A stretch of 64,000 nucleotides of DNA, taken from positions 86,986,001 through 87,050,000 of the forward strand of contig OZ024747.1 of NCBI GenBank assembly GCA_964016885.1. Reading direction: 5' to 3'. This stretch comes from Eledone cirrhosa. Taxonomy: Eukaryota. The translations under genes and the position numbers were made by a program. This document shows, in pieces, positions 1 through 64,000 of the stretch. Within the stretch, counting starts at the first letter, position 1; each line of letters begins with the position of its first letter. The notes under the pieces were generated by a model, which saw only the letters and a list, made by a program, of their open reading frames with translations, was not told the DNA's origin and did not search any database.

Positions 1-141
1 CAGGAAAGTAATATTTCATTTGTCAACTGATGATTATTGGTGAGTGAGCCTTAATAAATCAGTCGGATAGTCTTTTTGTCAGGTGCCGTTTAGAATGTGA
101 CAGGCTCACTTACTTTAATTTCAGCAAACAGAGGGAGATAA

Positions 142-186
142 AGCTGACAAGGCCTTGTTTCGCATTTATTGATGCTTATCAAAGCC
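142..186 (-). ncRNA. Type I hammerhead ribozyme, U3-A8 core variant
   Basis: Minus strand: ggct TTGATAA gcat-caataa-atgc GAA acaagg-ccttgt C agct; stems I, II and III all pair; GUC site. Confidence 0.65.
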
Positions 187-456
187 AACTACTGTTTGCT
201 GAAATTAAAGTAAGTGATTCTATCACTACTCTAAAACAATAACATAAGGTCTTCGAAATGCTTTTAATTAAGCATACAATGTATTGCAAAATACACTGTA
301 TATACATTCATATATATATAGCTATTTCAGAGCACCAATTCTAATTTTCAATTTCTGCTTGACCGGCAACCGCTCTGTATAATCAGTTCCTGATTATTTA
401 CTAGAATTCTATCAGAAACAAACATCCACGATTTCAGCAGACAGGGGGAGTAGTTT

Positions 457-500
457 ACTTTGATAAGCACCAATAAATGCGAAACAAGGCCTTGTCAGCT
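457..500 (+). ncRNA. Second copy of the U3-A8 hammerhead, opposite orientation, weaker stem I
   Basis: act TTGATAA gca-ccaataaa-tgc GAA acaagg-ccttgt C agct. Confidence 0.5.
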
Positions 501-630
501 TTATCTCCCCCTGTTTGCTGAAATTAAAGTAAGTGAGTCTGTCACTACTCTAAAACAATAGCATAAGGTCTTAGAAATGCTTTTAATTAAGCATACAGTG
601 TATTGAAAAATGCACTATATATATACATTC

Positions 631-703
<73 letters not shown>

Positions 704-755
704 AAAATATTAAGAGAGTAAAACAAAGAATCCTTTAATACATCAAAAGTTTTTA

Positions 756-800
756 TTAGCCGACAATGTTTCGTCCTATTAAGGACTCATCAGGGCAATC
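756..800 (-). ncRNA. Minimal type I hammerhead ribozyme at the 3' end of the Penelope-like element
   Basis: Minus strand: attgcc CTGATGA gtcct-taat-aggac GAA aca-t-tgt C ggctaat; canonical core, GUC site, sense to the PLE ORF. Confidence 0.9.
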
Positions 801-887
801 AAAAATATATATATATATATTTATATTAGAAAGTGAGGTTTTTTTTACAAAATGAAAAATAACCGAGGTGTCCTACACGAGTGGAAG

Positions 888-1257
888 TATAAAGAAAAAG
901 GGATGAAATCGAAAATGCAACTGAAGTCTTATTTTTTTTTTAAATATATATATTTATTTGGTTCCTTTACCGGTTTCGCAGTTCTTCTGCTTTTCAAAAG
1001 GTGAGTTGAGATGGAGGGTCTGTGGTTTTTCTCACATCTGGTTGGTCTCTAAATGTTACTTGTTTTATATGGAAAACCTGGCTCGAAAACCAGGTTTTTC
1101 GAGAAGTAATTTGATTGGTTTGTCAATAATTATAATAAATTTCGCGCCAGTTCGCGTTACAATAGTTCTTCAAATAAGAGAGGGGGGTTGTCACAGGTTG
1201 TTTTTTCATATATGAGTGTTTGAATTTCTTTTTACTTGAAAAAATGAGGCTCACGAA
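888..1257. repeat. Pseudo-LTR segment (3' copy)
   Basis: Near-identical reverse complement of 5146-5522; gives the twin spurious ORFs 958-1215(+) and 5188-5451(-). Confidence 0.95.
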
Positions 1258-1509
1258 GGCTTTTTTTGGTTGGTTATAAATGAAATTTGGCTGTCACGTG
1301 AACAAGTTTTCATTACATTTTTGCGCCCTTATTTGGAAAACTATTCTGTAGTCTCTATAGTGAATGTTATGACAATGGAGAGATAGTGGTCAAGGGAAAA
1401 GGGATTGGGAGAAATGTTCTGGTTCAGTGAATATGGCCAGCTGTCAGAGTTCAGGTGTCAGAGTTCAGATTTTCTATTGAGACTGAAGATATGTGTTTAT
1501 TTGTGTGCT

Positions 1510-1546
<37 letters not shown>

Positions 1547-1804
1547 ATGTGTGTATTGGAAGATGATTCTATTAGTAGAGATGGGGGGGGGGGTTGTGTG
1601 TGTGTGCATATGGGTGTTATGTGTGTGTGTGCGAGTATGTTAGATACAGAGAATATATATTTTTTGTGTGTGTGTATATATATATGTGTGTAGGAAAGTG
1701 GTTCTATTAGTAGAAATGGGGAGGGTGTTGTAGGTGTGGGGGTTTTTATGTGTGTGTATGGGTGTTATGTGTGTGGGAGTATGGTTAGCATGTTAAGATG
1801 AAGA

Positions 1805-1842
<38 letters not shown>

Positions 1843-2047
1843 TGTGTGTGTATGTGTGTGTGTAGGAAAATGATTCCTTTAGTAGGAATATTTTTGAATG
1901 AACATATTTTCCTGACTTTTTCGTGTTTGCTGTTGTATTGCCAGTGCAAACGTATGTTTAAGGTTTATTTAGTTCGGGTTTTTATTTTCTAAAGTAGGTG
2001 TTATGTGTGTGTGTGTATGTCATATTGTGGTGTTGACATAATGTATA

Positions 2048-4318
2048 TTAAACCTTATTTAATGTTGGTCTATATTTTTGAATAAACATATTTTCCTTAT
2101 TTATTCGCATTTGTTCTGTTGTATTGTTAGCGCAAAGGTAAAATGGGAAGACTTGGAATTTGGGTGTCTTATTACTTGCGCAAATGTCTAGATGTGCACT
2201 TAGTGGTATTTGTCTCGTGGTTGGATCTCGTAATTGTTGGCGATGAACTGTCATTCTGTTTCTGAGTGTGAGTTTAGTTTGTCCTATATAATCTTCATTG
2301 CATCCTTTACATTTAATGGCATAAATTAGATTTTTTGATGAGCAAGTGAAGTGATTTTTTACAGTAAAATTTTGTCCTGATTTAAATGTATACGTGATGC
2401 CTTCAATGAGGTGAGTGCAGGTTCCACAATTAGAGCGACCACATTTTTTGATACTTGGTTGTGGGTTTGTGGTAGGTAATTTGGCATTGGTGAGTAATGT
2501 TTTCAGTGATTTTGGTTGTCTTTTGCTTTTGATTATTTTGTGTGTTTCAAGGGCTTTTTTCATTCTTGGGTTTTGTTTTAGTAGTGGGATGTTATTGTGA
2601 ATAGTGTTGTAAGCTTCCGCATTTCTTGGGTTGTGTGTTGAGATATATGATAGAATATTGGACGTACCTTGAATTTGTTTCTGTTTCCGTAATTCATCAA
2701 TGCCTATTGCTTTAGCCCTTTCTATTCCATTATTTATTAGTAATAGTGGGTACTCTCTCTCAAGTAGAATTTCCTTTAATTCTTGAAGTCTTTTATTTCG
2801 CGTTTCATAATTGGAGACAATTGTGCAAATTCTTCTTGCTAGGTTAAAAGGAATGTTCGTCTTCGTGTGCTTTGGATGGTTGGAGGTGAATAGCAGATAT
2901 TGTTTGGAATCTGTTGGTTTGTAGTGTATGTCAGTTTCGATATTTGTGTCTTTTTTTGTGATTAAGATGTCCAGAAATGGGAGTTGATCTTGGCTGTATT
3001 CCATTGTGAATTGGATGTGGTTATTGATGCCGTTTATTAAGTTTTTGAAATCCTTCAGTTGGTCGAGTGTGTGGGACCAAAGAATGAGGCAATCATCCAA
3101 GTAGCGTTTCCAATTCTCTGATAAATATTTGTGGAAGTTCAATCCGTATTTTGATTTGGACTGTTCATATATCTGGACTTCTAAGTATGCCATGACTAAG
3201 TTGGCATAAGTTGGAGCGGCTTTTGTGCCCATCGCAGTCCCCGATATTTGCTTGTAAGTATTGCCATCGAAATCAAAAAAGTTGTTCTGTAGGATGAATT
3301 TTAATCCCTCGGTGATGAAGCTTTTTTCTATTCTGTCAGGTATCTCATTGGGATATTTCTCTAGCCAGAATCCTATTGCTTCTAGTCCGTATTGGTGTGG
3401 GATCGTTGTGTAGAGATTCACTACATCGAAAGACACAATAATAGTGTCGTTGTTGACATGTTTGGGGAGGTGGTTTAAGAGGTCCAGATCGTCTCTTACA
3501 AGGCTTGGTATGTGTTTCAGTATTGGTTTCAGTAGTATGTCTATAAAGTTGCTCAATCTGTGTGTTTCACATTGTGGGCCCGCTACAATTGGTCTTAATT
3601 TAAGGTCTGTGGGGTATTGTGTGTTCACGCAGGCTGAGGTGGATTGTTTACAGGCATCGTTGATTATTTTACATTTGTGGATCTTCGGAAGTCCGTAAAG
3701 GTTGCTGGTTTTGTATTCAAAATTTGTTAAATAATCGCGTTCCTTTTTAGTTAGGTCTTCCTGGTATCGATAAATCAGTGTGTTTAATTTGGTCATTATT
3801 TTTGATTGCTGGTAGTTTTTTACTCTTTCATAGTAATTAGCATTTTGTAAGAGAGAGAACATAGAATTTTTATATTTTTCAGCCTCCATAATGACAACAG
3901 TACTTCCCTTGTCCGCTTCCTTAATTACAATGTCCGGATTGTTTTTTAGTTCATGGATAATCTCCCATTCCCTTCGACTTGTGTTGGGTTTGGGTTTAGG
4001 TTGCGGTAGTTCATGGTATGGGAAGGTAGCTATGTGGTCACAAAATTTGTCCAGAACTCTGTTTCTACCTTTTGTTGGGTTGTAGCTGCTTTTATTCCGT
4101 ACAATTGATTCGTCGTTATTCTCCTTGTCAAAGAATTCCTCTGTGAGACGTAATTTTCTACAGAAGTGTGAGATATCGTCATTTATCTCGTTGGGGTTAG
4201 GATATTGTGGTGTTGGTGTGAATTTCAGACCTTTGGAGAGAATTTTTACTTGTTGGGCTGAGAGGTTTGTATTTGAAATGTTAATTATTTTCGGTTTTTC
4301 AAAATCGGTTTGTGCCAC
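2048..4318 (-). CDS. PLE reverse transcriptase + C-terminal GIY-YIG endonuclease (ORF2), uninterrupted
   Basis: LSKGLKF, ADKG, YGLPKIHK, LRPIV, SFDVVNLYT, GTAMGT, RYLDD, LPFLD, HP motifs; Cys linker CGRSNCGTC; NLIYAIKCKGCNEDYIGQT...RMTVH. The listed start is GTG, not ATG. Confidence 0.95.
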   Translation of the reverse strand: MAQTDFEKPKIINISNTNLSAQQVKILSKGLKFTPTPQYPNPNEINDDISHFCRKLRLTEEFFDKENNDESIVRNKSSYNPTKGRNRVLDKFCDHIATFPYHELPQPKPKPNTSRREWEIIHELKNNPDIVIKEADKGSTVVIMEAEKYKNSMFSLLQNANYYERVKNYQQSKIMTKLNTLIYRYQEDLTKKERDYLTNFEYKTSNLYGLPKIHKCKIINDACKQSTSACVNTQYPTDLKLRPIVAGPQCETHRLSNFIDILLKPILKHIPSLVRDDLDLLNHLPKHVNNDTIIVSFDVVNLYTTIPHQYGLEAIGFWLEKYPNEIPDRIEKSFITEGLKFILQNNFFDFDGNTYKQISGTAMGTKAAPTYANLVMAYLEVQIYEQSKSKYGLNFHKYLSENWKRYLDDCLILWSHTLDQLKDFKNLINGINNHIQFTMEYSQDQLPFLDILITKKDTNIETDIHYKPTDSKQYLLFTSNHPKHTKTNIPFNLARRICTIVSNYETRNKRLQELKEILLEREYPLLLINNGIERAKAIGIDELRKQKQIQGTSNILSYISTHNPRNAEAYNTIHNNIPLLKQNPRMKKALETHKIIKSKRQPKSLKTLLTNAKLPTTNPQPSIKKCGRSNCGTCTHLIEGITYTFKSGQNFTVKNHFTCSSKNLIYAIKCKGCNEDYIGQTKLTLRNRMTVHRQQLRDPTTRQIPLSAHLDICASNKTPKFQVFPFYLCANNTTEQMRINKENMFIQKYRPTLNKV

Positions 4319-5145
4319 CGGGTGTCGTGAGTCCTGTAGCCTTGGTCTAAAAAATGATTTTTCTGGAATGTTTTTTCATTGGTATTATTATATCTAATGG
4401 TATTTCCCCTGTTGTTGTGTGGTCTTGTATAGAAGTTTCGGACGTATTGAGGTTCGGTTTGTTGATAGTCCGGATTGTAGATTTGGTTCCTTTGTGTGGG
4501 TTGGGATCTATGGTTTTGGAACAGGCTCTGTGTGGGCAGGGGTCTACGGTTTTGGAATAGGTTTTGTGTGGGTTGTGATCTGCGGATCAGGTCCTGCCTT
4601 GTGTTCGGGGATCTTTGGTTTTTGTTAGTAGGGTTATAGTTTTGTCTATGGTTTCTGGGATTATCGTTATAGTTTTGCTGGGGGTATGTTGGACGTTTTG
4701 TTACTTTTTTTGTTATTTGTTGTGCATGTGGTGTGTGAGTTTTAGTTTGTTTTAAAAATGGGTTACCTGTATGTTGTTCATTTTTGAAGTCCATTTCGTA
4801 GTTGTTGAACCAGGTGGCGTTTTTTTCCCATCGCTGGAGGGATGTGAGTTCTTCATCCTCACAGTTTTCTTTCCAAAGTTTTAGGGGTTTTTTGTAGAGT
4901 AGGCCTTCAGAGTGCTTTGAGATTTCTGTGTCCATCTGTTGGTCGAGTGACTTGAATTTTTCTTCGTTGGAGTTGGCTCTTAATCGCAACAGTTCTATTT
5001 CTGTTTTAAATTTTTCCAATGCCATCTTTTCCCTAAGTCTTTGTTGGTTTTCTGGTTCATTCGGGATGGGTTTTATTTGGAGTTTTTTGGGGAGGATGAT
5101 TGGGGTAGAGTTGATTCGTGAGATGATTCGTGATGATAGAGATGA
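4285..5145 (-). CDS. Upstream ORF1 of the PLE (charged helical/coiled-coil-like N-part, N/Q/R-rich C-part), open up to the truncation junction
   Basis: ORF 4285-5025 stays open upstream (...PIILPKKLQIKPIPNEPENQQRLREK-MALEK) to the inverted-repeat boundary; overlaps ORF2 in the -1 frame. Confidence 0.7.
   Translation of the reverse strand, partial: SSLSSRIISRINSTPIILPKKLQIKPIPNEPENQQRLREKMALEKFKTEIELLRLRANSNEEKFKSLDQQMDTEISKHSEGLLYKKPLKLWKENCEDEELTSLQRWEKNATWFNNYEMDFKNEQHTGNPFLKQTKTHTPHAQQITKKVTKRPTYPQQNYNDNPRNHRQNYNPTNKNQRSPNTRQDLIRRSQPTQNLFQNRRPLPTQSLFQNHRSQPTQRNQIYNPDYQQTEPQYVRNFYTRPHNNRGNTIRYNNTNEKTFQKNHFLDQGYRTHDTRWHKPILKNRK
4348..4354 (-). other. Candidate -1 ribosomal frameshift slippery heptamer T TTT TTA
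   Basis: ORF1 codons CAT TTT TTA; ORF2 is in the -1 frame and open across this site. Confidence 0.6.
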
Positions 5146-5522
5146 TTCGTGAGCCTCATTTTTTCAAGTAAAAAGAAATTCAAACACTCATATATGAAAA
5201 AACAACCTGTGACAACCCCCCCCCCCCTCTCTTATTTGAAGAACTATTGTAACGCGAAGTGGCGCGAAATTTATTATAATTATTGACAAACCAATCAAAT
5301 TACTTCTCGAAAAACCTGGTTTTCGAGCCAGGTTTTCCATATAAAACAAGTAACATTTAGAGACCAACCAGATGTGAGAAAAACCACAGACCCTCCATCT
5401 CAACTCACCTTTTGAAAAGCAGAAGAACTGCGAAACCGGTAAAGGAACCAAATAAATATATATATTTTTTTTAAAAAATAAGACTTCAGTTGCATTTTCG
5501 ATTTCATCCCTTTTTCTTTATA
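5146..5522. repeat. Inverted pseudo-LTR copy at the 5' truncation point
   Basis: Reverse complement of 888-1257; ends in (TA)n. Confidence 0.95.
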
Positions 5523-5796
5523 TATTTATATATATATAAATATATATATATAAAACTATATATATGTGTATATATATTTATATATATAAATATATACATA
5601 TATATTTATAAATATATAAATATATATATATATATAAAAATATATATAGATTTTGAGTTTATGTTGGTTGTATACCAACACCTCAGTATGCAGGCTGGAG
5701 CACTCGACGAAGTGCGCAGGTTGGTTTGGTTACTCCGGAGTAGTGTAAAATAAAGTTAAATAAAAGTCAAATGATTAAAATTTAGCTTCGTTTATT

Positions 5797-5851
5797 ACTG
5801 CTATATATATTTCAGTGACAGCCATCTTTGGCTGTGACCTCTTCAGGCAGT
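5797..5851 (-). ncRNA. Type I hammerhead ribozyme
   Basis: actgc CTGAAGA ggtcacagcc-aaagat-ggctgtcact GAA atat-atat A gcagt; lies in a TA-flanked module at ~5650-6190. Confidence 0.8.
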
Positions 5852-6232
5852 TTGAATTAGTATGGTATAGACAAGTACATATGTTGTTTAGGTGTATGAT
5901 ATTGTCAATACTCTGATATGCCCAGTTCCTTGTTGGGTTGTTAATTCACTGGGGAACTGGAGTCACATGTACATACATAATTCCTACATATACATACATA
6001 TATGTACCCTCAACAAATAGGTAGATAACTTAACTTGGTGTCCTTGAAATATGTATAATGAAATAAATATGGTTTTATAAATATAGTTTCCATTTGTTAA
6101 TATCGTTTTTACTCCAAATATTTTGAGTGCTTTATATCAGTTATAAAAATATTTGCTTGTTGTATCCCAACAATTTAAATAGAACTTTTACATATATATA
6201 TATATAAATATATACATATATATTTATATATT

Positions 6233-6287
<55 letters not shown>

Positions 6288-6399
6288 TTAAATATATATA
6301 TATATATGTATACGTAGGTCCCGGGTTGAGTCGGGGATAACAACAGTAAGTAAGGTACTCAATACATGGCAGAGTAAAATTTTTTTATTTTATAGAAGG

Positions 6400-6450
6400 A
6401 GCTTCTACAGGACTAGTACTGTTTCATTCAGATGAAATCTTCAGGAAGCT
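6400..6450 (-). ncRNA. Type I hammerhead ribozyme
   Basis: agcttc CTGAAGA tttca-tc-tgaat GAA acag-tactagtc-ctgt A gaagct; 6-bp stem I, GUA site. Confidence 0.8.
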
Positions 6451-6689
6451 GGGTGTCATATTAAGTTCTGGTATTTATACATTTAGGTAGTGGTAAGGGG
6501 GTGGATTGGGGGGGTTTGGGGGGGAATGGTATTTAGATACATAGGACCACTTCATGGCACAGGCCGTTTTTTCTTTGGGGAGTGGTCAATTAGCCAGAGT
6601 GCTTTTTGAAATAAATAAATAAGTCAATAAATAAATAAATGAATAAATAAATAGATAAATGAATAAATAAATAAAATAAATAAAAGATC

Positions 6690-7666
6690 CCACTGGATCA
6701 ACAAAAAATCTGAGATCCCCTTCGACGTTAGCATGGGTGCTATCGACTCAGCTGAGATTAGTGACCTTGTGGGTCTGTTCATCCTCCACAGGTTGAAGAC
6801 CCTCTTCGCAGGCCTCTCCGGCGGTCTCTACCGAGATGACGGCCTCTTTGCCCCCCACAAAATCAACCCCAGGACCACGGATGGGTTCAGGAAAAACTTT
6901 TACACCTTCTTTAAAAACTTAGGCCTTAGGATTACCTTAGATTCGAACTTAACTAAAGCTAACTTCCTAGACGTTACCCCGACTTAGAAACTTCCCTTTA
7001 CTACCCGTACCACAAACCTAATGAATCCCTTAGATATATAGACGTTAATTCTAACCACCCCAAAAATATATTAGACAACCTAGTAAAAAGTGTCTCCATT
7101 AGGATATCTAGCCTCGCCGCCAATGAAGATATCTTTAGAGCAGCAGCCCCCTATTACAACGAGGCCCTGGCCCGCAGCGGCTTTAGAGATAAGATCACCT
7201 ACCTAACTATAGCCCCACGCCCACCCAGGAAGAATAGGCGAAGGCACATTAGCTTAATAAGAATACCATTAGACTCTCTTACTCTACCACACCTAATCTA
7301 GCTAGAAACTTAGCCAACAACAACATCAAGAAGCTAAATAAGTCTACTTTTTCCGAAGCCCATCCAGCAACCGATAGCAACTGCAATTGCCCTGATAAGA
7401 CGACCTGCCCTCTCAACAACAACTGTCTAAAAAAAGATCTCGTGTATACATGCGATGTACTCTCAGGCCCCGATGAAAAAAGAAACTCGTACATCGGGAT
7501 GACTTCTAATAGTTTTAAGACTCGCTGGTAAGCCCACACACATTCGTTCCGGCGCCCAGACAAATCTAACCAGACTACACTCGCCGCCCACATCTGGCAC
7601 CTAAAAAGGAACTCCATCCCCTTCAAGACCCAATGGAGACTACTCCAGAGAGCGCGATCATACACG
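6690..7666 (+). pseudogene. Degenerate second PLE lineage (YRDD-type RT, GIY-YIG), with frameshift and stops
   Basis: FDVSMGAIDSAEISDLVG, GLYRDDGL, NFLDVT, then CNCPDKTTCPLNNNC..LVYTC..YIGMT..FKTRW*AHTHSF; preceded by an inverted HHR-bearing end (6310-6600). Confidence 0.85.
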
Positions 7667-8340
7667 GGCTGGATCTTGAGGACTTTCCTTACAAGAGATC
7701 GAGACACCATGTTGACACTGTGGAGGACTTTTGTCCTAAGCCACCTGGACTACTACTCCCAGCTGTGGTCACCCCATAGTGTCAAACTAACCACGGAGCT
7801 TGAGGCAATCCAGCGAAGCTACACCAAGAGGATTGCCAAGATGAGGGAGACAAGCTACTGGGAGAGGCTAAAGGAACTGAACCTCTATTCCTTGGAGCGA
7901 AGACGGGAGAGATACGCAGTGATCTACATGTGGAAAATCCTGGAGGGACTAGCACCAAACTTTGGCATTGGGAGCTGGACCAACCGTCGAACAGAACGTC
8001 ACTGTGTGGTGCCAAAGGTCCCGTCTTCCAAATCTAGAATAAGGAGCAGGTATTGCAATAGCCTGGGATTCAAGGGCCCTCAACTCTTCAACAGGCTGCC
8101 GAGGCATCTGAGAGACTTGCATGACGTGGAGGTGGATGTCTTTAAGAAACATCTAGACACCTTGTTATCCAGGATCCCGGATGAGCCCACAGCAAGACAC
8201 GAGGGAAACCTAAGGGCAGCAGCAACAAACTCCCTCCTACACCAGTGGCCAACCTATACAGGCTGGAGATAAAATGTGTAGCAACAAGGGCGGTGCCCCA
8301 GCATGGCCTCAGCCGGATGGCTGAAACAGGTAAAAGAGTA

Positions 8341-8343
<3 letters not shown>
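7667..8343 (+). mobile_element. 3' end of a CR1/L2-group LINE
   Basis: GWILRTF..HLDYYSQLWSP..LEAIQRSYTK..SYWERLKELNLYSLERRRERY; 3' tail ggtgccccagcatggcc...ctgaaacaggtaaaagagtaaaa. Confidence 0.85.
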
Positions 8344-10010
<1,667 letters not shown>

Positions 10011-10142
10011 ACGAATCAGTTTAGCCGACGTTTATTATAACGCAGCTTTGTTCGCTTGTTTGTCAACAAACCGAACAGCCTGAATTTATGCCATACGGTG
10101 TTAAGGCAACCACGTCACCTTTTTGTTCAACACTGACACAGG

Positions 10143-10187
10143 AACGATGTACTAGTTTCAAGCTTGTTAGCTATCATCAGCACCGTT
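10143..10187 (-). ncRNA. Minimal type I hammerhead ribozyme
   Basis: aacggtg CTGATGA tagct-aaca-agctt GAA act-agt A catcgtt; 7-bp stem I, palindromic stem III. Confidence 0.85.
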
Positions 10188-10249
10188 TACCCATCTGCCA
10201 GATAGTTGAACGTTCGAAAGTATATACTTTCCTTATGAAAATTAACGGG

Positions 10250-12105
10250 AGCAAGAAAACCCAAGTAATGTGCAAGTTTTTCAGGAACGGGATCTGCTGG
10301 CATGGAGAGACAGGGATCGGCTGCAGATTCGCCCACCCCAGGTCCCAAACGAACTATGCCCATCCTACTCGCGCAACATGCCCCAGCCAAAGCCGAAACA
10401 AGCCGCTCCAGATGTATGCTGATGTCGTGCGTGCCGCGCCAACAAGGAGAAAGCACGCACATGCCGACGAGATACAGATGACAGCAGCAGAGCAGAATAT
10501 TTTTTTAGTGATGGCAGAGAATATTGGGGAACAGCTGGCCTGGATGCATCATTTCCAGATCCAGGGTTACTCACACCAGCACTCGAGAAAACCACAGCTA
10601 AGGGACACAGAGTGGCCGCCGCTGACACCAAACCAGGTGTCATACCGACAGCAATTACTGGCACCCCAAAAGTCACATCAGTGCTGCTGCTGAATGTCAG
10701 AGGCCTGGTGAAACTCAGTAACATGAGTAAAATTGTCTTCCTGCGAGACTTAGCCATAAGCAATCAAGCATTATGCATGGGACTAACCGAAACGCACCTG
10801 ACAAGCAGTATAGCAGATGCAGAAATACATATACCGAAATATACTGCATTTCGTTCGGACAGGAAGGAGAGAACTCATGGTGGAGTTGCTCTGTATATCC
10901 GTGAAGATGTCACACTAATTGTACTGTTGACACATTCAAACTCAGTCTGTGACACACTGATAGTACATATGAAGCAACTACAGACAGTAATATGTGTCAC
11001 ATATCGGCCGCCCGATGCCCCCAGTCATGAGGGTAAATTTGAGGATAGCCTCAGTAGGATAGAAGAGGTCCTTGACAAACTGGATCAGGGTCTCAACATT
11101 CTACTGCTGGGAGACTTCAACCTGTCAAAGGTCAAATGGCCTGAGGGCCACCTCCTCCTCGGAATGACATCAATAGAACAGAGACAGACGGAATCCCTGC
11201 TGGCCCTCACACACAGGCTGTTCATGGAACAAGCAATACTCCTCTCAACAAGAGGCGAAAATGTCCTGGACCTCTGTTTTACAAACAACGAAGTGCTCGT
11301 CCACAATGTAAAGGTGACACCAACAATTTTCTCGGATCATAACTTAGTAGAACTAATGATATGTGGTCCGAGAGAACCAACAGAGACAAAACCACCAAGA
11401 AGCTCCGGGACGCTATCCAGCCTTAATTTCTACAAGGCTAACTGTAAAAAGATCAAGAGAGAAATCGGGAAGCAAACATGGAGCGAAAACACCGCCACAC
11501 AAGACAACAACACACAATTTCAACACTTCATGACAACGATACACACTATATGCAAAAGGCAAACAGACACAAAAATCTTATTCCCATAGATAGGAAAATC
11601 CTTATGAGACGTAGAACCAAGCTCCCAAACCAGTTGAATGCACAACAAGAAAACAAAAACAAGAAGGAATCCTATTTGAAACGTGCACTACTTGGCACCG
11701 AGATTGCACTCAAACTTTACCATGAAAATGAGAGGGCAAAGAAAGAAAGCACGGCCATAGAAAACATTAAAACAAACCCTATGGCCTTCTTTAAATTTGC
11801 AAAAGAAACTGCCTCGGTACACTGCAAGATTGGGCCACTCTTCCATACAGACGGTTCATTAACCGAGAATCCCCAAGAGATATGTGAAATACTGAACGAA
11901 CAGTACAAAAGTGTGTTCACATGTCCACTAAGGCACATGCAAATAACAAAGCCAGAGGAGTTCTTTGATGCCACAACACTACAAGAAGAAATGGCGACCA
12001 TCAACCACATAGACATAACGGAGGAGGATGTGGTATACGCCATAGATGAAATTAGAACAGACTCAACTGCTGGACCTGATGGATTCCCAGCAGTCCTCTT
12101 GAGAG
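10250..12105 (+). mobile_element. Internal fragment of a CR1/L2-group LINE: CCCH-like zinc finger in ORF1, APE endonuclease, start of RT; frameshifted
   Basis: CKFFRNGICWHGETGIGCRFAHP; LLNVRGL, LTETHL, RSDR..HGGVALYI, YRPP, GDFN, VLDL, SDHNLV; AGPDGFPAVLL. Confidence 0.88.
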
Positions 12106-12368
12106 TGAATGTAAACCTTGTCTTTTATCTGTGTATTATTGTGTATATTTCTAAAGATAGTTTTTTCAAAGAATCTCAATTCTTTAAAATCCCTTGACAA
12201 ATTACCTCTACCCATCCACAAAAATAACCACCTTCCTCAACCACCAGAAAACATATATTTACAACCGTTTTACAAGGCTTTCCTGGTGATTTCTTTCGAA
12301 TTAAACAGTTCTCTACTAGTGTATTGAGAACCTTACTTACTGTGCTTACCCCGATTGAACCCGAAACT

Positions 12369-12370
<2 letters not shown>
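12106..12370 (+). mobile_element. PLE pseudo-LTR 3' end of the same family as 6310-6460, with decayed hammerhead
   Basis: gtattgagaaccttacttactgtgcttaccccgattgaacccg matches the reverse complement of ~6320-6366; core CTGGTGA...TAAAcag at 12283-12308. Confidence 0.7.
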
Positions 12371-12400
<30 letters not shown>

Positions 12401-12411
12401 AGATATGGGAA

Positions 12412-12475
<64 letters not shown>

Positions 12476-12624
12476 GTAAGAAACACAGTAAACCGTGTGT
12501 CTAAAATTACAAGGGTTGAAAAACCACATATGCTTGAAATATTTAACCAAGAAACAGACAGAATGACAAAATGAAAATAAAAATATATTATCATAATAAT
12601 ACAAACCGCCTCAATAACCATTAT

Positions 12625-12706
12625 ATCTCTCGGACAGATTATCCCTAATCTGTTTCGCCCTGAGTGTGTTTGTAACAGATAATCCTGGGCTTCATCAGCG
12701 AGAGAT
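12625..12706 (-). ncRNA. Type I hammerhead ribozyme with long stems
   Basis: atctctcg CTGATGA a gccc...gggc GAA acagatta-ggga-taatctgt C cgagagat; 8-bp stems I and III; lies in a TA-flanked module at ~12478-12912. Confidence 0.9.
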
Positions 12707-12906
12707 TGCGATTAAATGTCACAAACACTATTTGCCAACGTTCACACAGAAAGATGAATTTATCACCTCGTGCTCCGCCAGTCAAACGTGGTAAGCGCGT
12801 ATTGAACAGAAATAACAGTCCAACACGCACAACTTAATAGCTCAACTTGTAAGGGAGCAGAAATATATATATATGAATTAGAACCCTGTAACCATTAAGC
12901 TCTAAG

Positions 12907-12973
<67 letters not shown>

Positions 12974-13291
12974 TGTGTGTGTGTGTGAGTGTGTGTGTGC
13001 TTGCTTGCGTATGGTTGTGCATTGCATCCAACGTTTATTATCGTCTCCCTAGTTAGTGGTGTTTATTGTTGAATGTGTATTGCAACCCTTATGGCGCAGG
13101 TGTAGCTACCGACATGGTAATTAAACTTTTCATACAGATGCACGAACACACATATACTAATACACATAACATACGCACATATATGTACATCTTTGTGTGT
13201 ATCAATATATATCTCATTTGATATTCCTCTGTGGTCTAAATGTATGTTGTTTTACCGAATGATAATATTATTATTAATATTATTATTATTG

Positions 13292-13328
<37 letters not shown>

Positions 13329-13912
13329 CTTTTACGCGTGTGGATGATCAAATATTTTTATCTTAGAAAAATGGAAATATGGCACTTCGACGTGTGAGTA
13401 GCAGCTTTACAGCATTATTCTACTTTATTGTAGGTGCTACTAATAGATATATTATATGTAACTGTTTCTTGGATATTGGCCACAAGGACATATTTCATTA
13501 CATAGGCGGTAAAGTCATTAGGGCATCAAATTAAATGTCTTGCTATTTGTTCTGGATCACTGTACCCTGAGTTCAAATACTTTCCGAAGTCAACTTTGCT
13601 TTTCATCTATTCGAGGTCGATAAATAAAGTACCAGCCCAGGGGGAATGTATTAACGGAATTGTTAAACATTTGGACGAGATTGACATTGTGTTACTGAAC
13701 CACTGACATATATCATATAAGTTATAGTCGATTGAATTTACGACATAAGTGAAACTTAATCTATCCATTTTATTTTCTTAAACCCGTAACTCCTGGTGGT
13801 GTCGTAGGGACGGCATAGTGGCATATCATGTCTCGTGTTCAGTTTAAAGCCTGACGAAGCCCATCTACTCCTCAGGTGTGAACATAGCCAATATCTTCCA
13901 GGGAGAGAGGGT

Positions 13913-17480
<3,568 letters not shown>

Positions 17481-18443
17481 AGAAGAGATGGAGAAGAGAA
17501 AAGTTGACCCCCAGAACTGGCCTGGTACTTTCTTTCATCTACCTTGAAATGATGAAATTTGAATCCAGCGAAATTTGGATTTAAAGTGCAGAGGGCCGGA
17601 ATGGATACCGCAAAGTATTTTATTCGACGTTCTAATGATTCTGCCAATTTGTCACCTTATAATTTACCCATTACAGAAGTGTAAAATAAAGTCGATTTTA
17701 GCGAGAGTTGAACTCAGGACACACAAAGGATATATAAGTAATACAAACTGTTTAATTCAACTTTCTATTCTTTCTAACACTCACACATCAACAATAAAAC
17801 AATGACAAGGAGCTGTAGTAATAAAAAAGAAACTCAAAAAGCAAGGGAAAACTTTATAGTAAATGTTATATTAACACGCAGAAAACTTTTATGCTTGCGT
17901 TATTCATATTTTGTTTCATATTCCCTATTTCCATGCACACGTTTTAAAGAAATATGACATTTTTTCCCCAACGACATGTGAAATGAAACAGAAAAATTTA
18001 AGCAAGCATACCACAGGGAAATATGCTGATATCTTTCTAAAAGAAACCCCGAAAAATCAATAAAAAACGTTTTTAGATATCGTTACTTCTCTTTATCAGA
18101 TATACTTCATTTTTTAAGCAGGTTAGTTAAACTTTGAAATTTTTTTTACACCCCAAAAACTTTTAAGTAGTATGATAATCATATATTAAGCACGATATAT
18201 TTCAATAATAATAATAACAACAGTAACAATGATTATTAATATTACTATTTAACCATTGAGGGGAATTACATTCAATTCTATTCATACATAGAATTACATG
18301 AAACGTCAAAAACTATGGGGTTACAAAGTTATGTAAGAAAATATGAATGAGAGGACATGATATATGAACGACGGAGGTATGTGTGTAAGCATGTTATATA
18401 CCATGAATTCATTTAGGATTCTATTTGTAAACATAATGGATAT

Positions 18444-18545
18444 AGGCGCAGGCATAGCTGTGTGGTTAACGCGTTTGCTTCACAAACAAGTGGCTCTGTA
18501 TTCTGTTCTACTGCATGGCACCTTCGTCAGGTGTCTTCTACATCT
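18444..18545 (+). mobile_element. tRNA-derived SINE head (relatives at ~31487, ~33796, ~53069 plus; ~35210-35325, ~41010-41120, ~52110-52230 minus)
   Basis: ggcgcaggcatagctgtgtggttaa A-box-like head followed by ggcacc..gtgtcttcta; recurs through the window. Confidence 0.65.
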
Positions 18546-18872
18546 TTGGATTATATGAAAGAGGTTAGCCGTAGAAGCCTGTAGTATATATATATATATA
18601 TCAAAGGTATATATTGAATTAGAAACTCAAAATAGTCTCTTATAATTAAATAGCTCAAAGAAAGAGGCCTTTCCGAGCCATGTAATATAATTGAATATAA
18701 AAGAGAGATAAACACAGATATAAACATAGATGTGTTCAAATCGTAAGAGACCAGATTCGCTAGGGTGAAAAGATGCTAACTATTAACAATATGGTTTTCC
18801 AGACTCAATTTAATATAATAAATCAAGAAAAAGATAAACAAACCTATAGTGGGCAACTGCCGGAACACCCAG

Positions 18873-18952
<80 letters not shown>

Positions 18953-19179
18953 TGGGTGTTATATATATATATATATAGGCGTAAATGTAAAATCAGGACA
19001 CCAGTAGTCTGGCTGAACTTATCAAGTTGATAAGTTCAGTCAAACTACTGCGTTAGTTCAGAACTAGCCGACTCTTTTCCTATTACCCACTCTACTACCT
19101 ACAATATCGAGTACTCTGGTGCGTTATGGTCCACCTGGTTCCTTACCACACTTCCTTCGTGTGTATATATATATATATA

Positions 19180-19858
19180 TGAAAAAAGTTTGTCCTTCAT
19201 CAGTGATCTTCCAACCATCATAGGCATTTCATCGCTTTAAAGACCATATACCTCCTGTTGGTGCGAGCAACGGCTAAAAAAAGTCGTTGGGACACGTAAA
19301 TAAAGGGGACGCGAGGGTAAACAAACAAAATGGTGAAGCAACAGAAAGCAGCAGTCTCTCTCTCTGTTAGCCTCTTCCTCACCCTTCACTCACTCATTCT
19401 CTGTCACTACTTCTCCTCCTCCTCTTTCTTCCCGTTTGACCTGTGAGTAATTCTTTTCTCTCGCATTCTCGGCCAAGCTGGTCGGAATTTTTTCTCTCTC
19501 TCGTCTACGATTTCACAGAACTTATGTTTACCGAATTCGCAGACCAGACCCCTTCTTCCTCCCGTTAGACCTGTGCGAAATTCCTTCCTTGCTCACATTT
19601 CAACCAGGTTTGATGGTCTTTATTCTCTCGTTCACGATTTCACCGAACTTAAATTCATAGAAATCTGGGACGTGTCTCTTTCTTCCTCACTTTCTGTTGC
19701 TTCACCATTGTGTTTGTTTACCCTCGCGTCCCCTTTATTTACGTGTCCCAACGACTTTTTTTAGCCGTTGCTCGCACCAACCGGAGGTATATGGTCTTTA
19801 AAGCGATGAAATGCCTATGATGGTTTGAAGATCACTGATGAAGGACAAACTTTTTTCA
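19180..19858. mobile_element. MITE/foldback element with ~169 bp TIRs, TA-flanked
   Basis: 19180-19348 is the near-perfect reverse complement of 19690-19858; TA|TGAAAAAAG...CTTTTTTCA|TA. Confidence 0.88.
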
Positions 19859-20291
19859 TATGTAACCCATTTGCAACTCCGCAGCGCCCTTATTATCATA
19901 TATATATATATATAGGGTTTGTAAGGTCTAGTTACTACATGTTCACCAGAGTTGGGCCAGTTCGATACAGATCGACCCTTGAGCAGATCAATAGCGAAAC
20001 GCGTGTCACTACTCAATAAAGGTAATGAAGACATAATAAATCTTCCTTTTTTATTATTATCATTATTAGTGTGTGCGTGTGTGAAGTTTTCTTCGCATAC
20101 CTTACAACTAAATACAACAAGCATGGCGACTGGCTAATGACTGAAACTAGTTAAATAATAAATTATACGTAATAATAATTAACTATAACGAAAATAGACG
20201 TAATTATTTTTCAAAGATATCTCCACCACCACAACTGTATTTAGTGCAATCATTATTTATTTATTACAAATTTGAACATAGGAGCAGCAAC

Positions 20292-20343
<52 letters not shown>

Positions 20344-20829
20344 AAGAGAAAGAGAGAGAGAGAGAGTCAGAGAGAGAGTGCGTATATCTTAAATAGGGAC
20401 AAAGGATGAGAGTATGCGCATGCTTGCGCGTCCGTGTGTATAGGTGTATGTGTTAGAAAGGGAGTGAGAGTGCTGATTTTTATAAGAGTGATAAAGAGTA
20501 CAGTTGTGTACGAAAGAGAGTGTATGTATAAATGAGAGAGTGAGAGAGAATAGTTTGGGTATGTACGAGAGTGTATGTGGAAAGTACAAATTAGGAAAGG
20601 TTTTAAATCATTTTAGATTTAAGTTCATTTGATCCTCGTTCATTTATGATTGTTGTTATGATGATGATCATCATCATCAGTTTCTTCATCTACTACTACT
20701 CCCGTAGAAGGTCTTTACAAGGCTAATCTAAGATTTTACATTTACGCCTATATTTATTCACTCTAAAACACTTAATTATCGTCTAATTATCGTCTTATAC
20801 TCAGTCAACTCTATCTCCACCTTGCAAAG

Positions 20830-22075
20830 AACACCAGCAACAACACCACCACCATGACACCAAAACAGCAACAACACCACCACCATGACACCAAAACACC
20901 AACATCACCACCACCATGACACCAAAACAGCAACAACACCACCACCATGACACCAAAACACCAACAACACCACCACCATGACACCAAAACACCAACATCA
21001 CCACTCCACCAAAACAACACCATCACCACTCCACCAAAACACCAACATCAACACCACCATGACACCAAAACACCAACATCACCACCACCATGACACCAAA
21101 ACACCAACATCACCACCACCATGACACCAAAACAGCAACAACACCACCACCATGACACCAAAACAGCAACAACACCACCACCATGACACCAAAACAGCAA
21201 CAACACCACCACCATGACACCAAAACACCAACATCACCACCACCATGACACCAAAACAGCAACAACACCACCACCATGACACCAAAACACCAACAACACC
21301 ACCACCATGACACCAAAACACCAACATCACCACCACCATGACACCAAAACAGCAACAACACCACCACCATGACACCAAAACACCAACAACACCACCACCA
21401 TGACACCAAAACACCAACATCACCATGACACCAAAACAACACCATCACCACTCCACCAAAACACCAACATCAACACCACCATGACACCAAAACACCAACA
21501 ACACCACCACCATGACACCAAAACAGCAACAACACCACCACCATGACACCAAAACAGCAACATCAACACCACCACTCCACCAAAACAACAACATCACCAT
21601 GACACTAAAACAGCAACAACACCACCACCATGACACCAAAACAGCAACAACACCACCATGACACCAAAACAGCAACAACACTACCACCATGACACCAAAA
21701 CAGCAACATTATCACCATCACTCCACCAAAACAGCAACAACACCACCACCACTCCACCAAAACAGCAACAACACCACCACCACTCCACCAAAACAGCAAC
21801 AACACCACCACCATGACACCAAAACACCAACATCAACACCACCATGACACCAAAACACCAACATCACTACTCCACCAAAACAACATCACAACCACCATGA
21901 CATCAAAACAGCCATATCACCACCACCACTCCACCAAAAGAGCAACATTATCACCATCACTCCATAAAAACAGCAACAACACCACCACCATGACACCAAA
22001 ACAGCAACATCAACACCACCATGACACCAAAACAGCAACAACACCACCTCCACTCCACCAAAACAGCAACATTAT
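20830..22075. repeat. 31-bp minisatellite, roughly 40 degenerate units
   Basis: Unit atgacaccaaaacagcaacaacaccaccacc. Confidence 0.93.
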
Positions 22076-22362
22076 CACCGCCACGCTATCAATGCCATCA
22101 ATACCATCAACACAAGCATCCTCACTAACAACAACAGCAACAACATCACTATCAAAATTGCTATCACCATCATCATCACCCTCCACCCCAACCAGCAACA
22201 ATATCAACAACACCGAAGTTAGATCGATAAAATAAGTACGAGAATTAAAAAAAATATTTGGTTTAGTAAAAGTCTATCTAAGACTGTGCCTCACAATGGT
22301 CACAGTCTAATGACTGAAACTAGTAAAAGAAATAAAAGACAAATAGAAGAATCGTTATAAGA

Positions 22363-23343
22363 AAGTGGCGGACTGAGTCTAAAAATATTGGTCGCCAGGA
22401 GATGAAGGGGGCCCACCTACATCTAGAATGCTATCATTTAATTTTTGTAATGAATAAATATCATTTTCGAAAAATACATAAGTGGAAACAAAACAGTGGG
22501 ATCAAATTTTTGCGGAAAAATATCTTACGCGAAATCCAGAGACTTTCAATAATGACCAGAAGTCGACCCTAAATATTACTAATAGCTCTAGGAAAGCTAT
22601 GAACGACAGCACATCTTTTAACATTGATTTTGAAAGTAGGTTTATAATTATCAATTTTCATTATACTTTTGTAGCTGACTCGGTGGCCTAGTTGGGTGAA
22701 CCTGGTCTGAAGTTCGATCCTAGTCGGGAGTAGGGTTCCCGGTAAACCTTTTCAGTTTTTTCTATTTGTTGTAAAATAAAAACTGAAAAGGGTTACATGT
22801 ACCTCTTGACCAGGATTGAACCCTTGACCAGGATTGAACCCAAGGCCAGTATCTCCACCGTCTCTAGTACCTACCGCTAGGCCACAGATACAACTGCGAA
22901 AATTTTATTGAAAATTCATACTTATAAACCTACTTTCAAAATGTTCAAAACAAAGTGTTGCGGTGTCGTTCATGTCTTTCTTAATGTTATTGCTCCTACT
23001 TAAGGTCGACTTCTAAATCATTTGGGTGTTCCATAAACTGCATCATCGTTTTGTTTCTCATCTGTCTAGACTACATTTTAACCTGTAATCCATGTTTCAT
23101 TTCTGTTCCACCTCGTTTCTCTCCTCTCCTTGGTTGACCAAATGCTTTGTTTAAGTGTTTTATTTTATTTTTTTTATTTTATGTTATTCTTTCTCTTAGA
23201 TTTCAGATATTTGTTTTAAAGCAAAGCATTGGCCCGTAAAATACTACGGTGGGCCCTGCAATGCTACTGTGGGCTCTAGCAATGCTACTGTGGGCCCCCT
23301 GGGGCCCCACTTGCCTTTGGGCAACCTGACCAGTCCGCCACTG
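22363..23343. mobile_element. Non-autonomous DNA transposon, hAT-like termini, containing a nested foldback
   Basis: agtggcggactg (22364-22375) / cagtccgccactg (23331-23343), subterminal gggccc repeats; no clear 8-bp TSD. Confidence 0.55.
22551..23022. repeat. Imperfect ~470 bp palindrome with a tRNA-like A/B box in each arm
   Basis: ttttgaaagtaggtttataa / ttataaacctactttcaaaa; agaagtcgacc / ggtcgacttct; ccttttcagtttt / aaaactgaaaagg. Confidence 0.8.
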
Positions 23344-23517
23344 ACATCAACAACATATATACATACACACACACATATATATATATTGCTATCCTGAATA
23401 TTCTTGGTCATGTTTTGAGATGTCTCATTGGAAATTGAAAATGTAGGATGGAAGCAGAGGTGAGATGGAGAAAATAAAATAAATTCTGCTCTGAAATGAA
23501 AACGTCATCAGCCACAG

Positions 23518-23780
23518 CAGTGGTAGTAGTAGTGGTGGTGGTGATGGTTGTGATGGTGATGGTGGTGATGGTGATGGTGGTGGTGATGGTGATGGTGGTG
23601 ATGGTGGTGGTGATGGTGGTGGTGATGGTGATGGCAGTAGTGGTGGTGGTGGTGGTGGTGGTGGTAGTGGTGGTGGTGATGGTGGTGGTAGTGGTGGTGG
23701 TGATGGTGGTAGTAGAAGCGGTGATGGTTGTAGTGGTGATGGTGGTGCTGGTGGTGATATTGTGATGATGGTGGTGCTGG
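23518..23780. repeat. (GGT/GAT)n trinucleotide repeat
   Basis: Seen directly. Confidence 0.95.
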
Positions 23781-24109
23781 CAACAACAACAATAATAACA
23801 AAAACAAAAACAAAAATATAAATATTTCCAATAACAAAAAAGACAACAATCTCATTAACAATAATCATAACTCATATACTGGAAACAAACGCTGCAATAA
23901 CAAGAACAACATGGCAGCAATCATAGTTAGGCACAATGGCAAGATTAGTGTTTAAAGTATCAACACTATCAACAGCTCAAAAACAAGATGTTGAAGAAGT
24001 TTAAGGAAAAGACGTTCACTAAGTATGACTTCCAGCATTGAAGGAAATGAAGCAGTTCTCCTCTGCACTTGCTGTCGGAACGTCATGGAATAGCACTTTT
24101 CATCATAAA

Positions 24110-24420
24110 CGTTCTTTGGGTGTACTTGGACTAGGTAATGTCGAGCTCCTCCGCAAGATCGGAGCGTCGGTGGCCCGTTTGAGGAGGGAACCCCGCGAGG
24201 TTGGGTGGCTGTTACAGCGGGTGTCACTGGCCATCGTCCGCGGGAAGGCTTTTGCTGTCTTGTCCGCGGGGTGCAGCACGTCTGCCCTCAGCCCAAAACC
24301 CAATCGCCCCCTCCCCTCTCTGCGACACCAGAGCTCTTGCCATCCCCTTCCCGTCCTTTTTCTTTCTTTCTCCTTTTTCTCTATATTTCCCTATTCTTTC
24401 TTTCCTTTCCCTTTATATTA
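24110..24420 (+). mobile_element. 3' fragment of a CRE-like (restriction-like endonuclease) non-LTR element
   Basis: SLGVLGLGNVELLRKIG..REPREVGWLLQRVSLAIVRGKAFAVL resembles the CRE C-terminal (E)TLG..LFQRISxAIQRGNA motif. Confidence 0.6.
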
Positions 24421-24539
24421 TTGCCGTCATTACAGTGATCATCATTATAATATCTACATAGACACATGTCTACATGCACGTCCTTATGTGCGCGTGTCTA
24501 TACATATATACATACATACAAACACACACATACATTAAA

Positions 24540-25052
24540 TATTCTGAGTTCAAATCCCGCCGAGGTTAACTTTGCCTTTCATCCTTACGGGGGACGATAA
24601 AATAAAGTACCAGTCACACACAGGGGTCGATATAATCGACTTTCCCTCTCCCCCGAAATTGCTGACCTTGTGCCTAAATGAGAAACCATCGTTATTATTA
24701 TTATGGGCGGTGAATTGGCAGTATCGGTAGAGGGTTGGACGCCATGCTTTCTAGCATAGTTACGTCCCTTTACGGTTTGAGTTCAAATCCCGTTGAGGTT
24801 AACTTTGCCTTTCATCCTTACGGGGGTCAATAAAATAAAGCACCAGTAATTGCTGGCCTTGAGCCAAGTGTAGAAACAATTATTCGGACGCCATGCTTTG
24901 ACGCATAGAGTTACGGCCCTTGCCATTCTGAGTTCAAATCCTGCCGAGGTTAACTTTGCCTTTCATCCTTACGGGAGTCGATAAAATAAAGTACCAGTAA
25001 TGTACTGGGTAATTGCTGGCCTTGTGCCAATAGTAGAAACAATTATTATTAT
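24540..25052 (+). mobile_element. Three tandem SINE copies (family also at ~13500-13640, 27447-27630, 27726-27930, 27945-28110, 43526-43705 plus; ~17500-17650, 30700-30860, 58400-58490 minus)
   Basis: Shared core gagttcaaatcccgccgaggttaactttgcctttcatccttacggg...ataaaataaagtaccagt with B-box GAGTTCAAATCC and (ATT)n tail. Confidence 0.85.
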
Positions 25053-25919
25053 TCCAGAACTAAACTTCGCCACCAGAGTAGATTTCCTTTCTGTTCTTAC
25101 GGTGACGATGAAATATAGTAACTAATGTATTCGATTGACCCTTTAACAAAATAAATTATATGTATTGACAGAGAGATGTTGTTTATACTTTGCTGGAATT
25201 CAAATATTTGCCAGATAATAATAATCCATATGGGCTGGAGCGTAAACATAGGTATATAATAAACAATGTTATTGTGCTGACCTGCGTTCACAAGATGCGC
25301 ATGTAATAATTTGAAATAATAAGACCCGAAGATAGATTGACGTATCAGCGCTTAATCTATACATATATAAAACTGTCTGTCTGTCTGTGTGTGTGTGCGT
25401 CCTCATTTTTTGCAAAGTCTATACAAAACCACATTTCTATTCCGATTGACTTCAAACTTACATTTATATATTCCTTGCGGTCTAAAGATATTAACTGCAG
25501 CTTTTATTTTTCAATTTTCTGTTGTTGAAGGGGTGTTAGGCGCCGGTTATCGATCTCCGTCGCGCCCTTATAATATCTGTCTGTATGTTTGCATTACAAC
25601 ATTATGACAAACATTGATGACGAATTATGTTCGCTATTTTCCGTTCATTGCCAGGGAACGTCTTCACGAACCAAAGTATCGTCTTCCTGTTTTCCTTCGG
25701 CTGCAACGTTTTTCGAAATATTTACTTCTGCGTTCACAGATTGATTTTTTTAGTTTCAGAAGATCCCATTAAGGGTGAAAGCAGCGATTCTTTGCTTAAA
25801 CTTTAATCTGTTATTTTAATATATAATATAAGCAAGCAATAATTTCTTTATTGGCCCTCAAGGGCTCACATATAGAGAACAATACAAAAAGACAGGGACT
25901 TGGCAAACAAATCGTGTAA

Positions 25920-26170
25920 AAAAAATAACAAAAACGAAAATTTCGGCTGAAGCTATCGGTCTTTCGCAGTGCTCAGCCTCGGTCGTCGAGAGACGCGGTA
26001 GACCGTCGAGGTAGGGACCGAAATCCGCTAGCGTCTCCGACCCCTTCAAACTCCGCTCCCTCCGAAAAGCCGAGCAAAGTGCTGGTGAAAGGCCTCAATA
26101 CATCTGCCTGGAATCGTTCTGCTCGCTCTCGTCTCGGTCCGTCAAAGACCGAATTGTGGTTTAGTTACTA
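25920..26170 (-). mobile_element. L1/Tx1-like LINE fragment (same family as 48470-49100)
   Basis: FGPYLDGLPRLSTTEAEHCERPIASAEI; nucleotide similarity to 48690-48880. Confidence 0.65.
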
Positions 26171-26559
26171 CGCAACTGAAAGTTTATTAACTGAAACCAA
26201 TGAAAGAATAGATATATTTCTGACGGTCCAGTAATTTCAATATGTTCCACTTCTTACAGATGGAATTTATTGACGGAAGAGTGGAGCTGGGATAAAACGC
26301 TGAAAATAAATTGAGCCGAAAGAGTAAATGTACTCAACAGATATTTAATGCTTCTCTTGTCTCATGGAATTTTTACATCAATAACAGACATCGCTTCTTC
26401 TTTAAACGATGCCACGCAACAGATATTCCCATTAAGAGAGGTCACATACAATAAAGGCCATTAAAAGGACGTCACGAGGAAATATAATACGCTCCTTGAC
26501 GACAATAAACTAACTCAGTCTTGGCAGTTGGGCGTTTATGTTTGAAATACCTGCTGTCG

Positions 26560-27260
26560 AAATAAACAGACAGTCATAGCTAGATAGATGGATACGTAGA
26601 GAGAGAGCGAGTAGGAACATAAAGACAGATACAAGGAGTGAGAGAGTGAGAGAAATCGTTAGATAGATGTATAGAGGTAGGTACACAGAGAAATAAAGAG
26701 AGATAGAGATGAATAGATAGATACATAGAAGGAGAGATAAAGGTAGAGAGAGAGAACGAAAGAGAGTTAGATAGAGATAGATATGTAGATGGGAGATAAA
26801 GAGAGATACAGGGGGAGATGGTAGAAATAGATAAGTTGGTATAGAGAAAGAGGGATATAAGATAGATAGAGGCAGAGAGATAGCTAAATAGAGATAGACA
26901 AATAGCAAGACGAAGAGAAAAATAAAGTTAGAGGGAGAGAGAGTTGGAGAGAGAGCTAAAGAAATAGGTAGGTAGAGAGACAATAGATAACAAGGGAGGT
27001 AGATAGATTGAGAGAGAGGAGGAGAGATAGGGGGAGGAAAAGAAAATAGAAGAAATGCAAATATAAGAAGGAAGAGAAAGTGGCTGGAAAAGAAATGGAA
27101 AATTACAAAGATGACAGAGAAAGAGCTGAGAAATATTAAAATGTATGAGCGAGAGACAGGAAGGAATAGATAGAGAGAGAAATAAAGAGAGATAGAGAAA
27201 TAAATAAAGAGAGAGGAAGAGAGAAAAAGATACAGAGAGTGAAATAGTCAGATAGGTAGA
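26560..27260. repeat. Purine-rich degenerate (GA)n/(GATA)n tract
   Basis: Seen directly. Confidence 0.85.
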
Positions 27261-29010
27261 GGCGAAAAAGGAAACACATTTTCAAGTAAAGGACAAAGAT
27301 GAAGTTGAGAGATTCTAGTGCTATACGGATTTCAAATCAGGAAGCGTTTCCCCGCCGTCACGTTGTATAGAGAGTTTAATGGAATAATGATCCAATAATA
27401 ATATATTAGTACCTAGTTATAAGAAACCAATATTTTGTATAAGAAACGGTGGATTGGCAGTATCGGTAGAGGGTTGGACGCCATGCTTTGCAGCAAAGAG
27501 TTACGGCCCTTTATGGTCCGAGTTCAAATCCCGCCGAGGTTAACTTTGCCTTTCATCCTTACGGGATTGATAAAATAAAGCACCAGTAATACACTGGGAT
27601 AATTGCTGGCCTTGTGCCAAAAGTAGAAATATATTAGTACCTAGTCACTCGCCTATTATTTTTATATTTTCATGCTTCAACATTTTTAATCCTAAACAAA
27701 CAAAAGTATTAGCATAACCATAAAAGGTGGTAGAATGTCAGAATGATTAGAGAGGCAGACAAATGTTGTGTAGTGCTTCGACTTTTTACGCTCTGGGTTC
27801 AAATACTGTGGAGATCAACTTTGCTTTTCATCCTTTCGCAGTCGGTAAAATAAGATTCCAGTCAAGCACTGGGTCGATTTGATCAAGTTTCCTCACCCCA
27901 AATTTTTGGATTTCTGTCTAAAACAGTTAGTATTATCAAAACCGGCGTTGGACTGGCAGGTCAAATGTTAAGTCGTAGTTACGTTATGACTTCAAACCTC
28001 ACTGAAAACAACTTTGCTTTTCATCCTTAAAATTCAGGACCATTCAAGTCAATTTAATCGCTTTTCTCATCTATCCAAATTGCTAGCCTCGTATCTAAAT
28101 TAGAAATCATTATTAGCCGAATAGATCGAATTCTTTTCTAAACCACTATTCAGTAAGCTGAACAATAACAATAACAACAACAACTACGGTAAGTGTTCTC
28201 AGTAAAAATAACAAATGACCAGTTTTCAATCATCTTGATCGGTAAAATTAAAGAGTCACCGACTGTGACAACATTTACTCGGACAATAGGAATCACAATA
28301 ACAAAAGCCGTGGCTGTGTATTATAATGAATCCTTCGTGTGAGGTAAAGTTTTTACTAATAATTTCTATAAACAAATGAAATGAAAAACAGTCTCGACTA
28401 TTGTTATCACCATTTTAAACTACATCTGAGTAGAAATATAAAAGAAAAACAGAGAGAAGAATCTAACATTGTTCGTCAAATGAAAAGGATGCTCCCTCAG
28501 AACTTCACCAGAGCAAGTAAACCTATTTTCGGTCTACTGGGAGATTAGTACCTTTTTAGCTACTTATTGAATATAGAAACCACGATTCGATTAAACTTGT
28601 CAGTCTAATTTACATAACAATGCACGTACTGACATCGTAGATTAATTAATTCACTATGAAATAACGGCATTTTTGAATATTTCTAAATCCAAGGTCCACC
28701 TTTTAAAAAGCATGAATCAGCAATTGTAGTCCCGCTGTGAAAAGGAAACAATGTTATCATACAAGTACGTGCAAAAGGTAGCTATACCTCTGGCTATATC
28801 TCTTCCTAGGTAGAACATTGGAATCGAATCCAGCAGTTTCTAGTCCTATTACATCTTCATCAGAGAGATTAGTAATGTATTATGTATTATCATTAGATGT
28901 AGTTATTTATCATGTATAATAAAAACTGGCCATCTAATTCGCTTAACAATGCAGCATAAATAAATTTATTTATTATAAACCTGCATCGTTCTTGGATAAT
29001 TTCAAATATA

Positions 29011-29937
29011 TCATTATCTATAAAAGGCAGATTTTTGTGTCTGTATGTATGTTTCAATTTTATACATTTGCACAATTTCAAACCGATTCGACTGAATGTC
29101 TGTAAGAATGTTGTAAATGGTCTAACTTAGGTCAACGACTATTTATTTATTTCAAACTCACCCACAATTACGGAAATAATCGATAAAACTAAATACATGA
29201 CGCTTTACTCCTCTAATAGAATCTGCTTACCTCTCTCTACTCCCCTTAAAATTCGATAAAACTACATACATGCTGCAACTTTCTCTTATATACGCTTAAA
29301 CTTACAAACTTCCTTTAGGAACGCCGGAGAGAGAGAGCGAGAGGGCGTTTGTTTTTGAGTGTGGAACGGTCAAACATTTATTTACTTCAATGACAACAAA
29401 GATTATTACATTTCATACGAAACAACAATTATTCAAAAGCAACAGATAAATTTATTCAACAACAAAAAAACAGCGATAAATCTTTTATAAAACATATCTC
29501 AACGAACGTGGAAGAAAGAAGTATCAATTTATTTACTATACACAATAATATACTCTATGGGTTCACTAAACCTGCTAGAAACAGCAGCTAACTCTCCCCC
29601 ATATCTCACCCCTCCCTACTGTTTTAAATTTAGAAAACACACATTAGACAACCATGCAGAACAACTCCATCGCAGCTCTGTTGTTCGGCTGGCATCGTCT
29701 ACGCGCGTGTTGCGCAAGTACTGTGAAACAATAAATTTCAACACTTCTTTGCACAGAGATAATATCCATAGGCGAAACTACAATTGTCACTGCTGGTGCA
29801 GCTCCTGCTTCGGCACTCCAGGTCTGCAATTCATTCACCCAGTGCCTGGCAGACAAAAAAGTGCTGCCATAAAATGGGTGGTGCAACCTAACTTTGGTAA
29901 CTTACTGACCCCGAGCAACGCCGGGCTTTAATGCTAG
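29011..29937 (+). mobile_element. Non-autonomous Helitron
   Basis: 5' A|TCattatctataaaaggcag..(TGTA/TCTG) repeats; 3' hairpin cccgagcaacgccggg followed by CTAG|T; no TSD. Confidence 0.7.
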
Positions 29938-31885
29938 TATTTAATAAAACTGCAATTTTAGTCTCGATGTGAAAAGTAAACAAAGACGCTACATCCAAAG
30001 ATTTATATCTCTGTGGACCAAAATAGAAATAGGAACGTTCGGAATACTTGTTCAGCATGCTGATTACGAAAGTCACATTTTCTTTACAACCAGTAAATGT
30101 GTTCGCAAGGTTTTAAATTGATAATGATCATCTCAGAACATGGACAGAGCAAGTCAGCCAGATTTTCTGTATCACTTGCAGAAATGGCTTACCGCATAAT
30201 ATAGCGGTCCGGCACAAAGGGATCGATAAACTAAGTACCAAATTTGAAAAGAATAAGTACTTGTGTTGATATGATCACAAAACTGATTTATGTGGTGCCC
30301 CAGCATGGCAGCAATCAATGACTGTAATCATGACTAAACGAAAAACCGGCCCGTGAATATGGTAATAGTGAAATTTTGAATAAATTGTGTGTGCGTTTAA
30401 GTAGTAGCTAACGTTATTTTACATTTATTTAACACTTAACTATATTAAAACTACTGAGAACGACAATATTATAAAACTGTCGAATTGAAAATCTTTTATT
30501 TAACAATCATTCCTTACAATCATTTGGAATAACAAAGATCATTGTCAGTCGCCGATCCCTTAAGGCTTAATGGAGTGGTAATGGTGCCATGTCTTGGCCA
30601 TTTTAAACCTGGTAGCACCCATCCTTCTCCAGTTCTGAACACAACCAATTTTCCCCCCAGAGAAAGATAGAGGTGGGAGTTAAGAGATATAGAGAAGGAA
30701 TCGATCTCAGATAATGGATCCGTACTTTATTTATTGACCTCGAAAGGATGCACCGCAAAGTTGACCTCGGCGGGATTTGAACTCAGAACACAAAGTGCCA
30801 GAATGAATATCGCAAAGCATTGTGTACGGCTTGCTAATGGCTCTGCCACTTCACTGCCTGCACCACTAATTCACTTTCGTTTCAAAGACATAACTATATG
30901 GAAACTGCTGAGAAATACATTATAAGACTAAAAAACAAACGTTTTATTTAACAATCTATAAAATGATTTAGAATAACAAAAAATATTATAGTAAAAATAA
31001 ATGTATTAGTTAATGCTAAAATAAGATCCTTTGAATTTCCACTTCAATAAAAAAAAAAATGAGAAATTTGACAGACAAACAGATTGAATATAAAGATATC
31101 TTAGAAAAATACAATTCCGCAAGTTAAAGATTTTTTTTCTATGAAATATATTACCGTATAAAAACATAATTAGAAGCTAATCGGATGGATAGAATAAATT
31201 TATAAGAGTCACCTATAAAGAGAACTACTGAAAGAGACTTGCATGCTACATTTTCTATTTTAGGTTTAATCTCCACATCTTTCTGTGTAAATGATTGGTT
31301 TGAAATCCCATAATATACGCCAAAACAGAATGTTTAAATAAACAAAGTATTGTCTGTATTAAATTCAAAAGAGAATGCATAAGTTAAATGGTAATATTGT
31401 TCGTGACATGAAAGAAAATATTTAATAATAAACAAGTTTCAGCTTAGCTTTCAAATATTTTGCAACATGTAGCAGAATATGTCACAGGCATGGCTATGTG
31501 GTTAAGGAATTGACTTAGCAATCAGGTGGTCCTGGAATCGGTTCCACTGTGTGTAACTTTGGGCAAGTGTCTTCTATTATATTCTCAGGTTGAGTGTTGA
31601 ATTCAGACACCCTGCAGGACAAAAAACTAAACCTGACGAAGGGCGAAAGAACTCATAAGAGTCAACGGCCATCCAAAAGTGTGTAAATATGTATATACAC
31701 ATGTATGTATATGTATATATACATGGGTGCATGTGTGTGTATATGCGCGGGGACAGAGTAGTCGGGCTGGAGACCCAATCGCGCAGTTAAACCACTGGGA
31801 GCAACTCAGGAAACTGGGATAACTCCCATATAAAACCTGCGGCTCAATAGTAACCAATGATGTTGATCTTTTCTTCTTTTCGGGT

Positions 31886-32023
31886 TATAGCTACTGTCGC
31901 TCAGAGAGTGGGATTGGCTCAGTGCACAGTCTATAGCTACTGTCGCTCAGAGAGTGGGATTGGCTCAGTGCACAGTCTATAGCTACTGTCGCTCAGAGAG
32001 TGGGATTGGCTCAGTGCACAGTC
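31886..32023. repeat. Perfect 46-bp tandem triplication
   Basis: tatagctactgtcgctcagagagtgggattggctcagtgcacagtc x3. Confidence 0.95.
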
Positions 32024-32459
32024 TTTCCTCACTTTAAAAAAAATATTCACACACAGGCATTGCACGATAGAATTAATAATGATTAATAATGGTATATCGT
32101 GCAATGGCCATACTCGATAATGAGGGGGGCAGCCATCGCGCGTGCGTGCGCGTTGTTTTTTCTGAACTAATTCCCTTCCTTTTTCCTCTAATACTGTTAA
32201 GAAATGGCTGAACACCATACAATATCATTATAACATTGGATCTAAAGTAAGTGGTCAAGATAATTCTAATTGAGCTGAGTTCACAATCAGTCTTCGAACA
32301 CCACAAGAAATTAATTTCCTTCCCAATGTCAAAAATGTTACTTTCTCTTTCTTTATTACTACAAATTTGAAGATTTTTGCCTCTTACGATATCAACATTT
32401 TAAAATTGATTTCCATGACTGGATAGATGGTCAATCTAAGTTTAAAATCTGTCTCAAAC

Positions 32460-32690
32460 CAGATGGCCCTTTTGGCCGATGCTTATCCCGGTTTCGTAGA
32501 GTACAAGATTCCCCACTGGACAGAACGCCAGTCCATCGCAGGGTTATCCCACCCCCACCCCAGTTATTACTGGTGCTTATTTTCAGCTAAGTATGCTGAG
32601 GCAACGTAAAATGAAGTGTTTTGCTCAAGAATACAACACAACCCAGCCCGGGAATCAAGCCCACAACATTATGATCGTAAGTCCAGCATA
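32460..32690 (-). mobile_element. tRNA-derived SINE with conserved central domain (related piece at ~33960-34085 plus)
   Basis: gcttatcccggtttc..ccagtccatcgcagggtta..aagtgttttgctcaaga..cccgggaatcaagccc. Confidence 0.6.
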
Positions 32691-32985
32691 CATGGTCAAT
32701 ACATACTAAATATGAAATTGAGAAAAAGTGTTGATTTTATAACAACTTAAATCAACCCTACATTACCGATATATTTTGTAACAATTCAAAATTTGAACTA
32801 AATGATTATGTTACTGAATGACCCTTGGTATATTATTGGGATTTGTTACATAAATTCTCCAGCTTACTTCGGGAAAATGAACACCAATAACAACTAAATT
32901 TTGTAATGAGTTTAGTTTGGTGAACCTCTATTTCACAACTCATCATTCTAAGCCGGAATATTAAAAATACCAGTATATAAAATTA

Positions 32986-33212
32986 CCCCGAGAATCGCTG
33001 GACAGATTACGGGCAAAAACCAACCGGCAAGAGACCCAGGGGTAGACCCCGAGAAAGATGGTGAAATAACATCCACGAGCTTGGCTGGTCACGCTGGGGG
33101 AACCAGCAGGATCAGTTAGAGACGGTTGCTTCTGACAGAACCCGCTGGAAGGAGTGTTTGAGGACCCTGGCTCCACGGCCCCTCAGTAATAAGTGGGAGA
33201 AGAAAAGGAAGT
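32986..33212 (+). mobile_element. 3' end of a second RTE family (also 39405-39852, 44328-45185 rearranged, 50311-50700, mostly minus)
   Basis: ccaggggtagaccccgag (PRGRPR) motif and shared ccagcaggatcagttagagacggttgcttctgacag tail in four places. Confidence 0.75.
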
Positions 33213-36200
33213 ATGCAACAATATTCTGTTAAAACCTATTGCTATTTCAGCTTTTCTTTACAGATATTGAATCGGTATATTTTCTTTGTAGTTGTTTTAA
33301 ACTGTAATGCTGCGTGTTGGTGAGGGATTTTAACTTTCCTTGCAACTTATACAACGGCCAATATGAAAGATACATGTACAAACTCTACTTATCTGAATTT
33401 TTAATTTTCCACGGCATTTCTTTTATTCCATCTTCAATTTGTGTTTCTGTATGTCTACCATTGTATAATTAAGAGAAGTATCTAAGTTTCTTTGTTCATC
33501 TCTATGTGTTATAGTTTTTTTTTCTTATGCAAGTGTGAAATTACAAATAAAAGTGTCCAAAAAATATTTGAACAAGCTTGTAAAGGTAAATTAAATTTTC
33601 TTCCTCAGAAAAATGTTTTGAAAATAATTTGTATGCAAGCAAATATTATTATCACGAGTAACATCATCAAAATCACATTGGATATTGGAAAATAAAAATA
33701 ATTGTAATATTCTTTTGTAATTTTGAATTTTAAATCGTGTTTTCATAATTATATAAATTTACATGATTTTTAAAATCGATTTTACATATAGATATAGGCG
33801 CCGACATGGCTGTGTGATTAAGGAAATTATTCCGCAACCACGTAGCTTCGGGTTCAATCAAACTGCGTGGCACCATTTGTACGTACTATAGCCGAGGGTT
33901 GCTAGGCGGAAATTGAAAGACCTATCGCGTGTGTCCCAGTAAAACATTTCATTTAACGTTGCACCAGTCCTTTCAGCTAACAATGAGTACCAGTATCACC
34001 AGGAGGTAAACTCTGCGATAGACGGACATCCTGTTCATGACGGGATCTTGTACAATCAGTTCCTTAACGCCAATGAAACAGAATAATGATCAGACTCCCG
34101 ATTTGATAGAGACTATCTTAATATTACATTTGTGAGATACTCTAGTATTTATGACCGTCTTACAACCCAGCATCCGCTTTCCAAATAGAGACATTATATA
34201 TTCAAAGCAGATTTGCTTATTGAATATATTGTTAATATTAAGCACATCCCCCAGCTAGTGAAGATAATTTGATGTCAATATATGTGTATATATATATATG
34301 CTGAAAAATGAGTTTATTTCAGAGGGGGGGGGGGTCCTTTGTTTCTTTTAGAAGAAGAATAGTTTGCGCGTCGGTAGTACCAAATAGATTAATAGAGAAA
34401 TATATTAGATATTGTTTAGTGGTAATTTCATCATATCAGTTGATGCCCGGCAGCGAAATATTTTTATTTACATACCTATTTGTTAAACGGAAAGAAAATT
34501 AATTGCATTTGTCATGTTCTATGTAAGAAATTGTTCTGAATTATATACAAAGCTGTAAAAGGAAACACCATAACATATCACATTGCAATCGAATTAAAGT
34601 TATCACAATTGCTAAAATTACAGATTAATCTGTTGAAAGAACAGTTTACTTTTACTGAATATGTTAACAGGAACGAGTGTTTTGTATTATTGCCATCGTT
34701 TCTCTGTCGCTCTAAGTGATTTATATAAGATTACAAATTTTAAATGCGTAAACGAGATAAAACATATTTAATGTCAGATTTATCAGAAATATTATGAATT
34801 ATTTTTCAATTATATCTATCGAGTCTACCCAACACAAATTTCAGAAAATGAAGTTATTTCACCGTATATTCAGTATTTCGGTTAAGCATTAAAGATGATA
34901 TTAATCGTGGTTTAAAATATTATTTTACTGGTTTCAGTCATTCGACTGCGGTCATTCTGGGGCACTACAAGGATTTAGTCAATCATGTCGACTTGAATAC
35001 TTTATATTAATTTTCTCTATACCTCACTAAACAACAGCAAACGAATACATGAAAACCAAACCAACCAAAACCTACCACACACATAATTACTCAGCCAAAA
35101 CCGTAACAATACAACGTTAACAAGCATCACCCAAATAATTCATGTCAATAAACAAAACCTGAAACTCAATCAAGAAGTAAATCGGTTTTCTCCCTCTCCC
35201 TCTCTCACACAAGCTTCCGTCTGCGAAAATCCATTCATTAGGAAGACAGTTGCTCCAAATACCGTGCAGCGAGACTGCAACCGAAACAACACGAACTCCT
35301 TAACCATGCAGCCGTATCTGCGCATAGTGAATACATTCTCGCCATCCATCTCGATCCAGTTATTAATCTTTAATATTATATAGCATTGAATATAATTTCA
35401 GAACATTTCAACTAAGATTCATTCCGAGAAAAATACCTTAAGAGAACGAGGCATCAGAAGGTCTTCAGTAAGCCTTTTTGATGTTTAGCTCTCCGTTGAT
35501 TTTCCTAATACTAAAACATTTAAAGCATGCAGACGCTTTTAATGTGAATATTCTTAGAAAAATACCTGAAATAAAAACAAAATTTGTTCATAAAATTCAG
35601 TAGGGCAATTATGATAGCAACAAAGTATTTTCACAATTTTCTAATATAGTTTTCATGTATAGGTCAATTAAAAGTTAATTTTCCTATATTACCTTTTCAA
35701 TTCGATAGCTGTGATGACGAAGTAGTGGGAAGAAAAGCGATCGGTAATAAAATATTTCAAATAAAATGCTTTAAATGCTCAATAATACTACCCACATAGA
35801 AAGCGCAATGACACGTTAAATTACTTTAGTAAGCATTCTAACTATCCGACCAGCCATAATTAAAAACCTGGTGAAAAACGTCTCATTGAGGCTTTCTCGT
35901 TTATCAGCTAACGAACATATTTTCACCAGCAATTCCACATATTACAACGAAACCCTGGCTCAGGGTGGATTTTTAGATAAAGTATGAGCGCAAAACTTGC
36001 TGGGAGATGTCTATCACGCAATATAGTTTATGAATGTAGGGTTACATAGGGTAACAGACAACAGTCAAGCAGCGTTTATGCATGCACTCCCATTCATTTC
36101 GTAATCCTTTAAGGAGAAATACGATTTCAATTTCGGCCTATATCTGGTGTTTAAAAGACAACAACATCCGATATAGACCATTCTAGGAGATTGTAGCTTA

Positions 36201-36712
36201 AGCTAGATCCTATAACGGCAATAAAAGACCTTATGATCTTTGTGTTGCTAGAGCCTTGGATGTCCTTTTACGCCAAGGAAAGTATTAAACAAAATCTGAG
36301 GTAATTTTAGTTTGTAAACAAATTATTATTCAAAGATAATGGTTTTTTAGTTACAAATTTAATATCCTTTTAAGATTAAGTACAAAAGGTTCTTGTTTTA
36401 TCGCCTTCGAGGGTATGAAAGATAACATTTGCCACGGCGATTGTTGGACAAAATGTGGACGGATAAAAAATTACTAATGCATTAGGCCAAATGATCAACT
36501 AGCTTGTTTATCCCTAACAGAAGATTAAAAATGTAATTACAAGTTAGTTTGATAAAAGAGTATCCGTATTTTAAAATGTGTATGATAAAAATTTAAATGA
36601 CATTTAGACGTCAACTCTTTCGCTGATATTTTTCACGGAGTTCATAAAAATGTTTTTTAAAATATTTCGTTTTATGATTTCCTAATTGTAATTTTAAGAT
36701 AAAGATTGAATA

Positions 36713-38596
36713 TCAATTTGTGACCACAGAGAAAACGGCCGGTTGCACGCTGCCATTCCAACTATCAATACGCATATTTATAAACGGATAATACATCGGT
36801 GAAATGGGTTGTTTTTCATCATCTATACGAAACTTTTCTCTGAAAATAGAATTACAGCTAAACACGCCCATTGTTACTTCATTTAAATTAGATAGAGGGC
36901 TTGGTGGCAATTCAATCCATTTTTTTCCAAGTAATGTATCGTAAACAAAAACTCTCGTGATAAATGGTGCTACGTGTTCCAACCAAAACAATTTCGATGA
37001 GTAAGAGCAATAGTGAACAGATTCAAAGTGAGCCACAAAATAAGGAATATGTTTTGAAAGTGTCACGCTACTAGGGCGGGGTGGGGAGAATGGGACGATC
37101 GGTATATTGGCTGAAATAGTAGTCCTTTGATCAATTATGGATGTGAAAGTAAGTAACCCAGACTTAATCTGATCTATAAAGGGATTGTTTACATTTTCAG
37201 TAACTATTTTTATGCATTCGTTAAAAATAAATACTAAGCAATTTACTGGGACAACCCAAGATTTCGATTCGTAAACAACTTCCAGTCGCTTATTAAAGCT
37301 GTCATAACGTAGAAAAATGAATGTGTCGGTATTCTGGGGATCATTCTTCTCTGACTGACGAGTTGTTATAAGAATAAAAACTATGTCAAAGTTTTTTGAA
37401 TCCGGATATATTTTCATTTTACAGTCACCTTTCCAATCATTAAACATACTGCTGGCCGAGATTTTCCATCCGTTATCGTGGGTTTTAATGTGTAAGGTGA
37501 TGCCTTTATCAGATGGCGTGCAGTAAGCAGCATGCAGTCGATTATTTGAACAGAAATACTGGACAGCCAGTGATGTGTCCATGCTGGGAATTAGGATGAA
37601 AGTTGAGTTCCTGGATCTCATATTCAGCATTTTTATGTTATGCATACGTTCGTCCAAAATAACTATATCATTGTGAAGAATGCCAAGCACTTTGCTTCTC
37701 AAAGCCACGAAGATTTTCGTCCAACTATTCTCTACTGGGAAATAAACCGCTAAAACCTCTCTCTCTTTCAATACCAATATCCAATTTTCATCTAAAAATG
37801 GAGTAATTATTTCACTCCTTCGTTTATTAGAATGTACTCGTTCCAGAAAGTTTTTTATTCGAGGGTTACAATCAGCCGTTTCATTTATTTCTTCAATTTT
37901 ATATTCTAGATATATTTTAGGTATAAACCTTGTGAAATACATATAAGCATCTGGGATTCTTTTATGAAAATCTTCCTCTAGCCAAGAGAGAAGGAATCTA
38001 TAAGCATTAGGCACTCTCCTTGGAAATGGTGCATGATTCATCAAGTAAGACAATTCTATTTTCCCAATAGAATTCAGCAGATTCATTACACTTTCCTCCC
38101 AAAATATTTCCTGCATTAAAATCAAAGCCATTTGTTCAATATCCCAGAAGTAAAGCATTCTCGCAATTCTCCAGATATGTAAACAATTTGAGGGTTTTAT
38201 TCGAGTCAGCAGAAATTGCTTCCCATGAAGCATCAATCGTTTAAATGAGCAACAGTAGCATATTTTCAATATCCCTTTAATGTTGTTTTCATCAAGATAG
38301 ATTTTCCGCTCATAAAGGTAATTTATTATGTCTTCCAAGTCAGAAAAGTTGACATCAAGATGAGAGAGGTCTATAGTAACATGGCAATTGAAAGACACTT
38401 CTGCTTTCAGTTTCTCTTTAAAGTAATCACTTTCTGCTGCCAGAAGAAAGCTGTGTACAGATATTATATTGGAGTTGATTTTCAAACTGACGTCGACATA
38501 TTCCGAGTGTTGATACTGAAGGTACAGTTTTTCAAACATACAGTTTTTAGAGATATCACTAAACACGAACACCGGCTGATTGTTTTCTGCCATCAT
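36713..38596 (-). CDS. BTB/POZ-BACK domain protein (kelch-like family) with divergent C-terminal beta-rich domain; single coding exon
   Basis: 627 aa open frame; YVDVSLKI..VHSFLLAAESDYF..IINYLY (BTB), PSNCLHIWRIA..LLSWLEED (BACK); ttttcag acceptor just upstream of the ATG (38609-38611). Confidence 0.88.
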   Translation of the reverse strand: MMAENNQPVFVFSDISKNCMFEKLYLQYQHSEYVDVSLKINSNIISVHSFLLAAESDYFKEKLKAEVSFNCHVTIDLSHLDVNFSDLEDIINYLYERKIYLDENNIKGILKICYCCSFKRLMLHGKQFLLTRIKPSNCLHIWRIARMLYFWDIEQMALILMQEIFWEESVMNLLNSIGKIELSYLMNHAPFPRRVPNAYRFLLSWLEEDFHKRIPDAYMYFTRFIPKIYLEYKIEEINETADCNPRIKNFLERVHSNKRRSEIITPFLDENWILVLKEREVLAVYFPVENSWTKIFVALRSKVLGILHNDIVILDERMHNIKMLNMRSRNSTFILIPSMDTSLAVQYFCSNNRLHAAYCTPSDKGITLHIKTHDNGWKISASSMFNDWKGDCKMKIYPDSKNFDIVFILITTRQSEKNDPQNTDTFIFLRYDSFNKRLEVVYESKSWVVPVNCLVFIFNECIKIVTENVNNPFIDQIKSGLLTFTSIIDQRTTISANIPIVPFSPPRPSSVTLSKHIPYFVAHFESVHYCSYSSKLFWLEHVAPFITRVFVYDTLLGKKWIELPPSPLSNLNEVTMGVFSCNSIFREKFRIDDEKQPISPMYYPFINMRIDSWNGSVQPAVFSVVTN

Positions 38597-40422
38597 TTAA
38601 TTGATATCCTGAAAATAGTTAAGTGAAAGATGAAATAAACATCCATTAACATTTTATTTACTTATTTTCATCCAGCATTGCTCTCGGGGTGTAAAAAGAA
38701 AAGAAAAGTGAATCACTTGTCAGAAAATGTAGCTTATGATACATGATCAAACCATTATATATTTTAGTAACTAGTACCTCGATTTCAGACAGCATTTTAC
38801 TCCGAAACATTATGGCGTTAGATTGCAAAGCCATGCTCTCTTTCGACAGGTCGCAAAACAATTTTTAGGTTTTTATTGGAAGTTTACGGCAATCAGAAAA
38901 CGTTATATTTTGCATATTAAATCTTAATACTGAAATTCTAGTTGGGTAAAATAATCCTTTTCGTCACGATCTTCATGCAGAGACCAAGGCCAACTAAGCA
39001 GGCAACTTCAGTGCAGGCCTCAAAACGACTCATCACTGAATCTTAAAATATCACTGTTATACAGTTTTCTATAACTTAAATATAAAATACTTTACTGTAA
39101 TCAATAAATTAACTAAGCATCGTTGCCACGAACAGTGTTGTGGAACTATCCGCAGTGGTGGAGAGAATCATATCGTCTCATCACTTGTAAAAATTTGACG
39201 TGGGTTTGGACTGTGAAGTATAAAATGCAACGTAGGTAATTTTAGTGTGGTCAGAATTATGAGTGTCAAATCTTCGTTTGTCAGCTTACCAAATTGCAAG
39301 TTGAAATTGGTTGAGAGATTGGGACACATAACTGGATAAAATGGGAGCACATTGTAGGCTAAGGTGCTAAATCTCAGGCACCGGACCTAGCTGAAACACC
39401 ACTTCGCCCACTTATCCACAGGGTCCTCAAGTCCGTTTTCTAGCGAGTACTGTCAGAAGCAACTGTCTCCAACTGATCCCGCTGGATCTTCAAGCGAAAC
39501 TAGCTGAGCTCATTGATGTTATGCAGTTATCTTGCTCGGGGTCTACCCCTGGAACTCCTACTGATTGGTTTAGCCCGTAAAATTTCTCCAGCTATTCTTT
39601 CATGAGACATTCTGACTACACGATCTTAGTGTCATGGCTGTGAACTCTGAAATCTAAGTAGTAGCGTCTTTACCTGGAGCGACTCTCTGATCTCGGAGCG
39701 ACGCCATCTATCGAGGAACGTTACTCCAAAACCCTTTGTAGGGATCCCATTTCGGCTGCTTGTGTTCGCGATCGTATTCTGTCGCTCATTATCCAAGATT
39801 CACGACCATAGGTAAGGGTTGACACGAATCCCAAATTGAAGATATCGAGTTTGGCAGAGACATGTAACATAGAAATATATCGTAAATTATTCTGTGCGCT
39901 TCAATTAACTTGGCACCATGAAAAACAAAGTTGATAGTTCTTAAATTCTCTTTGCTTTATAAACCAAAGTTTTCAAGCGTTTTGGTTAAAAAGTGTCAAC
40001 GAGCAAAAGTAGAAAATAAAGAGTCGAGCTAGTTTTCAATAGATTATAACTTTGCTTAGTTATAAATTACACCAGTAACATAATTCCTATTAAGATCTTT
40101 GGGTTAAAGCAACGGCTAGAAATGAAAGTAAAATGATAATTTAATTGGATAAGAGAACATGGCTTCCAATTAACACTACACTAAATATATACGATAAAAA
40201 TTCATATAGCTTTGCTTTCTGGAGGGAAAATTTATTCCAAACTGATGGTGATAATTTCTTGAATCACAGAATACATTTTAGGCAAAATCATAATTACACT
40301 TATTTCATTCTTTAAGAACTTAAATTTATATCAAGTTTTTATTACAAACGATAAAGTTAAAATGTATATTACATAAATGAATTAGTACCAAATAAGAAGC
40401 GGGAAGCAAAATTTATACATAC

Positions 40423-40665
40423 CTTGTTATTAAACGTGGTTCTTGGCTAGAAAGAAATCGTACGTAAAAAAAAAAAAGTAAAATATAAAAAATAATGGAC
40501 GAGTTCAAATATGCTTAAGGGATTCAACTAAATAGAAGAATCAATACTCAACACACACCAATTTCTCCTTCACTCTTTCGCCCTCTATCACACAATTTCT
40601 CCTTCACTTTTCCCTCCCTCTCTACGTCCATATTTCTATGGCAATCTCCTCAATTTTATATATAG
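40423..40665 (-). promoter_or_regulatory. Candidate TATA box and 5' UTR exon of the BTB gene
   Basis: Minus strand TATATATAAAA near 40655-40665 and a strong donor AAG|GTATGT at 40423/40422. Confidence 0.3.
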
Positions 40666-41710
40666 CCTAACCATAAGATAAAAATCACTACATCATTAGC
40701 ACCACTCTTAAAAACACTGTAATTTCAAGCTGTCCACCTATTAATTTTACTGTTTTTAATTGTTGATTTCTTTGAATGAGGCATTAGACAAATATTTTAA
40801 ATAGAAGATACGGAATGGACCTTCGTTAATTTTGGCGATGTGTGTTCTAATTGTTCAACAGAACTGTCTGTCCGAGAAAAGAACGTGCAAATGGCTAGGC
40901 ATTTGACAGGCACCTCTACGCTTAATGTAATTTACGGGGTGATTCAGCATGATACATTATAGGACATGGTTACTCCTTTGAATACCATTGTTGTCCATCC
41001 GACGAGCTTCCAAACAGTTTCTGTCTATCCAATTTCACTCACAGGGCTTGAATTGATCCGATACTTTGGTAACTAACAGTTGCCCAAGATTCCCCATCGT
41101 GAGATCGAACCCAGGAAACTTTTTAACCATTCAACCATGCTGTGTCCACGGTAAGGTGGTATATTCCAGTATTCTCATGATTCTTTTGTTATCTCCAATT
41201 AAAAAGTGACAGTAGTGCTATCTTTGGATGAAGCACCAAGTTAAATATAGTTTAGTCTTATTAAGGTCCGGTTGTTTATTTCCCCCCTCGCTGCTTTTAA
41301 GTGTTTGCAATTTTTATTTAAATATTAGCAAAAACCATAAATTTAGAGGAAAGATATAATGAATTGAGTGAGTAGCATTTATTTTATCGACCTCTGTCAG
41401 ATATGAACTCGGAACGTAAAAGGGCGTGACCAGGGCCAGCGTTTCCATTCAAGCCAACTAGACAGCATTAGGGCCCTTGATGTACATCACTGAACCTTAA
41501 AAGATGAATTTTAAACAATTTGTAGCGCATAAATTAAATATATAAATCATTAAACATATTTGCCACATAGCACCGTTGTGAAAATAGAGAAAGTTGTGAA
41601 AATAGAGAAAGTTGTGGAAACGGTCGGATGATATTATGACAAATTTAATAAATACAGAAACTATTATTATTAGACTATATTCTGCAGTTAAAATACACGT
41701 GCGCGCGCAC

Positions 41711-41760
<50 letters not shown>

Positions 41761-41777
41761 TATACATACATACACAT

Positions 41778-42400
41778 ATGAAAATATTCAGGACCCCGAC
41801 GGCTGAGCTCCGGCCGTTTCGACAGATTTAATATAGAAATGCCTCGCGCGCACGCACACAAGCATGAACGCATGCATACATACATACATACATACATACA
41901 TACATACATGGTGGCTGCCAACTCGTTTTCGAGTACGGCCACTACTTTATATCCATGTAGGAGAACTCCTACCGATGCGCTGAACGTGTGTGACTTTTTA
42001 GTCCAGCCAGCGACTTGACAACTCTGGTACAAACACTACACCTGTGACAAATATTGACACATAGTGCTGGGCCCATGGTACCATGTGATGACAAGTGCAG
42101 AAAGATCTCCAGATATAAAGCAATGCCTGTGCCGTGAAGCTTTTATAGTGAGCAAAGGCACTGCACAAAGCCAGTCCCACTCTCTTAACCAAGATACATA
42201 CATACATACATACATACATACATACAGGAAAAGAGTCGAGACCCTGACGGCAGAGCTCAAGCCGTTTCGACGGCTATTTCTGTCCAGAAATACCCGTCAA
42301 AACGGCTTGGGCTCTGCCGTCGGGGTCCTGACTCTTTTCCTATTACCCAAAGTATCGTGTACTCTGGTGCGTTAATGTCCACCTGGTTCCTTACCTTCGT
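41778..42400. mobile_element. TA-flanked non-coding element with a 116-nt hairpin and an extra arm copy
   Basis: Hairpin 42226-42341; arm copy 41789-41825; 3' tail shared with 19070-19160. Confidence 0.7.
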
Positions 42401-42419
42401 TATATATATATATATATAA

Positions 42420-42452
<33 letters not shown>

Positions 42453-45400
42453 TGCTTCTGCTTATTCCGACTAGCATTTTTTACTCACAATCTATTGATT
42501 ATCTCAAGACTATAGAAGTCGAAACTGTTAACGAAGATACCATACGGTAGGAGTTAACCCACCAATACCAAATAATTGCGTAGTGAACTCCTTAACGATC
42601 ATCTTTGTACCTTTTAAAGATGTCTTTTTTTTAAACTGTTTTCATGGTTGCTCTCAATATAAATCAATTTTGTAAGGAAGTATGTTTAGCTCCAATTTAA
42701 TCCAGTTTGATTGTCTTATTTTCTATTATTTGTTAATTCCATTGTAATTGATTTTTAGGGGATGGGGGAGCATTGTTCAGTGTTTTTATTTAATTTGTTT
42801 GTTTACCTTTTGAATTTTATTTATTTATTTTTAAGAGTAATTTTCATTTTATTTATACATTTTTATGTGTATTTTTCATTTTATTTATTCCTTTTTCATT
42901 ATTGTTCTTACTCTCCCATTACCACCACTCTAACCTTTTCAGCGTTAAGTCTTAGTTTGAATTTTTCCCCATCTTTTCCTTTCCTCTTCAGTTTATCAGA
43001 AATAGACGAGTAAATTAACGACTCCTTACATAGAATATGAAAAATAGAAAAAGTCACCTACACGTTTTCTTAAAGGCATCAACAATGCTAGAGAAGAAAA
43101 GCGGTTCCAACTGTGAATAAAAAATCTAATCGCATACATTGTTGACTAAAAAGCTTACCGCCATGTCTTGGCGCCCTGTATATTAAGAGGCTTTCATTCC
43201 TTTGCATCACAACCTAACATCTTTTCTGAGAGGTAATTAAAACTATCTGATTAGAGCTTTCTTTGTGTATATGTATTGTCAGATCTAAATGGAGATAACA
43301 AGTACTATATTTTAATTGTTCTATTTTTTTCTACTTTAATTTTATTTAATTTAGAAACGACATTGTACCTGCTTCGCCAACGCCCTTCAGTAGTTATTGA
43401 AGTGCATTTGTCATTATTTAATTATAATTGGGTTTTGAAAATGTCTCGTATTCCTCGTGTTCTGGTACTTCATTTAATCGCACCTGATCAAAAAATAACC
43501 CTATATTTTAATTCTTCGTCATTATTAGGCAGTATTGGTAGAACGTCAGACACCATGATTTGCAGCATAGTTATGGCCCTTTACGTTCTGAGTTCAAATC
43601 CCGCCGAGGTTAACTTTGCCTTTCATCCTTACAGGGTTGATAAAATAAAGTAGCAGTAATGCACTGGGTAATTGCTGGCCTTGTGCCAAAAGTAGAAACA
43701 ATTATCATCTTTCTTCTTATTAATTCTTTGTTACAGCATACATCTTCAAAACTGCCAATTTTATTTCTCTTCATAATTGGTACCTTCGTCGCCATATTTG
43801 TTACGGTAATCTTCACAACACACGCAACTTTTTTCTCACACATTCTGTTCTTATCTAATCTTATTTCTTTCAGTTTTAACGTTATCATCTCTGAGTGATA
43901 GCATTAACATAGCGTGTTTCAGAATAAAGGCTGAAACCTATATGGTTATGAATATAATGAACACATATATAGTCGGTCAACCTAGAGTATTCTAGGTTCT
44001 GTTTATATGATATATATATAGGTTCACGTATGACTACACTGAATCACGCTGTATAAGCGCTGACTTTATTAATGTTAACCAATCAAGATTGCACTGTATG
44101 TAATATTATGAAAAACTATACGACTTTCAGGTTTTTCCTACTTCTGTATCTTGAGGTAAGTGTTGCTGATATTGGCTAAAATACATGTATACAGCACTCT
44201 TACACTGGCACTAAGATAAGTGATATGACCTATACAATACTCAAAGCGAGGCTGTGTATGTTAGTTACATATAAATATATTGTACAGGGGTCCATATACA
44301 ACTTCATTTATCTTTTTTAAACTATTTCTTTTTCGCCCACTTATTCCTGAGAATGTCATGGGGGAAGAGTCCTCAAATACTCCTTCCAGCGGATCCTATT
44401 AGAAGCAACCGTCTCCAACTGATCCGTGCAGCCATGAAGCACTGTGATTCTTTGTACCTGCTTGTATCGCAAATGCAAGACGGAGGACTTATTTCCAAGC
44501 CGAGCTTTGTAAGCCTCCTTCTTTTGATCGGATGACACCTTTGATTGAACGAAGGGGTCCTCCTGCCATCCGGCGCCACACCAGCCTATTCCGCCCGCAG
44601 AATTTACTGCGCTGAACAATCTCTACTCTGTCCCAACGTCCTCAGTTTTCTCAGGGAGTTCTCTGAATTTGGATGCAATATATCTGCATACCTGGTCCTG
44701 ACTTCCTTATCCACCAATACTTTTTACTTTATTCTATAGGTTGCCTCGGACCTGTCAGTTTTGTGAACTTCCTTGACTATAATTAGTCTCAAATTGCAGA
44801 TAACTAGATGATCAGTTGACAGCTCATCCCCTCTCTTAACACGGTAAACTACTGGGGAAAAGGAAATGGAGCAATGGGTGACATCTGTAGCTCTGAAGAA
44901 AACTCTCACAACTCAGTGATGTAGCTACGACGGGGCAAGAAAAGGCAGCCTCTACACTGATGACCTGACATGGAAAGGAGTGATTGAAAGGAATGTCGAT
45001 CCCGATCTAAATACGATTGGAGAGGCCTTATTAGACTTCTTTCTCGTAATGGACTCTATTATGAACACCTTCTTTCAGCACAGAGACATCTGTAAATATA
45101 CGTGATATAACGGGAATCATGGACAGAGATCAATAATTAATTTTGTTATTGTCTCTGATCTCCTTGATTCTGTGCTGGATGTTGTTTCTTCCTATTTTTT
45201 TTTTAAATATATTAACTCATTTTTTGTCAATCTAAATTTCGTTTATTACATTCAAATGTTAAGCGTCAGACAAAACATTGAAAGAACCTTCTAGTAACAT
45301 AGGCATTAGTTATTCAAGTTACTTTCTTCTCTTTGCTTATGGCAATTTATTAACAGCCGTTTTGGGTTAACACGGAAATGGTTTCATTCTAACAGAGGAG

Positions 45401-45919
45401 TAAATTAAAAAAAAAACGACCGTCATATTGGACCAGGAAAACCCTGTTTCAAATGGCGTTTGCAACTCCTGGTGAGAGAAAGGATTCGTACAAAGCCCGA
45501 TCAGACATCGAAACATATCCCGCCCGACTCTTTAACAAATTTACCAGTTCATCGCACCTGGACTGCTACGTTTTTTTAATCGGTACATAAAAGAGGACAG
45601 GCAAAGTTGATCCCAGTATCTTTGGAATTGATAATTCAGTGAACCGGAACAATTACCGAGGCATTTAATCCTCCTATTCGTTACTGTCATTTTAGCTAAC
45701 AGAAAGTCTTAAATATCTCTCTCTCTCTCTCTCACACACACTTTCCAGCATGATTGCCATTTTACAAATGCGCAACAGCTTTAATATAATAGATATGTAT
45801 AACTGAATTAAACAGTTAAGTTTCCTGCGATCAATAAATATAAATGTCGACGCTTTTTTTAAATGTTGGTAAAGAAACCATATATTATTTAGTCCGTCCA
45901 TAAAACAATGAGTAATATA

Positions 45920-45960
<41 letters not shown>

Positions 45961-45981
45961 CAGGAAAGAATTTGTTACCCC

Positions 45982-46031
<50 letters not shown>

Positions 46032-46741
46032 ATATAATATAATATGAGGAAATTATAAAAGAAACAAAAGTAGCATTGTTTGTATCATAAAATTATTATT
46101 GAAATAATGAATTATAGTATTTTTGCATGTAGAGAAAGATTTGGATTTTGTTGTGGTTCAAAATATAAATTTAAAAAAAGACGAGCTAAGGGGAGTGACT
46201 CTTTATAATCTAGTCAAATAAGTTCAAGGGAAATAACTGGTATGTACTATAAATTGGCTAAGAAATAGTGGTTGTTATGTATGTCTCTTTCATTTAATTA
46301 TTTGAAAATTCGTTGTTATTTCTAGTAGGTGCTTGTACTAAGTAGATTCCTCTTTTGTTTTCATGTGACAAGACTGTGTGAGCTGGACTTGTTGCATTAT
46401 AAGGATTCTTTCATTATATATTGATTTGAAGAAGATTCAGCTATTATTTGTAGCAGGCCGAACGTGCTGAGTAAACGCCATTTCCTTGTTCTCATATTAA
46501 GCAAATTCTCTAAATGGGACTGATCTGTTGTTTTATACGACTTCTATTATTTCCCTTTGTCTTTCTCTGTCATTCAATGATTTGGGGGGATATTTAACTG
46601 TTATTGCTAGCCGATCCAATATACCATACAGACACCCTTCCCTCGTTGTCACGTATGAGGTGGGAGCTTATCTATTTGTCCTCGTTAACCTGTGCTCCTG
46701 TCACCGTCTCATATTCAGAAACCGATTGGCAATATGGGCAT

Positions 46742-46813
46742 TTAAGCAATATTGCCGCTGGGCGATTAAGCAATATTGCCGCTGGGCGATTAAGCAATAT
46801 TGCCGCTGGGCGA
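46742..46813. repeat. Perfect 24-bp tandem triplication
   Basis: ttaagcaatattgccgctgggcga x3. Confidence 0.95.
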
Positions 46814-47529
46814 GATAAAAAAAAAAAAGAAGAAATTTAAGTCATAGCTGCTGCACAGAAATTGAAACGAAAATGGAACGCGTATTAGCTGAGCAGTGAG
46901 TCGTTTTTCTATACAAACACAATTTACCTGTAGTCTAATTCAAATTTAATAACTTTCAACTCATCCAGTTTCATCTGCGTAGAGTTTAGAACCAAAACAT
47001 AAAGAAGATACCTTGATGTACCGAGCAATTAATATTAAACGGTTTCAATATATGAAGATTTACTCTGACCACTGAATGAGTGGGACTAAGACCGGCAGCC
47101 ACCATAAATTATGAATACACTAGGCAATTGTCCAAAGGCCCATGCTAATCCATGGATGATGTGGTTATGTATGTTGAAGCCCCCAGTGCATTGCTTTACT
47201 CGAGCGCCTAAAATGCTGTTAAGACGACCTTACCACCAAGTAGCAACCATCAACCCTATCGAATACTTTATTTTAGCGCTCCGTCAAAACCAGATCTGTA
47301 CCCAGTTCGCTCTACGCTCTATTGCATAAGATGAGGGTTACCAGAAATAGATCTTGCTGGAATCTCTCAAGTGCCGCTCCGACGATGTCACGAAAAATTT
47401 GTCAGCACTAATGCAAGAATCTGTAACTTTAATATTTAGTAGAATTATGGGTCAAAACTTATTTATTATATACTCAATGTCCCATACTTCTTCGATTGTG
47501 CCAGCACTCGCTAGCTCCCACAACTGAGA

Positions 47530-47713
47530 GTATGTGCTCAGTACATTCTGTAAAATGGTTGGCGTTAGGGAGGGGGTATCAGCCAGCCGTAGAAACCTTA
47601 CCAGAATATGGAACGTATAAGCAAGCCGTAGTCTTTCGATCCATCTGTTCTCAGACCGCGCCAAACCATTCAACCCATGCAAACATGAAAAGTGGACATA
47701 AAAGATGATAATG
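47530..47713 (+). mobile_element. Diverged RTE-type 3' tail (SINE or old LINE end)
   Basis: tggttggcgttagg..cagccgtagaaac..aacccatgcaaacatg..tggacataaaagatgat resembles the 3' UTR of the 16020/54095 RTE. Confidence 0.6.
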
Positions 47714-48469
47714 CCAGTGATAAGTCGACGTCTGCTGCGGTTTTACTCACATACACAATATATAGTAAATAGCTTTAGTAAGCACTGCACATCACTTTTT
47801 TGCCGTTGATAATCATAGACAAACAGCATCATATAGATCATTGGTGCAATTGCCTATGGTTAACAGTCTTCGGTAACGAGGAATGGAAGTGACCAAGAGA
47901 TCAATTATTTCTTTAAACATTGGTATGAGGCATCGAATATTTAGGGTAGTGTATTGCGGGCCTTATCACCTCGCTACTGTTTCTTATCTACATCGTATCC
48001 TAGATCTCGCCCTAAATACTTCACAAACTCTTTCGTTGTCATAGAGTTCTCAATAGAGACCTCAATTTTATAGGGTATTGGTGAGTCACTCGCTTTCATA
48101 TTGTGTTTTATCTACTCCATACCCCAAATCTAGCACTAAATTCTTTCCACACTCTTTTGGTGTCATTAAGACGATTGACCTTATCACAAACGGTGCGAAA
48201 GAGGAGCAACTTGACAGCTGTGATATTTTATCATAAATTCTTTTCTGTGTCAGTTTTATTGTCCTACATAGATCTGAAACACGATATCATCACGTCTTTT
48301 GGCGGTGGGAATGAGTCACGTAAGACTTACAGGGGCCGGGTCAACAATTTAATTAAGCAAAAATTGACGCGGCAGTGGTCATCAACAACAGGTGAGTGTG
48401 TGTGGGGTGTGGGATACTCTCAAAAGAGATATTAGAGTACTTTCGATAGGTTTTAGCAAAGAAGTAGCG

Positions 48470-49100
48470 TTAGAAAAAAATAGAAAGAAGGGGAACTGGT
48501 AGCTAAATTAGACGAAGCAATTTGTAGTAGCATTGCAACTGACGTGCTAGCGGCGAGAATGGCATTAGACCATTTCTTCAATGCGAAACACGAAGGTTGC
48601 ATTGTCAGAGGTAAGGCGCGTTCTCTAAGAAACGAGTGAACCAAAGATGTTCGACAGGCCAGCGTGGAGGAGGCGCAACGAGGTAACAAAACCATAATTC
48701 GGTCCTTGACGGACCGAGACGGACGCGAGCTGAACGATTCTAGGCAGATGTGTGAGACCTTTCGCCAGCACTTTACTCGGCTGTTCGGGAGAAGTGACTG
48801 ACTTCATCCCTACCTCGACGGCCTACTGCATCTCTTGACGGCGGACACTGAGCGTTGCGAAAGGCCGATAACCTCAGTCGAGATTCGGGAGCCCTAGTCG
48901 GCTGCAATGGGCACAAGTCATCCGGTTTGGATGGTCTGCCTTGCGAGCTTTACGTAGATATGCCACACTTGTTCTCTGATCTAATCGAAGCGCTCTACTG
49001 CAACTGGCAGCAGAACGGGAGTATTCCCAGTTCTGTGACGCTGATAATGAAAGACGAGAACAAGAGGGTTAGGTTAGACAACTTCAGGCCCATAACTTCG
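48470..49100 (+). mobile_element. Degenerate L1/Tx1-like LINE ORF2 fragment
   Basis: KSSGLDGLPCELY..NWQQNGSIP..DNFRPIT with stops, frameshifts and deletions. Confidence 0.75.
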
Positions 49101-52100
49101 GCTATGCATAGAGTGATCCCCATCTTCGTCGCAGATTCTAGGATGTAATCCGGAGCAAAAGAATTGCTGACTGTCGCATCCAAGAGCAAACGGTATGATC
49201 AGCGGGATTCTTCGCACCGAACCTGCACAATCGGCTGGTTCCAGAAACGTGTCTTGGTTTTATAACCCCAGTTTTAATCTGTAACTTAGTTATTTCAGTG
49301 AATATTCGGTGCCATTTGATATATTACTTTCCTTGAGGTTCTCCAGTGTGTGTGTGTGTGTGCGCGTGAGACACACAGTGACAGACAGACAGACTGATAA
49401 TCATTATAAATATCATTTTGCCATGTTTATATCATTTTTAACAAGCAGCAGCTTGTTCTGTAAATTATTTTTCAGTCAAAAGCAGTGTGGCCTTGAATGC
49501 TAAAAAGAAGGGGAGGGGGGTATAAACTTGCAAAGCCTATAAAGGCATTATGTATGTTAGATAGATAGTTATATGTAATAGGAGTACATATCTATCATTT
49601 GTTACGCTTTCTCTCTGTCCATTTCGCTCCCTCTTACACACACTTATTCCATCTGTTTTGAATAATGTGCGAAAGTTTCTGTGACAACGTGTATGTACAT
49701 CGCATACGCATGCCCTCGTTTTCGTTGCATTATAAATACTGTGTCTGCTTTCGAGCCTAACGTGTAAGGAAACCAGCTGCGAGATTATACCGTGAACTAT
49801 TTTGTAGTGTGCTGTTCTTTTCACTCTTCTTTCCGAACTACAACACAACACATTCTACCTAGAGTGTGTGTTTATTGATATACACGCGTGTATAGAGAGT
49901 GTTCTTTACGGGCGGTATGTCATATTTTATTTCTTTTTTTTAACCAGTGAATATACCAGTAATTCCCAGCCTGGGATCAACAGACCTAGTTCTTGGGGAC
50001 CGTGAAATAAGTTCAAAATGTCAAGTAGTTTGTTAGAAATGAATAATGCACACAATATTATGTATCGCTTCTTCTCTAAATATAAACATTTAATTTTATT
50101 TTTAAATTATTCTCGTACTAGTACTATGGCAATGTGGGAAAGGATTAATTGTTACGTAGGAAATTTCATTTAAATAATAGGGGAAGTACTGGGAACTACT
50201 GGTATATACGCTTAATCAACAAATATATGTGTATAGACAGAAATATATGTATGCATATATATATATATATGCGTGTGTATGTGTGTGCGCGTATGTATAC
50301 CAAGCATGTTTTCTTCTTCGCCCAGATATTCCTGAGAGGGTCGTGGGGACAGAGTCCTCAAACACTCCTTCCAGCAGGTCCTGTCAGAAGCAATCGTCTC
50401 CAACTGACTCGGCTGGATCTCCAAGCATGACCAGCCAAGCTCATGGATGTTATCCAACCATCTTGCTCGGGGTCTGCCCCTGGATCTCTTGCCGACTGGT
50501 TTGGCACTTAAAATTGAAGATAACGAGTTTGTCTTTTACGCTTACCTCCCTTCTTTTGATTACTGAATGCTGAAGCTGGCGCATTACTGCAACAGCTTTT
50601 GCAATTATTGCACTTAATTTGGCCTCCTGCCTTCCATCACTCATGAACACGGCCCCGAGATACTTGAACTTCTCTACCTGCTTCAGTGGAACTCCATTTA
50701 CATGTAGCGTGTGTAACTGAATTCTTCTATTTTACTTGGCACTGCACAGGCTTCCTTGAGAAGACAACAACAAACACATATTCGCTCCGTACATGCTCGG
50801 TAGCCTTTCAGAGCTACCGAGCATGTTTTTCGTTGTAGAGTAGATGTAGCGATGGGAGTTGTTATGTGTTTGTTGTTGTTCATTTGAGGGTGGCAGAAGT
50901 TGTAGTAGTAAAGTTGTTGGATTGCTGGGTGATTATGAAAAAGTAAAATTTGTCCCATATATAAGCGCTGTGTGAAATGCCGATAAATAAACAAATGATC
51001 GCTTAAAGTATTTTATTAAGAAAATAGCTTACGTTAAAGATATGGTTGATAAAACAGGAAAACAACAAAGAACCGAATGCATTGTGTGTTATGTTTGTGT
51101 GTTTGGTTTGCATGAATGTAGTAGAATTATGACTAGATGCATTGAACTAACCTTTATCGAAGTAGTCCAACCCTATCGGCATGTATGTATGCATGCTATG
51201 TTTGGTCTTCATAACCTTAATGTATCGACATGTATGTATGCATGCTATCTTTGGCTAAGCGCTACATCTCTCTACTGCTTGAGCAACTCGTAATGTCCTT
51301 CTCTTCCGAGAAAACAGGGTGGAATGGATTTAAGAAAATGTTATCTCATTTAACACCAAGTTAGCGAGTTTCTCCAGTCTACAGACGCCAACCCGAGATA
51401 AAGAAAAACAATATATGTGGAAATTTCGCTGTATGTATGTATGCATGCATGCATAACCACGAGAACCTCCAGAGGTCGACTAATAAGGGGCTGTAGAGTT
51501 TTTCGCCCATTATTCCGATGCCTTTACCCGCCTTTTTGATTCGTTTTATATGATATTTGCCAAGCAGATCCTTTTTTAAAATTTATATATATGTATGTGT
51601 GCATGTGTGTGCGTGTGCATGTTTGTATATGTGTATACATATATTTATATAAACATCGTGTATACGTAGCCGATCTCTCGGTTTTTTACGCAGCGAGTCT
51701 CACCTGTTACCAGTCGGTGTTGTCAAAACTAATATTGCAGGTGAGTTCAGTGCAACGTCGTTTGGTGGTATGGAGTTGTGAATTTTTGTATAACTTTACT
51801 CATCAAAATAACTTTTAAAACATCATGTCAGCATCAATTAATATCTTGGCAACGATTCCCAGCTGACAACACCACTTGAAAGAGCATGCAATATGCCTAA
51901 GAGAGAAACATTTCTGAGCCAGTCTTTATTTGTTGAATCTCCATCAGTTCCGATGAAACCAGTTGTTTCACCAAAGGAATAGCTCGAACTTGAAATTAAC
52001 GTACAAATGACTGAGCATTCCCCCAACACGTGCACACTTAACTTAGTTTTCATGGAGATTTAGTGTGGCAGTATTTAATAAGACTAGGCTTATTATTGAA

Positions 52101-52771
52101 TTTACAGGAACAATTTATTTTTGCCCGCTGAGCGAACTAGAGCAACAAGAAATAAAGTGTCTTCCCCAAGGACACAACTTGCTGCCGGAAATCGAACTTA
52201 CTATCATGAGTCAACCACCCAAATCACTAAGTCTCGCGCTTTCAAAAGACCGATATATAACTAAATATGAGATTATAGGTAAAATCAGATTAGCTTAAAT
52301 ATTTCCTTTATTATAAACTGGAGGGAAACAGGCTCCGCTTAACTGAATTGCACAAGATCTCTGAATGAAAACGAGGCTTTGTCCTAGTGTCTCTAAGATC
52401 TTGTGGTTTGTGGAATCCAAGAATGGGCCTCTGTCGGTTTCGATGACGAATATTTCAGTTCTTCGATCGATGGAACAGTCTGCTCGTGGAATTAACGTGA
52501 AAACGGCAGCGCATTTCACAGTCACGTGTACCCTTAACGCCATTTTCATGGAGATTCAATGTGACATGGTTTGTGACAAGATTGAATCCTTTGAATTACA
52601 GGTACAGTTTCTGTCAATCCATGTTATGTTAAATAACTCCTGCCCCAAATGCCATACATTGGGGTCCTTATAATTGCGAACCGCACTTTTTCCCCGCTTT
52701 ACTATTTATGACCATTTGTACAAATTATCATATATTATGTTTCAGCTTGAGAATTTCAACCGAGTTCCAAA

Positions 52772-52962
52772 ATGGTCCGAAAGATCTGCGTCCTAGGAGC
52801 TGGAATTATTGGTCTCTACTCGGCTGTACGAATCCTTGAAGATTTGCCAAATGTTGATGTTACCGTTGTTGCTGAAACGTTCACTCCAAACAATACAACT
52901 GATGTGGCTGCTGGATTCTGGAGGCCTTATAAAATGGGGTCTACAAATCCAGCCCGAGTCAA
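52772..52962 (+). CDS. D-amino-acid oxidase / D-aspartate oxidase family, first coding exon
   Basis: [14 protein letters not shown] (FAD-binding GxGxxG), [16 protein letters not shown]; acceptor tttcag before 52746; donor AA|GTAAGG (phase 2). Confidence 0.9.
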
Positions 52963-54094
52963 GTAAGGGAGTTTAAACCTTCATTTTTGTTTCTTCTTTG
53001 TCTGCTTGGATAACATTACGTTTGAGAAAATGTGTATTTATAGCAGTGTCTATCAGTGACGTGTGAAGAGGCATGGCTTAGTGGTTAAGGTGTTTGGTTC
53101 ATGATCGTATCGCCATGAGTTCGAATCCTGGTGTTGCGTTCTTTTCTTGATCAAGACACTTTATTGCATGCTGCTCCAGTCCACTCTGATGGCAAAAATG
53201 GGCTGTACCAGTAATTTAAACAGCCAGCCATGTCACACTCCTAATAATTGTGTTTAGGATGCACGTGTCTATGGGATGCTCAGACACTTGCGCATTCATT
53301 TCACAAGCAATCTAATCCTTTAATCGAACGACTAGAAGACGCATCGTCAAATCTGATACATATCTATTCCATCCGTGGCACTCCAACATTAATTAACAGT
53401 TATGGTAAGCCAGAGGAAACTGTGTACTCCCTCGTGCCTTCGCCAGTGAGTGATCTCCCCTTCACACATGTCTTGTCTTACTTTTAACCATGCGTCCTGA
53501 ATTCTAAATAAAACTTTTCAAACGTTTTGTGGGGATTGGACCGTTCGTAAATGATAGATGGTTACTATACTAAATACATATTTGAAACAATTTTAATTTA
53601 TAGTAACTCGTTAAATACTTTAAGTGAATAATACTTCGTAAGATGAGTTAATGCGAATTGTGGTCTCTTTGTGACTAGTTGTCACTTACATAATACTCCT
53701 TCGCCTATTTGATTCTGTGTTCAGGACTTTAAAGATTTATTACTAAATCATTGTGTAATATTATTCAGATTATATATAAGCCCTCTGTTTTAGTTCATTC
53801 AACAGCCGCTTATCCAATCACATATCCATAGAGCTATGTATAGCTTGAATTCACGAAATACAGTCAATCCCATGAAGAAAAAATAGAAACAACTATGTCA
53901 CAAAAAAAAAAAAAAAATACGAGTTCACAAATTTGTTTTCCTGTTGATATTCAAACTTTTGATGTTATTTCTTTCATATTTGACGATGGTGGAACCCCGT
54001 GTAATTTAAAAAAAACTTATTGAACACTTGTAAGTTATCAAGTAAATGATATTTGGTATAAACAAAATAAAATGTACTTATATATATATATATA

Positions 54095-57000
54095 TCATCA
54101 TCATCATCATCATCATCGTTTAACGTCCATATTCCACGTTTGCATGGGTTTGGACGGGAGTTTTCCCACTTGAGGCAAGAGTGGTTGTCTTGCTCGCATA
54201 GGACTGTCTGGCGGGTTTTCTACGGCTGGATTCCCTGCCTAACACCAACCACGTTTACAGTGTGGACTGGGAGGTTTTTACCGTGTTACCTACACGGCCA
54301 CATTACAGCGTGGACTGTGTGTTTTTTTGTCGTGACACCTACACGACCTCATTTGTTTCGGACTGGATGTTGTGGTACCAACATAACTTTACATTGAAAG
54401 GGGTGGTGTGGATGGGGTGGGACGGGGGTGTATTTTGTTAGAGGTGTCTACTGATTGTAGTAGGTTTCACTTTGTACTTAGGAAAGGCGGGTCTTCTCCT
54501 ATTACTGTGTAGCGCCAAAGATCTCGGTCCAGTGACATTGTCTTGGAGAGGTGTAAGTGTGTGAGGTCGGAATTTATCAAGTCGTCCCAGGTTTTTCTGG
54601 GTCTGCCTACTCCGTGGCTACCGTCTATTTTTATTGCCCTGCACTTTTTTATACAGCTGCCGTCTTTCATGCGCATCACGTGACCATACCAACGTAGTCT
54701 TCTCTCGAGTAAACAACATCTGATCCCTCTTATTTCTAATGTTTCCCTTAGTTCGTTTATGCTTTGCCGTTCACGTATATTACTATTACACATCCAGCGG
54801 AGCATGCAAGCTTCGTTCCTCTCCAGTCTGCGTATATCCTCTGCACACAATGCCCAGGTCTCACTGCCATATAACATTGTTATTCGTATGCAGGCATCAT
54901 ACAGCCTGCCTTTCATTTTTAGAGAGAACCCTTTAGCGGCTAATAATGATATAAGCTCTCTGAACTATTTCCATCCAGTTCTGACTCTAGCTACTGTACT
55001 TTCAGAGCACCCTCCCCCACTGCTGCTTTTGTCACCCAGGTAACGGAAGCTGTCCACTATTCTATAGAACCATCTGTGCAATGGAATGAGCTAGCATTCT
55101 GTGGGCACTTGCTGCTACTTATTGCACCAGAGCACCGGCCACATATAAAATCTATGTTCTTAGTTAGCTTACCTGTGATCCCACTACATCTTTTATGCAC
55201 CCATACTTTGCATTTGGGACATAAAATGGAGTTTCTACCTACTCCTTTCCTACACACTGAGCATGGCCATTTCCCGGATGGGACCGGTGCCCTATTTTCC
55301 TTCCTACAAACTAGAACTTTAGTCTTAGACAGGTTAATTTTAAGGCCTTTTGATTCTAGGCCATGCTTCCATGTTTGGAATTTCTTCTCTAGTTCGGCCA
55401 TTGATTCAGCTATGAGCGTTAGATCATCTGCGTATAGGAGTTCTCATGGGCAGCCGGTCTTGAACTGCACTGTTATAGCCTGAAGGGCAATAATAAATAG
55501 TAGGGGGCTAAGAACGGAGCCCTGATAAACACCAACGTTTACGCTAAACTCTTCACTATATTCGTTGTTAATTCTAACCTTGCTGACTGTTTCTTTATAC
55601 ATGGCTTGTATAGCTCTCACAAGCCATTCATCAACACCTAGTTTTCTAAGAGCCCACCAGATAATGGAACGGGGGACTCTGTCGAAGGCTTTCTCCAAGT
55701 CGACAAAAGCTAAGTATATGGGTTTACTTTTAGCTAGGTACTTCTCCTGTAGTTGTCGTACAATGAAAAGAGCGTCTGTGGTACTTTTACCTGACACAAA
55801 CCCGAACGGCATTTCATCTAGATCAATTCTCTCTCTGATTAGTAGCGCTATTATTTTTTCTGTGATCTTCATGACCTGGTCGATTAATTTAATGCCTCTA
55901 TAGTTACTCCTATCTAGGGCATCTCCTTTACCCTTGTAGCAGTTAATGATGATGCTGCTACGCCAGTCCTTCGGAACAACCCCATTCTGTATGACTTGGT
56001 TTACTATCCGGGTGACCATGGTGTGTCCCACCGTTTCAGAAGCTTTCAGCATTTCAGCAACTATTTCCGAAGGCCCAGCCGCCTTACCCGTCTTCATATC
56101 TTTGATTGCCTTACTTATTATACTACCTTCGACTAACACTGCTGGTCCCTCTATTGGGTCGATGTGGGGGAGACTGTCTTTCTCCCATTTATTCTCCTCA
56201 TTTAGTAGCCTTTCATAGTGACACTTCCAAGCTACCTTCTTATCAGCGTCAGTGATGGCAAGTACACCATGATCATTAAGGACACACTTCTCCCCGACAA
56301 TATCACGGTTTTCCTTGACACATTGCCTAGCAATCCTGAACACCTCGCGTTTTTGGTCCTCGCGTTGTAGAACATGCTTGTACTTTCTTTCCTCTGCTTC
56401 CCTTCTTGCGAAGTACACTTGTCTCCTAGCTTCCCTCCTGGCTACTTGATAGTCTTCTCTACTTCCCCCATCCCGCCATACTTTCCAAGCCTGCTTTTTG
56501 GCCTTAATTGACTCCTCCACCTTACTGTTCCGCCACCATGTTACTCTCCTCCTGCCTATAGGCCTGCTCCAGCCACAGACTTTGTCTGCCGCCATCAACA
56601 GGTTTGCTTTCAGGAATTCCCACTGTTCTTCTATATTGTACGACTCTAAATGCTCTTCCTTTCTGTCGAAAGCAATATGCTTTTAAATTTATTTCTGGCT
56701 GTGGGGTCCTTTAGCTTTCATATTTTTCTCCTGAGGATAGTCCTCTTCTGTTGTCGGGTACGTCTCGTCCTGACTATGAGGTCGCTAATTATCAGTCTAT
56801 GTTGGGAGGTGCATTCTTCATGGAGGAGGGATTTAGTGTTTACAACAGACACTCTGTCACGTCTTCTGGTAAGGATATAATCTACCTGGCTGGTATGTTC
56901 CCCTGATCTGTAGGTGATCAAGTGATTGTCTCGTTTTTTGAAGTTAGTGTTACAGATAGTTAGGTTATTTGCGTCACAGAATTCCGGGATTCTGTAGCCT

Positions 57001-57680
57001 TCCTCATTTCTAGTACCAAACCCATAGCCTCCGTGGATTCCGTTATAGCCGTCACAATGTTGTCCAACGTGACCATTTAGGTCGCCAGCAATAATTATAT
57101 AGTCACTGTCGGTTATTTGGGAGGTAGTGAGCATCAGTGTCTCATAGAATCTGTCTTTTATAGCGCCAGGCAGTCCGGATTGAGGTGCGTACGCAGATAT
57201 TACTGTCACAGTAGTTCTATTTAGAACAAGTCTTATTTTAATTATTCTGTCGTTCACTCTATTTACGTCTATTATCTTATCCACCCATTTTTCTGCTAAC
57301 ATGATTCCTACTCCACCCAGCCCATTGTCATTTCCCACCCAGAAAAGCTTATAGCATCGTTTTTTACCCACAATGAATCTAGCAGACCCGCCCCTCCACC
57401 TGGTCTCTTGGATACAGCAAACATCAACCTCCTTACGTTCAAGCATTTCTACAACCTCGTTAGAGCGGCCTTTTAAGGTGTCTACATTCATGGTACCAAC
57501 TCTGAAGTTTTGAATTGCGTTTGGTGGGTGGGGCGCAGGGAGGGGTGAGGGGGATGGGGTTAGGGTTATGTTAGCCATCCGCGGCCGAAACAAAGAGGAG
57601 GAGTCCTTTCCCTTTCGTCCGGCAACATTAGGTGAATTTGTCGTTATCTTTGGCATTGTCTTCGAGTGTCCAGATTCTTC
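54095..57680 (-). mobile_element. Near full-length RTE-clade LINE (APE + RT + Cys-rich finger), disabled, antisense in the oxidase intron
   Basis: VGTMNV..CIQETRW..AYAPQ..GDLNGH; NYRGIKL, FVDLEKAFDRV, QGSVLSP, P*ELLYADD; frameshifts; (GAT)n tail in (TA)n. 5' end uncertain. Confidence 0.93.
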
Positions 57681-57954
57681 AGACTCTCCAGAAATTCCTT
57701 AGTCCATCCATCATATCGACAAGCAACCAGGAGAAGCATAGGCCGTTGACTTATGATTGGTTCAAATAATAATGGTGGAAAGTGGGGGGGGGGGGGTATG
57801 GGGTAGTTAGCGAGGAGAAGATTATTTAGAACAATATCTATATAAATTCGCAAAGTTTATAAAATGAAGACAGGAGTATGGTGATGATGATGTTGATGTT
57901 GAGGAGGAGGATATGTTTTGTGTCTAGTTGTGATTTTCTTCTTTATTTTCCCAG

Positions 57955-58063
57955 ACGCTGGGGAGATGACACATTCAAGTATTTGCTGGACCTTCATGAA
58001 TCACCATTGGCATCTGAACTTGGGATCTGCCTAGTCTCTGGTTATTGGCTTAATGGCCCAGAG
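57955..58063 (+). CDS. DAO/DDO family, second coding exon
   Basis: ttttcccag|A CGC TGG... keeps the phase: (K)RWGDDTFKYLLDLHESPLASELGICLVSGYWLNGPE|GTAAAG, matching the W..TF..L...A...G..LVSG block of this family. Confidence 0.85.
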
Positions 58064-58959
58064 GTAAAGAATATATTCTCTTTCATGGCAAACAAATGTC
58101 TAGAGAGGTTGTGATTTGACGTTGCGGCCTAAAGAGTATATTTAGAGTTAGAAGCCAAACTATTTCTGTAACTTAATAAACTCCAACACTATATTTGTTG
58201 AGGAAACATGATGTCTCACTCGGTTATTTTATATTGTTTTACAATCTAGTTATTTTCAAGTTAAAAGAGTAAAAGTTTACAGACTCTCAACTCTTGGCGG
58301 AGTGCTGATATACGGTGTGTCAGGGGAATGTTAAACCTTGTGGAGCCTGTCCCTCTCAATTTGAAACACAGTCGATTTCTTCCAAAGAGAGAGAGATAGA
58401 GAGAGATCCAATCACACCATGTGATTGGTACTTTATTTATCGACCTCGAAAGGATGAATGGCAATGTTGAGCTAGGCAGCATTTGAATTGATACAGAGGC
58501 GGTCCCACAATCGGTGCGATCTCAGGAACAGACGACCTCGGTATGCCACACACTCAACAATGCTTACATTTTGGAGTCGTAGCCGTGACCAAGGAAGGAA
58601 TTGCTTGATAAGTGACACATTCGGATCAGCCGTAAAGCCACTCAGTCAATTGTTTTACAAGTTCTGAGAGCGCCATTTATTGTGATAGCCGTACTAGTCC
58701 CTGTCCGGAACCCAGCGTAGCGTGACGGTAAATCTCTTAAAATACATCAAAATTAGTGGTGTGAAGCGTTATAAAAATTCACAAAATTATAAAAATGAGG
58801 AAAGCAGTAGTAAATACTTAGAATTATAATGATAGCGGGTAAATAAATCAATAAAAAGTAAAAAGTTATAACGAGTTATAAAAACTTAATAGCTGTTTAA
58901 ACGAACCCGGTTAAGTACAAAATCTGTTCTTTTGATGTGAATATTTTTCAATGCGTACT

Positions 58960-59760
58960 ATCTACTTATATATATAACCAGCAATTTCTCTGTCTGTCTG
59001 TCCGACAGTGGAAACACGTGCGTAGAGAGAGAGTGAGAGTGAAAGAAAGAGACAGACTACGAGAGGGGGATAGCGGGAGGGAGAGAGAGAGAGTGAATAG
59101 ACGCTAAAACATTACCTTCCCCTCTCCACTGACTTTGGTCACTGAGGCCGAGGGAATCGCGCTGAGCGCGTCATAATGACGTAATGCAGACAGCCAGACA
59201 TACAGACAGATATTATAAGGGCGCAACGTTATATCTATGTATCTATCTAAAAAGAAAGACTAAGAATTATATAGAGAGAACGCTAAATCGCCTAATGCGG
59301 TCCCTAGGGCATTGAAAATTTGAAATAATGTTTGCTCAAAACACTCACAGGACCATAAGTATTACATGTCTAAAGTTTGAAAACAATCGGTTGGATGGTT
59401 CTCAAGTTTTAGTGAGCTGACAGACATTCTCTGTTTTAGATATATAGACTAGCAGAAAACCGCCCTGCATGTGGTTTTCTGCTAGTCTATATATATAAAA
59501 CTGAGGCTGTCTGTCTGTCTACTAAAACGGTCGGCACACATCTCCTCTTAAACCGTACGTTCAAATTTCGGTGAAATTGCTACACTTTTAGATGAAGGTC
59601 CGGCGGAGGCATCGGTCAAAAAAATGTTCAAATCAACCCACGCCAAGTGCAAAAATCGAATTTGTAATGTATTGATTTTTCAGTTCAAATGTATAAATAG
59701 ATGAGACGAGTTATTTCCCTTTTATGGCGTAATTTGTTTATTGAACAAACTACGCGTACA
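58960..59760. mobile_element. Cluster of Helitron-like non-autonomous fragments (relatives at ~25355-25607)
   Basis: TCTATATATATAAAAC..(CTGT)n starts on both strands, CTAG ends; 59170-59225 is the reverse complement of 25562-25607. Confidence 0.6.
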
Positions 59761-60106
59761 AAAATATGCGAACAGTTTTCGGGTCAGCAAAATTTTAACC
59801 TGCAAAATTCATGAGTTCGAAGTTTCAACATTAAGCTTCCATTTTGCTTCATTTCCATTAAAAAGTCTTTTAAAACAATATTTCAGCGCATCAGCCTCGC
59901 CATCACCCGAGGCAACGCTGCGAGTGTGCTGGCTTGCCTCAAAATTAGAGAGGTTGCCCAGTACTCGCGACGTTTGCTGACTTTTGCTCTGGTGTTGGCT
60001 CCGTTGTTCACACCCTTCCTTTGCATTTTCTTTAATATTGTAGTTTATGTATATATTTTAAATATATTTGTTATGTTATTCCACTGTAATAAAATTTTTT
60101 ATATCG

Positions 60107-60306
60107 NNNNNNNNNNNNNNNNNNNNNNNNNNNNNNNNNNNNNNNNNNNNNNNNNNNNNNNNNNNNNNNNNNNNNNNNNNNNNNNNNNNNNNNNNNNNNN
60201 NNNNNNNNNNNNNNNNNNNNNNNNNNNNNNNNNNNNNNNNNNNNNNNNNNNNNNNNNNNNNNNNNNNNNNNNNNNNNNNNNNNNNNNNNNNNNNNNNNNN
60301 NNNNNN
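60107..60306. other. Assembly gap (200 N)
   Basis: Seen directly. Confidence 1.
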
Positions 60307-61341
60307 CTTGCTGAAATCAAGGTAGATAACATCAGTGTTGGAACCCTCTCCCAAGGCTCTCAAAATGTCATCAAAGTGATGCAGTAGTTGCGTCAGGCAA
60401 TCCCTTCCATTACGGAATCCATGCTGGTTGGAGTTCAGCATATTGTTACTCTCAAGGAAGTGGGTCATTCGCGATCTCACCACTCGCTCAAATACCTTAA
60501 TGATATGAGAGGTGAGTGAGATTGGACGGTAATTCACGGCAAGGGATTTGTTTCCCTTTTTGAAAACTGGGACAACAGACTGGGATAGAAGGTTTTCTGG
60601 CACATATCCAGCATCCAGTGAGTTCCGCCACAGATTGGCAAGAGGAGAAGCAAGTTGGTGTTGACACGCCTTCAAGACACAAGCAGGGAACCTATCGGGA
60701 CCTACTGCTGAATTATGCTTGATTTCCTTTATTGCCGCCAAGACATCAGGGGCGCCAAACGTTATGTCCGATAAGGTGTAATGGGGAGTAACATCGCCGA
60801 TACAGCCCAGATCGGCCATATCAGGATTGCTGAAAACAGAGCAGTATTGTTTCTGCAGTATCTCACCCATGGTTTTAGCATTGTCTTGAAGAGTGCCATT
60901 TTCATCAATTAGAGGGCCAACAGTAGAGCCAGTGATTTTGTGTTTTTTTGCAAATGAAAAGAACACTTTGGGATTGAGTTTGATCTTCTCAATGGCCCAG
61001 GCCTCTTCAGCTCTTCTCTGATTGTTGATGAGGGACATTATGTTGTTTTGGAGGTTATGTTTTTTAATCTCTAGTGATGAAATGGCAGTCAAGTTGATGT
61101 GTTGCTGCTGACAGTATTTCAGATTGTTGATTTTTTTGTTCGTTCTCTTAATTTTTCTGATGAGCGTTTTTCTATTTCTAGGGATTCTGCTCTTAGATTT
61201 GTTTATAGTTCTTAATGGGGTGTGTTTAGCACATATGTTTGTAACAGTTGGGTGTATGAGTGTGCGTGAAGGACCAGTCGACATGTGCAAGATCATGACT
61301 GATCGCTTCCCAGTTTGCATTGTGGAAATCCATAGCGTCAA

Positions 61342-61342
<1 letters not shown>
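60307..61342 (-). mobile_element. CR1/L2-group LINE RT fragment running into the gap
   Basis: [47 protein letters not shown]. Confidence 0.88.

Positions 61343-64000
<2,658 letters not shown>

Follow-up and report, generated by a model that had tools for sequence, protein, structure and literature searches.

The apparently flipped hammerhead loop of an Eledone cirrhosa repeat is a junction between two head-to-head partial copies

Architecture of the locus and its hammerhead motifs

The window analyzed here is a whole 64,000-nt stretch of Eledone cirrhosa DNA (GenBank assembly GCA_964016885.1, contig OZ024747.1, positions 86,986,001 to 87,050,000, forward strand), and the coordinates of its features count from its first nucleotide. 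The locus of interest, at 88–640, has no ORF of at least 100 aa, and so lacks the ORF with reverse transcriptase (RT) and GIY-YIG domains that an autonomous Penelope-like element (PLE) would carry. Its direct arm begins with a partial unit, the 3′ part of a monomer (192–325, plus strand), and continues into a full monomer (326–640, plus strand) that ends in an internal TA run, the tail-less end type of the family. The two units have a common downstream tail, as the initial annotation stated (192–325 and 511–644; 88% match ungapped, 92% by BLAST), at a spacing of 319 nt. The motif TTCTAAT at 339–345 (plus strand) is internal here, and elsewhere in the repeat family it is the end of tail-bearing arms against (AT)n. 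A (TA)n microsatellite lies at 612–705; judged by its sequence and by the insertion flanks of other loci, it is of the family's target type.

The direct arm is preceded by an inverted, 5′-truncated arm (89–193, minus strand), which equals 449–554 read backwards and lacks both its outer ~85–110 nt and the expected (TA)n end. The two arms meet head to head at 192–193 with a 2-nt overlap, 6 nt off register within the hairpin-arm complementarity (i.e., with 6 nt missing relative to an in-register switch). As an inverted repeat, 97–193 matches 449–545 over 97 nt at 95%, and the loops at 132–191 and 451–510 are reverse complements of each other. The reversed loop is thus real, but the inversion covers 89–193, which is longer than the ~60-nt loop itself. 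Near-identical arms are present at 118–137 and 431–450 (90% match); however, what forms the left arm of the first unit is the 3′ arm together with the tail, in reverse (89–131 pairs with 192–235), and not the native 5′ arm plus upstream flank, so the earlier description of two units sharing arms does not hold. The inverted repeats in which the loop was said to sit are genuine 20-bp arms (431–450 with 505–524, forming a plus-strand hairpin at 431–524), but they continue hammerhead helix I distally. The z-score of this hairpin is −7.7 and that of the other hairpin at the locus −4.8, both far beyond chance.

The hammerheads do lie on opposite strands, with cores of the form UUGAUAA...GAAA...GUC at 146–182 (minus) and 460–496 (plus), or 142–186 and 456–500 when helix I is included. 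The minus-strand motif is of type I, with the U3-A8 core UUGAUAA, a 4-bp helix II, a 12-nt palindromic helix III and a predicted cut after C146; its proximal helix I is intact, and its distal helix I is shortened by the join. The plus-strand copy has its predicted cut after C496; changes private to it weaken one pair of helix II and also helix I, where TACT replaces GGCT. The same UUGAUAA core was found in 102 of 109 parsed copies (138 were found, 29 not parsed) and in 108 of 119 in a further count. Among 33 aligned copies, 94.1% of helix cells are paired, and two-sided changes occur at two pairs of helix II (17/15 and 17/12), two of the palindromic helix III (16/10 and 20/10) and one of helix I (29/3), although these reflect few subfamily events and not many independent ones. 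Rfam gave no match at the gathering score for the motifs at 142–186 or 456–500, and their matches to HH9 were weak (E 0.32 and 2.6); the predicted hammerhead fold is supported by covariation, not by Rfam.

The innermost pairs of the helix III palindrome, which could not form within one hairpin because they are too close together, have kept their complementarity between subfamilies (GG-CC to AG-CT), and the energy of the palindrome is −19.5 kcal/mol as a dimer and 0 as a monomer. For PLE hammerheads, Cervera and de la Pena (2014; PMC4209133) described U3-A8 covariation (~1,300 matches in Schistosoma), a palindromic helix III, which they interpreted as a dimer ribozyme, and opposite-strand motif pairs 100–700 bp apart. 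The present repeat likewise has U3-A8, a palindromic helix III and opposite-strand pairs, and differs from the hammerheads in the accessible text of that paper by its 4-bp helix II, its 12-nt palindrome and a helix I extended by a 20-bp hairpin. U3-A8 is not named in the accessible text of PMC3088659. The proposal that either strand of a transcript could be self-cleaving is trivially true, as it is for any inverted insertion, but a transcript spanning both window copies is predicted, from either strand, to form a ~100-bp duplex that buries both motifs, which would block rather than double self-cleavage in the window.

A second hammerhead, considered on the antisense strand of the monomer at 311–351 (minus strand), was rejected: it has a core-like string and a palindromic helix III but, by inspection, no helix I. 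No antisense-strand hammerhead was found in the monomer, which therefore falls outside the both-polarity viroid-like class.

The repeat family and its insertions

The repeat unit is non-coding, without an ORF, and has a monomer length of ~319 nt (spacing 319 in the window, 315–324 in L109 and L025). The exact 23-nt tail motif has at least 4,165 matches in the genome and the intact 5′ flank plus arm has 1,140; a DNA search of the same genome gave 2,490 candidates, 40 of which were scored. A circle of the unit is predicted to be strongly self-paired (−79.4 vs. −51.3 ± 5.4 kcal/mol for 40 shuffles). Two samples of loci were drawn. The first, by position, took the 100 first listed tail-motif matches on one contig (C1) and yielded 61 loci after nine double fetches, two loci already included and the last four places were dropped; the second comprised 60 loci from the list of 221 sense copies, selected for an intact 5′ flank. 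Arms exceed one unit in 30 of the 61 loci, and such tandem arms fit the circular or multimeric template that has been proposed for these elements (PMC4209133; PMC7229834). At L107 (483–1110), a shortened 163-nt unit without the hammerhead is present in about four tandem copies, which fits a deleted circular template.

Head-to-head joins were present at 37 of 61 loci in the position sample and 36 of 60 in the second, with breakpoints distributed round the whole unit, and 16 of the 37 joins overlap by at least 1 nt. The 3′ ends fall into two classes: one stops at the internal TA run, and the other extends ~25 nt beyond it to CCAATTCTAAT, followed by (AT)n. Exactly one arm carries this ~25-nt tail in 28 of 36 two-armed loci (27 of 36 in the second sample), and the remaining 8 of the 36 comprise two TA/TA loci, one tail/tail locus and five with a damaged end. 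Tail-to-tail flags came up rarely, on two short pieces in the initial mapping of the first sample and later once per sample. The tail-bearing arm is the longer one in 13 loci, the shorter in 13 and equal in 2. Arms of the same locus have a mean identity of 94.4%, which is above their mean with other loci in 29 of 29 cases and the best of all in 14 of 29. (TA)n targets flank the insertions, and the inverted 5′-truncated head-to-head copy, the one-ended tail and the (TA)n target together give the repeat the anatomy of a PLE-type insertion.

A small, non-autonomous, retrozyme-like element behaving like a PLE pseudo-LTR had been proposed from the window alone, and the non-coding tandem unit with its insertion anatomy agrees with this. 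Judged by sequence features, the element belongs to the known non-LTR retrozyme kind; retrozymes have been described as non-autonomous PLE derivatives (10.64898/2026.07.22.740005). It shares with metazoan non-LTR retrozymes (PMC7229834; 10.64898/2026.07.22.740005) a GC-poor, non-coding tandem unit in the 150–450-bp range that holds a single type I hammerhead, a dispersed copy number in the thousands and a strongly self-paired predicted circle. As those sources' available text describes them, it differs in its U3-A8 core, its head-to-head two-armed (TA)n insertions and its two fixed ends. The words inverted, microsatellite and antisense are absent from the main text of Cervera and de la Pena (2020; PMC7229834). 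Like EN+ PLEs and their pseudo-LTRs (Craig et al., 2021, PMC8557442; Arkhipova et al., 2013, PMC3846280; Frangieh et al., 2024, PMC11167929), the repeat shows partial tandems, a (TA)n preference, a hammerhead near the 3′ end, and the inverted 5′-truncated copy and short one-ended tail that PMC8557442 gives for PLE copies. Set against the available text of these papers, it has no ORF, a tail of ~25 nt rather than 30–40, and no pLTR homology to the adjoining PLE.

One locus, L044 (G000:C9:29069096-29072223), holds 88 nt of flank from another, L042 (G000:C7:65826835-65829962), together with that locus's microsatellite, inverted arm and junction. The L042-derived piece sits between two arms of another subfamily, and L044 is apparently a case in which a gap was filled during joining with a distant copy as the template.

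Loop orientation and joining of the arms

The initial annotation read the locus as a flip/flop element, in which hairpin-primed replication or arm recombination inverts the ribozyme loop and both isomers propagate. Rolling-hairpin replicons such as parvoviruses have flip/flop terminal hairpins, and the likeness to them lies in a loop found in two orientations between complementary arms; true isomers, however, retain both outer flanks, and none such were found for this repeat. Taking as a flipped isomer any copy in which the reversed loop comes after the native upstream flank, we found 0 vs. 221 sense copies in a genome pattern search, 0 vs. 1,140 normal copies with a broader genome pattern spanning both main subfamilies, and 0 vs. 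180 when mismatches were permitted within the fetched loci. Joins of the window type, which run reversed loop, arm, tail, do recur, with five exact genome matches, window included. A wider search for such joins gave 1,919 candidates, of which 40 were scored and the 30 best loci analyzed: 8 of these switch in register within the arms, 11 switch near the arms and the remainder at other short overlaps. In 28 of the 30, the inverted piece spans the entire reversed tail, which identifies the window-type loci as head-to-head junctions. Counting loop orientation across the genome, as the annotation had suggested, thus shows an arrangement that is not a one-off but whose recurrences are such junctions.

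A loop reversed between arm-like sequences in the window, with five exact recurrences and eight in-register switches among the 30 best loci, is what a flip/flop element would leave, yet the absence of the reversed loop from all native-flank copies and the inclusion of the tail in the inverted part make this reading hardly credible. Its recurrences also differ in join point and have no common element-adjacent flanks except in L042 and L044, and the one captured copy in L044 is the only sign that a flipped-looking unit was ever re-mobilized as an element. We regard an error in the assembly of this locus, or a subsequent rearrangement of the DNA, as similarly far-fetched. The inverted arm is abnormally cut at 89, and no contig among those listed bridges the join at 192, both points in favor of such an error; but loci elsewhere, on several contigs, have joins of the same type, the two hammerhead copies are distinguished by several nucleotide differences, and contigs of runs X1 and X2 match 1–131 and 1–126, from the left border into the inverted arm, with no differences (one sample, possibly the assembly's own source). 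The apparent flipped loop is the meeting point of two back-to-back partial copies of the repeat, with no switchable loop.

Under uniform breakpoints, an in-register arm join has a probability of 0.0004 per locus, or fewer than one expected genome-wide (for ~1,800 two-armed loci, our own rough estimate from the motif count and the two-armed fraction), vs. at least 8 seen; the ~20-nt arm complementarity therefore favors this join. Window-like joins make up ~1% of loci, and the hairpin arms are just a favored microhomology among scattered join points. They provide a small natural test in which microhomology steers joining. A mobile element with a ribozyme of switchable orientation would have been a novelty and is absent here, and PLE-type insertions seen in one isolated window can resemble invertible loops. 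Literature searches, with most subscription papers and all supplements outside their scope, found no flip/flop retrozyme and, under those words, no head-to-head hammerhead Penelope copies.

Possible mode of copying and the neighboring PLE

The window locus is very probably one two-armed, head-to-head insertion of this abundant ~319-nt hammerhead repeat, likely copied by a PLE protein, with the reversed loop as the point where its arms meet. In the sequence of events that we propose, tandem copies would be transcribed and the palindromic helix III would pair two motifs as a double hammerhead, releasing monomers or circles. A PLE protein would then cut both strands of a (TA)n target, and reverse transcription would start at two internal RNA sites, the TA run and TTCTAAT ~25 nt on, one for each DNA end. 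Each cDNA might extend a variable distance, at times beyond one unit, before the two cDNA ends were joined, often at a short microhomology, as we infer from the overlaps in 16 of 37 joins and the arm-to-arm excess. Where one arm stopped in the 5′ arm of helix I and the other in its 3′ arm, the ~20-nt complementarity would favor the join and produce the flipped-loop look.

In vitro, a PLE protein predicted to be dimeric cuts and extends both strands of AT-rich DNA, and two internal RNA start sites bound the PLE tail (PMC11167929); this extension of both strands from two RNA start sites would account for two arms with two different ends. The choice of start site did not, however, differ between the two strands in vitro (PMC11167929), contrary to the two ends here, which almost always differ, and the proposed route leaves the near-strict one-tail rule unexplained. 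It also does not account for the one tail-to-tail pair in 60 loci (L208), nor for an inverted arm in the window that stops at 89 without (TA)n or tail. Arm 5′ ends at 165–194, around the predicted cut site, numbered 18 of 103 in the first sample and 11 of 98 in the second, counts confounded by short-arm bias; the excess at this site is at most weak in one sample and absent in the other, and so gives no sign of cleavage in vivo. For retrozymes, 8 of 9 dimers tested did not cleave (Li, Clavereau and Pollet, 2026; 10.64898/2026.07.22.740005).

Instead of two cDNAs, a single cDNA might snap back with the help of the hairpin arms and copy itself, with later trimming to hide the length rule. Self-priming of this kind has been proposed for head-to-head PLE copies (PMC3846280), and it would suit the variants shared by arms of the same locus, the palindromic joins at L067 and L071, and the five loci joined at an AGCT palindrome beside the predicted cut site. 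A folded-back arm cannot exceed its template, however, whereas tail-bearing and TA-ended arms are each the longer one in 13 loci; there are also two distinct fixed ends, in agreement with a pair of reverse-transcription start sites (PMC11167929), and in one case, L044, foreign DNA was captured between the arms. We consider fold-back improbable. A further and rather unlikely suggestion is that the 12-nt palindromic helix III may serve as an RNA dimerization signal for insertion too, keeping two RNA copies of one transcript together while a PLE dimer primes one of them per cut end from different start sites. If true, this would explain why arms share variants, differ in their ends and have independent lengths, and the U3-A8 core and TTCTAAT end in common would mark the neighboring Neptune/Nematis-type PLE clade as the helper. 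More generally, thousands of short insertions would record PLE two-end priming and joining, steps left open by the sole in vitro study.

A PLE with RT and GIY-YIG domains and a CX4CX2C linker lies beside the locus (825–5525, minus strand) and is not part of the repeat. The RVT_1 match (E 1.3e-6) is just below the Pfam cut-off, the GIY-YIG match has E 3e-6, and the linker is given for Neptune and Nematis (PMC8557442). This copy is itself head to head, with a long arm from 5163 to 825 and an inverted short arm at ~5160–5525; it has U3-A8 hammerhead motifs at 968–997 (minus) and 5412–5441 (plus), and its tail ends in TTCTAAT at 831–825. The family is young (98–99% identity, 1,196 candidates). In 20 loci picked by their tail-bearing end, the sequence there is CACTTTCTAAT with (AT)n after it; the four opposite ends in view among them stop ~60 nt earlier at a TA. 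The same architecture, U3-A8 core and TTCTAAT tail end make this PLE a candidate mobilizer of the repeat. Beyond the hammerhead core (22 of 27 nt, E 0.33) and the 7-nt tail end, the two have no other homology, with this PLE family the only one compared, which leaves it no more than a candidate helper; a tblastn of its protein against the retrozyme loci L002–L131 returned only two short C-terminal fragments. At L024 (1080–1770), a retrozyme copy and the 3′ end of this PLE family adjoin a single TA run, an arrangement also present in the window; since (TA)n is the target of both, the common run may be a coincidence.

The neighboring PLE has two overlapping ORFs (4285–5163 and 2048–4375, minus strand), of ~400 aa and then a 775-aa RT/GIY-YIG frame in a −1 relation. 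Canonical PLEs have a single ORF. The string CAT TTT TTA GAC at the overlap was seen in 7 of 8 fetched loci (including L242 and L244–L249), in 8 copies altogether. It may be either a U_UUU_UUA slippery heptamer, as in retroviruses, or the TTTTTTAG splice acceptor that a retained intron would have, and our literature search found nothing on frameshifting in Neptune or Penelope-like elements. In tandem copies of this PLE (L244:1218–1260 and L249:1194–1236), TTCTAAT runs into ATATACCC and ORF1 starts ~25 nt later, so that the PLE tail doubles as 5′ leader for the unit that follows.

Several other elements lie in the window. A third, canonical C3-G8 type I hammerhead at 755–799 (minus strand; Rfam Hammerhead_1, 31.7 bits, E 1.2e-5) sits in a ~100-nt fragment between two TA runs and belongs to another family. 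Two hammerhead-like strings with CUGAAGA cores were seen by eye at ~5800–5835 and ~6410–6450 (both minus strand), the latter adjoining PLE-like RT fragments at 6667–7301. Non-LTR retrotransposon fragments, with endonuclease- and RT-like frames recognized by eye, are present at 7532–8272 and 10025–12197 (both plus strand).

Follow-up and report, generated by a model that had tools for sequence, protein, structure and literature searches.

A 116-nt hairpin carrying hammerhead-type half motifs in Eledone cirrhosa is probably an inverted insertion of a Penelope-like element

Insertions of endonuclease-bearing Penelope-like elements (PLEs) have been described as inverted 5'-truncated copies with palindromic junctions and one-sided tails (PMC8557442, PMC3846280), and at AT-rich DNA both strands were reported to be cut, with two internal start sites explaining the tail (PMC11167929). 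PLE hammerheads occur as opposite-strand pairs of motifs, a U3-A8 core variant is on record (PMC4209133), and a nomenclature of hammerhead blocks, including type CSG, is available (PMC10085705). The role of the hammerhead in PLEs is unsettled, and its cleavage was found to be dispensable in vitro (PMC11167929). For this reason a half ribozyme conserved without its core would, if true, matter, and a family conserving such a half would allow a direct test of what the hammerhead does in these elements.

The hairpin studied here occupies positions 42226-42341 of the window, the whole 64-kb stretch of E. cirrhosa DNA that was analysed. Repeats abound in this animal DNA, which has long runs of (TA)n and contains ORFs of LINEs and PLEs. 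Recomputation returned the same geometry as the original prediction: 116 nt with 56-nt arms, a GTCC loop and six non-complementary pairs (42238/42329, 42239/42328, 42245/42322, 42257/42310, 42268/42299 and 42274/42293). The structure is far more stable than expected by chance on either strand (z -13.2), none of 200 shuffles being equally stable. The left arm (42226-42281, minus strand) is an inverted 5'-truncated copy of an element end without a tail, and the right arm (42286-42341, plus strand) is a direct 5'-truncated copy followed by a one-sided tail (42342-42400, plus strand). The tail measures 59 nt, compared with ~79 nt in the family, and lacks 12 nt and 8 nt that other copies have. The loop (42282-42285, plus strand) is family sequence and part of the direct copy, with loose ends behind 42282, and the direct copy reaches upstream by 3-4 nt more than the inverted one. 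On the left the insertion is flanked by (ATAC)n (42196-42225), where an older repeat remnant (41910-42190) ends, and on the right by (TA)n (42401-42418). A target-site duplication is unreadable in the flanking microsatellite; the outer ends of the element are fixed and the centres variable.

Similar to published PLE insertions (PMC8557442, PMC3846280, PMC11167929), the hairpin combines head-to-head copies whose 3' ends point outward, an inverted 5'-truncated copy lying beside a direct one, a tail at one end only, an AT-rich microsatellite target and a hammerhead-type motif near the end. It differs from the insertions described there in having no linked ORF and no visible CUGANGA block, and its family tail of ~79 nt exceeds the published 30-40 nt, a point against the PLE reading, though it is near the ~60 nt of two control elements in the window. 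We put at roughly 0.68 the probability that the hairpin consists of two head-to-head 5'-truncated copies of an element end, likely from one insertion by a PLE reverse transcriptase-endonuclease acting in trans. The locus likely follows the known PLE inverted-insertion pattern and would then be an ordinary, tidy and very small example of it. The PLE protein, supplied in trans, would nick an AT-rich microsatellite, and reverse transcription from two internal RNA start sites ~60-80 nt apart would yield one copy with the tail and one without. Both copies would end just upstream of GAAA and be joined at their 5' ends, either as two primed strands or by self-priming, leaving the 56-bp duplex as a by-product of insertion, by now decayed. 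The CUGANGA strand would, as we propose, be missing because the copies are truncated or diverged on that side, and not because fold-back synthesis replaced it.

The two control elements show the same layout of head-to-head copies with a one-sided tail, together with complete hammerheads. The element at 89-641 is a PLE-type end in which an inverted copy is fused to a truncated direct copy, followed by a longer direct copy in partial tandem; its hammerhead, at 182 (minus strand), is complete with a U3-A8 core, and its one-sided tail measures ~60 nt. The inverted repeats at 888-1257 and 5146-5522 are 97% identical, likewise carry a ~60-nt one-sided tail, and contain minimal UUGAAAA-core (U3-A8) hammerheads at 997 (minus) and 5412 (plus). 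Between them lies a PLE ORF of 775 codons (2051-4375, minus strand) encoding a reverse transcriptase and a GIY-YIG endonuclease; the RVT_1 match of 28.7 bits is just under the cutoff of 29.6, while the GIY-YIG match is above its cutoff. No reverse transcriptase or endonuclease ORF linked to the hairpin family was found, the PLE ORF of the window having different ends. The assignment to a PLE-end family made in the original prediction agrees with the shared layout and with the very high copy number described below. A separate canonical hammerhead at 755-799 scores 31.7 bits against Rfam, below the gathering score of 34.

The state of the arms fits a single event followed by decay. The same outer subfamily segment is present in both arms, which makes one template and one event likely. 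In five of the six mismatches the commoner family letter restores pairing, identifying two private changes in the left arm (42238 and 42245) and three in the right (42293, 42299 and 42310); the commoner letter at 42299 accounts for 47% in sequencing run X1 and 83% in run X21. For 42239/42328 the family letters do not assign the changed side. As these five mismatches are private decay, there is no sign that the long duplex is being maintained. The mismatches also speak against the hairpin being an assembly artefact, as do independent hairpin-spanning contigs from two runs, with 3-22 differences, and fold-back reads with six starts in a third. None of the contig pieces listed spans the whole stretch, and we nevertheless consider an artefact extremely unlikely.

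Read on the minus strand from 42271 to 42240, the left arm presents the GAAA and cleavage-site (G+S) blocks of a hammerhead in the order stem II 3' strand, GAAA (42268-42265), stem III (5 bp, with a near-palindromic loop), GUC (42248-42246) and stem I 3' strand. The corresponding block of the right arm is at 42296-42327, where G12 has become A at 42299 and GAAA thus reads AAAA; the left arm and a third arm retain the GAAA block, stem III and a UH cleavage site. The third arm (41778-41845, minus strand) had been predicted at 41789-41825 with a different loop, and was recovered as a copy of another loop subfamily without a tail, 83% identical over 48 nt (41823 to 41776), with an intact GAAA in its G+S block (41792-41823). 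It is possibly the remnant of a second fold-back, given a weak match (8 of 9 letters) to the start of the direct copy near 41835-41843. The half motif occurs four times in the window, compared with a mean of 0.7 and a maximum of 2 in 40 shuffles. In viral contigs, 98 of the 122 listed matches to the 17 fixed letters of the arm motif are part of a full hammerhead, of type II in 91 cases, type I in 6 and both in 1; the same holds for 74 of 96 distinct contexts among the matches listed. On these sequence grounds the arm is, as a motif, a real hammerhead GAAA/stem III/GUC block, in line with the predicted reading of the arm. The viral matches include a large type II hammerhead family, many of its members near the ends of ~13-kb contigs, with CUGAUGA, UUGAUAA, UUGAUGA and CCGAUGA cores. 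We read the letters common to the arm and the viral type II hammerheads as convergence, no homology being seen beyond the motif: the 17 letters surrounding GAAA and GUC are identical in both, and the viral core lies downstream after a stem I hairpin, whereas the tail of the hairpin family has none.

None of the three window copies of the arm completes a hammerhead. The original prediction had noted that an intact CUGANGA strand is missing; CUGANGA alone is too strict a test, because two other hammerheads of the window have U3-A8 cores, and no stem-forming U3-A8 variant adjoins any of the three arms either. The only core-like word within 300 nt of them is one TTGACAA, 281 nt upstream and inside an unrelated repeat. 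The tail holds no core word for a type II reading with the core downstream, and a Naiad-type permuted reading was rejected by eye, the cleavage-site block being absent from loop II. Rfam gives no hammerhead match at the hairpin locus. Since the core block was looked for and is absent, hairpin 42226-42341 is not a hammerhead ribozyme, and this copy is predicted not to cleave. Compared with the metazoan PLE hammerheads as presented in PMC4209133, the arm has the same type I GAAA/GUC order, a G10.1-C11.1-type stem end and a palindromic loop III, but its stem III is 5-6 bp long instead of the usual 0-2 and the first core half was not found. Two more motifs resembling a hammerhead, both decayed but with GAAA, stem III and GUC, lie at 19975-20010 (plus) and 12640-12690 (minus), the second with a 7-bp stem III.

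The family to which the arm belongs was followed in four of 23 sequencing runs (X1, X4, X5 and X21) compared with 42222-42402 at 80% likeness. The 181 nt matched 8,933 contigs in X1, which may be the source sample, 179 in X4 and 11 in X5, and 17,645 of 12.5 million raw reads in X21; X5 carries another organism label, and the family is thus present in a second organism. Summed depth in X1, which is no direct copy number, reached 3.0 million over the left-arm GAAA/stem III, compared with 0.6 million over the right arm, 0.78 million in the tail and 0.07-0.12 million where the loop is crossed; a family of 10^4-10^5 copies is a rough estimate from these data. The family unit is arm plus tail, and beyond its outer end the arm runs into (TA)n, in some copies directly and in others by way of the tail. 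A fold-back at 42282 is present in 14 X1 contigs, and the loop is spanned by 8 of 8 X1 pieces listed and 3 of 8 X4 pieces listed. The hairpin form is thus multi-copy, a point that the original prediction had set out for checking, yet hairpins with this centre make up at most ~4-5% of arms, because the loop depth caps them. In other copies the inverted arm is joined to a tail cut at 42340, 42361, 42364, 42368 or 42377, giving at least six join points that point to variable 5' truncation; the tail joins could instead be later right-arm deletions, which would count against the PLE reading. Joints in X21 between 42224-42250 and 42340-42349, labelled as opposite-strand, were left out of the hairpin count and read as plain arm-plus-tail copies, their arm fitting the left arm better.

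Three exact family patterns gave no match in viral contigs, and two patterns gave none in bacterial and archaeal genomes; the single family-motif match in metagenome contigs shares a stretch of only 25 nt and was taken as chance. No publication describing the family was found among titles and abstract openings; Repbase and Dfam lay outside this search, and the family may already be catalogued there.

The missing strand was sought in the sequence upstream of GAAA, visible as seven consensuses of 19-30 nt each among 24 of 301 loose-end rows. None of the seven contains a core, one of them being from a contig that is multi-copy in the second organism. They thus do not demonstrate that an intact type I hammerhead was simply truncated, a point against the preferred reading. 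The same result bears on the predicted mechanism, in which fold-back DNA synthesis replaced the CUGANGA strand of an intact hammerhead end by a mirror copy of the GAAA half. Fold-back was not what cost these copies their enzyme strand, because non-hairpin copies also lack the core in all seven visible consensuses, and the loop-spanning depth again confines hairpins to a small minority. Other features are in keeping with such a replacement: self-priming has been proposed for palindromic PLE junctions in the account given by PMC3846280, in three of the seven consensuses a GGCT(T)A strand could pair as stem II, with loops of differing length, and before one of these strands (X4, 5 contigs) stands ATAA; these are the last letters of a UUGAUAA core, which would fit such a core just beyond the visible sequence. 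We regard overwriting of the enzyme strand as quite unlikely.

A related copy near 19 kb (18976-19160, plus strand) also bears on fold-back replacement. As predicted, it shares the tail of the hairpin copy behind a different hairpin: the match between 42330-42395 and 19070-19147 is 78% identical with a 12-nt gap, and the full tail extends over 19070-19160. Its hairpin (19002-19050) has two TTGATAA words in inverted orientation at its centre, which counts in favour of replacement by fold-back, and where stem II would be there is a hairpin of 7 bp; the GAAA/stem III/GUC block is gone from this copy. A profile search found no further arms or tails in the window. The outer end of the copy (18975-18994) has a 20-nt exact inverted match at 20732-20751, 1.7 kb off, and directly after the copy lies a MITE-like element (19174-19864) with inverted ends of 175 bp that are 98% identical.

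The conserved half could also be the substrate part of a discontinuous hammerhead, with the core strand far upstream or on another RNA. The depth peak falls exactly on the G+S block while the flanks vary by subfamily, and the three most frequent stem III changes (42249, 42264 and 42303) each replace C by U on the GAAA strand and leave a G-U pair in place. A natural bipartite hammerhead has been described (PMC6765202), and PLE hammerheads are reported to work as dimers (PMC4209133). However, the three changes are CpG transitions as well, and no two-sided stem III change was seen among 40 of 90 variant rows. The original prediction had looked to a family member with the core, or to covariation in stem III; the visible loose-end rows and these variant rows contain neither. 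Its suggestion of substrate halves for trans-cleavage is not supported either: a search of the window for an enzyme strand whose stems would match came up empty, and in the hairpin copy the half is locked in a 56-bp duplex, with G12 missing from one arm. We judge this explanation very unlikely for the hairpin. The wider proposition, a family of ~10^4-10^5 copies in at least two species that keeps GAAA/stem III/GUC under selection as a split ribozyme, its core far upstream or on another RNA, is improbable as well, somewhat less severely so.

Helentron/Helitron2-like elements have asymmetric inverted repeats, and MITE- and Helentron-type DNA elements have fixed termini and a fixed target-site duplication or a 3' stem-loop. 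The locus could accordingly be pictured as a non-autonomous DNA element of either type, with a captured or imitated hammerhead half in its terminal repeat, the hairpin being a middle-deleted copy. The left repeat is terminal and the right one subterminal, the copy number is very high, no upstream core is visible, and the GAAA strand alternatively folds as a simple 6-bp hairpin around CGAA. Against this picture, centres and joins differ between copies, folding of both strands revealed no strong 3' stem-loop in the tail, and the layout is common to the two window elements with complete hammerheads. Summed arm depth also exceeds tail depth 2.6-fold in X21 and 4.6-fold in X1, although only ~1 to 1.35-fold in X5 and X4. 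A DNA element is therefore unlikely in our view, and the PLE insertion is retained as the preferred reading.

Two further groups of PLE-related sequences invite comparison. Non-LTR retrozymes (bioRxiv 10.64898/2026.07.22.740005) are, similar to this family, non-coding, PLE-related and hammerhead-linked, but are defined there by a tandem arrangement in which every unit has its own complete type I hammerhead, whereas the hairpin family is inverted, dispersed and incomplete. Neither tandem units nor a complete core is present at the hairpin locus, and a retrozyme was rejected. Naiads are stated to lack canonical hammerheads, some of their 3' ends being labelled 'HHR_half_core' in the supplement (PMC8557442); like the hairpin family, they have (TA)n targets and cephalopod members. 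Their blocks stand in another order, while in the hairpin family G and S are adjacent, and five hairpin-family motifs had no match in the supplement, nor did inspection by eye of the Naiad_Obim and Naiad_Ovul ends reveal any.

By eye, several of the published Naiad 3' ends in this supplement pair up as non-circularly permuted hammerheads. Three nematode-part records have core, cleavage site and GAAA in that order (type CSG); their stems I, II and III are of 5 bp each and covary from record to record. In Naiad_Obim, Naiad_Ovul and further records of the supplement the order is cleavage site, GAAA, core, and the strand that closes stem II precedes the cleavage site instead of following the core. 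No report of hammerhead pairing in Naiad 3' ends was found in the literature consulted, and these ends may be more interesting than the hairpin itself.

Palindromic repeats are editing targets according to PMC5625713, which leaves octopus repeats unannotated. If transcribed, the hairpin is a putative source of editable double-stranded RNA. Two unrelated long hairpins are present in the window at 59406-59528 (82% over 124 nt) and 22558-23014 (63% over 494 nt), and an uninterrupted 627-codon frame at 36716-38596 (minus strand) encodes an N-terminal BTB domain.
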